The notes under the pieces were generated by a model, which worked only from the letters and a program-made list of their open reading frames with translations, searched no databases and had not been told where the DNA came from. From NCBI GenBank assembly GCA_002104945.1, contig MCFH01000074.1, positions 62,001 to 126,000 on the forward strand: a stretch of DNA of 64,000 nucleotides. The letters are read 5' to 3'. Numbering within the stretch: the first letter of the stretch is position 1; each line of letters opens with the position of its first letter. A program made the translations under genes and the position numbers. Source of the stretch: Piromyces finnis finn (taxonomy: Eukaryota; Fungi; Neocallimastigomycota). This document shows positions 1 to 64,000 of this stretch, in pieces.

Positions 1-446
1 AAGGAACGGTACCTTATGTTGAGGTCTTTTATTTCTTCATTCTTTTTGATTCGCATATCCCTAAGCTCCTTGAGAAGTTCTATTTGATCTTCCTTTACTC
101 CATAAAATTCTTCTAACATAGTGACTATCTTTTTAAGGGAAGGGTAGTGAGATTTTCTCTTTCCTCTACCTTCATCTTCTTCATCACTATCTTCAGTGTC
201 TTCATCACTTTCAAAGTCCTTATTAGGATTTAACACTTGAATAAGTTCATTTGGTGTTCCTGTAGTAGTAAACAAACAAGCTAGGAACACTATTTTTGGA
301 CTTTTAACATCTTGAAGCATAGTCCAATACTTTAATTGACTATACCAAGTCTTAATGTCCAAATTATCTTCAGTTAATCTAGTGACATGCTTTAATTCCT
401 TCATTAATTTAGCAAAGTTAATAGATTTATCTGCTCCAATACTCAT
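1..446 (-). mobile_element. Gag-like ORF of an LTR retrotransposon, running off the left window edge
   Basis: Open frame from ATG at 446 (MSIGADKSINFAKLMKELKHVTRLTEDNLDIKTWYSQLKYW...LEEFYGVKEDQIELLKELRDMRIKKNEEIKDLNIRYRS). Not in the ORF track because it has no stop in the window. Gag identity is by motif resemblance only. A candidate short LTR (TGTAAAGA...TTTAACA) lies at 811-966. Confidence 0.5.
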
Positions 447-1621
447 TTTTATATACAAGTTTTAAATAAAAAAATAAAAATACAATTTTACAATAATATT
501 AATAATGAAACAAGTTCAAAAAAAAAATAATTTTCTTTTATAAGAATTTAAAAGAATGAATTACAACAATATTTGAAATATATTTAATTAACAACACTAA
601 TAATTATTCTCTTTAGTTAAACTAGTAATACCAATATAAAATACTTCCTTAACTGCACCAATTAACAATATTAATTTCTCTCTATTAACTATTTTAATTG
701 TGCCTTGAAGTATATAACTTTTAAATTAATTTTAAAAATTTTTATATAAATACGAGTGAATTTTTCTAAATAATTTAAGAAAATGGAGTTTTTATTAATT
801 AATAAATTATTGTTAAACACTAACCTATTAAGTTAGAAATTGTGTGTTTTTAATAATAATTTTAAATATTAATAATTAACAGTAATTAAAAGTGTTTTAT
901 ATTTACTAAGTTATTTTAGTAAATTATTATAAATTTCTTTTATTGTTAAGAACACATTTCTTTACATTATTTATGAATTTTAAGAAATTTAAAATTGTGT
1001 TGGTTGCTTCGGCCTTCTCTTTGAGTAAGCAAACCCAGGATTTTCTACTAAATTCATCAATAAATGTGATGATATATTTCATATCATCTATTGATGTAGG
1101 TTTATAGGTCCGATGATGTCAGAAAGGATAGTTTCCAAGATATTAGAGGCTTTTGGAGTAACTTTATTATGGGGCTTTGCCTTCAATTTTGATATTTTGT
1201 AATCTATGCATTGGTCATTTTTCTTCGTTCTGAGTTCCAAATATTTGTTTAAATCTTCCTGGTAGTAGTGACCTAGACGGCGGTGCCATAAGTCTTGGTT
1301 AAAAGTTTCAGTGGAGCAAAATTGTTGATTAAGATTATTGAATTTAATCCTAATAACATTATTGCTGTCAGGTTTGTGTTTGCTAATAACTTTGTCTGTA
1401 TGGTCAGACAAGATTAAGAGAACCTTACCATTTTGATTCTTTAACTGAGTATTAATACCAGCTATCGTTAGTTTTATTCCACTAATAAGATTTTTATTAA
1501 CTTCATTTGAGAAAAGTACTCTTTTTAATACTATCTCAGTTCCGTTTATGGCTCCGCGGTAAGTACCATGGCCCTCAAAAGTACAAGTAGAACCATTTGC
1601 ACAGCTCAGTAATTTTTTCGT

Positions 1622-1748
1622 TAATTATTAATAAATAAATTATGTCTCATTTTCTTTTTCTGTAATATAAATTGTGTAACTTAAACAATAATACTTGTGG
1701 CTTAAGTTACATTAAAGATATCAAGCTGAGGCGTTTGATATCTTTACA
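1622..1748 (-). mobile_element. U3 fragment of gypsy LTR type C inserted in the copia relic
   Basis: Begins TGTAAAGATATCAAACGCCTC and matches the LTRs at 26791, 28471 and 53570-54173. Confidence 0.85.
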
Positions 1749-2153
1749 GTGTCCCGGAATGTCACAGATAACACAGTACTTGTTTCTGTGATATTGTTTT
1801 GTATTTCTTCTATTTCCTTTTGAATGTTTTCCTTCTATGTTGTCTATATCCATGTAGTCATTGTTTGGATTTTTGAAGTTGTTGATGGATGGGTTATTAT
1901 TTCTTCTTATGTTTCTAGGGTTAAAATTGTTATTTCTTTGGTTGTAAGTTTGGTTATTGTTGTATTCCATTTGGTAGCAAATAACTGTGTATCTATCTTT
2001 TATAATTTCATATAGTGTTTCTGGTGTGTATTGGGAACTCATTAATATTTTATCCTTGAGAATATTTGGTAGAGTGCTGTACATAATTGTTATTTTTTCC
2101 ATGTTTGATTTGTTCATGCATGAGCTTTCGAGTAATTTAAATAACTCCATAAT

Positions 2154-2699
2154 TTTTTTTTTTATTTTTCTTTTTTTTTAACTTCCGAGTGCATTTCTCC
2201 CATCGATCGGAGTTAGCCCCAATGGTGGTTCTTAGAGAAACGTTGGTTCATTCCTATTGCTAGGTGGTCTGTCATACTGTTTCTTCAGCTTCGACGCTCA
2301 CTTAATCCATGTACATTAGATGCATGTCGTTGTACGATATTTCATAACTACAATGCTAAGCCTCTTATAGTCAATTTGATCACGTGTCAACCGCCCCCTA
2401 ATGTTTACACTTAAATTGATTAAGGAATATTGCTTGTGTATTTGGCATAGCCTAAGTCACCACTTATTAAGTTCTAATTTGGAATGTACTATGTACACTA
2501 GACCTTCTCAGGCCTGCTAGACGAGTGTTATTATCATAGTAGTAAATTAGAAAGTTCATTAATACTTACCTGAATAACATAACCCAACCCATGGCAAACC
2601 CAGTGGGAAAATCCACAGGCACTGACATCTGCAGGGTCGAACCAGAAGCCTTATGTATGCTAAGGAAACGCCTTAACAACCAGGATAAAAACTGGAACG
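2154..2699 (-). mobile_element. Non-coding poly(A) retroposon (SINE-like), copy 1
   Basis: 15-bp TSD AAATAACTCCATAAT (2139-2153 and 2700-2714). Ends GGAAGTT+poly(A) and splits the copia gag (...EIMELF|MELFKLL). No minus-strand ORF of 60 aa or more. Homologous to 59996-60313. Confidence 0.85.
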
Positions 2700-3118
2700 A
2701 AATAACTCCATAATCTCATTCATGACATTCATGCTTTCCTTAAGGTTGGTAGCCTTGAGAGATCCTATCTTCTTAACCACTCTCCATGGTTGGAGGTGTC
2801 ATCCAATTTGTACAAGCTCTTGAGTTTCTCCATCTTCTCATATGCGGACTCACAGTTCATAATGTACCTTTTAACAGAGTCGGTACAATTTGTAAAAATG
2901 ATTATTCCTGCGAGTGCATCATTTGGTTCAAATTTGCTTGGTTCATTGAATGTTTTGTAGTTACTCTTGATGTAACCACCAAGCTGTTTGGCCTTTAAGT
3001 AGCCTTCAATTGTGCAGTACCATATATCAAAGTTGGAACTGCCTTGTAATTTATCTTTTATTTAAAATGAATTCAGGCATTTTATTTATATTTTGTAATG
3101 TTTATTTGTGAGCCAGTT

Positions 3119-3132
3119 TGAGACTCTTAATC
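3119..3132 (-). promoter_or_regulatory. Copia primer-binding site GATTAAGAGTCTCA (complement of tRNA-Lys(CUU) anticodon arm)
   Basis: Directly follows an LTR end in CA and precedes gag. The same 14-mer occurs at 23448-23461 and 26317-26330. Confidence 0.8.
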
Positions 3133-4952
3133 TGTTAGAATTTTAGGTTTTTTAATATTTACTTTATTATGGTAATTTATTAATACTTCATTACAAAGAT
3201 TTAATTAACAATTACAAGTTTGTATTTATACTAAAATTTATGGCTTATGCTCTAATACATACATTATCAATACATTACATTATATTAAATACATTTTACT
3301 AATGAATAGAGTTTATAATAAAATTTGAGATTTTCTAACATAGATAATTATATATAATTATATTAAAATTTAAATCATATTTTATAATTAATGTAACTTT
3401 ATTAAATAGATTAATGTTTTATTAATTGATTTAAAAAAAATATAAAAACTCGAAAATAATTCAACAATTAAAATTTTCGAGAAACTATTATGTTTTATAA
3501 CTCTAATTAGTGATAAATAATATATTTGATTAATAACATAATTGATTAAGTTTATTAGTAAATAAAAATTTTATAAGAAAACATATTTTATATTAATTTG
3601 ATAAGTAGGGTTAGGGCATTATGACCAAACTTACCACATTTCATTTCAAAATACTTTATAATTTTTCCCATGTGCCCAAATTTTTTGCAATATTATTATT
3701 TTACAAATAAGAATATTGTAAAGTTCTATACAATTTAAGAAAATAATGGATTAGGTCATAATCATTAATTATGACAAGAATAACATTATTTGTTGGTTCC
3801 TTAACAAAAACTATTACATGGTTATGGTGACTTAATGATACCTACCTGTTCCCGGTATACTATATACCACTGGTTTAAATCTGTCATTCATCTTTTTTAG
3901 AAAACATAATTTTTAATTTTATTTTATTATTAAAATACTATAACCAATCACATAAAATCTTTTAATATTTTTTGAAGATAAATTCTTGTAATTTTATTTT
4001 GTTTTGGACTCTTTGAGTCGATATTCAATTCAATAATAGTATTAATAAATAAAATAAAAATATAAACCATGGTTTAAAATAAAATTTGTTATTGTTTTAG
4101 TGTTTTATTTAATTAATATTATAAATATACAACAACCTAGTGAGAAAACCTCAAGTTCGTTACAATAATAATATATCGGCATTAATGAGTTGTTAAAAAT
4201 AATATTAGTTTTTTTAAATGAATCTTATTTTTTTAATTAGTTTATTTAATATTAATTAATTGTTACCCTATTTATTTCTGGCCGGATATAAATAGTTTTC
4301 ATAAAATAAGCTATTATAGTTAAATAACATTTAAACAAACTTTAAAATACTTTGGCGCTAGGATTAAAGTAAATTATAGTAATAAATAATGCATAATAAT
4401 TATAATTAATTATAATTAATAAAAAATTGTAATTATTAAATTATTATATTATTTAATTTATATATACATATGTATATCCTTTTATTATAAGTCAACATTA
4501 TTTTTTTTCTAAAATTAATAAATAATAATTTTATATTTATTAATTTTAATATTTGAAAAAATTGAAATTAATAAAAGTTTTAATTAGTCTTTATAAAAGT
4601 AATTAAAATTAGCATTAAAAGAAATAATTTAAATTACTAAAACCCCTATTACTTATAATAATTATAATTAATAATTAATTAAGATAGTAATTATTAAATT
4701 ACTTAAACAAGATTTATTTCAGATTAACGAAAATAATACCCTTTAGAAGAAAATAAAAAAAATAGAATTAAGTCCTTATATAATGAAAGAAAGTAATTTA
4801 ATATTATAGAGAATTTGTATAATTGTTAACTCATGAACAGTTATTTTTCTTTTATTAATTGATTGAATTATTAAGAAATTTTAACTCGAGTAACATCCAC
4901 TACTTCTGGAAAAAAAAATAAAGAATAATAATAAATTTAATTTACAATTTAC

Positions 4953-5159
4953 TAATTTGTGTTATTTTGAAAGTCTTCTTTAATTATACAGTTATCAATT
5001 AAATTAGAAAATGATTTTATGATTCTAAACGTAAATTGTAACGTATTATAATTTATATTGATTTAAATATAATTTAATAAAATTTATTACCATAAAATCA
5101 TTTTGTAATTTAATCGATAACTGCACAATTAAAGAAGACTTTCAAAATAACACAAATTA
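4953..5159. repeat. MITE-like foldback: ~69-bp inverted arms with ~69-bp spacer
   Basis: 4953-5021 is the reverse complement of 5091-5159 with a few mismatches; TA at both outer edges. Confidence 0.6.
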
Positions 5160-6705
5160 TAATATATTTTATTATTTTCCATTTTTTTATTATAAATTTT
5201 GCATAGGTACATTACATTTTTTATATATAATATATCTTAATCTATAGATAATAATAAAATACTTCGTATAAATACAACTTACTATATGTTCTATATTATT
5301 ATAAATTATATTTGAATCATTATAATTATATAATATTAATTTATGTTTAGTCAATAATTTAATAGATTTATATCAAAAATATAGTTCTTCATTAAAAGGA
5401 CTTATCATCAAAATCTTTTTTAAATAATCATATAAGTATTCATGATAATCTAAATCAATTTGAAACCTTTTTCTATACAAGTGATTTTATTTATCATATA
5501 GATAAACATGTTATTTTAAAATTTGAAATTTGTAATTATAATTATAATATCTATGGTCAGATATAACTATTGTACCATTGATAAAACTAAGATTCCAGAA
5601 ATGAGTCAATTTTTGAAGACATATTTATGGAGGAAGAATTAATAAACTATGTATTAAAAATTAAATTTTATCTCTACCCTTCCTTTAGGCAATAAATTAA
5701 GATCTATTGTATTTAATTTATTGCCTAATCATTTTGAATTATAATTATAATTATAATTATAATTGAATAAATTGTGATTTTATAAAAATAAAAAATTATA
5801 ATTATTTTTTTTAAAAAAAAAAGAAAAATCATTCAATTTTTATTGAAATTAAACAAACTATCACGGATATCTCATTAAAATATGTAACAAATGTTTAATA
5901 GAAAATGATCTATTAAACATTTGTTTAATGTCTTATTACAATACAATAAATTAAAAGATTTCATCTATTTTTTTTATTTCAATAAAAGAAGATAAAATGC
6001 TTATTTAAAATAACTCATTTTATATTAATAGGAATAGAATAAAGAAATAAATTTATTATTAAAAGACTGGACTTTACCTTTTATTATTAAAAGAAAAATG
6101 TCCTTTAAATATTTGACTATATTTTGAAACTTTTTTATTTCCTAACCTTTATAAAATTTTATTTATTGTTTATTATCTATTTATTTATAAGCAAATGATA
6201 TATTATAATACAAATGTATTCATCATCGTTAAAATAAATAATCAACACCATTACATTGATTAAATTAAGTGTGGAATAAAAGTTCAAATAAAGCCTTTCT
6301 TTTTTTATTTTTATTACTTTTATTTTGTTTTTTGCTTTATTTTTGCTAGTTAGTTGGATTGCCATTTTCATTACAGAATTTTTTTATTTTTTCATTTTCA
6401 GATATAAACTTTTTAAAGTTTACCAAATTTATTAATTTTAAACTTTTTTAAACAAGTTAATAAATATTTAAATTAATTGTGTAACAAATAATATAAAAAT
6501 GGTTATATTATATTAATATAAAAAATTCTGTCGTTGTGTAATTAAAAATAGATATTCAAAATATATTGAAATACATTGGAATATATTACAATATTATTGT
6601 ATACAACTTTATTTGTCATTTCTGTCATTTTCAATTTATTATAAAATAAAGTTTAAAAAAGAAACATATATTTAAAATATTTATGTAAAAGTCATTATAA
6701 TAAAG

Positions 6706-7284
6706 AGTAATAGTCAAAGTAATAGTCAAAGTAATAGTAATAGTAATAGTAATAGTAATAGTAATAGTAATAGTAATAGTAATAGTAATAGTAATAGTAA
6801 TAGTAATAGTAATAGTAATAGTAATAGTAATAGTAATAGTAATAGTAATAGTAATAGTAATAGTAATAGTAATAGTCAAAGTAATAGTAATAGTAATAGT
6901 AATAGTAATAGTCAAAGTAATAGTAATAGTAATAGTAATAGTAATAGTAATAGTAATAGTAATAGTAATAGTAATAGTAATAGTAATAGTAATAGTAATA
7001 GTAATAGTAAAGTAATAGTAATAGTAATAGTAATAGTAATAGTAATAGTAATAGTAATAGTAATAGTAATAGTAATAGTAATAGTAATAGTAATAGTAAT
7101 AGTAATAGTAATAGTAATAGTAATAGTAATAGTAATAGTCAAAGTAATAGTAATAGTAATAGTCAAAGTAATAGTAATAGTAATAGTAATAGTAATAGTA
7201 ATAGTAATAGTAATAGTAATAGTAATAGTAATAGTAATAGTAATAGTAATAGTAATAGTAATAGTAATAGTAATAGTAATAGTA
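6706..7284 (+). repeat. Long (AGTAAT)n hexanucleotide microsatellite with interspersed AGTCAA variants
   Basis: About 580 bp read directly. It explains the spurious poly-TI ORFs. Confidence 0.97.
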
Positions 7285-10200
7285 TCCTTTTTTTATATTA
7301 TTTCTTTATCTATATAAAATACATATATATATGTGTGTTTATTCATGTGATTATCACAACCTACCCCAATTTTTAGTGGTGGTTATTCTGCAAATTTAAT
7401 TTGAAATTATATAATAAAATGAAAAGTAGTTATAGTGTACCTATTTTATTTGTCTTAATCTATATTATTATTATTATTATATTATTATTATTATTTTTAT
7501 AATAATAATATAAGACTAATAACATTTTTTAAAACATTTATATATATATATTTTTATAAAAAAAAACACCTCTTTGATATCAAAAAGTATTATATGCTCC
7601 TTTCTTTTAATTATACCCATTATGATGTTTGGCTTTGTTCTTTTTTTTCTTTTCAATATTCACATTTTTTAATTTCTCCTAAAATTTATTATTTAATATA
7701 TAAATCATATATATTATTGATATATTCAAAATAATTAATATATTATAATACTATTTTAAAATTTTATTTTAAAAAATTTCTATTTAATTTCTATATAAGG
7801 AAATAAACTATTTTTTAATAATAATAAAAAAAGCTTTAATTTATATTCATATATAATTTATATATATTATAATAAAATTATTTTAGATGAACCATCAATT
7901 AAGAATATATTATAATATATTATAGTCATGTTATATAAAATGATACAGATGAAAAAATTAAAATAATAACAAATAATAATAAATAAATAAACAATATTAT
8001 CAAACATTATCCTAATTATATTTCCTAACTATTTTCATTATTATTATTATTATTATTATTATTCTAATTATTATTATTCTAATTATTATTATTATTATTA
8101 TTATAAATATTTTTATTATTATTATAAATATTTTTATTACTATTTAATAATTACAGCAATTACTACTTTAATAATAGTAATACTATTAATTATCACTTAT
8201 TATTATTTGTTATTTATTATTGTTATTCTGAACTAACCTCCCTTTTTATTTTTCAATATTAAAAAAAGGACCATTCATTGTTTTATTTTTATTTCCTTGT
8301 CATTTCTATTTATAATTCCATTGGTTATTATTCATTTAGAATATTTTCTGTAGAATCTTACATCATTGAAAAATACATAATACAATTTATCAAACCAAAA
8401 ATAACAAACAATAAAAATAAAATAAATATAGGAATTAAGTATTAATGGCAAGTGTTCTTATAGTAAATAATATGAAAAGGTAAATGTAAAAGGAATATTC
8501 CAAACAAGATCTTTTCATATTTATAAGTGCACTATACACACTACAAAAAAGTGATTTTTACTTTTGGATTTAATAATCCACATTTTTTACTAAAAACGAC
8601 TTCTAAAGGGTTATGGTTTATAAATTTTCTTTTTAATAATTTAATATATATTCTAATATATTCTAATATATTACTTTTAAAATATAGTATAGATTTTAGT
8701 TACAAAACAAATTGTTATTCATTTTAAATATATATTTTAATTTATTAATATTAAAATAATTTAATAACTCACCTATTTTACCATATAATAAGTATATAAA
8801 CAATAAATTAATTTTAATAATATCAATTAATTAATGTATGACAAAGAGATATAAAGTAATTTATCCAATTAACATTAAATATATTAATTGCAACTTTAAA
8901 AATTGAGTTAAAAGTTTATTTAATATAAAAATTTAAAATTGATACAATATTATAATAATATATACATTGTAATATATTAAAATAATATTATATACAATAG
9001 TATCATAAAAAAGTTAAAAATATTATTTATAATAATAATAATAATAATAATAAATAATACTTCATATTTATTTTAAATTTATTATTAAATAATAATTATT
9101 ATGATATTAACCTATTTTTATATATAATTTTTAAATAATAAAATAATTCTTTTACTTTTTTTTTTTATTTTATTATTAATTATTTTTAAAATAATCTTTT
9201 ATTCCTTTTTAATCTGTTCAATTTTCTTTCTTTTAAATAAGTTAATTATTTAAAGAAGAAATATATGTTTATTTAAAAATAATAAAAAAATAAAAAAAAA
9301 AAAATACTTATTTATATATGTTATTTCATTAATTTATTTATTTATTATTTTTTTCTTTTTTACTTATTCTTATTATAAGATAAAAGAAGAGAGAAAAAAA
9401 GGAAATAAATCATTCAATGATAATATTAAATTAGTATAATTTAACTTAAAACTTTTTTTTTTCTTATTCTTTTATTCTTTTAAATCTTTTTCTTTTGTTG
9501 AAAAAGACTACTTTAAGAATTAATTCTTTTAGGAAAAATTATAAAAAAAGTAAAAATATCAATCTAAAAAAAACGAAAAAAAAAAAAAACAAAAATATAT
9601 ATAACATATATACACACATACACATAAAACAACAACAATAATAACAATAAAATTCTAATTTATTAAACTACAATTTTTACGGAAACACTTTAAACCATTT
9701 TATTAAAAAATAATAAAAATTTGTATTTAGTTATAATTATTATTATAATTAAAAACATAACTTTTAAAAGTCTTTACATCATTTATTTAATCAACAATAT
9801 ATCCATTTCCATAAAGGAATAAAATTATATATAACAGATTAAATAAATAATTAACAAGTTAATATAAATTTACTAAATTTCTAATTTAAATGATATAATT
9901 TTTTCCAATAATTTTTCCAAAATTTATATCATTTATCAAATTTTCCTTGTTTAAAAATAAAACTTAATAAGCTTTTTATTTTTTAAATTTACAAAAAAAG
10001 AAAAAAAAATTATCAATTAATAAGAAAACACAAACATAATTCTTTTTCCTTTATTGAACAATCCAATATTTAATTCTCTCAAATTATCAGTAAAATAAAC
10101 AATCTAACAAAAAAAAAAAAACAAGGAAAAAATTTAATAGAGGAAACACATCTTTATTCTACTAGAGTAAATATATAAAAATCTTTATTTTATAAGAATA

Positions 10201-10988
10201 ATAAACTTTTATAATAAATCAAATAAGAAATAATATTTATTTGTTATTATTTTCTTATTTTAGATAAAAGAAACATTTACAAAATAAACGATTATTAAAT
10301 ATATGTAATGTACAATAAAAATTAACTTTTTTTAATTTATCTCTATTCTTTTATTTAAAAAATTAGAATTTATTTTCTTAAAATTATTGAGGGTCAAAAA
10401 TTCAATTTATTCTTAATTTTATTATCACGTTTATAATTTTATTTAAATTCAGTATTAAAAAATCATACAAAATAGATATCATATTGAATAAAAAATAAAT
10501 GTAAAAGACAAAAAAATATAAATTTGAATTATTTATTTTTATAATTAAACAAAAAAAACAACTATTTTTCAAAGAATACTATTTATTTATAACAGTAACT
10601 ATTAAAGGTAAATATTTTTTTATAAAATTTACATTTATTTTTTAAAAAATATATATTCTTATACAATTTTTAATATTTTTAACTTCAAAAATCATTATTA
10701 TTTGGTGTAAAAATTATTTATAGTATCACTACTTTGAAATAAATAAATTGATTTCAACAATATATATAAACATAAACCATAAAGCAAAATATTTATTATT
10801 GTTTTCTTAAAGTACAGGTACTTCAAAGTCATTATTAATACTATTTATTTATTTTTTTTTTTGAAATTCAATTTTTCTGATTCAATTTATTTATTTATTT
10901 ATTTATTATTTAATAAAATAATTTAATTTTAGTAAAGGGAATAAAAGTATAATTTTTTTAAAAAAGATTCACAATTTATTTAAAAAAA

Positions 10989-12744
10989 ATGACTGTTAAT
11001 GAACCAACTTTAAGAAGTAAAGAATCTAAGAATTCTTTAGATGAAATTATAAATTCTCAAAAACAATTGGATGATGAATTACAACAATTAAAGAATCGTT
11101 ATTCTCGTTACAGCCAATTGGTTTCCTTTCAACAACAAGAAGAAGATTATTTATTAAAAAATAAGGAAAAAGTTAACTCAAAAAGAGTTTCTCTTTCTTT
11201 GAAAAGAAAAAAGGATGTTGTAAGTTTATTAAGTATTATTATTTTATAAAATTAATATATAATTTTATTTTTTATAATAATATTTATATTTTTTTATCTA
11301 TAATAATTCAACATTCAAATAGACTTATGGTTTAATGCCACACGACGACATTTTAGCAAAGGAAGAAGAACACGAAGATGAAAAGCAATCTTTTGAATCC
11401 ATGACTAAAACTGCTAATGCTTTTCTTAGTTCAATTGAAGAAAAACATAATGCTTTAAAAAAGAAAGATTTCGAGTTACTTCATTCTCCAATTAGCATAA
11501 AAGAAGATGAAGAAGAAAAACAAGAAAAGAATACTGAAAAAGAACCAGAAAAGGAAATGAATAGACTTTGTGATTTAGTTCAATCTTTATTGAGTGAAGC
11601 ACAAGGTGCTATTGATTCTAAGCCAGAGCTTAATCATCCAGATATTGGTAAAGAAGAGGATCCTGAAATTACTATTCCACAACGTGTACAATCCTTAAAC
11701 AGTCATCATACAAGCTTTAATGACACTTCTTCTATAAGAAATAAACATTTAAGTATTATGACTGATACAACTGCTATTGCTCAACCACTCAGTCCTGTTA
11801 ATAAACGATGTGGTGATGATTTCGATGATTTTGATGATTTTGGAATGTCAAAGTATGATGAATTAACTTCACCATATAATGCGTCTACCACTACAAATGA
11901 TGAATTCATGAAAAGTTATCCACCTAAATTCTATCCACCTCCACCAGAATTCTACTATGGACCACCAGTTGGTTATCCACCATATTTTGATCCTGCATAT
12001 GGACCAATACCGCCATATATGTGGGAAGAATTCCAAAAGCATAAAATGGGTTTAAATAGTGATGAAAGTAGTGGTTCTGAAGCTGCTGTTGCTGTTAATA
12101 GCCGTAAAGAAAATCAAGAAATCATTAAGACTACTACCACTACCACCACTACTACCGAAGTCAAAAAGGACAAAAAGGAAATTATTGAAGGTAAGGCTTT
12201 AGTTAAAAAGAGACGTCGTCATAAGCACCGTAAGCATATTCGTCCAGTAGATGCTGATGGAAATATTTGTGATAGTGATTCATGTCCAGTTCATTCAAAA
12301 AGTTTAGTAAAGAAGAAGCAATCATCCAAATTATTTAAAGCTCAATTTGGTTCTGATACCCAACTTTTCCTTTCTTTCTTTGCTTCTTTCTTTGTAACAT
12401 CCATTTTGGTTACAATTTCTTGTCTTTGGTCTGTCATTCAAGTTATGGCTGGTAATGTTAATGATAAGAACTTAAGTCGTCTTTTACAAAGTTCTTCAGA
12501 AAATGCTATTAGAAATAACAAGAAAAGAATCGATTTAATTTTAGACAAAGAATCTTCTGAAAGTACTGAATCTGAATTTGAAGAAGAAGAAAGCCAAATT
12601 GAAGAAATTGATGAAGATGATGTAGATGATGAAGGAAATGAAGAAAATGAAGAATCATCTAATAAATTTATTACTGCTACTTCCGCTTCTGATGATGAAG
12701 GAGAAGAATTAGATATGAACTCCGAAACAATTTCATTATCTTAA
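10989..12744 (+). CDS. Hypothetical ~550-aa membrane protein, 2 exons (10989-11219, 11323-12744)
   Basis: Phase-0 GTAAGT...TAG intron at 11220-11322 joins the two ORFs in frame. Contains a coiled-coil-like N-terminus, a Pro/Tyr-rich patch, poly-Thr, basic KKRRRHKHRKH, a hydrophobic segment (LFLSFFASFFVTSILVTISCLWSV) and an acidic tail. Confidence 0.8.
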
Positions 12745-13579
12745 TTCAATGGAAATGCAACTTCCAAATTAAAGTGTAAATACTCGTAATCGTTATAATA
12801 GTTTTTAAAGAAAGGAACTATGAAGATAAAAAAATAATTTCTAAAATTATTAAAAAACAACACAACGCAATAAACATTAATAATATTATTAATAATGATA
12901 TAAAATATAATATATAGATATATATATTTTTTTTAAAAAAATATATAAATATTTGAAAGAACAAATAATAATAAATTAATAATAATAATAATATTATTAT
13001 TATTAAATAATATCTTTGTTCTTATTATTATCATAAAAAATATTTATTATTAGTAATATAAAATGCTTTCTTTATTTTTTTCTCTTTCTTTTTTTAAAAA
13101 TAATAATAATAATAAAGATGTTTTTTTTTTTATTTTTATTATTATTATTATTTCATTAGAAATCATACTTAAAAATTTATTCAAATCATCAACATAATAT
13201 GAATTAATAATTTCATTTTTCTTAACTTTTAATTCTTTTTTTTTTTTATAACAATACTTAAATTTTTTCTTATGAAAAAAAAATAATATATATAAAAATA
13301 AATATAAATTTTTTTTTATAAAAATAATTATTATAAATCTTTTTATATAATATGTATCTATTTATATTATATTTATTAGTTCATAAAGTAAGAATATAAA
13401 ATATAAATTTATAGATATAAGTTATAAATATTATTAAATTATTATAGAGAAAAATATCACCACCATTATAGAAAGAGAAGATTTATTTTATAAGAAATAT
13501 AAAAGATATATAATAATAAAAATAAATAAAAAAAAAAAAAAAAAAAAAAAATAAAAAAACAATAATAAATAAAAAAAAA

Positions 13580-14617
13580 ACTAAAGATTTTATTAAATTA
13601 TGTTATGAATACCCAGAGTTTGCCTATGGCTTCTACTGGCTATTGAAAGCAAGAAGCGGATACAAGTTGGATGCTAGAGTTGCCAAAGCTGCCAAATTTG
13701 TTGATCCAGTTTGTCCTAACTACTGTCCATGTTGCAAGTGTGGTGTTCAAAGTATTAAACATTGGTTATTAGATTGTCAAACATTTAGAGATATCCGTAT
13801 TAAACATTATGATTCCATAGTCCAGCTACTAAATTTTTTCAGTCAACGTAATTCCAATAGTCCTATCAATAATAATGAAAATGTTAATATCAGTAGAGAT
13901 AGCAATAACAGTAATAGTAATAGTAACAATAGTAGTAATAACAATAGTAGTAATAGAAATAATAATATTAGTAATGATAACAATAGTGAAGATAATAATT
14001 CTAATTTAGATAGTAATTTAGTTAATGATAGTAATAGTTCTAATAATCCGGTGAATATTAATGTGTATGATTATTCTAGTGTGTGCAGTAAAATATTTAA
14101 ATTCCTTCTTGGGGGAAGAAGTTTTAACAATATTAATTACAATTCAAGGGAATGGAAAGAACTTTGTAAGCGTCAGATTCAATCTGGTACTAACGAAGGA
14201 ACACCATTCTTGACGGTAACCGCGGAACTTCTAACCAAAATCATGCCTTTTGCTATTGGCCAGCAATGGTCAATGTTCAAAAGGTTTGAAGCAACATCCA
14301 AGAGCGTCAATGCTGAAGAAACAGTAAGACAGGCCAGGAGGGCCAGCGCAACCAATGGAGATCATAATTTTGTTCCATGACAAAATTTTGATCTTTGGCT
14401 CGGTGTCCCATTGGAAGTCAAATACAATTATTATACTTTAGTATGATAGTGGCTTTCTTACTTTAATTAAAATTACTAGAATACATTATACCCAATTTTT
14501 ATTCATTTGTGTTTATTTAAACATATTTTTTTTATTTTTATTTTTATTTTTTAATTTTTTATTACATGTATTATAATTTTAATTAAATTAATAATAAAGT
14601 TTAAAATATTTGATGCC

Positions 14618-14654
<37 letters not shown>
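13580..14654 (+). mobile_element. 5'-truncated LINE copy (ORF2 C-terminus, 3' UTR, poly(A))
   Basis: Near-identical to the 3' end of the LINE at 61313-64000. CPCCKC...KHWLLDC zinc-knuckle-like motif; ends GATGCCGTT+(A)34. Confidence 0.93.
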
Positions 14655-14658
<4 letters not shown>

Positions 14659-15073
14659 AGAAAAAAAATAAAAATAATAGCAGTGTCTTTGAAAGAAAGA
14701 ATAATCTAAAAGATTAAAAGACATTAAAATTATTAAATTAATTTTTGTTCCAAATTATTGTTCATATTAAGTTTGATAATCAAATTATTCAACATTAATA
14801 TAAATTGAATATGTGAATATTTTTATATATAGATCGTCGTTTATTATAATATTGATATTGATAATAAAGGTTTTCATATATATAACTTGCTAAACTTTGA
14901 GAAATTTTTAATATAAAACTTCTTTTATTAAAGCAAAAAAAAACTTTCCAAATTATTAAAACCAATGGGCTAATGAGTTGGTACATCTATTCAAAGATTA
15001 AAAAAATTAACTTTTATTTTTCTTTTTTAAAAATTATGTAAAATATGAACATTTAGATAAAAAATTAATTTGT

Positions 15074-15155
15074 CGTCACCTGCAGGACTCGAACCTGCGC
15101 TCCCAAAGGGAAATGGCTTAGCAGGCCACCGCGTTAACCACTCCGCCAAAGTGAC
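15074..15155 (-). tRNA. tRNA-Ser(GCU)
   Basis: GTCACTT...AGGTGACG acceptor stem, CTGCTAA anticodon loop, long variable arm, GGTTCGAGTCC T-loop; 82 nt, with a T-run downstream. Confidence 0.96.
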
Positions 15156-18117
15156 TTTAAATTGCTGCCTTTTTTGTACGATCAATTCAGAAAAATTCAA
15201 GAATATAGGAATTCCACCATATAACCCTTTAATGTCATGAATATTAGTGAATTCATGATAATTTATTTAAATAATGTTTTATTCATTTAATTGATAAGAA
15301 ATAATATTTTATAAAAACATTATTTAATAATAACTTTAGAGATATTTATTAATTATAATTATTAAGATTTATATTTATTAAGGTTTAAATAATATCTCTT
15401 CATTTATTTGATGTAAATTAAAATAAAAGAAATAGTCATTCCTCCCTCAAATGATTAAAATGACTTAAGCAAGTAATTAAGAATAAATCATAAACTTAAA
15501 GTCATTATATATATATTTAATTAAATTAAAATTTTAATCATGTATTTTATAATTAATGTAACTTTATTAAATAGATTAACGATTTATTTATAGCACGAAG
15601 ACTGGGAAGAATTTAAAAAAGACACAGCCAAGATGATAGACGAAATGAACAAATTTAACGCAAAAAAAAAAAATATGAAACCTTTGGAATTAGACATATT
15701 TTTAGTTCAGAAAGTGTGTTTAACAAATAAATTGTAAAGTTTTGTAAAACACTAGATTAAACAAAACTCCAATAACACTAAATTTTGTAATACACCTTTT
15801 TATTTTATAGTTTTATTATTTTATTAAAATGTTATTAACTACTTAATAGTCAATAACAATTACAATTGTTTAAATTTACATGAAATTTCGAACTATTTAT
15901 ATTTTTTGAGATTACATTATAATATATCTAATTTATTTATATTGCTATTCAATATAAAACTATCCTTAAAAATCTTAAAATATAATAATTTAATTTCACA
16001 ATATTAAATGACAAAAATTTAAATGTAAATCCTTTTTGAAAATCCTCTAAAAGATTTTCATTAATCTTTGAACTTTATTTATTATGTGTTACACTAGGTG
16101 AAAATAATTTTGGTTCATGTAACACAATAAAAATTTTTTGTGATTGAGAAATTAGTTTTTTCCTTGAAGATTATTAAATTATTTAAATATTAATTATTTA
16201 ATAATCTTTACAATCTTCCGTCCTAAGTCGAACTTCTGCGAGACAGTTAGAAATTTCTCTTTGAGGGAAGTTCTATAACAAATGGATTGTAAGAGTGTTT
16301 AATTAAATCATCTTGAGAATTTCTGTCTGCCTTTTTTCTTCTACGCTGTTTATTAGTTTTATTAATATACTCTTGGATCAGTTGTTTGTCCGGAATCTGG
16401 TTCTGAGGGATCCAGGTACGATCAGAGTCTTCGAAGCCTTTCCAGGAAACCAAATAGAATAGGTCACCATTGATATGTTCATTGAGTGTATTTTCTCTTT
16501 TCTCAGGTACTTTTTAGATTAAATCTGGATAGGGTTAGGGGTTGGACGTGGAAAGGGAATGATTAATATCAAGAAGACCACAAAGTCTATTCCAAAACTC
16601 AGATGTAAATTGAAAACCTCGATCGGAGACAATGGAATTGGGAAAACCATGAAGTTTGAAAGCGTCTGCAGCGATAGAAGATGTAGGAAGATATCGAAGA
16701 GCGATAAAATGAGCCATTTTAGTAAGACGATCAACAACAACCATAATAGTAGTCATATCGTGAGATTCTGGTAATTCCACGATAAAGTCAATCGAGATAT
16801 CGGACCATGGTCGAGATGGTGTAGGAAGTGGAATGAGCAGGCCGTAAGATTTATGTTTAGGGACTTTGGATTTGGAACAAACTACACAAGAGCGAACAAA
16901 TTTGTAAACATCAGAATTCAAAGAAGGCCAATAGGAGGATCGTTTGATTAATTCAATAGTTTTATTGATACCAAAGTGTCCAGCAGTAATGGAATTGTGG
17001 TGGAGTTCAAGAATGCGTAAGCGAAGTGACAGAGGAGTATACAAAAGGTTTTTGTACCAAAGGAGACTAGTATCATCAAAGAGACAATACGCAGATATAT
17101 CCTTACAAGGGGATGAGCCATTACCATTAGTTAGAAAATGAGTAAATTTATTATAGAAAGAATCATTAGAAAGTTCGTTTTTAATATCTTCGACAAGAGA
17201 GAAGTTACAAGAGTCGTAAGTAGAAGAAAATTTTAAACAAGAAAACTCATAATCACGGTCAGGACTATTAGTACTGTTTAAACTTTCGATCATGTCAGGA
17301 CAACGAGATAGAAGATCAAGTTTACTAGATTTTTTTCTGGATGATAAATAAGATTGAAATTAAATTTTGATAAAACATATTCCAACGAATTTGGCGTTGA
17401 GAGAGCATTTCGGGTTTTCTAGGGAAAGTGAGGTTCCTGTGATTGGTATATATAGTGAAAGGGTGGCGGGCACCTTCAAAGTAATGACGCCATTCCTCAA
17501 GAGCTATCTTAATAGCTAAGAGTTCCTTATCATAAATAGAATAATTGTTTTGAGCCCCGGTAAGGCTTTTAGAGAGGAACGCAATAGGATGAAGTCTACC
17601 ATCAAATTCTTGAGAAAGTATTGCACCGATAGCAAAGTCAATATCATCGGTTTCAACTATGAATGGTTTGGTGTCGTCTGCATGCCTTAATATAGGAGCC
17701 GAAGTGAACATCCTTTTTAATGTATCAAATGCCAATTGTTTGTCTTTTCTCCAGTTGAAGGTAACACTTTTCCTTATAAGTTTGTGGATGGGATTGACAA
17801 TCTTCCCAAAATCTTTAATAAAAATCCTGTAATAATTGCACAGACCAATAAATGATTGAACCTCTTTGACATTCGAAGGGGCTGGCCAATCTAAAATAGC
17901 TTTAACTTTATTTTCATCCATCATTAGGCCATCTTTGGAGATAACGTAACCTAAAAAGGTAGTATGGTCAGCGTCAAATTTACATTTTTCCAATTTGACG
18001 TATAAATTATTTTCGATCAGTTTTCTTAAAACCTTTTTAACATGAATATGATGATCCTTAATATTATCCGGGTAGACAAGAATGTCGTCAATATATGAAA
18101 TTAAAAAGTTATCTAAG

Positions 18118-18895
18118 TGTAAAGATATAAGATATATCTTTAAATTATTTAATAATTAATTAATAATTGTTAATGAAAAATAATAATTATAAAACAGATT
18201 ATTATTTTTACAATAAAACACAAAAAAAATAAAAAAAATTTAAACACTAAAATTTAAATAAAAAATTTTCAATTAATATTTCTTTTTAAAAGTTATTAAC
18301 TATATAATAGTCAATAACAACTACATTTATTTAAAATTTGGAAAAGGTACATGTATTTATATTTTTTCTTATTTACATTCATTATATATACTTTTTATTC
18401 AATTATACATATATTTAATATAAAATAAGCAAAACTAATTTAATACAAATTTAAATCAATAATAAAATAACAAAGCTATACTAAAACTAATTAAATACAC
18501 TTTTGATTCAATTTAAGTAAACTACAAATTGAATACAATCCATGTATTACCTATATATTAATTAAATATTAATAATACTATTTATTTTATATTTACTATT
18601 AAAAATGCTAATTTAAAACTACGCTAAAGTTATTAAACTAATTTTAATTAAATAAAAACTTTTTAAGATTTAATTTGAATATTTAAAATATTTGAATTTA
18701 ATTATCCATTAATTTAAATATTTATCCAATTTTAATTTCTAACTTTGATATTTTAAAATTTATCTTTATTTAATTATTCCATAAAATTTATATAATAAAT
18801 TTTATAAATAATTTTTCATTAAAATATCAAAATTATTATTTAATAATTATTAATAAATTATTAAATAATTTAAAGATATGTTTTATATCTTTATA
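18118..18895. mobile_element. Composite of a (+) LTR start (18118-18173) and a (-) type-A LTR (18174-18895) at the RT deletion breakpoint
   Basis: TGTAAAGATATAAGATATATCTTTA at the left, ...TATATCTTTATA at the right. Flanks CTAAG/CTGAA are not a TSD. Confidence 0.75.
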
Positions 18896-19728
18896 CTGAA
18901 TGAATTAACCAAATTAGTTATTTTTATTCCATTCTTCTTAGCAAAGTTTGGATCGATAAAGTTAAGTTCCGAGCCCGAGTCAATTAATACTCTAGCTCTC
19001 ACTTCTTGATTATAGTTTGTGCTTATATAAAAATAAAAATTATCCTTGTTGCTTTTCCGAGTAACTAGAACTTCATACACTTTCTTCTCATTAGTATTAG
19101 AAGATTCTTTAACAATTCTAAAAGCTTTTTTCAGTTTAATTCGGTTAGAAAAATTAAATTTAAGATGACCAGGCTACTTACAAGCGAAACAAAGACCCTT
19201 TTTCCGTTCTTTTGCAAATTCATCTTCTTCTATATAGTTGTTGAACTTCCCGACATAGAGTTTTCTTTTGTTGGACCTCGATATTTTATATACATCAACT
19301 TCCATTGGATCATTATTTCTTCCTGTGTAAAATTTCTCGGAAATTACATTTTTCTTAATTAAATTTTCCACAATAATTGTTGAAGCTATAAGGCGTTCTA
19401 AAGAAGGAGGATCAGGTTCTATAAAAGTAAGTTTTTCTTTAATACTAGGATGTAATCCTTTAAGAAACATAAAAATGAGTGCATTATCATTGAAGTTGGA
19501 GTTTTGACTTATCCTTTGGAATTCTGAAATATATCCAGAAACGTTGCCTGATTGTGTCTAACTTGCCGTTAGCAATAATAGACTCGTAGCAGTATTCTCC
19601 GAAAGTATTTTTTAAAAGGTTAATGAAGTCTTGATAGGTGTTAAGGATTGGATTTCTTGTTCTGAGGAGATTTGAGGCCCAATCTAAAGGTTTTCCAATG
19701 AAATAGGATATGATATAATCTACCTTGA

Positions 19729-21067
19729 TATAAAGATATAAAATATATCTTTAAATTATTTAGTAATTAATAATTATTAAATAAAGATTAATTTTAAAAT
19801 ATCAAAGTTAAGAATGAATTTTGGATAAATATTCAAATTAAATATTAAAAGTTTTTATTTAATTAAAATTAGTTTAATAACTTTAGCGTAGTTTTAAATT
19901 AACATTTTTTAATAGTAAATATATAATGAATAGTATTATTAATATTTAATTAATATATAGGTAATACATGAACTGTATTCAATTTGTAGTTTACTCAAAT
20001 TGAATCAAAAGTGTATTTAATTAGTTTTAGTTTAGTTTTATTATTTTATTATTTAATTAAATTAGTATTAAATTAGTTTTGTTTATTTTCTATTGAATAT
20101 ATGTATAATTAAATAGAATAGTATATTAAAATTGTAAAAGTTTATAAAAAAACAGATTATAAAATTTTACAATAAAACATAAAACACGAAATAAATAAAA
20201 AGAAACAAGAAAAACAAAATCTATTTAAAAATATCTCTTTTATTAATTTTATTTAGTTATTAACTAAATAATAGTCAATAACAATTACATCGTTTTAATC
20301 AAGAAATTTTACATGTATTTATATTTTTTGTAAATTATATTTTAATATACTATTCTATTTAATTATACATATATTCAATATAAAATAAACAAAACTAATT
20401 TAATACTAATTTAATTAAATAATAAAATAATAAAACTAAACTAAAACTAATTAAATACACTTTTGATTCAATTTGAGTAAACTGCAAATTGAATACAGTC
20501 CATGTATTACCTATATATTAATTAAATATTAATAATACTATTTATTATATATTTATAATTAAAAATGCTAATTTAAAACTACGCTAAAGTTATTAAACTA
20601 ATTTTAATTAAATAAAAACTTTTTAAGATTTAATTTGAATATTTAAAATATTTAAATTTAATTATCCATTAATTTAAATATTTATCCAAATTTCATTTCT
20701 AACTTTGATATTTTAAAATTAATATTTATTTAATTATTCCATAAAATTTATACAATAAATTTTATAAACAATTTTTTCATTAAAATATCAAAATTATTAT
20801 TCAATAATTATTAATTAATTATTAAATAATTTAAAGATATACTTTATATCTTTACAAAAATATATTTTACAAAAAATATAAATACATGTAAAATTTCGTA
20901 ATTAAAGCAATGTAATTGTTATTGACTATAATTTAGTTAAGAACTAAATAATATTAATAAAAAGAAGTTTTAAAAGATATTTTTTTTATTTTTCTATTTT
21001 TTTATTTTTTGTGTTTTTGTTTTATTGTAAAATTATATAATCTGTTTTAGAGTATAAAACTTTTACA
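19729..21067 (+). mobile_element. Solo type-A LTR in gag (TSD CTTGA) containing a nested inverted solo type-A LTR
   Basis: CTTGA at 19724-19728 and 21068-21072. Removing the insert restores gag ...NNDRVK|VDYIISYFIGKPLDW. Confidence 0.9.
20133..20856 (-). mobile_element. Solo type-A LTR (724 bp), TSD AAAAT
   Basis: TGTAAAG...TTTTACA termini; AAAAT at 20128-20132 and 20857-20861. Confidence 0.9.
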
Positions 21068-21986
21068 CTTGACTCTATCATTATTGTATGTTGTAGGACG
21101 GTTTCTAAAAATAAGTTCAACGCTAGTAAGGAATCCATCTTATTCCTTCTTCTTTCCGATAAAAAAAGGCGGTAGGTTTAATACATTTTGGTTGTTCATT
21201 TCTTGTAGCGTTAACAACCTTAATCTATTTTCTAATTCTTCCACTTTTGTTTTTTAATGCTTATTTCTGATTTGTAATATTTCTTGCAATTGGCGTTGAC
21301 TGGGTTTCTATCAGTTACACTCTGTACGTCAAGGTCTTTTATATTACAAAAAAATGTTCTATATTTTAATTGGGTTCTGAGTTTTTTCTTCTGATGGTAG
21401 CTTCTAAGTTTCGTTTAACGTAGTGTATATTTTTATTATCGGTAATTGTTATTGTAAAGTTTTGTAAAACACTAGATTAAACAAAACTCCAATAACACTA
21501 TATTTTGTAATACACTTTTTTAATTTATTATTTTATTAAATTGTTATTAACTACTTAATAGTTAATAACAATTACAATTGTTTAAATTTACATGAAATTT
21601 CGAACTATTTATATTTTTTGAGATTATATTATAATATATCTAATTTATTTATATTGCTATACAATATAAAACTATCCTTAAAAATCTTAAAATATAATAA
21701 TTTAATTTCCCAATATTAAATGACAAAAATTTTAATGTAAATCCTTTTTGAAAATCCTCTAAAAGATTTTCATAAATTTTTGAACTTTATTTATTATGAA
21801 TTTAATGTGTTACACTAAGTGAAAAATAACTTTGGTTTACATAATACAATAGAATTTTTTGTGATTGTGAAATTAGTTTTTTCTCTTGAATATTATTAAA
21901 TAAATTATTTAAATATTAATTATTTAATAATTTTTATAAATGAAATTTCTCAATTTAAATCCTTAGTTTTAGTATTATTTTTTAAT

Positions 21987-22462
21987 TGTAACGTTGACAC
22001 TGAAGGAATAAATTAGGTTATCCATTCTATTACAATAACACATAAAAATTAAAAGTAGAAATAAAAAATTTGTTTTATAAAAATATCTTTTATTATAATA
22101 GAATTTTATTAATAACAATTACATCGATAAAATGATGAAAAATATCTTTTATTTATATTTTTCCTTAATACATTTATATTATATTATAGCTATTTATTCA
22201 CCACATATTATTATTTAAAACCTACACTAAAATTTAAACTAATAATAAAATATTTAAACTATAGCCTATTTTGGTAAAATACAATTGGTAATTAAAATTA
22301 AGTACTATTCAATTTGAATATGTGCCTATGTATTATTGATATATTAATCATTTAATAATAATATACTAATTATCTATTTCTATTAAAAAACAATACTAAA
22401 ACTAGGGATTTAAATTGAGAAATTTAATTTATTTAAACTTTAAAAATAAATTAATATATTAG
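21987..22462 (-). mobile_element. Partial type-C LTR (U5/R/part of U3)
   Basis: Similar to 53570-54040 in the same orientation. Confidence 0.8.
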
Positions 22463-22661
22463 ATCCAACCCCAATACTAAACGCTATAATAATTTTCTAA
22501 ATATAATGAGAAAAAGGTCACCAAGAAGCTAGCGTCCGAAGAAGTAAGATAGAAAAGACTGAAAAGGGGGACAAATGGTCATTGATACAATAACCACCAG
22601 CAAATGATGTATTCCTAAAGTCAGAGAATGTCAATGTCGAAAACATTAAACGGAAAAAGGA

Positions 22662-23330
22662 GTGTAAAATAATAAATTTAAAACAAATTATTATTTTTAC
22701 AATAAAACACAAAAAATATAAAAAAATTAAACACTAAAATTAATAAATAAAAATTTCAATTAATATTTCTTCTTAAAGGTTATTAACTAGATAAGAGTCA
22801 ATAACAACTACGTTTATTTAAAATTTGGAAAAAATACATGTATTTATATGTTTTTTCATTTACATTCATTATATATATTTGTAACGAAATATTATAATAA
22901 TAAACACACTAAAATATGTAACTAATATTTTTTTTAATTATTTTTTATTTATTAAATTTATTATTATAATACAACTAACTTACTAGGTCAGTGTATTATC
23001 AAACTAAAGACAAAACAAAAAAAACTAATTTTATTATTTATTAATAAAAACACTAAAGAGCTATCTTATTTTTCGTATTCTCTTTTATACATGAAAAATA
23101 ATTTTTTAATACAATTTAATAAGTGAACTAATTAATGATTGGTTATAAAAAAATATAATAATAATAATTTCTTTCATTAATCTAACCCTTATCACTAGAT
23201 ATACTTCGTTACAATATTTTTCACTCAATTATACATATATTTAATATAAAATAAACAAAACTAATTTAATACAAATTTAAATAAAGAATAAAATAATAAA
23301 ACTAAACTAAAACAAATTAAATACATTAAT
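22662..23330 (-). mobile_element. Partial type-A LTR interrupted by a type-E solo LTR
   Basis: Similar to 18174-18480; right boundary approximate. Confidence 0.7.
22880..23213. mobile_element. Solo LTR type E (334 bp), TSD ATATT
   Basis: TGTAACGAA...TTCGTTACA termini; ATATT at 22875-22879 and 23214-23218. Confidence 0.85.
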
Positions 23331-23447
23331 TAATTAATATATATTAATGTATTTTATTTATAAAAATAACCAAAAAGTTAATAAAACATAATTAAAATTG
23401 TGAAGTTGATCATAATTATTGAAGTTGGTGTTTAATAATATTTAACA

Positions 23448-23880
23448 GATTAAGAGTCTCAGTAAGATTCTCAATGTTGCAACTAAGTAATAAGTAAATA
23501 CTGAATACAACACAATACAACCTAACTGAAAAAAAGTTTAAAAAAAAGTAATTTCAAGATTTCAAAAATTGAAATTTTAAATTTTAAAGTTTTAAAAAAA
23601 AAATAAATTCAAAATAAAGAAAAAAAACATAATTTAAAATGGACAACAAAAATTTCATTAACACCAAAGAAGAGCTTACTGGTGTTAACTGCAAGATATG
23701 GGCAGAAGACATGAAGATAATTTTAAAGGCCCAACCAGTACATCAGCTCCGAAAAACTAAAGAAAATAAAGAAGTCTGAAATAAAAGAAGCTGACCTAAA
23801 ATATCACGTACAAGTGGAAGAAAATCCACTCATGTATTACAGCAGTGACAATGTGACTAAAGATATGACCTCAGAAGATA
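23448..23880 (+). mobile_element. Copia 5' relic: PBS (23448-23461) and degenerate gag start at 23639
   Basis: ...TTTAACA|GATTAAGAGTCTCA followed by MDNKNFINTKEELTGVNCKIWAEDMKIILKAQ (copia gag N-terminal LxGxNxxxWxxxM pattern). Confidence 0.7.
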
Positions 23881-23900
23881 CATAAACCAGATTATTTCTC

Positions 23901-23956
23901 AGTCACTATAAATGATAAGTTTAGGTTAAAACCTAAACTTATCATTTATAGTGACT
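23901..23956. repeat. Perfect 27-bp inverted repeat with 2-nt spacer
   Basis: AGTCACTATAAATGATAAGTTTAGGTT-aa-AACCTAAACTTATCATTTATAGTGACT. Confidence 0.95.
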
Positions 23957-24086
23957 TTAATATAACTTTTAAAAAATTAACATAATTATAGAGGTTAGAA
24001 CAATAATTTAGCATTATTGATAAATATATTGTTATATCTTTTTAAAAAGCACTATACTCTTTCCATATTATTAAAAATTAATAAAC

Positions 24087-25391
24087 ATGGCTGTTATGTT
24101 AAAAGAAAAAATAGATGAATTAATAGAATTCATTAAATGTTGTATTGATAATAATACTCAAGCATTTGAAAAAAAATTAAATGAAAGTAATTATAATAAA
24201 TTTAGAATGAAATTGAACCAAGATAATAAGTTTGACGTTCTTACTTGTGCTATAGGAACTGTCGAAAAAGAAAAAGAAAATACAAAAAATATAATTTTAT
24301 GCATTATCAGGTATTTTGATTATAAAGAATTAAACTATACATTTAAAATAGATGGCGATGTTAAAATACCATTATTTGATGCAATGATAAAAGAACAATT
24401 TTTATTGGCATATTCCTTAATGAGAATGGGTGCTAATACAAATTATGTAAATAACGAAGGGGTAAATTTGATATCCTTAATTCAAAAATATTATAGAGAA
24501 AGTTGATATAGTTAAAATATTAAAATTTTTAGAAAACTTTGATAATGAAAATTTAGATAAAAATATTGAAAGTTTTATTATAATGTTGATTGAAAGCAAA
24601 AATGGAGAAATGTTAAAGCGTGTTTTAAATTATAAATTAAAAGATAAAAATTTCATTTATATCATTAAATTTTTAACTTGTTTTAAATACAGGATTCCTT
24701 TAACAAATAATCAAATTTATGAATTAAAATACGGTGAAAAAACAGATATTAATCTTACTGAAAAAATCTATAACCGTACTTTTAATTATGAAAAATTTAA
24801 TTGTGAATATAAGAATATCGACAAAAAAGTTGATTCTTACGATTACCCAACTATTAGCATATTAATAAAATATGCCAAAAGAAGTTCAAGTGAAATCATG
24901 AAAATATTATGAATAAATTGAAATTTTATAAATATATTATTGGCGATGTATCTTATACACGTCGAATTGAAAATAATTTAAATTTATTAGAATATATTAT
25001 AAAACATAATTTTGAAAATTATAACATTTCATTTATTGAAAACATATTATACTATGTAGCAAATTCATCTAAAATATGGATAATTGAAATGTTATTAAAA
25101 TTTTTAAAAATGAGTGAAAATGTTGTTAAAAATATTAGTTTTTATAACCTTTTACTTTTTTATGCCGAAAATAAAAAATATTCATTTATAGATTGTATTT
25201 TAAAATCACTTTTTTTTTCTTATAATGGCAATTATTATATAAATTATGATACTATATTATTAAAAATTATTGACAGTATGGATAAAAATCATTTACATAA
25301 TAAATATTTTGAAAATATTATTGAAACAATTGTAAATGAATATCCAGATGATACTGTCAAATTTGATTATTATAAATTCAGTATATTATAA
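24087..25391 (+). pseudogene. Frameshifted intronless ankyrin-repeat-like gene
   Basis: Three consecutive ORFs linked by single frameshifts (near 24500 and 24910). Ankyrin-like IPLFDAM...LMRMGANTNYVNNEG. Sequencing error in homopolymers cannot be excluded. Confidence 0.55.
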
Positions 25392-25472
25392 CAAATATAC
25401 TAATATTTTAAGAATGCTTATTAATGTTTTAAATAAGCAAAAAAAATTAAAAATTATTAATAATATAAATAT

Positions 25473-26330
25473 TCAAGATTTATTAATAGTGTTATAACTA
25501 TTATTATTATAGTTATTGTTATTGTAATTCATTCTGAGATTTTTGTTAGTTCTCGCATTGTATATGCAATCTTGGGTTCGGTACAAATTGGGTTTGTTGC
25601 ATATATGGCAGAAGACCTTGACCCTAACCCTTTTATTATGTTTATGTTTATATTGATTATTGTACGAATTTATTTTGGGTCCTTTCTTCAAATCGACATA
25701 ATCTAGGTCCATAAAGTCATCTCTTTGTTTAACTGGATCTTGAACCTTTTCATCTTCTATGGATTTTACAAAGTTAATCTTGTTCCTGATGTTTTCATAA
25801 TATTCATCAGGATTTGTATCTTTCTGAGGAATAAAGGAGAATTTAAGCTCTCTTGGTAGAGTTTTATACATGTACTAAGCTTTTTCAGTATCTCCTAAGT
25901 AGCAGTTTGCGTTTTCCATGTTTATGAAGATACTTCTCATGTGTGTTAACACTTTGACAGTATCTTCTATACCCTTGACCCTTTACCTTTTGAGTTCACT
26001 AATCCACTTCTCGGCGCGAAGGTTGTTGTTGTCCTCATCCAGAGCTTTCAGAATTTGTATAATTTCGAACGGATTGTCAATATTTGCAATATATTGATAG
26101 TATTTTCTATCAATTGCATTTAAGACAATGTTCGTACCAATGGCATTTTTCTTTATAAGCTCCCTATTCTCAGGTTCTGTAGCTAGAACATTTTTGCCTA
26201 GGAAGCCAACGATATCGTTTTCAATAAATACGTTGGTAATTAATTTTAACCAAATGTTAAAATCTCTACCATCATATTTAAAGATGTTGTCAGCAGCTGA
26301 GGTCTTCATTTCGGATTGAGACTCTTAATC
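25473..26330 (-). mobile_element. Copia gag relic with PBS 26317-26330
   Basis: ...CTTATCA|GATTAAGAGTCTCA, ATG at 26309 (KYDGRDFNIWLKLI...NPFEIIQILKAL), in-frame stop near 25983, degenerate CHIC knuckle. Confidence 0.8.
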
Positions 26331-26509
26331 TGATAAGTTTAGGTTTTAATATAACTTTATTTATTAAATAAAATTTTATTAAAGGTAATTACAAGGCTTA
26401 ATAATTTTTACATTATTATTTTATATCTTAATTTGTGGCGTTACATACTTTATATCAAGTATGTGGCTTAACTTGTATTTATTCTATTTTATATTAAATT
26501 ATTCTAAGT

Positions 26510-28164
26510 TATTCTAATAATAAATAAAGAAGTTCATAATAAGATGGACTTTTCTAAAAACACTGCATTTGAAATATGGAAGCTATTAAAAAACACATAT
26601 AACAAGGGCGACCATGAAAGAAAGGCTTTCCTTCTCAAGGAATTAAATGAAATCAAATTCAGGTCAAACGATGACATTTCCATACACATCTCCAACATGG
26701 AAAACATATTTAACGAACTTGAAAGCTTAAGTGAACCCAGATCAAATGACATGACGAAAAATTTAATTTTTTCTACAAATCATTACCTATTGTAAAGATA
26801 TCAAACGCCTCAACTAGATATCTTTAATGTAACTTAAGCCACAAGTATTATTGTTTAAGTTACACAATTTATATTACAGAAAAAGAAAATGAGACATAAT
26901 TTATTCATTAATAATTAAAGTTTGAAACAAAATAAATTAAATTTCTCAATTTAATTTCTTAGTTTTAGTATTGTTTTTTTCATAGAAATAGATAATTAGT
27001 ATATTATTATTAAATGATTAATATATAAATAATACATGGGCACATATTCAAATTAAATAGTACTTGATTTGAATTGCCTATTTAATTTTACTAAAATAGT
27101 TATAGTTTAAATATTTTATTAATAATTAAGATTTTAGTGTAGGTTTTAAATAATAATATATTTTAAATAAAGTTATAATATAATATAAATATATTTAGGA
27201 AAACTATATATAAAAGATATTTTTCATCATTTTATCAATGTAATTGTTATTAATAAATTTCTATTATAAAAGATATTTTAAAAAAAACAATTTTTATTTT
27301 TTTTAAAATATCTTTTATATATTTGCTATTAAAAAATGCTAATTTAAAACTACGCTAGAGTTATTAAACTAATTTTAATTAAATAAAAACTTTTTAAGAT
27401 TTAATTTGAATATTTAAAATATTTAAATTTAATTATCCATTAATTTATATATTTATCCAAATTTCATTTCTAACTTTGATATTTTAAAAATAATCTTTAT
27501 TTAATTATTCCATAAAATTTATACAATAAATTTTATAAACAATTTTTTCATTAAAATATCAAAATTATTATTCAATAATTATTAATTAATTATTAAATAA
27601 TTTAAAGATATGTTTTATATCTTTACAAATATATGCATTAATGTTGCAAGTGGTGAATGCTTTTACTCCAAGAAAACTGGTATATTCACAGGTTATATTA
27701 ATAATATAAAATTAACCTTGTATGATGTACTCTACGTTTCTGAATTTAAAAGAAACCTAATTTCTATTGATCAACTTATCAAAACTACAAAGTTATCTTC
27801 TATAAATTAAAAAATATTAGATACGTTAGTATATTAGAAGATAACAAAAAGAAAATATGTAATATTCCATCTGGTAAATCATACTTTCCGATTAAACATG
27901 TCTACCAAAATAATTAATTTCAAACTTAATAATAAAAATTATCAACATGTTTACCATGACAAATTAGTCAAAAACATTAAAAATAACGACTTTGACTTAT
28001 GGCACAGGAGATTAGGTCATTTCAATATAGATCTTTTAAAAGATAAATTATCCAAAATAAAAATAATTGATAAATGTGAGATATGTGCTAATTCAAAACT
28101 TAAGAATAAGCCATACCATCCAAATAAACAAAAGGCTAAAAAACCTTTTGAATTAATTCATATG
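26510..28164 (+). mobile_element. Copia relic (gag UBN2-like, protease tail, GAG-pre-integrase) interrupted by gypsy LTRs
   Basis: TAFEIWKLLKNTY; LYDVLYVSEFKRNLISIDQL; DLWHRRLGHFN...CEICANSK...KPFELIHM. Confidence 0.85.
26791..27627. mobile_element. Tail-to-tail fusion of a type-C LTR (+) and a type-A LTR (-)
   Basis: TGTAAAGATATC at 26791 and ATATCTTTACA at 27627; junction near 27320; no TSD. Confidence 0.8.
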
Positions 28165-29420
28165 TGTAAAGATTATTTAAATTATTTAAATAATTAATAT
28201 TTAAATAATTTATTTAATAATCTTCAAGAGAAAAAACTAATTTCTCAATCACAAAAAAATTTTATTGTATTACGTGAACCATAGTTATTTTTCACTTAGT
28301 GTAACACATTAAATCCATAATAAATAGAGTTCAAAAATTAATGAAAATCTTTTAGAGGATTTTCAAAAAGGATTTACATTAAAATTTTTGTCATTTAATA
28401 TTGTGAAATTAAATTATTATATTTTAAGATTTTTAAGGATAGTTTTATATTGAATAGCAATATAAATAAATATAAAAATATCGAACGCCACAGATTGATA
28501 TCTTTAATGTAACTTAAGCCACAAATGTTATTGTTTAAGTTACACGAATTATATTACAGAAAAAGAAAATGGACATTATTTATTTATTAATAATTAAAGT
28601 TTAAAACAAAATAAATTATTAATTTATTTTTAATGTTTAACAAGTAAATTAAGTTTCTCAATTCAAACCCCTAGTTTTAGAATTGTTTTTTTCATAGAAA
28701 TAGATAAATAATATATAAATAATAAATGATTAATATATCAATAATACATGGGCACATATTCAAATTGAATAGTACTTAATTTGAATTGCCAATTGTATTT
28801 TACTAAAAATAGTTATAATTTAAATATTTATTAATAATTAAGATTTTAGTGTAGATTTTAAATAATAATATATAAGAAATATATAATTATAATATAATAT
28901 AAATGTATTTAGGTAAAATATAAATAGAAGATATTTTTCATCATTTTATCAATGTAATTATTATTAATAAAATTTCTATTATAATAAAAGATATTTTTTA
29001 ATAAAACAATTTTTATTTTTTATTTTAAATTTAGTGTTATTGTAATAGAATAGATATCCTGATCTATTCTTTCTGTGTCGCCATTACATTAAATTAATGG
29101 ATAATTAAATTTAAATATTTTAAATATTCAAATTAAATCTTAAAAAGTTTTTATTTAATTAAAATTAGTTTAATAACTTTAGCGTAGTTTTAAATTAGCA
29201 TTTTTAATATTAAATATATAATAAATAGTATTATTAATATTTAATTAATATATAGGTAATACATGGACTGTATTCAATTTGTAGTTTACTCAAATTGAAT
29301 CAAAAGTGTATTTAACTAGTTTTAGTTTAGTTTTATTTTATTATTTAATTAAATTAGTATTAAATTAGTTTTGTTTATTTTATATTGAATATATGTATAA
29401 TTAAATAAAACTAAACTAAA
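28165..29420 (+). mobile_element. LTR stack: partial type D (28165-28470), complete type C (28471-29088), partial type A (29089-~29420)
   Basis: Direct similarity to the D, C and A copies elsewhere in the window. Confidence 0.8.
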
Positions 29421-29888
29421 ATTAAGAGTGAACATAGAAGATCATGGAATACTACAAACTAAGTTACAGGAATGTATAAAATAATATTAGTATAATGAAA
29501 TGAATTTATGAAGGAAAAACAACCCAAGGGGACATTAAAAAAACTTGAAGATATGGAATCTACAACTAAGGAATTACAAACCGTTTACGAAGAAATTTTA
29601 AAAATATAAAGTATTAGAAAATCAATGTCCGAATAAGGATCTAACCGCAAATTACAAGAATTATTTAATATGAAAAGGGAATTCAATAAACTAAATAATA
29701 TAGGAAATCATAATCAAGAAGATTAATACAAGCTGTAAAGTTGACACTGAAAGAATTAGGATATCTATTCTATATTATTAAGTACTTCAATAATAATTGA
29801 AAATTATACTTTTTAATTTTTTTTTTAAAAAAATATAATGAAATTAATAAAATTTATTTCAAAACTTTTTTTAATATTTATAATTAAA

Positions 29889-30041
29889 TTACCAACACTT
29901 TCTATAATTTGGTTTACATCCCGTATCACAATATTCACTACTTGTACCACAGTAATCGTACATACTACAACATTAATTATTTTTACATATATAGATACCG
30001 TCTTGTTCACTTCCACAATTACTATTAGAAAATATAGTTGG
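29889..30041 (-). pseudogene. CBM18 (hevein-type chitin-binding) domain relic
   Basis: Translates PTIFSNSNCGSEQDGIYICKNN*CCSMYDYCGTSSEYCDTGCKPNYRKCW*: CBM18 cysteine spacing with an internal stop, cut off from its 5' part by a solo LTR. Confidence 0.8.
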
Positions 30042-30701
30042 TGTAAAATACTAATCTTAAAACAGATTATATATTTAACAATAAAACATAATTATTAAAA
30101 TTTAAAATAACAATTACATTGATTTAACAAATAAAAATTACACATATTTATATTTTTTCATAATTATTCTAATATATTATTCTATTTAAATAAACGTATA
30201 TTTAATATAAAATAAACAAAACTAATCTAATTAAATAACAAAATAATAAAGCTAAACTAAAACTAATTCATTGTAATTTTAATTCAATTTGAGTAAACTC
30301 AAAATTGAATAAAGCCCATGTATTATCTATAAATAAATTTAATATTATTAATATTATTAATACTATTCATTATATATTTCCTATTGAAATATAAACAAAT
30401 CTATTTTTAAAACTAAGTTAAAATTATTACGCTATCTAAATTTAAATAAAAAAATATAATGTTATTAAACTATTCTAAAATTAAATAGAGTATTTAAAAA
30501 CATTTTAAATATTTAAAATATTTAAATTTATTTAAAATTCCTTTATTCCTTAAATTTAAATATTTATCTTGATTTAAATTTAACGGAATTATTATAAAAT
30601 AATTTACTATTAAATTATTCCATAAAATATATTTAAAATTTATTATTTAATATTAATTATTAATTATTAAATAATCTAAAGATATATATTATATCTTGAC
30701 A
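30042..30701 (-). mobile_element. Solo type-B LTR (660 bp), TSD GTTGG
   Basis: GTTGG at 30037-30041 and 30702-30706; similar to 47546-48295 and 55474-56254. Confidence 0.9.
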
Positions 30702-31304
30702 GTTGGAGTTTGATAATTTTTGGAATTTTAGACTGTTTTAGCATAATAGATTTTGAGACCTTTTCATATTATTGAAATGTATGTGATTCTGAAAATGTAT
30801 AAAAGAAAGATAAATTTTTTCTTTAAAAAAACAGAAAATAAATAGACAATAAAAATATAATAAAGAGATAATTTAAAAAGCATAATTAAAGAGTTTTAAA
30901 GAGATTTATTTATTACTTATAAAATATATCCTTTTTTAAATCCTAGAATTTATTATTTATTAAAAGTATTCAAAAATATATTGGTCAACGCATCTTTTTT
31001 TGTAATAGTAAAGTTTTATTAGAAAGTGAAATAAACTAAAGCAATGAATATAATCAAATCCATCAAAAATAGTAATTTTTATATATAATTTTGTGCTTTA
31101 TTTTTGGATTATTGTAAAATTTTATAATTTACTTTATATTTATTCTTTTACAATTAAATTTGCTTTTTCTAATGTTTGCAAAATTTACAATACTAAAAAT
31201 AAATAAATAATTTATTATAACATTACATTTATGCCTTGAATTAGCCGTTGATATTGTTTACTTCAACTAAAATAAAAAATAATCATTTAGGTTTAAAATT
31301 TAGA

Positions 31305-31386
31305 CGTCACCTGCAGGACTCGAACCTGCGCTCCCAAAGGGAAATGGCTTAGCAGGCCACCGCGTTAACCACTCCGCCAAAGTGAC
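31305..31386 (-). tRNA. tRNA-Ser(GCU)
   Basis: Identical to 15074-15155. Confidence 0.96.
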
Positions 31387-34342
31387 TTCAAATTTCTGAT
31401 TTTTTGATAAATAATAATTATAAATATATTATAAATTTGATATTAGTAGAAAATTTTATTATAAAATAATTATTAAATAATTTTATATAGTTTATTATAA
31501 AAATATAATTTACATAAAATCAAATATTTTATAAATTTATATATTTGATTGGGTTAAATTATAAAAATAATTTTTAATATAAAGAATAATAATAATTTTT
31601 AGTAGAAAATAGGAAGACTTAGATTACTAATAATAAGTTAAATTTTAATAATAGTTAATATAATTAATTAGTGAATACATAATAATATTTAAAAGACAAA
31701 AAAATAAGTTTTTATATAATAAAAATTATTGTTAAAAAGAGCGTAAGAACAATAAATAAAAGAAAATATAAAAACGAAATTAAACTTGTCTAATTTGTAA
31801 TTATTGTGTTAATAATAAATAATATTTTATAGAATAAATCTGGTGTTATTATTCTATATAAATATTATTAAAATAATAAAACTATTAAAATTATAAAATA
31901 ACTTAAAATAAATTAATAAAACTAGTAGATATTGTTAAAGCTCGTACAATAGCTGTCGAGATAAAACAATATAAGATAACAGAAGAAGTAGTTAAAAAGT
32001 TGTAATATAACTACCAATCCGTTATCATTTTTGATACGCTACTCATATAAAAACATAATAAAAACTAGCTGAATAAACACGACTTAACCCATAGTAACTT
32101 ATAATAAAAATAAATGATAATAACCCTTAAAAATGAATGAATAATAATTTTATGAAAATATAACCCTTTCTTAAATAAATAATATTCTCTTTATTATATA
32201 ATAAATTCTGAGTAAAAACGACCTAATAGTGATAGTGATAATAATAAAATAAATTATTAAATAAATAAAACGACTTAATCCAATAATGTACTAAAATAAT
32301 AAAATAATAATAAATAAATAAAAATAAATAAATAAAAATAAATAAATAAACTAAAAATAAATTGGTATACATCAAATTATTAATTCTAGTGTTTTATCCA
32401 AGTGTTCCTTAGAAATTCTTTTAAACTTATAAATTAATAAATAACTAATTGAGTAATTATTACTAAAAATGATAAATTTAAAAACCTGGAAATAGAATAA
32501 TAATAACAATTCTAAAGATAAAATACAGAGCTCTTTTATGTTTCTGTATAAAATGTGTGCTTATAATAATTGATACTTTTAATATTTTAATTTTATTTTA
32601 ATTTTATTTTAATATTATTTTAATTTTAAATTTTAATTATTTTATTTAAGGTATTATACATTTAATGATAGTCAATGATAATTTATAATCATTTTTCTAA
32701 ATTTAAACGTTTTGAAATAATAAGAAAATCAAATAAGTAATATTCTATAATATTTTATAATACTAAGACATAATTTTAATTTATTCTTTTAATTTTAATA
32801 AATAATAACAATAATAATAATAATATTTAATAGTTAAAAAATAATAATACATGTAATAAATGAAAATGTATAAAAGGAAGATAAAATTCTTCTTCATAAA
32901 AATGGGGACAATAAATAGAGAATAAAAGGACAATAAATAAATAATAAAAATATAATAAAGAGATAGATAATTTAAAAACATAATTAAAAGAGTTTATTTT
33001 TTGAGTTTAAGACATTTGTTTGTTAATTATAAAACGTATTTTCATTTCATTTTAAATTTATTGTTTCATCTAAATCTTAGAATTTATTATTTATTAAAAA
33101 TATTATATTCAAAAATATATCGGTCAACGCATCATTTTTTATAGTAAAGTTTTATTAGAAAGTGAAATAAACTAAAGCAATGAATATAATCTAATCTGTC
33201 TGTCAAGATATTAAGTAGATTTGTGTTGTATTTAATAATTTCAAAATTATGAAATGTCGAATTTCATGAATTGGGATTTTGACATTTAAAGTTAACCCCA
33301 AAAGTAACTTAAAATAAGTTATAGTTTAATTAGTTACTTTAGCAATTTTAAAATAAAATTAATCCTTAATAACTGCATATATTTTGATTATCGAAAGAAA
33401 ATAATAAACTTTAATTAATCGAGATCAAAATATAACTTTTGTTAAATTAATTGTTAAATATTCAATAATTTCTATAGTAAATTACACTTTAAAAGTAAAT
33501 AAATATAATAATTCATGTTATAAAATAATATAATTAAACACTTTTATTAAAATATTAAAAATAATTATTACTTTAATTAATTATTAAATAAACAACTTTT
33601 TATATTCTTTAACTATTAATTATTTCTTTTATTGTTATTTTTAATTACTTTTATTGTAAATAGTTATTAATCTTATTATTTTAATGTAAATAGTTTAAAT
33701 TTAAAAGAAAATATGAATACATGTAAATATTCTTATTTTAATCATCATCATTATTACTTATAAAGAAAATATTATATAATTTTATTAATCATTTTAATAA
33801 CTTTATAAAATTTTCAATATTTAATTATTAGAAAACGAATGTTTCTAGTAAAGCCATTTAGTGTTAAAATAAAACAATTTTTAATAATTTTTATAAAACA
33901 ATTAACTTATATAACTTATACATTTATATCTGAAGATATATTGATATATTATAATAGTGAAATTCAAAATTAAGATTATTATAAAAATATATCATTTTTT
34001 AGTAGTTAAGTTTTATTAGAAAGTGAAATAAACTAAAGCAATGAATATAATTTAATCCATCAAAAATAGTGATTTTTAAAAAAAGAAATATAAAAAAATA
34101 ATAAAAATAGTAATTTTTATATATAATTTTGTGCTTTATTTTTGGATTATTGTAAAATTTTATAATTTGCTTTATATTTATTCTTTTACAATTAAATTTG
34201 CTTTTTCTAATGTTTGCAAAATTTACAATACTATAAATAAATAAATAATTTATTATAACATTACATTTATGCCTTGAATTAGCCGTTGATATTGTTTACT
34301 TCAACTAAAATAAAAAATAATCATTTAGGTTTAAAATTTAGA

Positions 34343-34424
34343 CGTCACCTGCAGGACTCGAACCTGCGCTCCCAAAGGGAAATGGCTTAGCAGGCCACCG
34401 CGTTAACCACTCCGCCAAAGTGAC
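34343..34424 (-). tRNA. tRNA-Ser(GCU)
   Basis: Identical to 15074-15155. Confidence 0.96.
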
Positions 34425-36914
34425 TTCAAATTTATGTTTCTTTTATAGTAAAGTTTTATTAGAAAGTAAAATAAACTAAAGCAATGAATATAATCTAATC
34501 CGTCTATCATGATTTTATGTAGAATTGTGCTGTATAATTCAGTCTACTAGGTTAAGATAAGCTTTATTATATAGTAAAATAATAAATTTTAAAATAAAAG
34601 AATAATAAATATAATTTTTAAAGAATTATTTTATTTAATTTTTATAATATAAATAAATGATAATTATCAATTTCAAATATTGAATTTACTATATAAAAAT
34701 GAGTGTTAATAATCTCACAAAGAACTTCTTAAAGTTGTTTTCTGTTCCACATATTTATATTTTCATTTTTAATATAATATTGATATTGATATTATATTAA
34801 AATATCAATATCAATATCATAGGTCAAAAAAAAAAAAAAGAAAGTATGCATTAATATATACTTTATAAATAGGAAAAAGTCGTTTCATAAAAGTAATGAT
34901 TAATGTAATATCTACAAAACTATTTATATTAATTTTATTTTGATTACATGATTTAATTTCTATAATTATAGTTTCATTGTAATTTTCTTTTTATTTATTA
35001 TTATTAATTTATTTATTTCATACTAATTAATCATTCTATTAAGTATTAATAATAATAAAAAAAAAGTATCAACTTTTCGATATTCCAATGTAAAATATTT
35101 TTATTTATTTATTCTAGTTTTTTTACTTTTCCCAGATGAAATTAAAATTTTAATTTATTCCTATTTTAATATTATTTTAGTATCCTTGATAAATCAAAAA
35201 AGTTTATCAACATTTCTTTTAAAACAAACTTTATAAAATACATAATTTCATGTGTAGTCATCATAATAAAAAAAAGAAAAGAATAACCTTTTCTTTCTTT
35301 TTAAATATACTTTTAGTTATAATCAATACATTTTATTCTAATTATAAAACTATTTATAAAACTATTTATTTTTATGAATGGGATATAAAAAGTTACACAA
35401 AAAATAAAAATTCCAATAATTTATTTTTTATTATTATTTCCACTTTTTTTTTTTAAAGATTATATTTAAATAATTAGAATAATAATAATAATATAAATAG
35501 AAAAAAAATGATGAAATGAGTCATTTAAAAGGAAAGATATTTTAAATATTATTTAATAATGGAATTACAATATTTATTAAATATTTAATAATATTTAAAT
35601 ATAACTTTAAATTGGGATGTTTAGGCACTTTTATCATTATTTAGTTTGTAAGTACTCATGATGAACAATCAAACTAATTTATTTTAATTTATTTTTAATT
35701 TAAATTTAATTATTATTTAATATAAATGAATATAAATTGTTACACAAAACGATCATTTCCATTATTTAAAATTAATTTTTTATCTCCTTTTCATGTTTTC
35801 ATGGTAATGACTAATTTAATAAAGGGAAAATTAAAAAGTTTTTTTTCTTTTATATTTTATAATTTTATATATAATAAAAAATAATAGGATTTCCTTTTTT
35901 TTTATTTATAATTATTATTTACATTATTTATTTAATTTATCTAATTTATATATTATATATAATAGAAATAAATAATAATAAAAAAAAAGATTTAAATTTA
36001 TTAGAAATAAAGTTTTTCATTATTTAGAAAATAAAATAAAATGGAAAAATTAAAGTTTATCATTTAAAGTTTAATAATAAATTTATTAGATTATATTGGT
36101 ACAACACCAAAACTATTTATTATTAAATTAAATGAATGAATTATTAATAATTTAAATCATTAAATAGGTTAAATTAAATGAATAAATTATTAATAATTTA
36201 AATCAATAAAGTGGGTTAAATTAAATGAATGAATTATTAATAATTTAAATCATTTTGGATTACTTGATTTAGAAATTAAATTTAAATTAAAAAATTGGAA
36301 GATCTTATATTACTAAATTAAATGATAAAGTTTAATAAATTAAAATAATAGAAGATCTTTGAAATAATATCATAAATATTAATAAATAAACTTTTAATAT
36401 TCATTTGAATAATTAAATAAAAATAATTGTATCATTATTTTAAAAGTGAGATTTAAATATTAAATAATTAATAAATTAATTAAAAAATAATTAATTTTAA
36501 ATAATAATAAAAATATTCCATAAAAAAAAAAACTATAAAAATATCAAAATATTCCTTTGACTTTTTTTTTTTTGTATTAACTTTCTTTATTAATAATAAT
36601 TAAATAATTATTAAACGGAAGTCTTACATTTTTTTTTTTAAAAAAAAAAAGCTTTTTATATTTAATTGATATAAAAAAAATTGTTTTTTAATTATTATTA
36701 TCTATTAATACTAAGATAGTGGTAATAAAATAAAAAAAGAAAAAAAAAAGAAAAAAGAAAAATCAAAAATTTAAACACAAAGAAATATTGAATATTGAAT
36801 ATTCAAAAAATAAAATAAAATTATAAAATACAAGAATTTTAAAAAAAAATAAAATAAAATTTATATAACAACAATAATAAATAAAATAGTATATAACTAA
36901 AAATAAAAACAAAA

Positions 36915-37586
36915 ATGAGAATTTCTTTTGTTACTTTACTTTCTGCTTTTTGTGCTATTGCTTCTGCTGCTACTCCAACTTCTGGACCAAAGGGTGCCCA
37001 ATTAAAAGATGGTTGGTATTTCATTAAAAACCCAGAATCTGGTAAATATCTTCAAGTATCTGCTGCCACAAATGGTAGTTCTGGTGGAAATCTTGTAATT
37101 TCTAAGGGTACTAAAGATCAAGGTCAAAAATGGAAGGTAACTAATGTTGGTAAGGGTTTAGTTACCTTTACTACTGCTCTTGGTGATTATATGATTGATG
37201 TTAGTGGTGGTAAGAATGAAAATGGTACTAATGTTCAATTATATAACGCTTATGGTGGTGATGCCCAACAATTCATGATTTTAAAAACTACTCAAGAAAA
37301 CGTTTACACCATTGGTACTAAAGTTAGTTATTTTGATAAAGCTCTTGATATTGAAGGCATGCGTACTGAAGATGGTACAAATGTATTACAATGGACCAAT
37401 GAAATGAAACCAAATCAAGGTTGGAGCTTTGAAAGAGCTGATGACGACGACGATGATGACTGTTGGTCTGATGTTCTTGGTTATTCATGTTGTAGTAAAT
37501 GCCTCGAAGCCGTTTATGAAGATCAAGATGGTAAATGGGGTGTTGAAAAGGGAGATTGGTGCGGTATTTTACCACATTGTATCTAA
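36915..37586 (+). CDS. Secreted ricin-B lectin (CBM13-like) protein with C-terminal fungal CBM10/dockerin domain
   Basis: Signal peptide; beta-trefoil QxW repeats (GQKWK, AQQF, NQGWSF); poly-Asp linker; CWSDVLGYSCC...DGKWGVEKGDWCGI dockerin signature; intronless. Confidence 0.92.
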   Translation: MRISFVTLLSAFCAIASAATPTSGPKGAQLKDGWYFIKNPESGKYLQVSAATNGSSGGNLVISKGTKDQGQKWKVTNVGKGLVTFTTALGDYMIDVSGGKNENGTNVQLYNAYGGDAQQFMILKTTQENVYTIGTKVSYFDKALDIEGMRTEDGTNVLQWTNEMKPNQGWSFERADDDDDDDCWSDVLGYSCCSKCLEAVYEDQDGKWGVEKGDWCGILPHCI

Positions 37587-37655
37587 ATTATTTCCAAATA
37601 AATATTGATTTTTTTTTTTTTTTGATTATTTTCTGTATATGGGGATAATCATATT

Positions 37656-37697
<42 letters not shown>

Positions 37698-38564
37698 GAT
37701 TTTTAATATTTTTTTTTAAACAGAAATATTAAAATATTCTATTACATAAAATGTAAAATATTGTGTTATATAATAAATAAATAAATCAATAAATAGAATA
37801 AATAAAAAAGAAAAATTAAAAATAAAATAAAAAATTTAAAAAGAACAAAAAGTAAAATATATTATTATTATTTTTATTTTATAAAATGTATTTAATTAAA
37901 AAACAGGAAAACTAAAAAAGATACATAATGATACATTTTAAATTTTATTTATAATGTGACAATATGACAATATACGATTTGACAAAATATACACACATAA
38001 AATATATAGTAATTTTAAATTGGCAAAGATGAAGATGAATGAAATTATCGAAAGGAGAGGGACAAAAAAAAAAGTTGCCTAATTATTAATAACATTTTTA
38101 TAATTGATAAAAAAAAAAAAGAACTTGATCCTTTTTTTTTATAAGTGTTGTATTTAAATAAATCTATTTAAATTATATATATATATATAAATTTTCTTTT
38201 TCTTTTTTTCTTTTTTCTTTTTTTTTTTTTTTTTTGAAAATAATTGATTATTACGTATATTTATTTAAACTAAAGCATTCGTTATTATTATTATTTTTTT
38301 TTTATTCAAAAGAAATTTAATACTTTTTTTTTTTTTTTTTTAATTCATAAAAACCAATTTTTAATTGTTATATGAATCCTTCCTTCCTTCATTATATTAT
38401 GTAAAAATATTAACTTTTAATTAATATGAACTAATAATAATAATATATTTATATACATATTATAATAATAACAGTTTTTTTTTTTTTTTTTTTTTTTAAA
38501 AAAAAGGTAATCGTTGATTATAAAAAATAAATAAATAATTTATAAAAATAATAAAGTTTTTTTT

Positions 38565-39347
38565 TTAATAGTCTCTGAATCGATAGGAAACCATAGCATC
38601 TACTGAATGATATGGAGTGGAAAAACTTCTTAATTTAACTTGTTCTTGGTTAACTTTAATGTATTTTGGATCAGAATCAATCCATGTTTGAGGTACTTCA
38701 GCATTTTTATCGGTATAAGCTAAAACATTAAAAGTACCTTTTTAAAATAATACAAATATATAATATAATATAAATATGAAATATGAAATATTATTAAGAA
38801 AATAAATATATATATAATCAAATGTATAGTTAATAATAATTTTGTATATTTTGTATATTATAATAATGATATTATAAGTTTATTACTACTACTACTAATA
38901 ATAGTGGTATGGTTTTATTCTTTTTTTTTTTTTTTTAAAAAAAGGTTCTTTTCACCATAAATATATTATAAATATATTATGGAAGTATATTTTACTTACA
39001 TTGTTCTTCCAATATAGGTAAAAATGAAATACTTGCTGTGAGCTGTCTTAAAATGGCTTGAATTTCACTTTGAATTTCACTTTCACTTTTTTTACTAAAT
39101 ATTAACAGTTATAGTTTTTGTATTAATAATAATAAAAAATAAAAAAGATATAGGTTAATTTATATTTAATAACTTTTGTTAATATTATTTTGACATTGGA
39201 ACAATTAATTCATCTATAATTCAATAATTTAAAATGTTATTCTAATATAATAATGTTGATGCATAGATTTTATCTCTTAATGTAATAGCAATTTAAATTT
39301 TTTTACTTGATTTTTTTTTTTTTTTTTTAAATTATTAATATAACAAT

Positions 39348-39381
<34 letters not shown>

Positions 39382-40416
39382 CATAATAAAAGTACAGATT
39401 TTATACAAAAAAAAAAAAAAGTTTAAAAAAAAAAAAAAATTAAAATAGTAAATTTTAAATTAAAACGAAATTTAATTTAAAATCAACAACTATATTGATT
39501 TTATTTCTGATACAAACTTAATAAAAAAAATTATTGTATAGTTACCTAATAGAGTCATTTTCTACATTTTTTTGAATTTGAATATCGAATTGCCATCTTT
39601 CCATGACTTCTCTAGTTTCTTTTGATAATATAACCAGTACTAGTCTTTTAATGGATTGACTTCCAATCCATTCTTTTTTTTTTTAAAAAAAAATAATAAT
39701 TATTTCATAGAAAATTTTTAAATTAAATGTGAATAAATTGTTGAAATGTAAAAATTAATAAGCACAGAAATATATTATTTTAAACAGTTGTACAATTTTA
39801 TATATATATATATAAATTATCATTATTAATATTATTATTAATTTAAATTACTTTTGACTTGTTCCATGATTTCTGAAATGTATGCTTGTACTCTATCATC
39901 ACTTGTTACAAGCAAATTTAAATTGTATTTTTTAACCATTTTAAAATCTTCTGGTTCTATTGATAAGAAAAGAAAAAAAAAGAAAAACAACATTTAATAA
40001 TTATAATGGTTATTGTAAACATGAAAGAAATCATTACTAATAAAAATGTTTATTCCTTATTATTCAAATCAAATTACCATAAATTCCACGTTGAAATAAA
40101 ATACTACATTTTTATTTTTATTAGATAGATAGTGATAGTTATAATTTAATAAGATATAGAGAGTGTGTAAGTATATATGAAAAGGAAATAAATATATAAA
40201 TAAAAAAGAAATTATCCTACCTATTAATACAATATTCTTTTAATAGTAATTGAAATTTTTTTTATAGAAAATGTTTATAAATTTGGTATTGAAAATCAAT
40301 AAAGATTTTATTTTTTATTTATTTATTTATTATTATTATTAGTATTATTTTTTACCAAAGAATTCTGCTACAATATCAGAAGAACCACATAATGTAATAT
40401 TTTTTCTTGAGGTCAT
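38565..40416 (-). CDS. MAD2: Spindle assembly checkpoint HORMA protein MAD2; 7 exons (40416-40356, 40236-40221, 40103-40078, 39956-39852, 39672-39546, 39094-39000, 38737-38565), 200 aa
   Basis: All introns are GT-AG with consistent phases. The spliced product contains ITLCGSSDIVAEFF, INSILFQRGIY, ERWQFDI, QAILRQLTASISFLP and VKLRSFST, matching the known MAD2 pattern. Confidence 0.95.
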
Positions 40417-41428
40417 GTTATATTGATTATTTATTTAATTGTGTTAGTGTAGGTATGCTTGTACTTTTTTTTTTTTTCAAAAATTATTAAATTTCATAAA
40501 TTCTTTCTTTCTTTCTTTCTTAGCAATACATTTATTATTATTTAATCTTTTTTTTTTATAATATCTTTTCTTCTTCTTCTTCTTCTTATTATTATTATTA
40601 TTATTGCGAATTCCAAAGTAATACAACGAAACAAGACAATAAAATTAAAAATTATTAATTTTTAATTTGGTATAATTATCATTTAAAAAAAAATTTTTTT
40701 TTTTTTTTTTACAATTTAAGGAGGATGTCACCATTAAAAAAAAAATTTTTTTTTTTTTTTTTTAATTTTATAATTTAATTTTTTAAGAAAAATAGTGCAA
40801 ATTTCAAAAAAAAAAAGTTTTTATTTTAACTAATAAAAAAATTAATGGAAATACTACCACTACTACTACCACCACCACCACCACCACTACTAATAATAAT
40901 AATAATAAAAAAGAAATTGTACTAAATTTTAAAATATAAAAATTCAAAGAAAACTAATAAACTACAGATTGTTAACCTTTGCTTTTTATTATCTACTTTT
41001 ACAATAATGAATTTAATTTTTTTTTTTTTTTTTATTTTTAAAAAAGTTAAAATATTACTGTTAAAAAAGCCTTTTTTTTTTTTGTTAATTTTATGTATTT
41101 GTTTTTTCTTTAAACTATAGATATCCATTTTTTTTTTTTTTTGCTAACAAGCTAAAGAAATGAAAAGAAGAAGAAAAAGAATGCATTATAAAACATTAAT
41201 ATTATAAAAATACTATTGATATTCTTTTTTTTTTTTTTTTTTTTTTTTTTTTATTTGTTTATTTAAAAGATATTTTTTATCGTCTCTTTTTTGTTTTAAT
41301 TGTAATTTTTTTATTTATTTATTTATTATATTTATTTATTTTTTTAAAAAATAAAAAAAAGAAAAAAGAAAAATAAGGATTTGTTATTTCAAATTACTAC
41401 TTTTATTTTTCTTCCTTTTTTTTTTTTT

Positions 41429-42406
41429 TTAAAAGAAATAATCATCATTCATGGTATATTCTTTAAATGGTTTCTTTTTACCATCTACATCTTTAGCAAT
41501 TCTTCCTTTAATACCACGATAATTGGCTCTTTCATGTTTCTTCCAATAATCCTTTAGAATATCATAGGTGGCATAGGTAATAAAACCAAATAGGAAGGAA
41601 GCAATACGTCCAGCAACACCGACATGTCTTTCTTCACCATATAATCTTCTAGAAGTTTTAACATGAGGTTCTAAAACTAAAGTGGCAATTTCTGTAGCCA
41701 TAATACCTAAACGACCAACAATATGATAATGGCCATTAGAACGTTTTAATCCCATTGCATCATTCCAAGCATCCGATATTTCCGTTCCACTTTCTCTATA
41801 AAGTTTATAGGCATCAACACCAATGATAGCACATACAGCAGCATCTAAACCACATACAGAAAAGACAGTAGAAGAAATATTGGTATTTGGTTTAATGGTA
41901 CGTGCAACATAATTTACAAGTTCTGGATTGGCTATTTTATTATAAAACCAATTCCACATGTTTTGGGTATTTTTAATGGTAGGCATTGGATTATTATAGA
42001 CATCCAAACCAGTTTTACCAACAATGGCTAAAGTATTACCACGGAACTTGCAACGATCCAATATATCTACAGTGATACCAACTAAACCTCCAGATACTAA
42101 CATATTAATAGTACCAAAGAAACCTAAATTTGCAGAAAGAGCGCTAGAGGTAAAACACAATATATTTGCTTTAAAATGATGTATATCCATATGATGGAAC
42201 ATGTGTGCTACTATTGACTGGAGAGTAGAACAAAAATGAAAACGAGGAGCGCGATAGATGACATGAAGGGAGGAGAAATACTTTAATAAATCAACTGGTG
42301 GTTTTCCTAAACCTAATCTATCATAATAAAGGGATACTAATGACGGTATACATGCTACAGTAGTACCAGCAATAGCAAGTTTTGTTCCTATAGAAAATTT
42401 ATCCAT
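41429..42406 (-). CDS. Rhomboid-family (PARL/Pcp1-like) membrane protein, predicted catalytically inactive
   Basis: HxxxxHxxxN motif (HMDIHHFKAN); GLDAAV where GASGAV is expected; VAGRIASFLFG where HAAHLGGALFG is expected. Family assignment is by eye. Confidence 0.6.
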   Translation of the reverse strand: MDKFSIGTKLAIAGTTVACIPSLVSLYYDRLGLGKPPVDLLKYFSSLHVIYRAPRFHFCSTLQSIVAHMFHHMDIHHFKANILCFTSSALSANLGFFGTINMLVSGGLVGITVDILDRCKFRGNTLAIVGKTGLDVYNNPMPTIKNTQNMWNWFYNKIANPELVNYVARTIKPNTNISSTVFSVCGLDAAVCAIIGVDAYKLYRESGTEISDAWNDAMGLKRSNGHYHIVGRLGIMATEIATLVLEPHVKTSRRLYGEERHVGVAGRIASFLFGFITYATYDILKDYWKKHERANYRGIKGRIAKDVDGKKKPFKEYTMNDDYFF

Positions 42407-42808
42407 GGTATTTTTATTTCTTTGTTATTTTTTTTTTTTTTTGTTATGAAATTTATATTACAGATATTAAAAAAGATAACAAGGTAGTGTGTAAAATATA
42501 TATAAAAGAATATAAAAGGGTGATATATAATAAATAAATATTTATATATATGGTGTTGAATTTTTTTTTTTTTTTTTTGTGTGTGTGTGTAGTTGGTTTG
42601 CTGATTGACTTGAATAATTTATTTTTAGTTAAATTAAATTGCCAAAAAATAACAATTAACAAATTATAATTGTCAATAATTTATTAAATTAACAATTGAT
42701 ATATAGATAGATGTTTGTTTTTTTTTTTCTCTTTTAATTAAAATAATATTATATTTAAATAATTAAATATTATTTATTTAATTATTATTATAGTTAGAGC
42801 TAAAATTC

Positions 42809-42843
<35 letters not shown>

Positions 42844-44527
42844 TATTAGTGTATACTTTTTTTTTTTTTCAAGATTTTAAAAAAATTTAGGAAATTCTTA
42901 TAATAATAGTTTTTTTTTTTTTTTTTTTTGACTTTTGTAAGAATTATAATTTTATTATTTTTCCTTTCTTTATTATTGTGAAAAAGTATGTAAATATAAT
43001 TCGTCTATAAATATAAATTTTCAATCATTTTTATTAACTTAATTCGTTTGTTATATTTCTGTAGTATGGGTAAAAATGGATATATTTTTATGTAAATAAA
43101 ACTAGTAATGAATGAAATATTTTCTACCCTTAATTGATTATTAAATTTGTTTAAATGATGGATAACTTTTTTATGATTTTTATAATTATTATTGTTATAT
43201 TTATATATTGAAATGTTATATACATAAAAAGTTAGTAGGATGATTTTTTAAAGATTTAAAAATTTATTAAAATTATTCAACATTTACTTTTTTTTTATTT
43301 TTTATAATTCTTTCGAATTTAACAATTTACAAATAACACACAAACAGTATAAAGAAAGATGTGATGTATCACTTTATTTTTTTTTTTTGCTTTTTAATAA
43401 TAATAAAAAATAAAAAAAAAAAAAAAAAAGGGAGAAAGAATTTTAAATTCTAAAAAAAAAAATTCTTATTGATTTATGGCGTATTAAATTATTATAAAAA
43501 TGCGCCACAAATTAAAAATTTTAATGATGATTCATCAAATACAATAATTAAAATTGATGCTTTTTGATGCTCTTGGTCCTTTCATTATTTTTTAAAGTAG
43601 AAAAAAAAGAAAAACTCGGGTTTATACATATATATTTATCATCAAGTTATAACATTACATTATTTATTAAATTAATTATTGTGATTTTTTGATCTTTTTC
43701 TATAACTATAAATTATCCTTACTTTTAATATAATTACACTCTTAATAAAAAGGGTAAAGCGTAGTGTTTATATAAAAAACATATAAAGAAAAATATTGCA
43801 GACACCTTTAGGAGCTAACACAAATTTAAAAAAAAGTAATAATCAATTTTCTTAAAAAAACTAAAATAGGAATAATACTCTTGAATAATTTAAGATATGG
43901 ATAATGGAAATAAGCTTTTTTTTTTTTTAAATATGAATTTTTATTTTACACTAATCCTTTTTTTTTTAATTTTAAAAAGTAAATAAAACTATATCATGCG
44001 ATAATAATAATAAAAATAAAAATAAAAATGTGATATTGATAGATAAAAAAAAGAAAAATATTGCTTGTATATTTATTATTGTTTTTTAAAAAAAAATAAC
44101 AATAATCTATTATTGAATGGTTAAACTATAAAATATAATAAAGTAAAAATGAAAAAAAAAAAAAATATTTGTATATAATATGTATAATATTCTTTCTCAA
44201 CAAAATAAAGAATACTCTTTTTTTTTTTTTTAAAAAATATCCAAAATAATATTTACTTTTCTCTAAAAAGTATTTTTTATGGTGAATTAATTACTTTTAA
44301 TCTTAATATATGAACAACGTGAATTGATTAATTATTTTGATCTTAATATATGAACAATGAGATAATATAAAATGTTTTTTTTTTTTTTTTGTGAACTATA
44401 ACAATAATAATTGTTTTTAATAATGTAATATTCAATTTAAAAATATCTTATATATATAATTGTGATGATGATGATGATGTTATTGCTTTTTAATTTTTTT
44501 AAATTACAAGAGAAATAATTGCATGTT

Positions 44528-44566
<39 letters not shown>

Positions 44567-44637
44567 TTACATCATTAATAGATTACTTTTTTTTTAGATA
44601 AGAAATGAAATAATGGTTGTTGTTGAAGTTTTTTCTA

Positions 44638-45741
44638 CTACATCATTAACTTTTTCTTCATCATATCAGATGTTTCGTAATCATACTCATCAATATCTTC
44701 TAATTCAACATAATCTTTGGTATTATCTTTTAAAAAGGCTTCTTCCATTTCGTATTTAACCTTAAGATCCTTTCTAACTCTTCTATTAGACTTGTTTCTC
44801 ATGCAATGTTTAACAATAAAGAAAATGACAGTACCAGCAATAACAATACCAATTAATTCAAGAATAAAATTTATAAATTTACTGAATAAATTGGTACTTT
44901 CTTTTTCTTGTTTGAGGGCACAAATATGTTGTCCATCCATTTTAATACAAGAATGATTAGCACATGCACTATTTTTTTTACAAATTTCTTGTTCAACAAA
45001 TTTACAAGTTAACTTATCCCTTGCAAAATCGTCGCCTTCCTTAACACTTGGGAAGTAACTTGAATCATTAGTACAGATATGAAGTGGTTTATCATTAGTA
45101 ATACATACACCATTCTCACAACGACCAGAAGAACATTCTTCAGCCTTTGAACATTCACGAGTGAAACAATTACCATTCTTGGCTTCTTTTTCATTACATG
45201 ATTCTAAAATAATTTGTGGTTTAATATCGGTAGCAAAATAGGATCTACCGGTATTCACATCTTGATAATTAACTAATAAAGCATTTTTTTCTTGGTAAAT
45301 TTCATAAATACATTTTTCATTTGAACGACAAAATAATTTTGATAAACAATAACCATCCTTATCTTTATTTGGTTTATAACATGAAGTTTCGTATTCTTTT
45401 TTACAATCGCTATCACTTTTACAAGTATTACTATAAATATTTAATAAATTGAATATCGAAATTAAATTAGTTTTTATTTATTGTTAAAAAAATAAAATTT
45501 AAAAATTATTCTTTTTCTATTATTAATATTTTTTTTTTTAAAAGAAAAGGGTATATAATATGTTTTTTTCTATTTTAAATTAAAAATATCCATATTAAAT
45601 ATTTCTTTTTTTTTATTTTTATAAAAAGAATACTTACACTTTGAATTCCTTAATTTTTTCTAAAGTAATATCCATTCTTTGAGCGAAGCATTGTGCAACG
45701 TATAAAGTAACAAATAAAGTAAAAAAGTTTAATAACTTCAT
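44638..45741 (-). CDS. Cys-rich type I membrane protein, 2 exons (45741-45638, 45430-44638), 298 aa
   Basis: Exon 1 encodes signal peptide MKLLNFFTLFVTLYVAQCFA; the GTAAGT...TAG intron is in phase; Cys-rich ectodomain; TM segment (ILELIGIVIAGTVIFFIV); basic/acidic cytoplasmic tail. Confidence 0.85.
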
Positions 45742-46899
45742 TTTTTTTTTTTTTACTTTTTTAAAACTAGGATAAAGTTGAATAATATGAATAAATTGTT
45801 ATTTAATAAAAATTATCAATTCTTTGAGTACTTGAATAATAAATTTGACCTTTTTTTTTTATTCAATTTATAATTAAAATCTGTAATGTTAAAAAGATGA
45901 AAAGTAGTGATTTAGAAAATAAAAAATAAAAAAAAAAAGTTTTTTTTTTTTTCTTTTAATTTATAGCCATTCATTAATAAATAAATTAATAAATAAATTA
46001 ATAATATATATGATCCATATATTAATTTAATAATATATTATAATATACGATTAATTAAAATTAAAAACATCAAAAGAAATAAAGAATTTAAAAGATATGA
46101 AAATAGAAAAAAAAATGTACAATAAAATTTTATAAAATTTATAATATAAAAAAGTCTAATAAAATTTAAAGAATTAAAAAAAAAAAAAAAAGAAAAATAA
46201 AAGCAAAAAAACAATAATTTATTATAATTTTTTAAAATTTATTTTTTATTCTTTTTAAAAACTTTTTCTTTTTTTTTTTTTTTTATAATAAAGGTTTTAG
46301 CCATTTTTTTTTATTTTTCAAGTGTTACTTTTTTATCAATTGTTACACAAACTAAATATTTTCTATTTGTAATGTTACACTATTTTCTACCAATAGAATT
46401 GCAAATAATACTTTAATTTGTAAAGCTCATTATGGTATAATGTTTATACCATAATTATACCAAAATATTATATGAAGTATTGTTATTTAAACTTGTAGTA
46501 TTAAATAATAGAAATAGAAAGAAATTGTAATAATACCAAAATATAAGGCAATATTTATAAACTATAAAAATAAAATGATATTTAAGAGGTAAAATATATG
46601 AATGATTTTTGATACATTATCATCTTATACTAAATACATTATTTTAATGTAATCAACATTGTAATAAATAAATTGTTACACAATGTATAATCTACTACAT
46701 AAAATTTTTTTAAAGTTTCACTATGAAAATGTCATAAATATAGTATGTATGTGGCGTAGTTATTGGTTTTGCTTTATGTATTATATAAATATTTTTAAAG
46801 AATCATTATTTAATCAAAAAAAAAAAAAGTATTAAATATTATAATTAGCTATTATTGTGAAAAAAAAATGTTATTTATATTAATACTAACTTTTACAAA

Positions 46900-47220
46900 T
46901 TTATTGAAATTCTAAATGAAAATGGAACGAATATAAAATATATTGTATCAACTTGTACATATGATAATGTTATATATAAAATTAAATGTAAAAGAAAAAT
47001 AATGTTTAAATGGTGAATGTGTATATCACTTTAATGAAATTCAGACTTCGAATGTTTTATTTAATAAACGTTTTAATTATTTATTTATTGTATTTTTAAT
47101 GATGAAATTCCAAGAGTCTATTGTGATGATATTTATCCACTTTTTAAAAGTTCATGTATGCATTGTGGCAAAGTATATCAAGGTACATGAAAAATGAATG
47201 ATGAATGTTTTTTTTTTTTA
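46900..47220 (+). pseudogene. Relic of a Cys-rich protein gene resembling the neighbouring gene's family
   Basis: Broken frames give YIVSTCTYDNV, CLNGECV, CDDIYP and SSCMHCGKVYQGT; boundaries approximate. Confidence 0.4.
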
Positions 47221-47545
47221 AAAAAAAACTATACATTGATGGAACCTGTATATTGTAAATAGATGGTCCTTTTAATACTGAGGGTTTAGGTCCCGAATTA
47301 TAACATTTATTTTTTTTTTGTTTATATTTATAAATAGAGATAAATAGTTAAATTTAAATAATACTAAAATTGAGTTTAATGTGATCAGGATAAGGGACTT
47401 TTAAAGAGAAGAATATAATTTCATTAAGGTACGATTTTTATTTATAAAATAGAATAAACTATTTGCTTCTTTTACCTATTGTTTATGAATAAGATAATAT
47501 AAAATTGTTTTTATCTACTCTCAATGCTTTTTAAAAAAAAATACT

Positions 47546-48295
47546 TGTAAAAATATAATATATATCTTTAGATTATTTAATAATTAATTATTAATTATTA
47601 AATAATAAATTAATATTTAATAAAATTAATTATAAAATTTTTGAATAAATTTAATGGAATAATTTAATAATAAATTATTTTATAATAATTCCGTTAAATT
47701 TAAATTAAGATAAATATTTAAATTTAAGGAATAAAAGAATTTTAATTAAATTTAAATATTTCAAATATTTTAAATAATTAAAATACTTTTTTAAATACTT
47801 TTTATTTAATTTTAGAATAGATTATACTTTTTTATTTAAATTTAGAATAGTTTAATAATTTTAACTTAGTTTTAAAAATAGATTTGTTTATATTTCAATA
47901 GGAAATATATTAAGAATAGTATTGATAATATTAAATTAATTTATAGATAATACATGGACTTTATTCAATTTTGAGTTTACTCAAATTGAATTAAAAGTAT
48001 AATGAATTAGTTTTAGTTTAGTTTTGTTATTTTATTATTTAGTTAGATTAGTTTTGTTTATTTTATATTAAATATATGTTTATTTAAATAGAATAATATA
48101 TTAGAATATAATTATGAAAAAATATAAATACATGTAATTTTTATTTGTTAAATCAATGTAATTGTTATTTTAAATTTTGATAATTAATAAAAATAATAAG
48201 GTGTGATAAAAAATATTCTTTTATTTTTTTTTCGTTTTCGTGTTTAGTTGTTTTATTGTTAAATATATAATCTTTTTTAAGATTAATATTTTACA
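47546..48295 (+). mobile_element. Solo type-B LTR (750 bp), TSD ATACT
   Basis: ATACT at 47541-47545 and 48296-48300. Confidence 0.9.
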
Positions 48296-48404
48296 ATACT
48301 TGTAGTATTTGTGGCATTTAATATAACGTTAATATTTATTAAAATGCACAAATGTAAAGATATTATCTGGATTTAAAATAAATTCAGATAATATCTATAT
48401 TAGC

Positions 48405-49296
48405 AATACTATTTATTATATATTTACTATTAAAAAATGCTAATTTAAAACTACGCTAGAGTTATTAAATTAATTTTAATTAAATAAAAACTTTTAAGAT
48501 TTAATTTAAATATTTAAAATATTTAAATTTAATTATCCATTAATTTATATATTTATCCAAATTTCATTTCTAACTTTGATATTTTAAAAATTAATCTTTA
48601 TTTAATTATTCCATAAAATTTATATAATAAAATTTATAAATAAATCTTCATTAAAATATCAAAATTATTATTTAATAATTATTAATTAATTATTAAATAA
48701 TTTAAAGATATATATTATATCTTTACAATCTCGCCCTTTAAAGTCGAGCTCCTGCGAGATCATTTCTTTGAAGGAATATCAATTACAAATGGTTGATATC
48801 TATGTTTGATCATACCATTGTTATTCCTTGTATAGACTTGATCTTGACTTTCTTTTCTAGACTTTTTATTTTTTCTATAAAATTCTTGGATCAATTGTAC
48901 ATCTGTAATTTGATCTTCCGGGATCCAAGTATTTTCGTCAAGATTTTTCCATGTCATCAAGAAAGATTTCTTTCCATGATAATTTCTTTCTTGAATAATC
49001 TTATCAGGAATCCTATCAATAGTATCAGTAGTTAACATTTTTTTCTTTTATTTATTACTGATCTATTTATAAATTCATTTTCGTTATAAGGTTCTAATAA
49101 CGAACATGAAAAACAGGGTAACTTTGGTAACTTTAATTCAAATGCTAAAGGACTTACTTTCTTGATTATTTCAAAAGGTCCAAGCATTTGATCAGCATAC
49201 TTTTTGTAAGTTTCTTTTGCTTGATCAAGATTTTCTTTTAAAAATTTATTGTTTTCATTAATATCCAAAATTCTTTGCTCAGCTTTATTTGGTCTA
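48405..49296 (-). mobile_element. 3' end of a gypsy element: deleted integrase tail, chromodomain (48760-49038), PPT AAAGGGCGAGAT (48728-48739), truncated type-A 3' LTR (48405-48727)
   Basis: FLMTWKNLDENTWIPEDQI chromodomain; purine tract abutting TGTAAAGATAT. Confidence 0.85.
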
Positions 49297-52200
49297 TTAG
49301 CTGAACTTTGGATGAAAACCATAATTAGCAAAGAATGGGGATTGATTTATAGATTGTTGTAAAGTATTATTATATGCAAATTCAGCAAATGGGATAAGAT
49401 CAACCCAGTTATTCTGCTTTTTATTTATAAAACAACGGAAATATTGTTCTAATATGCCGTTCACCCTCTCCGTTTGACCATCTGTCTGCGGATGGTTGGC
49501 AGTTGATAATGAATGATTGATATTAAGAAGGTCACAAAGTCTTGACCAAAAGTCAGAAGTAAATTGCGAGCCTCTATCAGAAATGATGGAATCAGGAAGA
49601 CCATGCAAACGGAAGACATTAGCAATAAAAGCATCAGCAGCAATCGAAGCAGTAGGAAGACAACGTAAAGGAATGGCGTGAGCAAATTTAGTAAATCTAT
49701 CGACAACAACCATGAGAGTTGTCATATCTCTGGACTTAGGAAGATCAACAATAAAATCAATAGAAATATCAGACCAGGGCCTACTGGGAGTGTCCAAAGG
49801 GGATAACAATCCATAAGGCTTATGTCTGGGGACTTTGGATTTGCAACAAGTCACGCAAGATTTGATAAAAGATTTAATGTCTGAATGAAACCTTGGCCAC
49901 CAAAAGTTTCTGGAGATCAGTTCAGTGGTTTTCTTAATACCGAAATGACCAGCAGCAACAGAATCATGATGAAGTTCCAAAACTCTTGTCCTAAGAGATT
50001 TAGGAACATAAATAAGGTTATTATATAACAAAAATCCTTCATTATCAATAATAACTTTATCAATATTTTTAATAGGTGCATTACATGCAGAACCATTCAT
50101 TTTAAATTGGACAATAGAATTATACAAATCGTCATTTTTAAGTTCTAATAAAATAGAATCGATTAACGGTTTGTTATCGCTATGATGAAACGAAATAGTA
50201 AGACAAGAAACATCAGAATTAATATTATTCTCTAAATGGTCACTTCTACGAGACAGGATATCAGGCTTACCGGATTTCTTTCCAGCTCTATAAATGAGTT
50301 TAAAATCAAATCTGGATAAGAACAAATTCCATCTAATTTGTCTCTGAGATAACATTTCAGGTTTTCTAGGAAATGTTAAATTCTTGTGATCGGTATAAAT
50401 TATGAACGGATGGCATGCACCTTCTAAATAATGACGCCATTCTTCAAGAGCAATTACAATAGCTAAAAGTTCCTTGTCATATATAGGATAGTTTCTTTGA
50501 CAACTCGTCAAACTTTTAGAAAGAAATGCAATAGGATGTAATTTGCCATCAAATTCTTGAGAGAGAATAGCACCGACAGCATAATTACTAGCATCAGTTT
50601 CTACAATAAATTGTTTATTACTATCCGCATGTTTCAGAATAGGAGCTGACGTGAACAGAGATTTTAATAAAATAAAAGCGTCCTGATCTTCTTTCACCCA
50701 GTTAAAAGCAACATTCTTTCTAGTGAGTTTGTGAAGAGGGTTTGCAATTTTAGCAAAGTCTTTAATAAAAATTCTGTAATAGTTGCATAAACCAATAAAA
50801 GACTGAACCTCTTTAACATTCTTGGGAACCGGCCAATCGAGAATTGCTTTAACTTTATTTTCATCCATTTGCAATCCATCCTTTGAAATGACATAACCAA
50901 GAAAAGTGGTTTTCTCAACATCAAACTCACATTTTTCTAATTTAACATAAAGATTATTTTCAAGTAGTTTCTTAAGTACCTTTTTAACATGCTCATGATG
51001 TTCTTCGATATTATTAGAATAAATAAGAATATCGTCAATATATGAGATAACAAAATCGTCTAAATAGTCACTAAGGACATCGTTAATGAAGTGTTGAAAA
51101 GTTGCAGGTGCATTCTTTAATCCAAAAGGCATAACCAGATATTCAAAATGACCATATCTAGTACGAAAAGCCGTTTTGTATTCGTCACCTTCTTTAATAC
51201 GAACAAGATTATAAGCGGATTTAAGGTCTAATTTAGTAAAAATCTTAGCATTTTTCACCCTATCCAAAAGGTCACTAATTAAAGGTAAAGGATATGAATT
51301 ACGAATGGTAATATCATTCAACTTTCTATAATCGATACAAAGTCTTAGGGAGCCATCCTTCTTTTTAACAAATAAAATTGGGGCACCAGCAGGAGACGAT
51401 GATTTCCTAATAAAACCTTTATTTAAATTATCATCAATATATTTTTTAAGTTCCTCTCTTTCAACTTCAGTTAATGGATACAAAGGTCCATAAAATAAAG
51501 TCGAATCATCTTTAAGTTTGATTTCACAATCATAAGATCTATGAGGAGGTAACACTTCACAATTTTTTTCATTAAACACTTCACTAAATTCTAAATATTG
51601 GGTTGGTACGGCGACCAATTTATCTTTATTAATATCTTTTCCATTATTATTATTATTACTACATGATTCGTTATCATTATTACATGTTTCATTAATTTTT
51701 GTTACAATACATTTAACTTTTTTATTAAAACTAATATATTCATCATCGCTATCATCTTCATCATTGATGGTTCTAACAAGGCGGCCTTTAACATATTCTT
51801 TTTCTTCATTGTTTGGGACAGAGGGATCTACTTTCGGCTTTTTGGTCAAGCTTCGGTCGAGAACATCATGATCTAACTGATCATTCTTTGACTTCTTTCT
51901 TGGTTTTCTCTTTCTTTTGCCTTTATTACAATGTCTGGCACAATAACCAGAACTAAAAGCGATTTTCTTAGAGTCGTAGAAAGCATTTGGATTATGCTTC
52001 TTTATCCACGGCAAACCAAGAATAACATCAACACCGGGGACTTGTAATCCATAAAGTTGAATTACTTCGAAGTGATTTTTGCATCGGAGCATGCACTTCT
52101 CAGTCCTTTCCCAAACACTAACAACTCCATCACTAACACCAGATACACGGAATGGTTCTACTTTTTCCAAATTAATACCAAGGTCTTCAGCAAGACTTGG

Positions 52201-53208
52201 ATTAATGAAATTTAATTCAGAACCGGAATCAATTAAAACCTTAATTTTAACTTCCGAAACTTCATTGGTACTCAAGTAAAAATCCACAAGGTTTAAATCA
52301 CTTTTCACTCCCTTGACTCCAACTTTGTAAATTTTTGGATTAACAATTTTTGGAGTCCTTTCTTTAACAATTCTTAACACTTTTCTGGGCTTTACTCTAT
52401 TAGGACAATTAAATTTTAAATGTCCTGGCTGTTTACAAAGAAAACATAATCCTTTTTTCTTTTCTTCTTCAAAGTTGTCCATGTTTTCATTGTAATTTTT
52501 ACTTGATCCTTGGATATTCACATACCTTCTACGCTTGTTTTCTCTACTAATTCTAAATACATCCACATCCATAGGATCATCAGCCCTTCTACTATTAAAA
52601 TAAAATTCACTAAGCGAATTCCTTTTCATCATATCTTCAACTAAAATAGTTGAAGAAATCAATTGTTCAATTGAAGTTGGGTTTGATTCAATGAAAGCCA
52701 ACTTCTCCCTAAGTGGTGGTAGTAAACCTTTCAGAAACATGTAGATTTTTGCGCTATCATTAAAGCTTGAATTTTGGCTAATACGTTGAAACTCGGTAAT
52801 GTAATCTAATACCTGACCAAGTTTCCTTTGGCGAATATTATCTAATTTACCGTTAGCTACAACGGTATCGTATCTATAACTGCCAAAGTTAGCCTTCAAC
52901 CTATCTACAAATTCATCATAATGGTTTAAAACCTCACTATTATTCTTCATCAACACTGAAGCCCATTCCAACGGTTTACCAGAAAAGTATGATATAACGA
53001 AGTCGACCTTGACTCGATCTGTATTATACAGTGTCGGTCGAGTACGAAATACCAACTCCACTCTAGTTAAAAATCCATCCAATTCTCTTTGTTTACCAGA
53101 AAATGTCGGTGGAGCATTAATAATGTTCCCCGAGTTCCCGGAAACACCCACATTCCTATCACCCATTTCTAAATTTAAATTTTCAAACTCACTAATTAAA
53201 TCCTCCAA
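49297..53208 (-). CDS. Ty3/gypsy gag-pol polyprotein in a single 1303-aa ORF (gag, CCHC knuckle, protease, RT, RNase H, integrase core)
   Basis: CFLCKQPGHLKFNC; LIDSGS; YIDD; VETDAS...YDKELLAI; H-H-C-C zinc finger; D..D..E core. Frameshifted at the extreme C-terminus. Confidence 0.96.
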   Translation of the reverse strand: MEDLISEFENLNLEMGDRNVGVSGNSGNIINAPPTFSGKQRELDGFLTRVELVFRTRPTLYNTDRVKVDFVISYFSGKPLEWASVLMKNNSEVLNHYDEFVDRLKANFGSYRYDTVVANGKLDNIRQRKLGQVLDYITEFQRISQNSSFNDSAKIYMFLKGLLPPLREKLAFIESNPTSIEQLISSTILVEDMMKRNSLSEFYFNSRRADDPMDVDVFRISRENKRRRYVNIQGSSKNYNENMDNFEEEKKKGLCFLCKQPGHLKFNCPNRVKPRKVLRIVKERTPKIVNPKIYKVGVKGVKSDLNLVDFYLSTNEVSEVKIKVLIDSGSELNFINPSLAEDLGINLEKVEPFRVSGVSDGVVSVWERTEKCMLRCKNHFEVIQLYGLQVPGVDVILGLPWIKKHNPNAFYDSKKIAFSSGYCARHCNKGKRKRKPRKKSKNDQLDHDVLDRSLTKKPKVDPSVPNNEEKEYVKGRLVRTINDEDDSDDEYISFNKKVKCIVTKINETCNNDNESCSNNNNNGKDINKDKLVAVPTQYLEFSEVFNEKNCEVLPPHRSYDCEIKLKDDSTLFYGPLYPLTEVEREELKKYIDDNLNKGFIRKSSSPAGAPILFVKKKDGSLRLCIDYRKLNDITIRNSYPLPLISDLLDRVKNAKIFTKLDLKSAYNLVRIKEGDEYKTAFRTRYGHFEYLVMPFGLKNAPATFQHFINDVLSDYLDDFVISYIDDILIYSNNIEEHHEHVKKVLKKLLENNLYVKLEKCEFDVEKTTFLGYVISKDGLQMDENKVKAILDWPVPKNVKEVQSFIGLCNYYRIFIKDFAKIANPLHKLTRKNVAFNWVKEDQDAFILLKSLFTSAPILKHADSNKQFIVETDASNYAVGAILSQEFDGKLHPIAFLSKSLTSCQRNYPIYDKELLAIVIALEEWRHYLEGACHPFIIYTDHKNLTFPRKPEMLSQRQIRWNLFLSRFDFKLIYRAGKKSGKPDILSRRSDHLENNINSDVSCLTISFHHSDNKPLIDSILLELKNDDLYNSIVQFKMNGSACNAPIKNIDKVIIDNEGFLLYNNLIYVPKSLRTRVLELHHDSVAAGHFGIKKTTELISRNFWWPRFHSDIKSFIKSCVTCCKSKVPRHKPYGLLSPLDTPSRPWSDISIDFIVDLPKSRDMTTLMVVVDRFTKFAHAIPLRCLPTASIAADAFIANVFRLHGLPDSIISDRGSQFTSDFWSRLCDLLNINHSLSTANHPQTDGQTERVNGILEQYFRCFINKKQNNWVDLIPFAEFAYNNTLQQSINQSPFFANYGFHPKFS

Positions 53209-53558
53209 TTCAAAATATAATATATAATATAAAATTAAAATGGTTTCTTACTACTATTTCAAGTAAGTAATCTTAAATTTTTTTTTTTTTAATTACACTA
53301 CTACAATTTATCCTAATACAAAAGTTATTCAAACGCGTTCTGCAAAGCAGTGTCGAACAAGTTTTGTATTACTAATTAATATTGGTTAATTCTTCTTTCT
53401 TCTTGCACTCGGTGGTAGTTTCTAATTCTAACCAGTAGTCAAAATTTCTTCTTTCTTTTTATTCGGCGGTAGTTTCCAATTCTAACCAGTAATTAAAGTT
53501 CTTTCTTGCTTTTTGTACCCGGCGGTAGATACCCTAACGTATTCTCTATCTTCGTTGG

Positions 53559-54173
53559 GTAATTGTTATTGTAATGTTGAACACTGAAAGAATAGATTAG
53601 GATATCTATTCTATTACAATAACACAAAAATTTGAAAAAATAAAATAAAAAATTGTTTTATAAAATATCTTTTATTATAATAGAATTTTAATAATAACAA
53701 TTACATCGATAAAATGATGAAAAATATCTTCTATTTATATTTTTCCTAAATACATTTATATTATTATAACTATTTATTTAAAATATATTATTATTTAAAA
53801 TCTACACTAAAATCTTAATTATTAATAAATATTTAAACTATAACTATTTTTAGTAAAATACAATTGGCAATTCAAATTAAGTACCATTTAATTTGAATAT
53901 GTGCCCATGTATTATTGATATATTAATCATTTATTATTTATCTATTTCTATAAAAAAACAATACTAAAACTAGGGATTTAAATTGAGAATATTAATTTAC
54001 TTGTTAAACATTAAAAATAAATTAATAATTTATTTTGTTTTAAACTTTAATTATTAATAAATAAATTATGTCTCATTTTCTTTTTCTGAATATAATTTGT
54101 GTAACTTAAACAATAATACTTGTGGCTTAAGTTACATTAAAGATATCAAACAGAGGCGTTTGATATCTTTACA
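53559..54173 (-). mobile_element. Type-C 5' LTR (53570-54173) and 11-nt PBS ATAACAATTAC (53559-53569)
   Basis: TGTAAAGATATC...CATTACA directly followed by the PBS; inserted in another element's RT. Confidence 0.9.
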
Positions 54174-57100
54174 AGGACATCATTTATGAAATGTTGGAAA
54201 GTGGCTAGTGTACTCTTTAGCCCAAAAGGCATGACGAGATATTCAAAATGCCCATACTTGTTCTAAAGGCAGTTTTGTATTCATCACCCTCTTTGATTCT
54301 TACTAAATTATAAGCAGACTTTAAGTCCAATTTAGTAATGTACTTTGCACCCTTCACTCTATCCAATAAGTCACTAATTAATGGAAGAGGATATGAATTT
54401 CTAATGGTCATATCATTAAGTTTCCTATAATCAACGTATAGTCTTAATGACCCATCTTTTTGGCAAATAAAACTGGTGCTCTGGCAGGAGATGCAGATTT
54501 CCTAATGAAACCTTTTTCCAAATTTTCTTTAATATAATTTTTTAATTCATCTCTCTCTGCCTCAGTTAAAGGATAAAGAGGACCATAAAACAAGTTAGAA
54601 TTATCCTTTAATTTGATTTCACAATCGTATTCACGATGTGGAGGTAAAATATCACAATTCTTTTCATTAAAAACCTCTTTAAATAATAAATATTGATTTG
54701 GAATTTCAACAGATTTTTTATCTTTGTTCAAATTATTATTCTCAGTTTTACATTTATTAATAATATTACAAGATAAATTATTACAGTTTCTATCTGAATT
54801 TAATACACAAGAATTGTAATTGTTAAACATTTTATTAGAAAATGAGTATTGTTTTGGTCCGGTGACCGAATTCTTATCTTTATTTAAATTTTCATCAATA
54901 CAATTAATATTATTACATGTACATTTAAAACTACAATTATTATTATTGTTGTTGTTATTTAAACTATCACTAAATAATTTTATTAAAACTATCTAAATTA
55001 CTAATGGTTTTAACGGAGGTTCTACGGCCCCTGATATTAACAGTTTCTTCGTCATCACTGGAGTCACAACAAAAGGATTCGTCATAGTCGGAAAAACCAC
55101 GGTCAATGCAAGAGGATTGTTCATTTTCGTTATCCAAGGCAACTTCTTTCCCTTTTCTTGATGATGACATCGATTTCTTATCCATATTGGTTGTACCCTT
55201 ATTTCTCCTTTTGAGCACAGTATCCGGAGCTAAAGGCAATTTTTGAGGAATCATGATAATAAACTGGACAATGTTTCTCAATCCAAGGTACTCCGAGAAT
55301 AACATTCAAACACTTTGCCAAACTTTCTTTGTTTTATGTTGCAAAGTCTTCCATTTGCAACAATTGTGTCGTTATTAAGATCTCCGAAATTAGTGCGGAG
55401 AGCAGCAACGAATTGATTATAATTTCTTATAATGGCGTCGTTATTTTGTCTTAAACGAGCGGCCCATTCTAAGTGTAAAGATATAATATATATCTTTAGA
55501 TTATTTAATAATGAATCATTAATTATTAAATAATAAATTAATATTTAGTAAAATTGATTATAAAATTTTTGAATAAATTTTATGGAATAATTTAATAATA
55601 AATTATTTTATAATAATTCCGTTAAATTTAAATTAAGATAAATATTTAAATTTAAGGAATAAAAGAATTTTAATTAAATTTAAATATTTCAAATATTTTA
55701 AATAATTAAAATACTTTTTTAAATACTTTTTATTTAATTTTAGAATAGATTATACTTTTTTATTTAAATTTAGAATATTTAATAATTTTAACTTAGTTTT
55801 AAAAATAGATTTGTTTATATTTCAATAGGAAATATATTAAGAATAGTATTGATAATATTAAATTAATTTATAGATAATACATGGACTTTATTCAATTTTG
55901 AGTTTACTCAAATTGAATTAAAAGTATAATGAATTAGTTTTAGTTTAGTTTTGTTATTTTATTATTTAGTTAGATTAGTTTTGTTTATTTTATATTAAAT
56001 ATATGTTTATTTAAATAGAATAATATATTAGAATATAATTATGAAAAAATATAAATACATGTAATTTTTGTTTATTAAATCGATGTAATTGTTATTTTCA
56101 ATTTTTTAATTATTAACTATTATATAGTTAATAATATTTTTAAAAGTTTAAATAAAAATGTTTTTTTAAATAAAAATTTAATATTTTATTTTTTATTTTT
56201 GTGTTAATAAAAATTGTTAAGTATAAAATCTGTTTTAAATTTTATACTTTTACACTAAGGGTCTATTAACAAAATACGAGATTAAGAAGCGTACTCTCGC
56301 TTCATCATTGGCGAACCGATCAGGGTTGGCTTCAATAGCTAGCTCAACCCTTGTCAAGAACCCGTCTGGTTCTTGTCTGTGGCCGGAAAAAGTTGGAGGA
56401 TCATTTACTATCCTCAAAGTTGCACTTTGACGCTCCATTGTTTCGTTTAAGTGCAAATTGTTAAGAAGTATATTGATTTCTTCCAAATGATTAATATTTA
56501 CTTATTTAATTTTTTACAATATTTTAATTAAGATGTAGTCGTAACTCTATCCTATCAAACGGTGTTAGACGAGCTCTTAAAAATATTACAACAAAATTAA
56601 ATATACTAATTATATATATGGAAGACCTTTGAGTAACAGGCACTAAATTAACTAATCCTCAGAAAGTATGGTAAAACTCCAAAACGTGGTAGATTTTCCT
56701 AAAACACGGTAGTTAATTTCTAAACTAAGATAGATAAAAAGAAAATTTTATTAATTTGTTTTATTAAAAATTTTATAACGTGTTTTATTAGAACAAAGGT
56801 AATTGTTATTGTAAAAGTTTTATAAGACTCAAAAACAGATTATAAAATTTTACAATAAAACAACACCAAAAAATAAAAACAAAATATAGTTAAAATTATC
56901 TTTTTAAATATCTTCTTTTATTAAGTTTATTTAGTTATTAACTAAATAATAGTCAATAACAATTACATCTTTTTAATTAAGAAATTTTTACATGTATTTA
57001 TATTTTTTATAAATTATATTTTAATACACTATTCTATTTAATTATACATATATTCAATAGAAAATAAACAAAACTAATTTAATACTAATTTAATTAAATA

Positions 57101-57528
57101 ATAAAATAAAACTAAACCAAAACTAATTAAATACACTTTTGATTCAATTTGAGTAAACTGCAAATTGAATACAGTCCATGCATTACCTATATATTAATTA
57201 AATATTAATAATACTATTTATTATATATTTATAATTAAAAATGCTAATTTAAAACTACGCTAAAGTTATTAAAATAATTTTTAATTAAAAACTTTTTAAG
57301 ATTTAATTTGAATATTTAAAATATTTAAATTTAATTATCCATTAATTTAAATATTTATCCAAATTTCATTTCTAACTTTGATATTTTAAAATTAATCTTT
57401 ATTTAATTATTCCATAAAATTTATACAATAAATTTTATGAACAATTTTTCATTAAAATATCAAAATTATTATTCAATAATTATTAATTAATTATTAAATA
57501 ATTTAATGATATATTTTATATCTTTACA
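54174..57528 (-). mobile_element. Older gypsy element: type-A 5' LTR (56810-57528), PBS (56799-56809), gag start 56486, deleted protease region, RT N-half
   Basis: DPPTFSGHRQEPDGFLTRVEL; ILPPHREYDCEI; [12 protein letters not shown]; ATFQHFINDVL cut by the type-C LTR. Confidence 0.88.
55474..56254 (+). mobile_element. Solo type-B LTR (781 bp), TSD CTAAG, in gag
   Basis: CTAAG at 55469-55473 and 56255-56259; excision restores NRPL|EWAAR. Confidence 0.93.
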
Positions 57529-59098
57529 TTATCCTATACCAAGGATCAATGATCTCATTGAATTCTTCAAGGGCGCGAAAACTTTTACCCGTTTGGATCT
57601 ACGCTCGCCATACAATCTAATACGAATAAAGAAGGGTCACGAATATCTCACTGCCTTTAGAAATCCTTTGGGACACTTTGAATACCCTGTGATACCTTTT
57701 GGTCTTCGTAACGCCCCTCTGTTTTTCAAAGATTTATTCAAGATGTCCTTTCTGATGTTCTGGGTTCCTACGCTCAAGTTTACCTCAACGATATAATTAT
57801 ATATTCAAAAAACACTTCTGAACATATCAAACATGTTCGCACAGTACTCCAGGCTCTAATTAAGAATGGTTTATACGCTAAACTCGAGAAATGTGAATTC
57901 CATGTAGAAAAAACTACATTCCTAGGATTCACAGTATCCGTTAATGGCCTAACTATGGATCAAGATAAAATAAAATCGGTCTTAGACTGGCCCACACCAA
58001 AAAAACACTAAAGAACTCCAAAGTTTTTTAGGTTTATGTAATTTTTATAGGAAATTCATTAAGGATTTCGCGAAAATCATGGAGCCTTTCAGAAAACTAT
58101 TAAAAAAGAACTCTAACTTCCTTTGGGATCAAAGTGCTGAGGATGCATTTGTTAAACTTAAAAGTACATTCGTGTCTGATAACTTATTAGCTTTCCCTGA
58201 TGCCGACAAACTGTTTATTATAGAAACTGATGCGAGCGACTTCGCAATCGGCTGTGTACTCTCTCAATATAACGATACTGACAATCTTATGCACCCGGTC
58301 GCCTTTCACTCCAGATCGCTAACCAATCCAGAGATAAATTATACAATCTATGATAAGGAACTTTTGGCGATTATTACTGCATTTGATACATGTAAACACC
58401 ATCTGGAGGGTGCCAAATTCCCTGTGCAGGTAATAACTGACCATAAAAATCTCCTATATTTCAAAAAACCCCAACATCTGAATCAAAGACAGATTCGTTG
58501 GAGTCTTTTCTTATCAAAATTTAACTACAGAACTTCTTATAGACCAGGGAGTAGTGGCGGAAAACCGGATGCCCTATCCAGACGCCCATACTATAAAACG
58601 CCTTTTGAAAATACTAGTCGCCCTATTTTCCAAGAAGAATCCTTTTGTTGTGCTACAAGCGATAACATTAATAGCTTAATAAACGCCAAGAAGGAAGATA
58701 AATTCTGTAGGGAAACTCTGGATAAGATAAAAAACCATTCTAACAAAGTTAAAAGTTCTTTGTTCAGTTTAACTGATGGTATACTTTACTTTCAAAACCG
58801 CATTATAGTGCCACATCCTCTCAGGGCAAGGATCCTTAAATCCTTCCACGATCTACCAACAAGCGACCACCAAGGAATTGACAAAACAATGGAGAAAATT
58901 AAAAGATACTACTGGTGGCCTAACATGCAAAAGGACGTTCAAAACTATGTACTTTCCTGTAATGTTTGTGGCAAATGTAAAATTCGCAGACACAAACCTT
59001 ATGGGAAAATCCAACCATTGCCGATCCCGAATAAACCATGGGAAATCATTGCTGTTGATTTCATTGTCTATCTACCAAGCTCACATATGATGTTTTAA
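57529..59098 (+). mobile_element. Degenerate gypsy pol fragment (RT, RNase H, integrase zinc finger)
   Basis: [21 protein letters not shown] (mutated YxDD), IETDASDFAIG, CNVCGKCK; frameshifts. Confidence 0.92.
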
Positions 59099-59995
59099 AA
59101 TTTTTATTTAAAAGAAACTTTTTTTTTTATTTTCAACATAAAAAATTAAGATTATAGAAAAACTTTAATATTTAAATTAGTTCTTTTTTATGTAAGGATT
59201 TTCACAAAAATAACATTAGCCACATATCAAAGTATAAAATAGTATATTAACACATATATATATGTTTAAACATCATGTGGTAAATAATATCATGTGATAT
59301 GAACTTTGACAATATTGTTTTTATGTTTAAAGTTTTTAATCGTATAATATCACATAAAATCTTTTTATTACTACCATTAATTATTAGACTTTAGCTATTT
59401 TTCTTTTTCTATATTATTCAAAGAATATTCTTGAATCATCCCTTTATAAAATAGCATTAGCCACATTTTATAGTATAAAAGAATGATATATTACACATGG
59501 ATACATAAATATATGGTTGAATGTATCACATGATATTTAATCATGTGATGTGAATAATAGTATCTAAAAATTGATACGGTCAGGGTTAGAATTTAACTTT
59601 AAATAATATATTTTATTAAAAACTTTAATGCGTTCCAATATTTCTATTCTGTCTAAATACTAAAACGTTAATTCTGTCGTTGTTAGCTAAAAATTTAACT
59701 AAAATAAGAAGCCTTCATAATAATAATTATTCCCTAGTCTATCTATACTAATTAAGGCTAACTTAATAATTAGTTGTCCAATGATAAAGCTGAAACTCTA
59801 TGGATTATACATTTACATTATTCTTTTACATTGCATGTTATTACATTTGTCATATATTTACATTTACATTCTTACACATTGTAGAAATAATATAACAAAA
59901 ACTCTATAAATTTAATATTAAGAAAAATTTTATTAATATAATAATATGTTAAGTCACATATTATTTTTATATCAAAATTTTAACACTAAAAAAAT

Positions 59996-60313
59996 TTAAT
60001 AAGTGATGACTAAGGCTAATGCCAAAAACTTACTATATTCCTTAATCAATTTAAGTGTAATCATTAGTGGGCGGTTGATGCGTGATCAAATTGACTATAA
60101 GAGGCTTGACATTGTAGTTGGGAAATATCATACAACGACATACATCTAATGTACATGGATTAAGAGAGCATCGAAGCTGAAGATACAGTATGACAGACCA
60201 GGAGGGTCACAACCACCTAGCAATAGAAATGAGCCAACGTTTCTCTATGAACCACCATTGGGGCTAACACCAATTGATGGGAGAAATGCACTCGGAAGTT
60301 AAAAAAAAAAAAA
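59996..60313 (+). mobile_element. Non-coding poly(A) retroposon (SINE-like), 5'-truncated copy 2
   Basis: 16-bp TSD TTAACACTAAAAAAAT (59980-59995, 60314-60329); ends GGAAGTT+(A)13; homologous to the 3' part of 2154-2699. Confidence 0.88.
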
Positions 60314-60829
60314 TTAACACTAAAAAAATATATATCTTAATATGCCTTGTCATTTTATCTAAATTTTTTTTACTTAAAATAATAATTTCTTTTTTTTTTT
60401 TTTAATCATAAATATTATTCTATAAAATAATAAATATTAAAAAAAAAAAAAAAATATCAATTATAACATTGACATGATGTATTTTACACTTTTAACATTC
60501 TTTTAAATTGTAGTTTTAATTATGATGAATAATAAAAACTCAACTATATATAAAATTTATTCTAGGTCATGTAGATTAATAACCCATAAATGAATGTTGT
60601 GTTATTAACAACCCAACATATATAAAAACTTATAACAAATGTATAAAAAATATTAAAAATGAATTTATAGAAATAGTATATACTTTTCTTTTTTAAAAAA
60701 AAAAAAGTCTGACACAACTTGTGAATCTCTTTGAATAATAAATTTTTTATATCAAGAATATAGAATTATCAAACTTTTTTTTTTATAAAGTCATGTAAAT
60801 TTTATTTTTTTAATGACGTTATATTAGAA

Positions 60830-61309
60830 TAAAAATTAAAAAATAAAAAAATATATCTTAACACAAATGAATAAAAAATGGGTATAATGTATTCAAGTCA
60901 TTTTAATTAAAGTAAGATAGCCACTATGATACTAAAGTATAATAATTGTAGTTGACTTCCAATGGGACACCGAGCCAAAGATTAAAAATTTTATCATGAG
61001 TCAAAATTATGATCTCCATTGGTTGCGCTGGCCATCCTGGCCTGTCTTACTGTTTCTTCAGCATTGACGCTCTTGGATGTTGCTTCAAACCTTTTGAACA
61101 TTGACCATTGCTGGCCAATAGCAAAAGGCATGATTTTGGTTAGAAGTTCCGCGATTACCGTCAAGAATGGTGTTCCTTCGTTAGTGCCAGATTGAATTAT
61201 TACTATTATTTAACTAAATTACTATCTAAATTAGAATTATCATTTTCACTATTGCTATCATTACTAATATTATTATTTCTACTAATACTATTATTATTAT
61301 TGCTATCTC

Positions 61310-61312
<3 letters not shown>
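60830..61312 (-). mobile_element. Older, internally deleted 3' fragment of the same LINE family
   Basis: Homologous to 61430-62100 with a deletion near 61197 and substitutions; left boundary approximate. Confidence 0.85.
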
Positions 61313-61347
<35 letters not shown>

Positions 61348-64000
61348 GGCATCAAATATTTTAAACTTTATTATTAATTTAATTAAAATTATAATACATG
61401 TAATATAAAAATTAAAATAAAATAAAAATAAAAAAAAATATGTTTAAATAAACACAAATGAATAAAAATTGGGTATAATGTATTCTAGTAATTTTAATTA
61501 AAGTAAGAAAGCCACTATCATACTAAAGTATAATAATTGTATTTGACTTCCAATGGGACACCGAGCCAAAGATCAAAATTTTATCATGGGACAAAATTAT
61601 GATCTCCATTGGTTGCGCTGGCCCTCCTGGCCTGTCTTACTGTTTCTTCAGCATTGACGCTCTTGGATGTTGCTTCAAACCTTTTGAACATTGACCATTG
61701 CTGGCCAATAGCAAAAGGCATGATTTTGGTTAGAAGTTCCGCGGTTACCGTCAAGAATGGTGTTCCTTCGTTAGTACCAGATTGAATCTGACGCTTACAA
61801 AGTTCTTTCCATTCCCTTGAATTGTAATTGATATTGTTAAAACTTCTTCCCCCAAGAAGGAATTTAAATATTTTACTGCACACACTAGAATAATCATACA
61901 CATTAATATTCACCGGATTATTAGAACTATTACTATCATTAACTAAATTACTATCTAAATTAGAATTATTATCTTCACTATTGCTATCATTACTAATATT
62001 ATTATTTCTATTACTACTATTGTTATTATTACTATTGTTACTATTACTATTGTTATTATTACTATTGTTACTATTACTATTAATATTATTACTATCTCTA
62101 CTGATATTATCAATTTCATTATTATTGATAGGACTATTGGAATTACGTTGACTGAAAAAATTTAATAGCTGGACTATGGAATCATAATGTTTAATACGGA
62201 TATCTCTAAATGTTGGACAATCTAATAACCAATGTTTAATACTTTGATCTCCACACTTGCAACATGGACAGTAGTTAGGACAAACTGGATCAACAAATTT
62301 GGCAGCTTTGGCAACTCTAGCATCCAACTTGTATCCGCTTCTTGCTTTCAATAGCCAGTAGAAGCCATAGGCAAACTCTGGGTACTCATAACATAATTTA
62401 ATAAAATCTTTAGTATCAATAAACTTATTATCATCATAATATTGCGCTTTGATTGAATTCCCTTTGAGATCTTTCCAATAAAAGTTTTTAACTGCTTTAA
62501 CATCTCCATGTTTCTTTAGTTTTTTATCAAGTGTCCTACTTGATTTGCACCACGTGTATTTTCTAAATTTAGGAATGTAATTGACAAGGTGTGAGATAAT
62601 ACAATTTGAGTTTTTCCATTTGTTAAAACATCTAACCTGAGCTAATGCACATTTGGCTGACAATGGAGGAATATTCAAATCTTTTGAGATAGAGTATAAA
62701 GATATAAACGATACAGCTTTATGAACTCCGGCAACCCATCGTATTCCTTTGTTAACATGCTTCTGTGCAATCCTAGACCTGGCTTTGTTGGATCCAAGTA
62801 ATGGTGCAAAGTATGAAACTCTGCTAATCACTTGTGAGTTAAGTACTAGCTTTTTGAAGGGAATAGGAATATTAGGATTTCTTAAGAATTTACTGACTGA
62901 GAAAAGTCCTTTCAAAACCTTGTTATTAAGAGCTTTAATAACTGGTTTAAGGGACAGATTCTTATCAAATGGAACACCAAGATAAGTATAACAATCAGTA
63001 GTTGGAATGGGTTGTCCTGCTAAGTAAAATGTTGGATCTCTCTTGTTCTGATTTTCTATTGATTCAGGACGAATCACCATCGTTGAACACTTCTGGATAC
63101 CAAATTCCATTTCATTATACAAGGCCCATTCATTAACTCTTCTAAGCATCTTTTTTAAGCATCCTCTTGTTGGAGCACAAATAACTATATCATCTGCAAA
63201 AAGTCCACCACAGCATCGAGTGTCACCTAAACTGACTCCGAGATCTTCACACTCTTTAAATATATCATTAATAAAGAGATTAAAGAGAATAGGAGAAAGA
63301 GGGCATCCTTGACGGACTCCTTTCTTCACATCAAAAGATTTCGAGAATTGTCCATCTAATTTGACATTAGCCTTAGATGTTAAATATAAATTTTTGATGA
63401 ATTGTAAACTCTTACCTCGGATTCCTAAACAATCTAATTTATGGAGAATATTACCGATTGGGACTGAATCGTATGCTTTCCTGAGATCTAAAAAGGCCAA
63501 ATATGTCTCTTTATTATCTAATTGACGTCTACGGCATATTTCTTGGATTGAAATGAAAAGACTGATACTTTCTTCCTTTTTTCGAAAACCAAATTGTTCA
63601 GGTCTAATGAAATTATTCTTTAGACCATATTCTGAGATTCTAGTGGTGACAATTTTGGAAATCAACTTAATACCATTATTGATAAGTGATATACCTCGAT
63701 AGTTATCACAATCTGTCAAATCTCCCTTCTTAGGAATAGAAACAATACTGGATTCATTCCATGAGTTGGGGAAGTCTCCATCCCAAATACGGTTGAATAA
63801 TTTAAGAATAAAATTTAAACCATAAGCATCATTATCTGAAGTGGTATTACCGGAAGAATTATTATCTGTAGCATTATTAGAATCATTACTTGATGGAATT
63901 AATGCTTTGTAAAATTCAATTGGAATACCATCCGGACCTGATGCTTTATAATTCGGAGTAGAGAGGATAGCTGACTTGACTTCATCAATACTAATATCTT
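61313..64000 (-). mobile_element. LINE (non-LTR retrotransposon): uninterrupted ORF2 (RT plus C-terminal CCHC; stop at 61584) continuing off the right edge, 3' UTR, poly(A) 61313-61344
   Basis: KASGPDGIP, NYRGISL, GVRQGCPLSPILFNLFIND, FADD, YLG. The frame is open from 64000, so the ORF track start at 63719 is not the true start. Clade not determined. Confidence 0.96.

Follow-up and report, generated by a model that had tools for sequence, protein, structure and literature searches.

How LINEs choose their RNA, and how SINEs hijack that choice, is understood in only a few animal systems, in which recognition rests on a shared 3′ tail or on poly(A) alone. The eel elements UnaL2 and UnaSINE1 are reported to form a ‘stringent’ pair that shares a 3′ stem-loop (Kajikawa and Okada 2002), and the general principle of stringent LINE-SINE pairs has been described (PMC5786205, PMC3747384). 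L1 and Alu form a ‘relaxed’ partnership that depends on poly(A) (see also PMC2666806, PMC11260458); Alu is not known to contain any piece of L1, and it gains access to ORF2p by way of the ribosome and SRP9/14. LINE-derived pieces can also make up the middle body of a SINE; in the described cases, bipartite deletion derivatives supplied sequence of the 5′ regions of RTE and Vingi LINEs (Kojima 2018, PMC5786205). In fungi, the SINEs Mg-SINE, Foxy, and EGH24-1 are short, non-coding, A-tailed elements of Ascomycota that are thought to depend on LINEs.

Here, we analyze a window (i.e., the whole stretch of DNA under study, 64,000 nucleotides long) of the Piromyces finnis genome. This window is very AT-rich (13–34% GC) and holds two copies of a SINE-like element and three pieces of a resident LINE (Table 1). 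The two elements share one short structured segment, hereafter the RNA module. Like a stringent pair, the locus combines a non-autonomous element with a LINE-derived structured RNA whose structure is kept and whose presumed role is RT template recognition. In stringent pairs, however, it is the extreme 3′ terminus of the UTR that is shared, and short repeats form the tails, whereas here the module lies in the LINE coding sequence, the two 3′ ends have nothing in common, and a long poly(A) closes each element. The locus lacks the shared 3′ terminus, reaching up to the tail, that marks a stringent pair, the shared part being internal. Long poly(A) tails, TSDs of 10–17 bp, frequent 5′ truncation of the LINE, and the lack of a shared 3′ terminus are features in common with L1/Alu, but the SINE described here carries a LINE-derived, covarying RNA module. 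As in the bodies described by Kojima, the LINE fragment sits in the SINE interior and not in its tail; it differs from them in being a structured piece of ~50 nt from the 3′ end of the ORF, with nothing taken from the LINE 5′ end. The element is short, non-coding, and A-tailed like Mg-SINE, Foxy, and EGH24-1, which are from a different phylum. No SINE from Neocallimastigomycota was reported in the full-text literature that we searched, which is not proof of absence, and Repbase was not covered.

A young SINE-like family and its resident LINE

The SINE-like element is a real non-autonomous retroposon family with the hallmarks of target-primed reverse transcription, and it is young and recently active. 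The family body, or master, is 535 nt long. A search of the genome (56.46 Mb, 232 contigs) with copy 1 as the query gave at least 384 candidates, 30 of which were fetched. All 30 share one common 5′ end and are flanked by a TSD (10–17 bp, median 13 bp), 27 are identical over 533 nt, and their poly(A) tails range from A26 to A129, with a median of 39 A. Pattern counts of the 5′ head and of the 3′ tail found ~206 copies with the fixed 5′ end and ~304 tails in the genome, i.e., ~300 dispersed copies, with a sharply fixed 5′ end in about two-thirds of them. Truncated copies exist (copy 2, L180, L181), as do older ones (copy 2 at 91% identity, L181 at 85%). Copy 2 is 5′-truncated at about master position 229, and the stretch in which it aligns with copy 1 is the 3′ 300 nt. 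The longest ORF is 52 aa, making the element non-coding, and none of the genomic copies runs into an RT ORF. The element is thus short, non-coding, interspersed, and present in many copies, as expected of a SINE; its TSDs, 3′ A tail, and 5′ truncations are those of LINE-type target-primed reverse transcription. Relatives of the SINE were not found in foreign contigs (658 kb of fetched loci). It explains ~300 unannotated repeats of the Piromyces finnis genome and gives Neocallimastigomycota a SINE-like family that is abundant and was active very recently.

The element starts with G-TCGTTCC. The G ahead of TCGTTCC is found in 18 of the 30 fetched copies, where it lies outside the TSD (5′ junctions of L002–L030), and is absent in six. 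Full-length LINE copies also carry one additional base (C or A) at the 5′ junction. In both elements, the transcript may truly begin with the extra base, or the base may have been added without a template, from a cap.

The ‘SINE’ label rests solely on a perfect B box (GGTTCGANNCC, master positions 59–69), found in only 15 of 20,000 shuffles, as no head derived from a tRNA or another small RNA was recognized. The best A-box match in the SINE head has three mismatches. ARAGORN found no tRNA in the head at default thresholds and only implausible cloverleaves at a 70% threshold, and Rfam gave no match on SINE copy 1 or the master head at E up to 10. Global alignment of the head to the tRNA-Ser(GCT) of the window is co-linear and weakly above shuffles (z 2.4–3.2), in a comparison limited to two distinct tRNAs. 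A T5 run at positions 11–15 could terminate Pol III. Transcription by Pol III from the B box is plausible and unproven, a possibility inferred from sequence alone.

An intron-like, AT-rich stretch lies at master positions ~131–186 (window ~2571–2516, minus strand), with a perfect fungal 5′ splice site (GTAAGT), a branch-like CTAAT, and TAG. We rejected a retained intron, as the spliced junction was absent from the genome search.

Full copies of the resident LINE (L043–L048) measure 5658 nt plus poly(A) and have a single ORF of 1508 aa, which encodes an N-terminal domain, a low-complexity region, an endonuclease-like region (for which relatives match PF03372), RVT_1, and a CX1CX7HX4C knuckle. 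The TSDs are ~10–14 bp, and the A tails are long. The genome holds over 1800 LINE candidates, among which dozens of intact 1513-aa frames are identical at ~100%. Near-identical copies of the SINE and near-identical frames of the LINE make both elements very young, and both leave the same insertion hallmarks, which gives circumstantial support for a partnership.

Table 1. Coordinates of the SINE, LINE, and RNA module features (window positions unless columns of the module alignment are named)
Feature	Position	Strand	Details
SINE copy 1	2154–2699	minus	Full length; 94.6% identical to family master; A-rich tail
TSD of SINE copy 1	2714–2700 and 2153–2139		15 bp, ATTATGGAGTTATTT; flanks SINE copy 1
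B box of SINE copy 1	2643–2633	minus	Last C mutated to T
Module remnant, SINE copy 1	2241–2304	minus	R1 30.1 bits; H0 and H1 intact, H2 lost
SINE copy 2	59996–60313	plus	Master ~229–535; 91% identical to master; A13 tail
TSD of SINE copy 2	59980–59995 (5′) and 60314–60329 (3′)	plus	16 bp, TTAACACTAAAAAAAT
RNA module, SINE copy 2	60163–60212	plus	R1 (LINE-only covariance model) 42.9 bits, E 2e-9
H0, SINE copy 2	60170–60172/60192–60194
H1, SINE copy 2	60176–60179/60186–60189
H2, SINE copy 2	60196–60199/60205–60208
LINE copy, 5′-truncated	13580–14655	plus	LINE 4589–5658; 95% identity; poly(A); stop codon 14378–14380
LINE module	14299–14348	plus	R1 76.8 bits
Older LINE 3′ fragment	60818–61306	minus	92% identity
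LINE module, older fragment	61026–61075	minus	H2 loop AGGAT
Young LINE copy	61345–64000	minus	99.85% identical to full-length reference L044; runs off window end
Poly(A) of young LINE copy	~61310–61344		Seen as a T run
LINE module, young copy	61616–61665	minus
H0, 3 bp	Columns 8–10 with 30–32		GTC/GAC; closes H1
H1, 4 bp	Columns 14–17 with 24–27		GCTG/CAGT; 6-nt loop varies freely
H2, 4 bp	Columns 34–37 with 43–46		GGCC/GGCC in resident LINE; loop AGNAG
H0 pair	Columns 9–31		States UA, CG
H2 pair	Columns 34–46		States GC, GU
H2 pair	Columns 35–45		States GC, AU, GU
H2 pair	Columns 36–44		States CG, AU, UA, UG
H2 pair	Columns 37–43		States CG, UG

An RNA module shared by LINE and SINE

The SINE and the LINE are homologous in one segment only. 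In a sensitive BLAST search, master positions 401–450 matched LINE 5341–5393 at 84.9% over 53 columns as the sole significant match, with E values (4.8e-9 against the window, 4.3e-10 against the full LINE) that exclude chance. The LINE segment lies 26–78 nt ahead of the stop codon, inside the last 26 codons, and encodes the peptide KSVNAEETVRQARRAS. The module is 85 nt from the poly(A) in the SINE and ~310 nt in the LINE, and foreign LINE contigs match the SINE in the same 50 nt only. No significant similarity was found between the last 85 nt of the SINE and 19 LINE tails (z below 2), and none between the SINE and the LINE 5′ end. Homology of the SINE tail to a conserved box in the LINE 3′-UTR (GGAAGTCAAA versus GGAAGTT-An) is tempting by eye and not significant. 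We also rejected a RIME/ingi-type or bipartite deletion derivative, as the SINE has no similarity to either LINE end and matches at 401–450 only.

As for the donor of the segment, no LINE with the SINE-type stem (GACC/GGTC) was found in the genome. The SINE-type module, with one mismatch allowed, occurs at 240 places, and nearly all those listed are SINE copies, with a few singly mutated LINE copies; modules of any type number 923, leaving ~680 of the LINE type. The H2 loop AGGAG is found only in the resident LINE and the SINE, and the H1 loop AAGAAA is also common to both. Because these loops are shared and no LINE with the SINE-type stem was found in the genome, the module most likely came from the lineage of the resident LINE, and the compensatory change likely arose in the SINE lineage.

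An earlier note on this DNA had already made several of these points. It had described the two copies (2154–2699, minus; 59996–60313, plus), both A-tailed and each flanked by a separate TSD (15 or 16 bp), and a motif at 60166–60209 matching LINE 14302–14345 and 61619–61662 at 37 of 44 nt, and both descriptions held; with the master, the match extends to 53 columns. Its statements that the body has no other similarity to the LINE (in agreement with the single BLAST match), that GGCC/GGCC versus GACC/GGTC is a compensatory pair, that the older LINE copy near 61030 (module 61026–61075) has an AGGAT loop, that a hairpin GCTG-AAGAAA-CAGT lies upstream, and that the motif falls inside the C-terminal codons of the LINE ORF were all confirmed, the resident LINE having a single ORF. 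One claim failed: the 15-nt deletion in copy 1 removes not the hairpin GCTG/CAGT, as was proposed, but the GACC/GGTC hairpin.

The LINE module is kept as an RNA structure under purifying selection. Genomic copies decay neutrally, as pseudogenes, and are thus uninformative on covariation, so we compared diverged LINE lineages instead. Ten lineages were collected via protein homology (45–61% identity over the C-terminal 359 aa) and about ten more, some of them decayed fragments, via a pattern scan of metagenomes. The metagenome pattern was loose, yielding 120 loci that were mostly unrelated soil contigs, with ~15 useful ones. As the pattern fixed columns 4–28, part of the H1 invariance is built into the rows that came from the scan; the pattern did not cover H2 or column 31, and the ten protein-derived lineages are free of that bias. 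The comparison comprised 17–20 related LINEs on other AT-rich contigs (21–33% GC), which are likely gut-fungal.

Unaided, RNAalifold predicts three helices (H0, H1, and H2), which make up a module of ~45 nt that both the resident LINE and related LINEs carry within their last 26 codons. The share of paired cells is 97.1% with the SINE rows and 97.9% for LINEs only, compared to 9–38% in slid controls, and in none of 500 shuffles was the paired share, the number of cells with a double change, or the covariation score as high as observed. Placing the compensatory double changes on a tree of 14 intact lineages, inferred from the 270 aa that precede the module, gives at least six separate origins: L147, L049/L050, L051, L058, L085, and L056/L057. 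For instance, the sister of L147, L079, keeps GC (support 100/99), and L052 represents an A.C intermediate of the L049/L050 change. The double changes turn Ala-Ala into Thr-Val, Asp-Ser, or Val-Ile; because they alter the amino acids yet keep the pairing, the pairing and not the peptide is conserved. The block is kept at the nucleotide level in all lineages, with nearly frozen synonymous sites: the commonest codon fills 95% of the cells in the module (1.27 codons per column) versus 79% (2.05) in conserved upstream columns. The few synonymous variants that the module does have are confined to a loop or to pairs with compensation, except for CAA in L058, which unpairs the outer H2 pair. With its three helices, the shared segment qualifies as a conserved stem-loop, although each helix is only 3–4 bp long. 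The RNA module explains the conserved nucleotide block of the LINE ORFs; a LINE clade of the poly(A) type thus keeps a tiny RNA structure inside its coding sequence, at the cost of amino-acid changes.

The SINE retains, selectively, exactly this LINE module. A covariance model built from LINEs only (R1) scored the SINE master at 46.8 bits (E 2e-10) and matched nothing in the window besides the SINE copies and the three LINE pieces. Within columns 4–47, the master keeps 23 of the 23 LINE-invariant columns. Its five differences from the resident LINE, all in columns that are variable among LINEs too, leave every pair intact, and one double change (GC to AU) is among them (P 0.01–0.03 in a neutral simulation). 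Within the SINE lineage, there is one compensatory event only. The decayed copy 2 has lost one H0 pair through a G-to-A change. When only the 3′ part of the SINE or of the LINE is folded locally, the module is present in either case; in the MFE structure of the complete 535-nt SINE, the H2 region has other pairing partners, and the whole SINE folds no better than shuffles (z +0.26).

Different deletions of 14–15 nt in or next to H2 are seen in the two older full-length SINE copies examined, copy 1 and L002 (1601–1652), and these may reflect a deletion-prone spot or a coincidence. The 15-nt deletion of copy 1 (ACCAGGAGGGTCACA) is private, its junction occurring once in the genome. We rejected it as a sign that the hairpin is dispensable, since it is private and post-insertional.

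Proposed template selection and rival readings

The mechanism that we propose can be rationalized into three steps. (i) The non-coding, poly(A)-tailed SINE-like element would be copied by target-primed reverse transcription via the machinery of the resident LINE. (ii) The module would act in cis, as the mark that the LINE protein, or its RNP, recognizes when selecting an RNA for reverse transcription. (iii) The SINE would mimic this module, placed 85 nt ahead of its poly(A), with nothing else derived from the LINE. We lean toward the view that the LINE machinery uses the module to select RNA, a view inferred from sequence alone, without binding data. The recognition step is further weakened by the lack of any experiment or RNA data and by the position of the module, which is not at the 3′ end of the LINE or the SINE. 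A bolder reading, that an L1-like poly(A) LINE clade of anaerobic gut fungi selects its template via a two-hairpin module in the last codons of its own ORF and that the SINE copied exactly that, could equally well prove right or wrong. If true, it would describe a natural hybrid of ‘stringent’ and ‘relaxed’ LINE-SINE recognition and provide a compact, mutable handle for studying LINE cis-preference and how parasites break it. In any case, the module offers a 45-nt target for mutational tests of template selection. The inference of the earlier note, that a non-autonomous family borrowed an RT signal of the LINE, is supported, with the recognition step remaining inferred in the absence of binding or mobilization data. 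Neither of the two outcomes that it had named as refuting this idea came about: longer copies extending into an RT ORF were not found (206 copies have one fixed 5′ end), and covariation exists among diverged LINE lineages, where it is stronger than the earlier note could see, the genomic copies being uninformative.

Two rival readings concern the function of the module. It is possible, though less likely, that the 50 nt are a functionless fossil of a chimeric origin, by template switching followed by tail exchange, that looks special as the LINE side is constrained. Along these lines, SINE bodies hold LINE-derived pieces without proven function (PMC5786205), no LINE tail is significantly similar to the SINE tail past the module, and both copy 1 and L002 lost part of H2. 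However, a fossil would have to coincide with the one ~50-nt RNA-constrained block of a 5.7-kb LINE (a chance of roughly 1%), and the retention of all 23 LINE-invariant columns, together with five differences that break no pair (P 0.01–0.03), is not expected of a functionless piece. The flanks have no residual similarity, so the SINE side is selectively conserved too, and the deletion in copy 1 is private and post-insertional. Alternatively, the module may be functional without being recognized by the RT or ORF protein, serving a host factor (in stability, export, localization, or silencing evasion) or translation near the LINE stop codon, and whatever the host does for the LINE in this way would benefit the SINE as well. 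This reading draws on the location of the module, 26 codons before the stop and adjoining a strong stop-codon hairpin, and away from the 3′ end where reverse transcription starts. We consider it unlikely: a role in translation alone does not account for retention of the module in the SINE, which lacks an ORF, and the SINE loops match those of its own resident LINE and not the commoner variants, which fits co-evolution with the LINE better than with a host factor.

A third rival concerns transcription. The element may not be a Pol III SINE at all but a non-coding retroposon transcribed by Pol II and mobilized like a processed transcript. In its favor, ARAGORN and Rfam recognize no tRNA, 5S, or 7SL head, the T5 run at 11–15 could stop Pol III, the G before TCGTTCC (present in 18 of 30 copies, missing from six) could be cap-derived, and 535 nt is long for a SINE. 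Against it, the B box sits at 59–69, where a tRNA-type promoter would have it, and is rare in shuffles (15/20,000); the resemblance to tRNA-Ser, albeit weak, is co-linear (z 2.4–3.2); a 5′ end that is sharply fixed in ~2/3 of copies is expected from an internal promoter; and no spliced copies exist despite the intron-like stretch. On balance, we consider the Pol II reading less likely than not. Recognition of the module by the LINE machinery remains our preferred account of the shared segment.

The LINE 3′ region and its surroundings

The 3′ region of the LINE (181 nt) folds with a z of −3.5. A strong hairpin spans the stop codon (window 14350–14400, plus strand; L044:9283–9325), in which the DHNF codons (GATCATAATTTT) pair with AAAATTTTGATC immediately past the stop. 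An inverted repeat that looks similar by eye is present in related LINEs, and the SINE is without it. Further downstream, the conserved 3′-UTR box, approximately GG(A/G)AGTCAAA followed by AATTATTATAC (window ~14424–14450, plus strand), is found ~40–60 nt past the stop in most LINE lineages (L049, L050, L053, L055–L057).

On contig C1 (1537993–1550399), LINE 3′ modules are spaced ~942 bp apart, and in the window, two LINE 3′ pieces adjoin head to tail at 60818–61345; both sets look like arrays of LINE 3′ fragments. A repetitive stretch at 6697–7284 (plus strand) shows 73–77% identity to the low-complexity part of the LINE coding sequence, which is rich in Asn and Ser. Upstream of the truncated LINE, an ORF of 469 aa (11335–12744, plus strand) is without Pfam matches and does not belong to the LINE. 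Three identical tRNA-Ser(GCT) genes lie within 20 kb on the minus strand (15074–15155, 31305–31386, and 34343–34424), one of them 420 bp from the poly(A) end of a LINE. An Rfam tRNA search of the genome returned ~2900 candidates, and the identical scores of many of them suggest that the tRNA gene families are very large.
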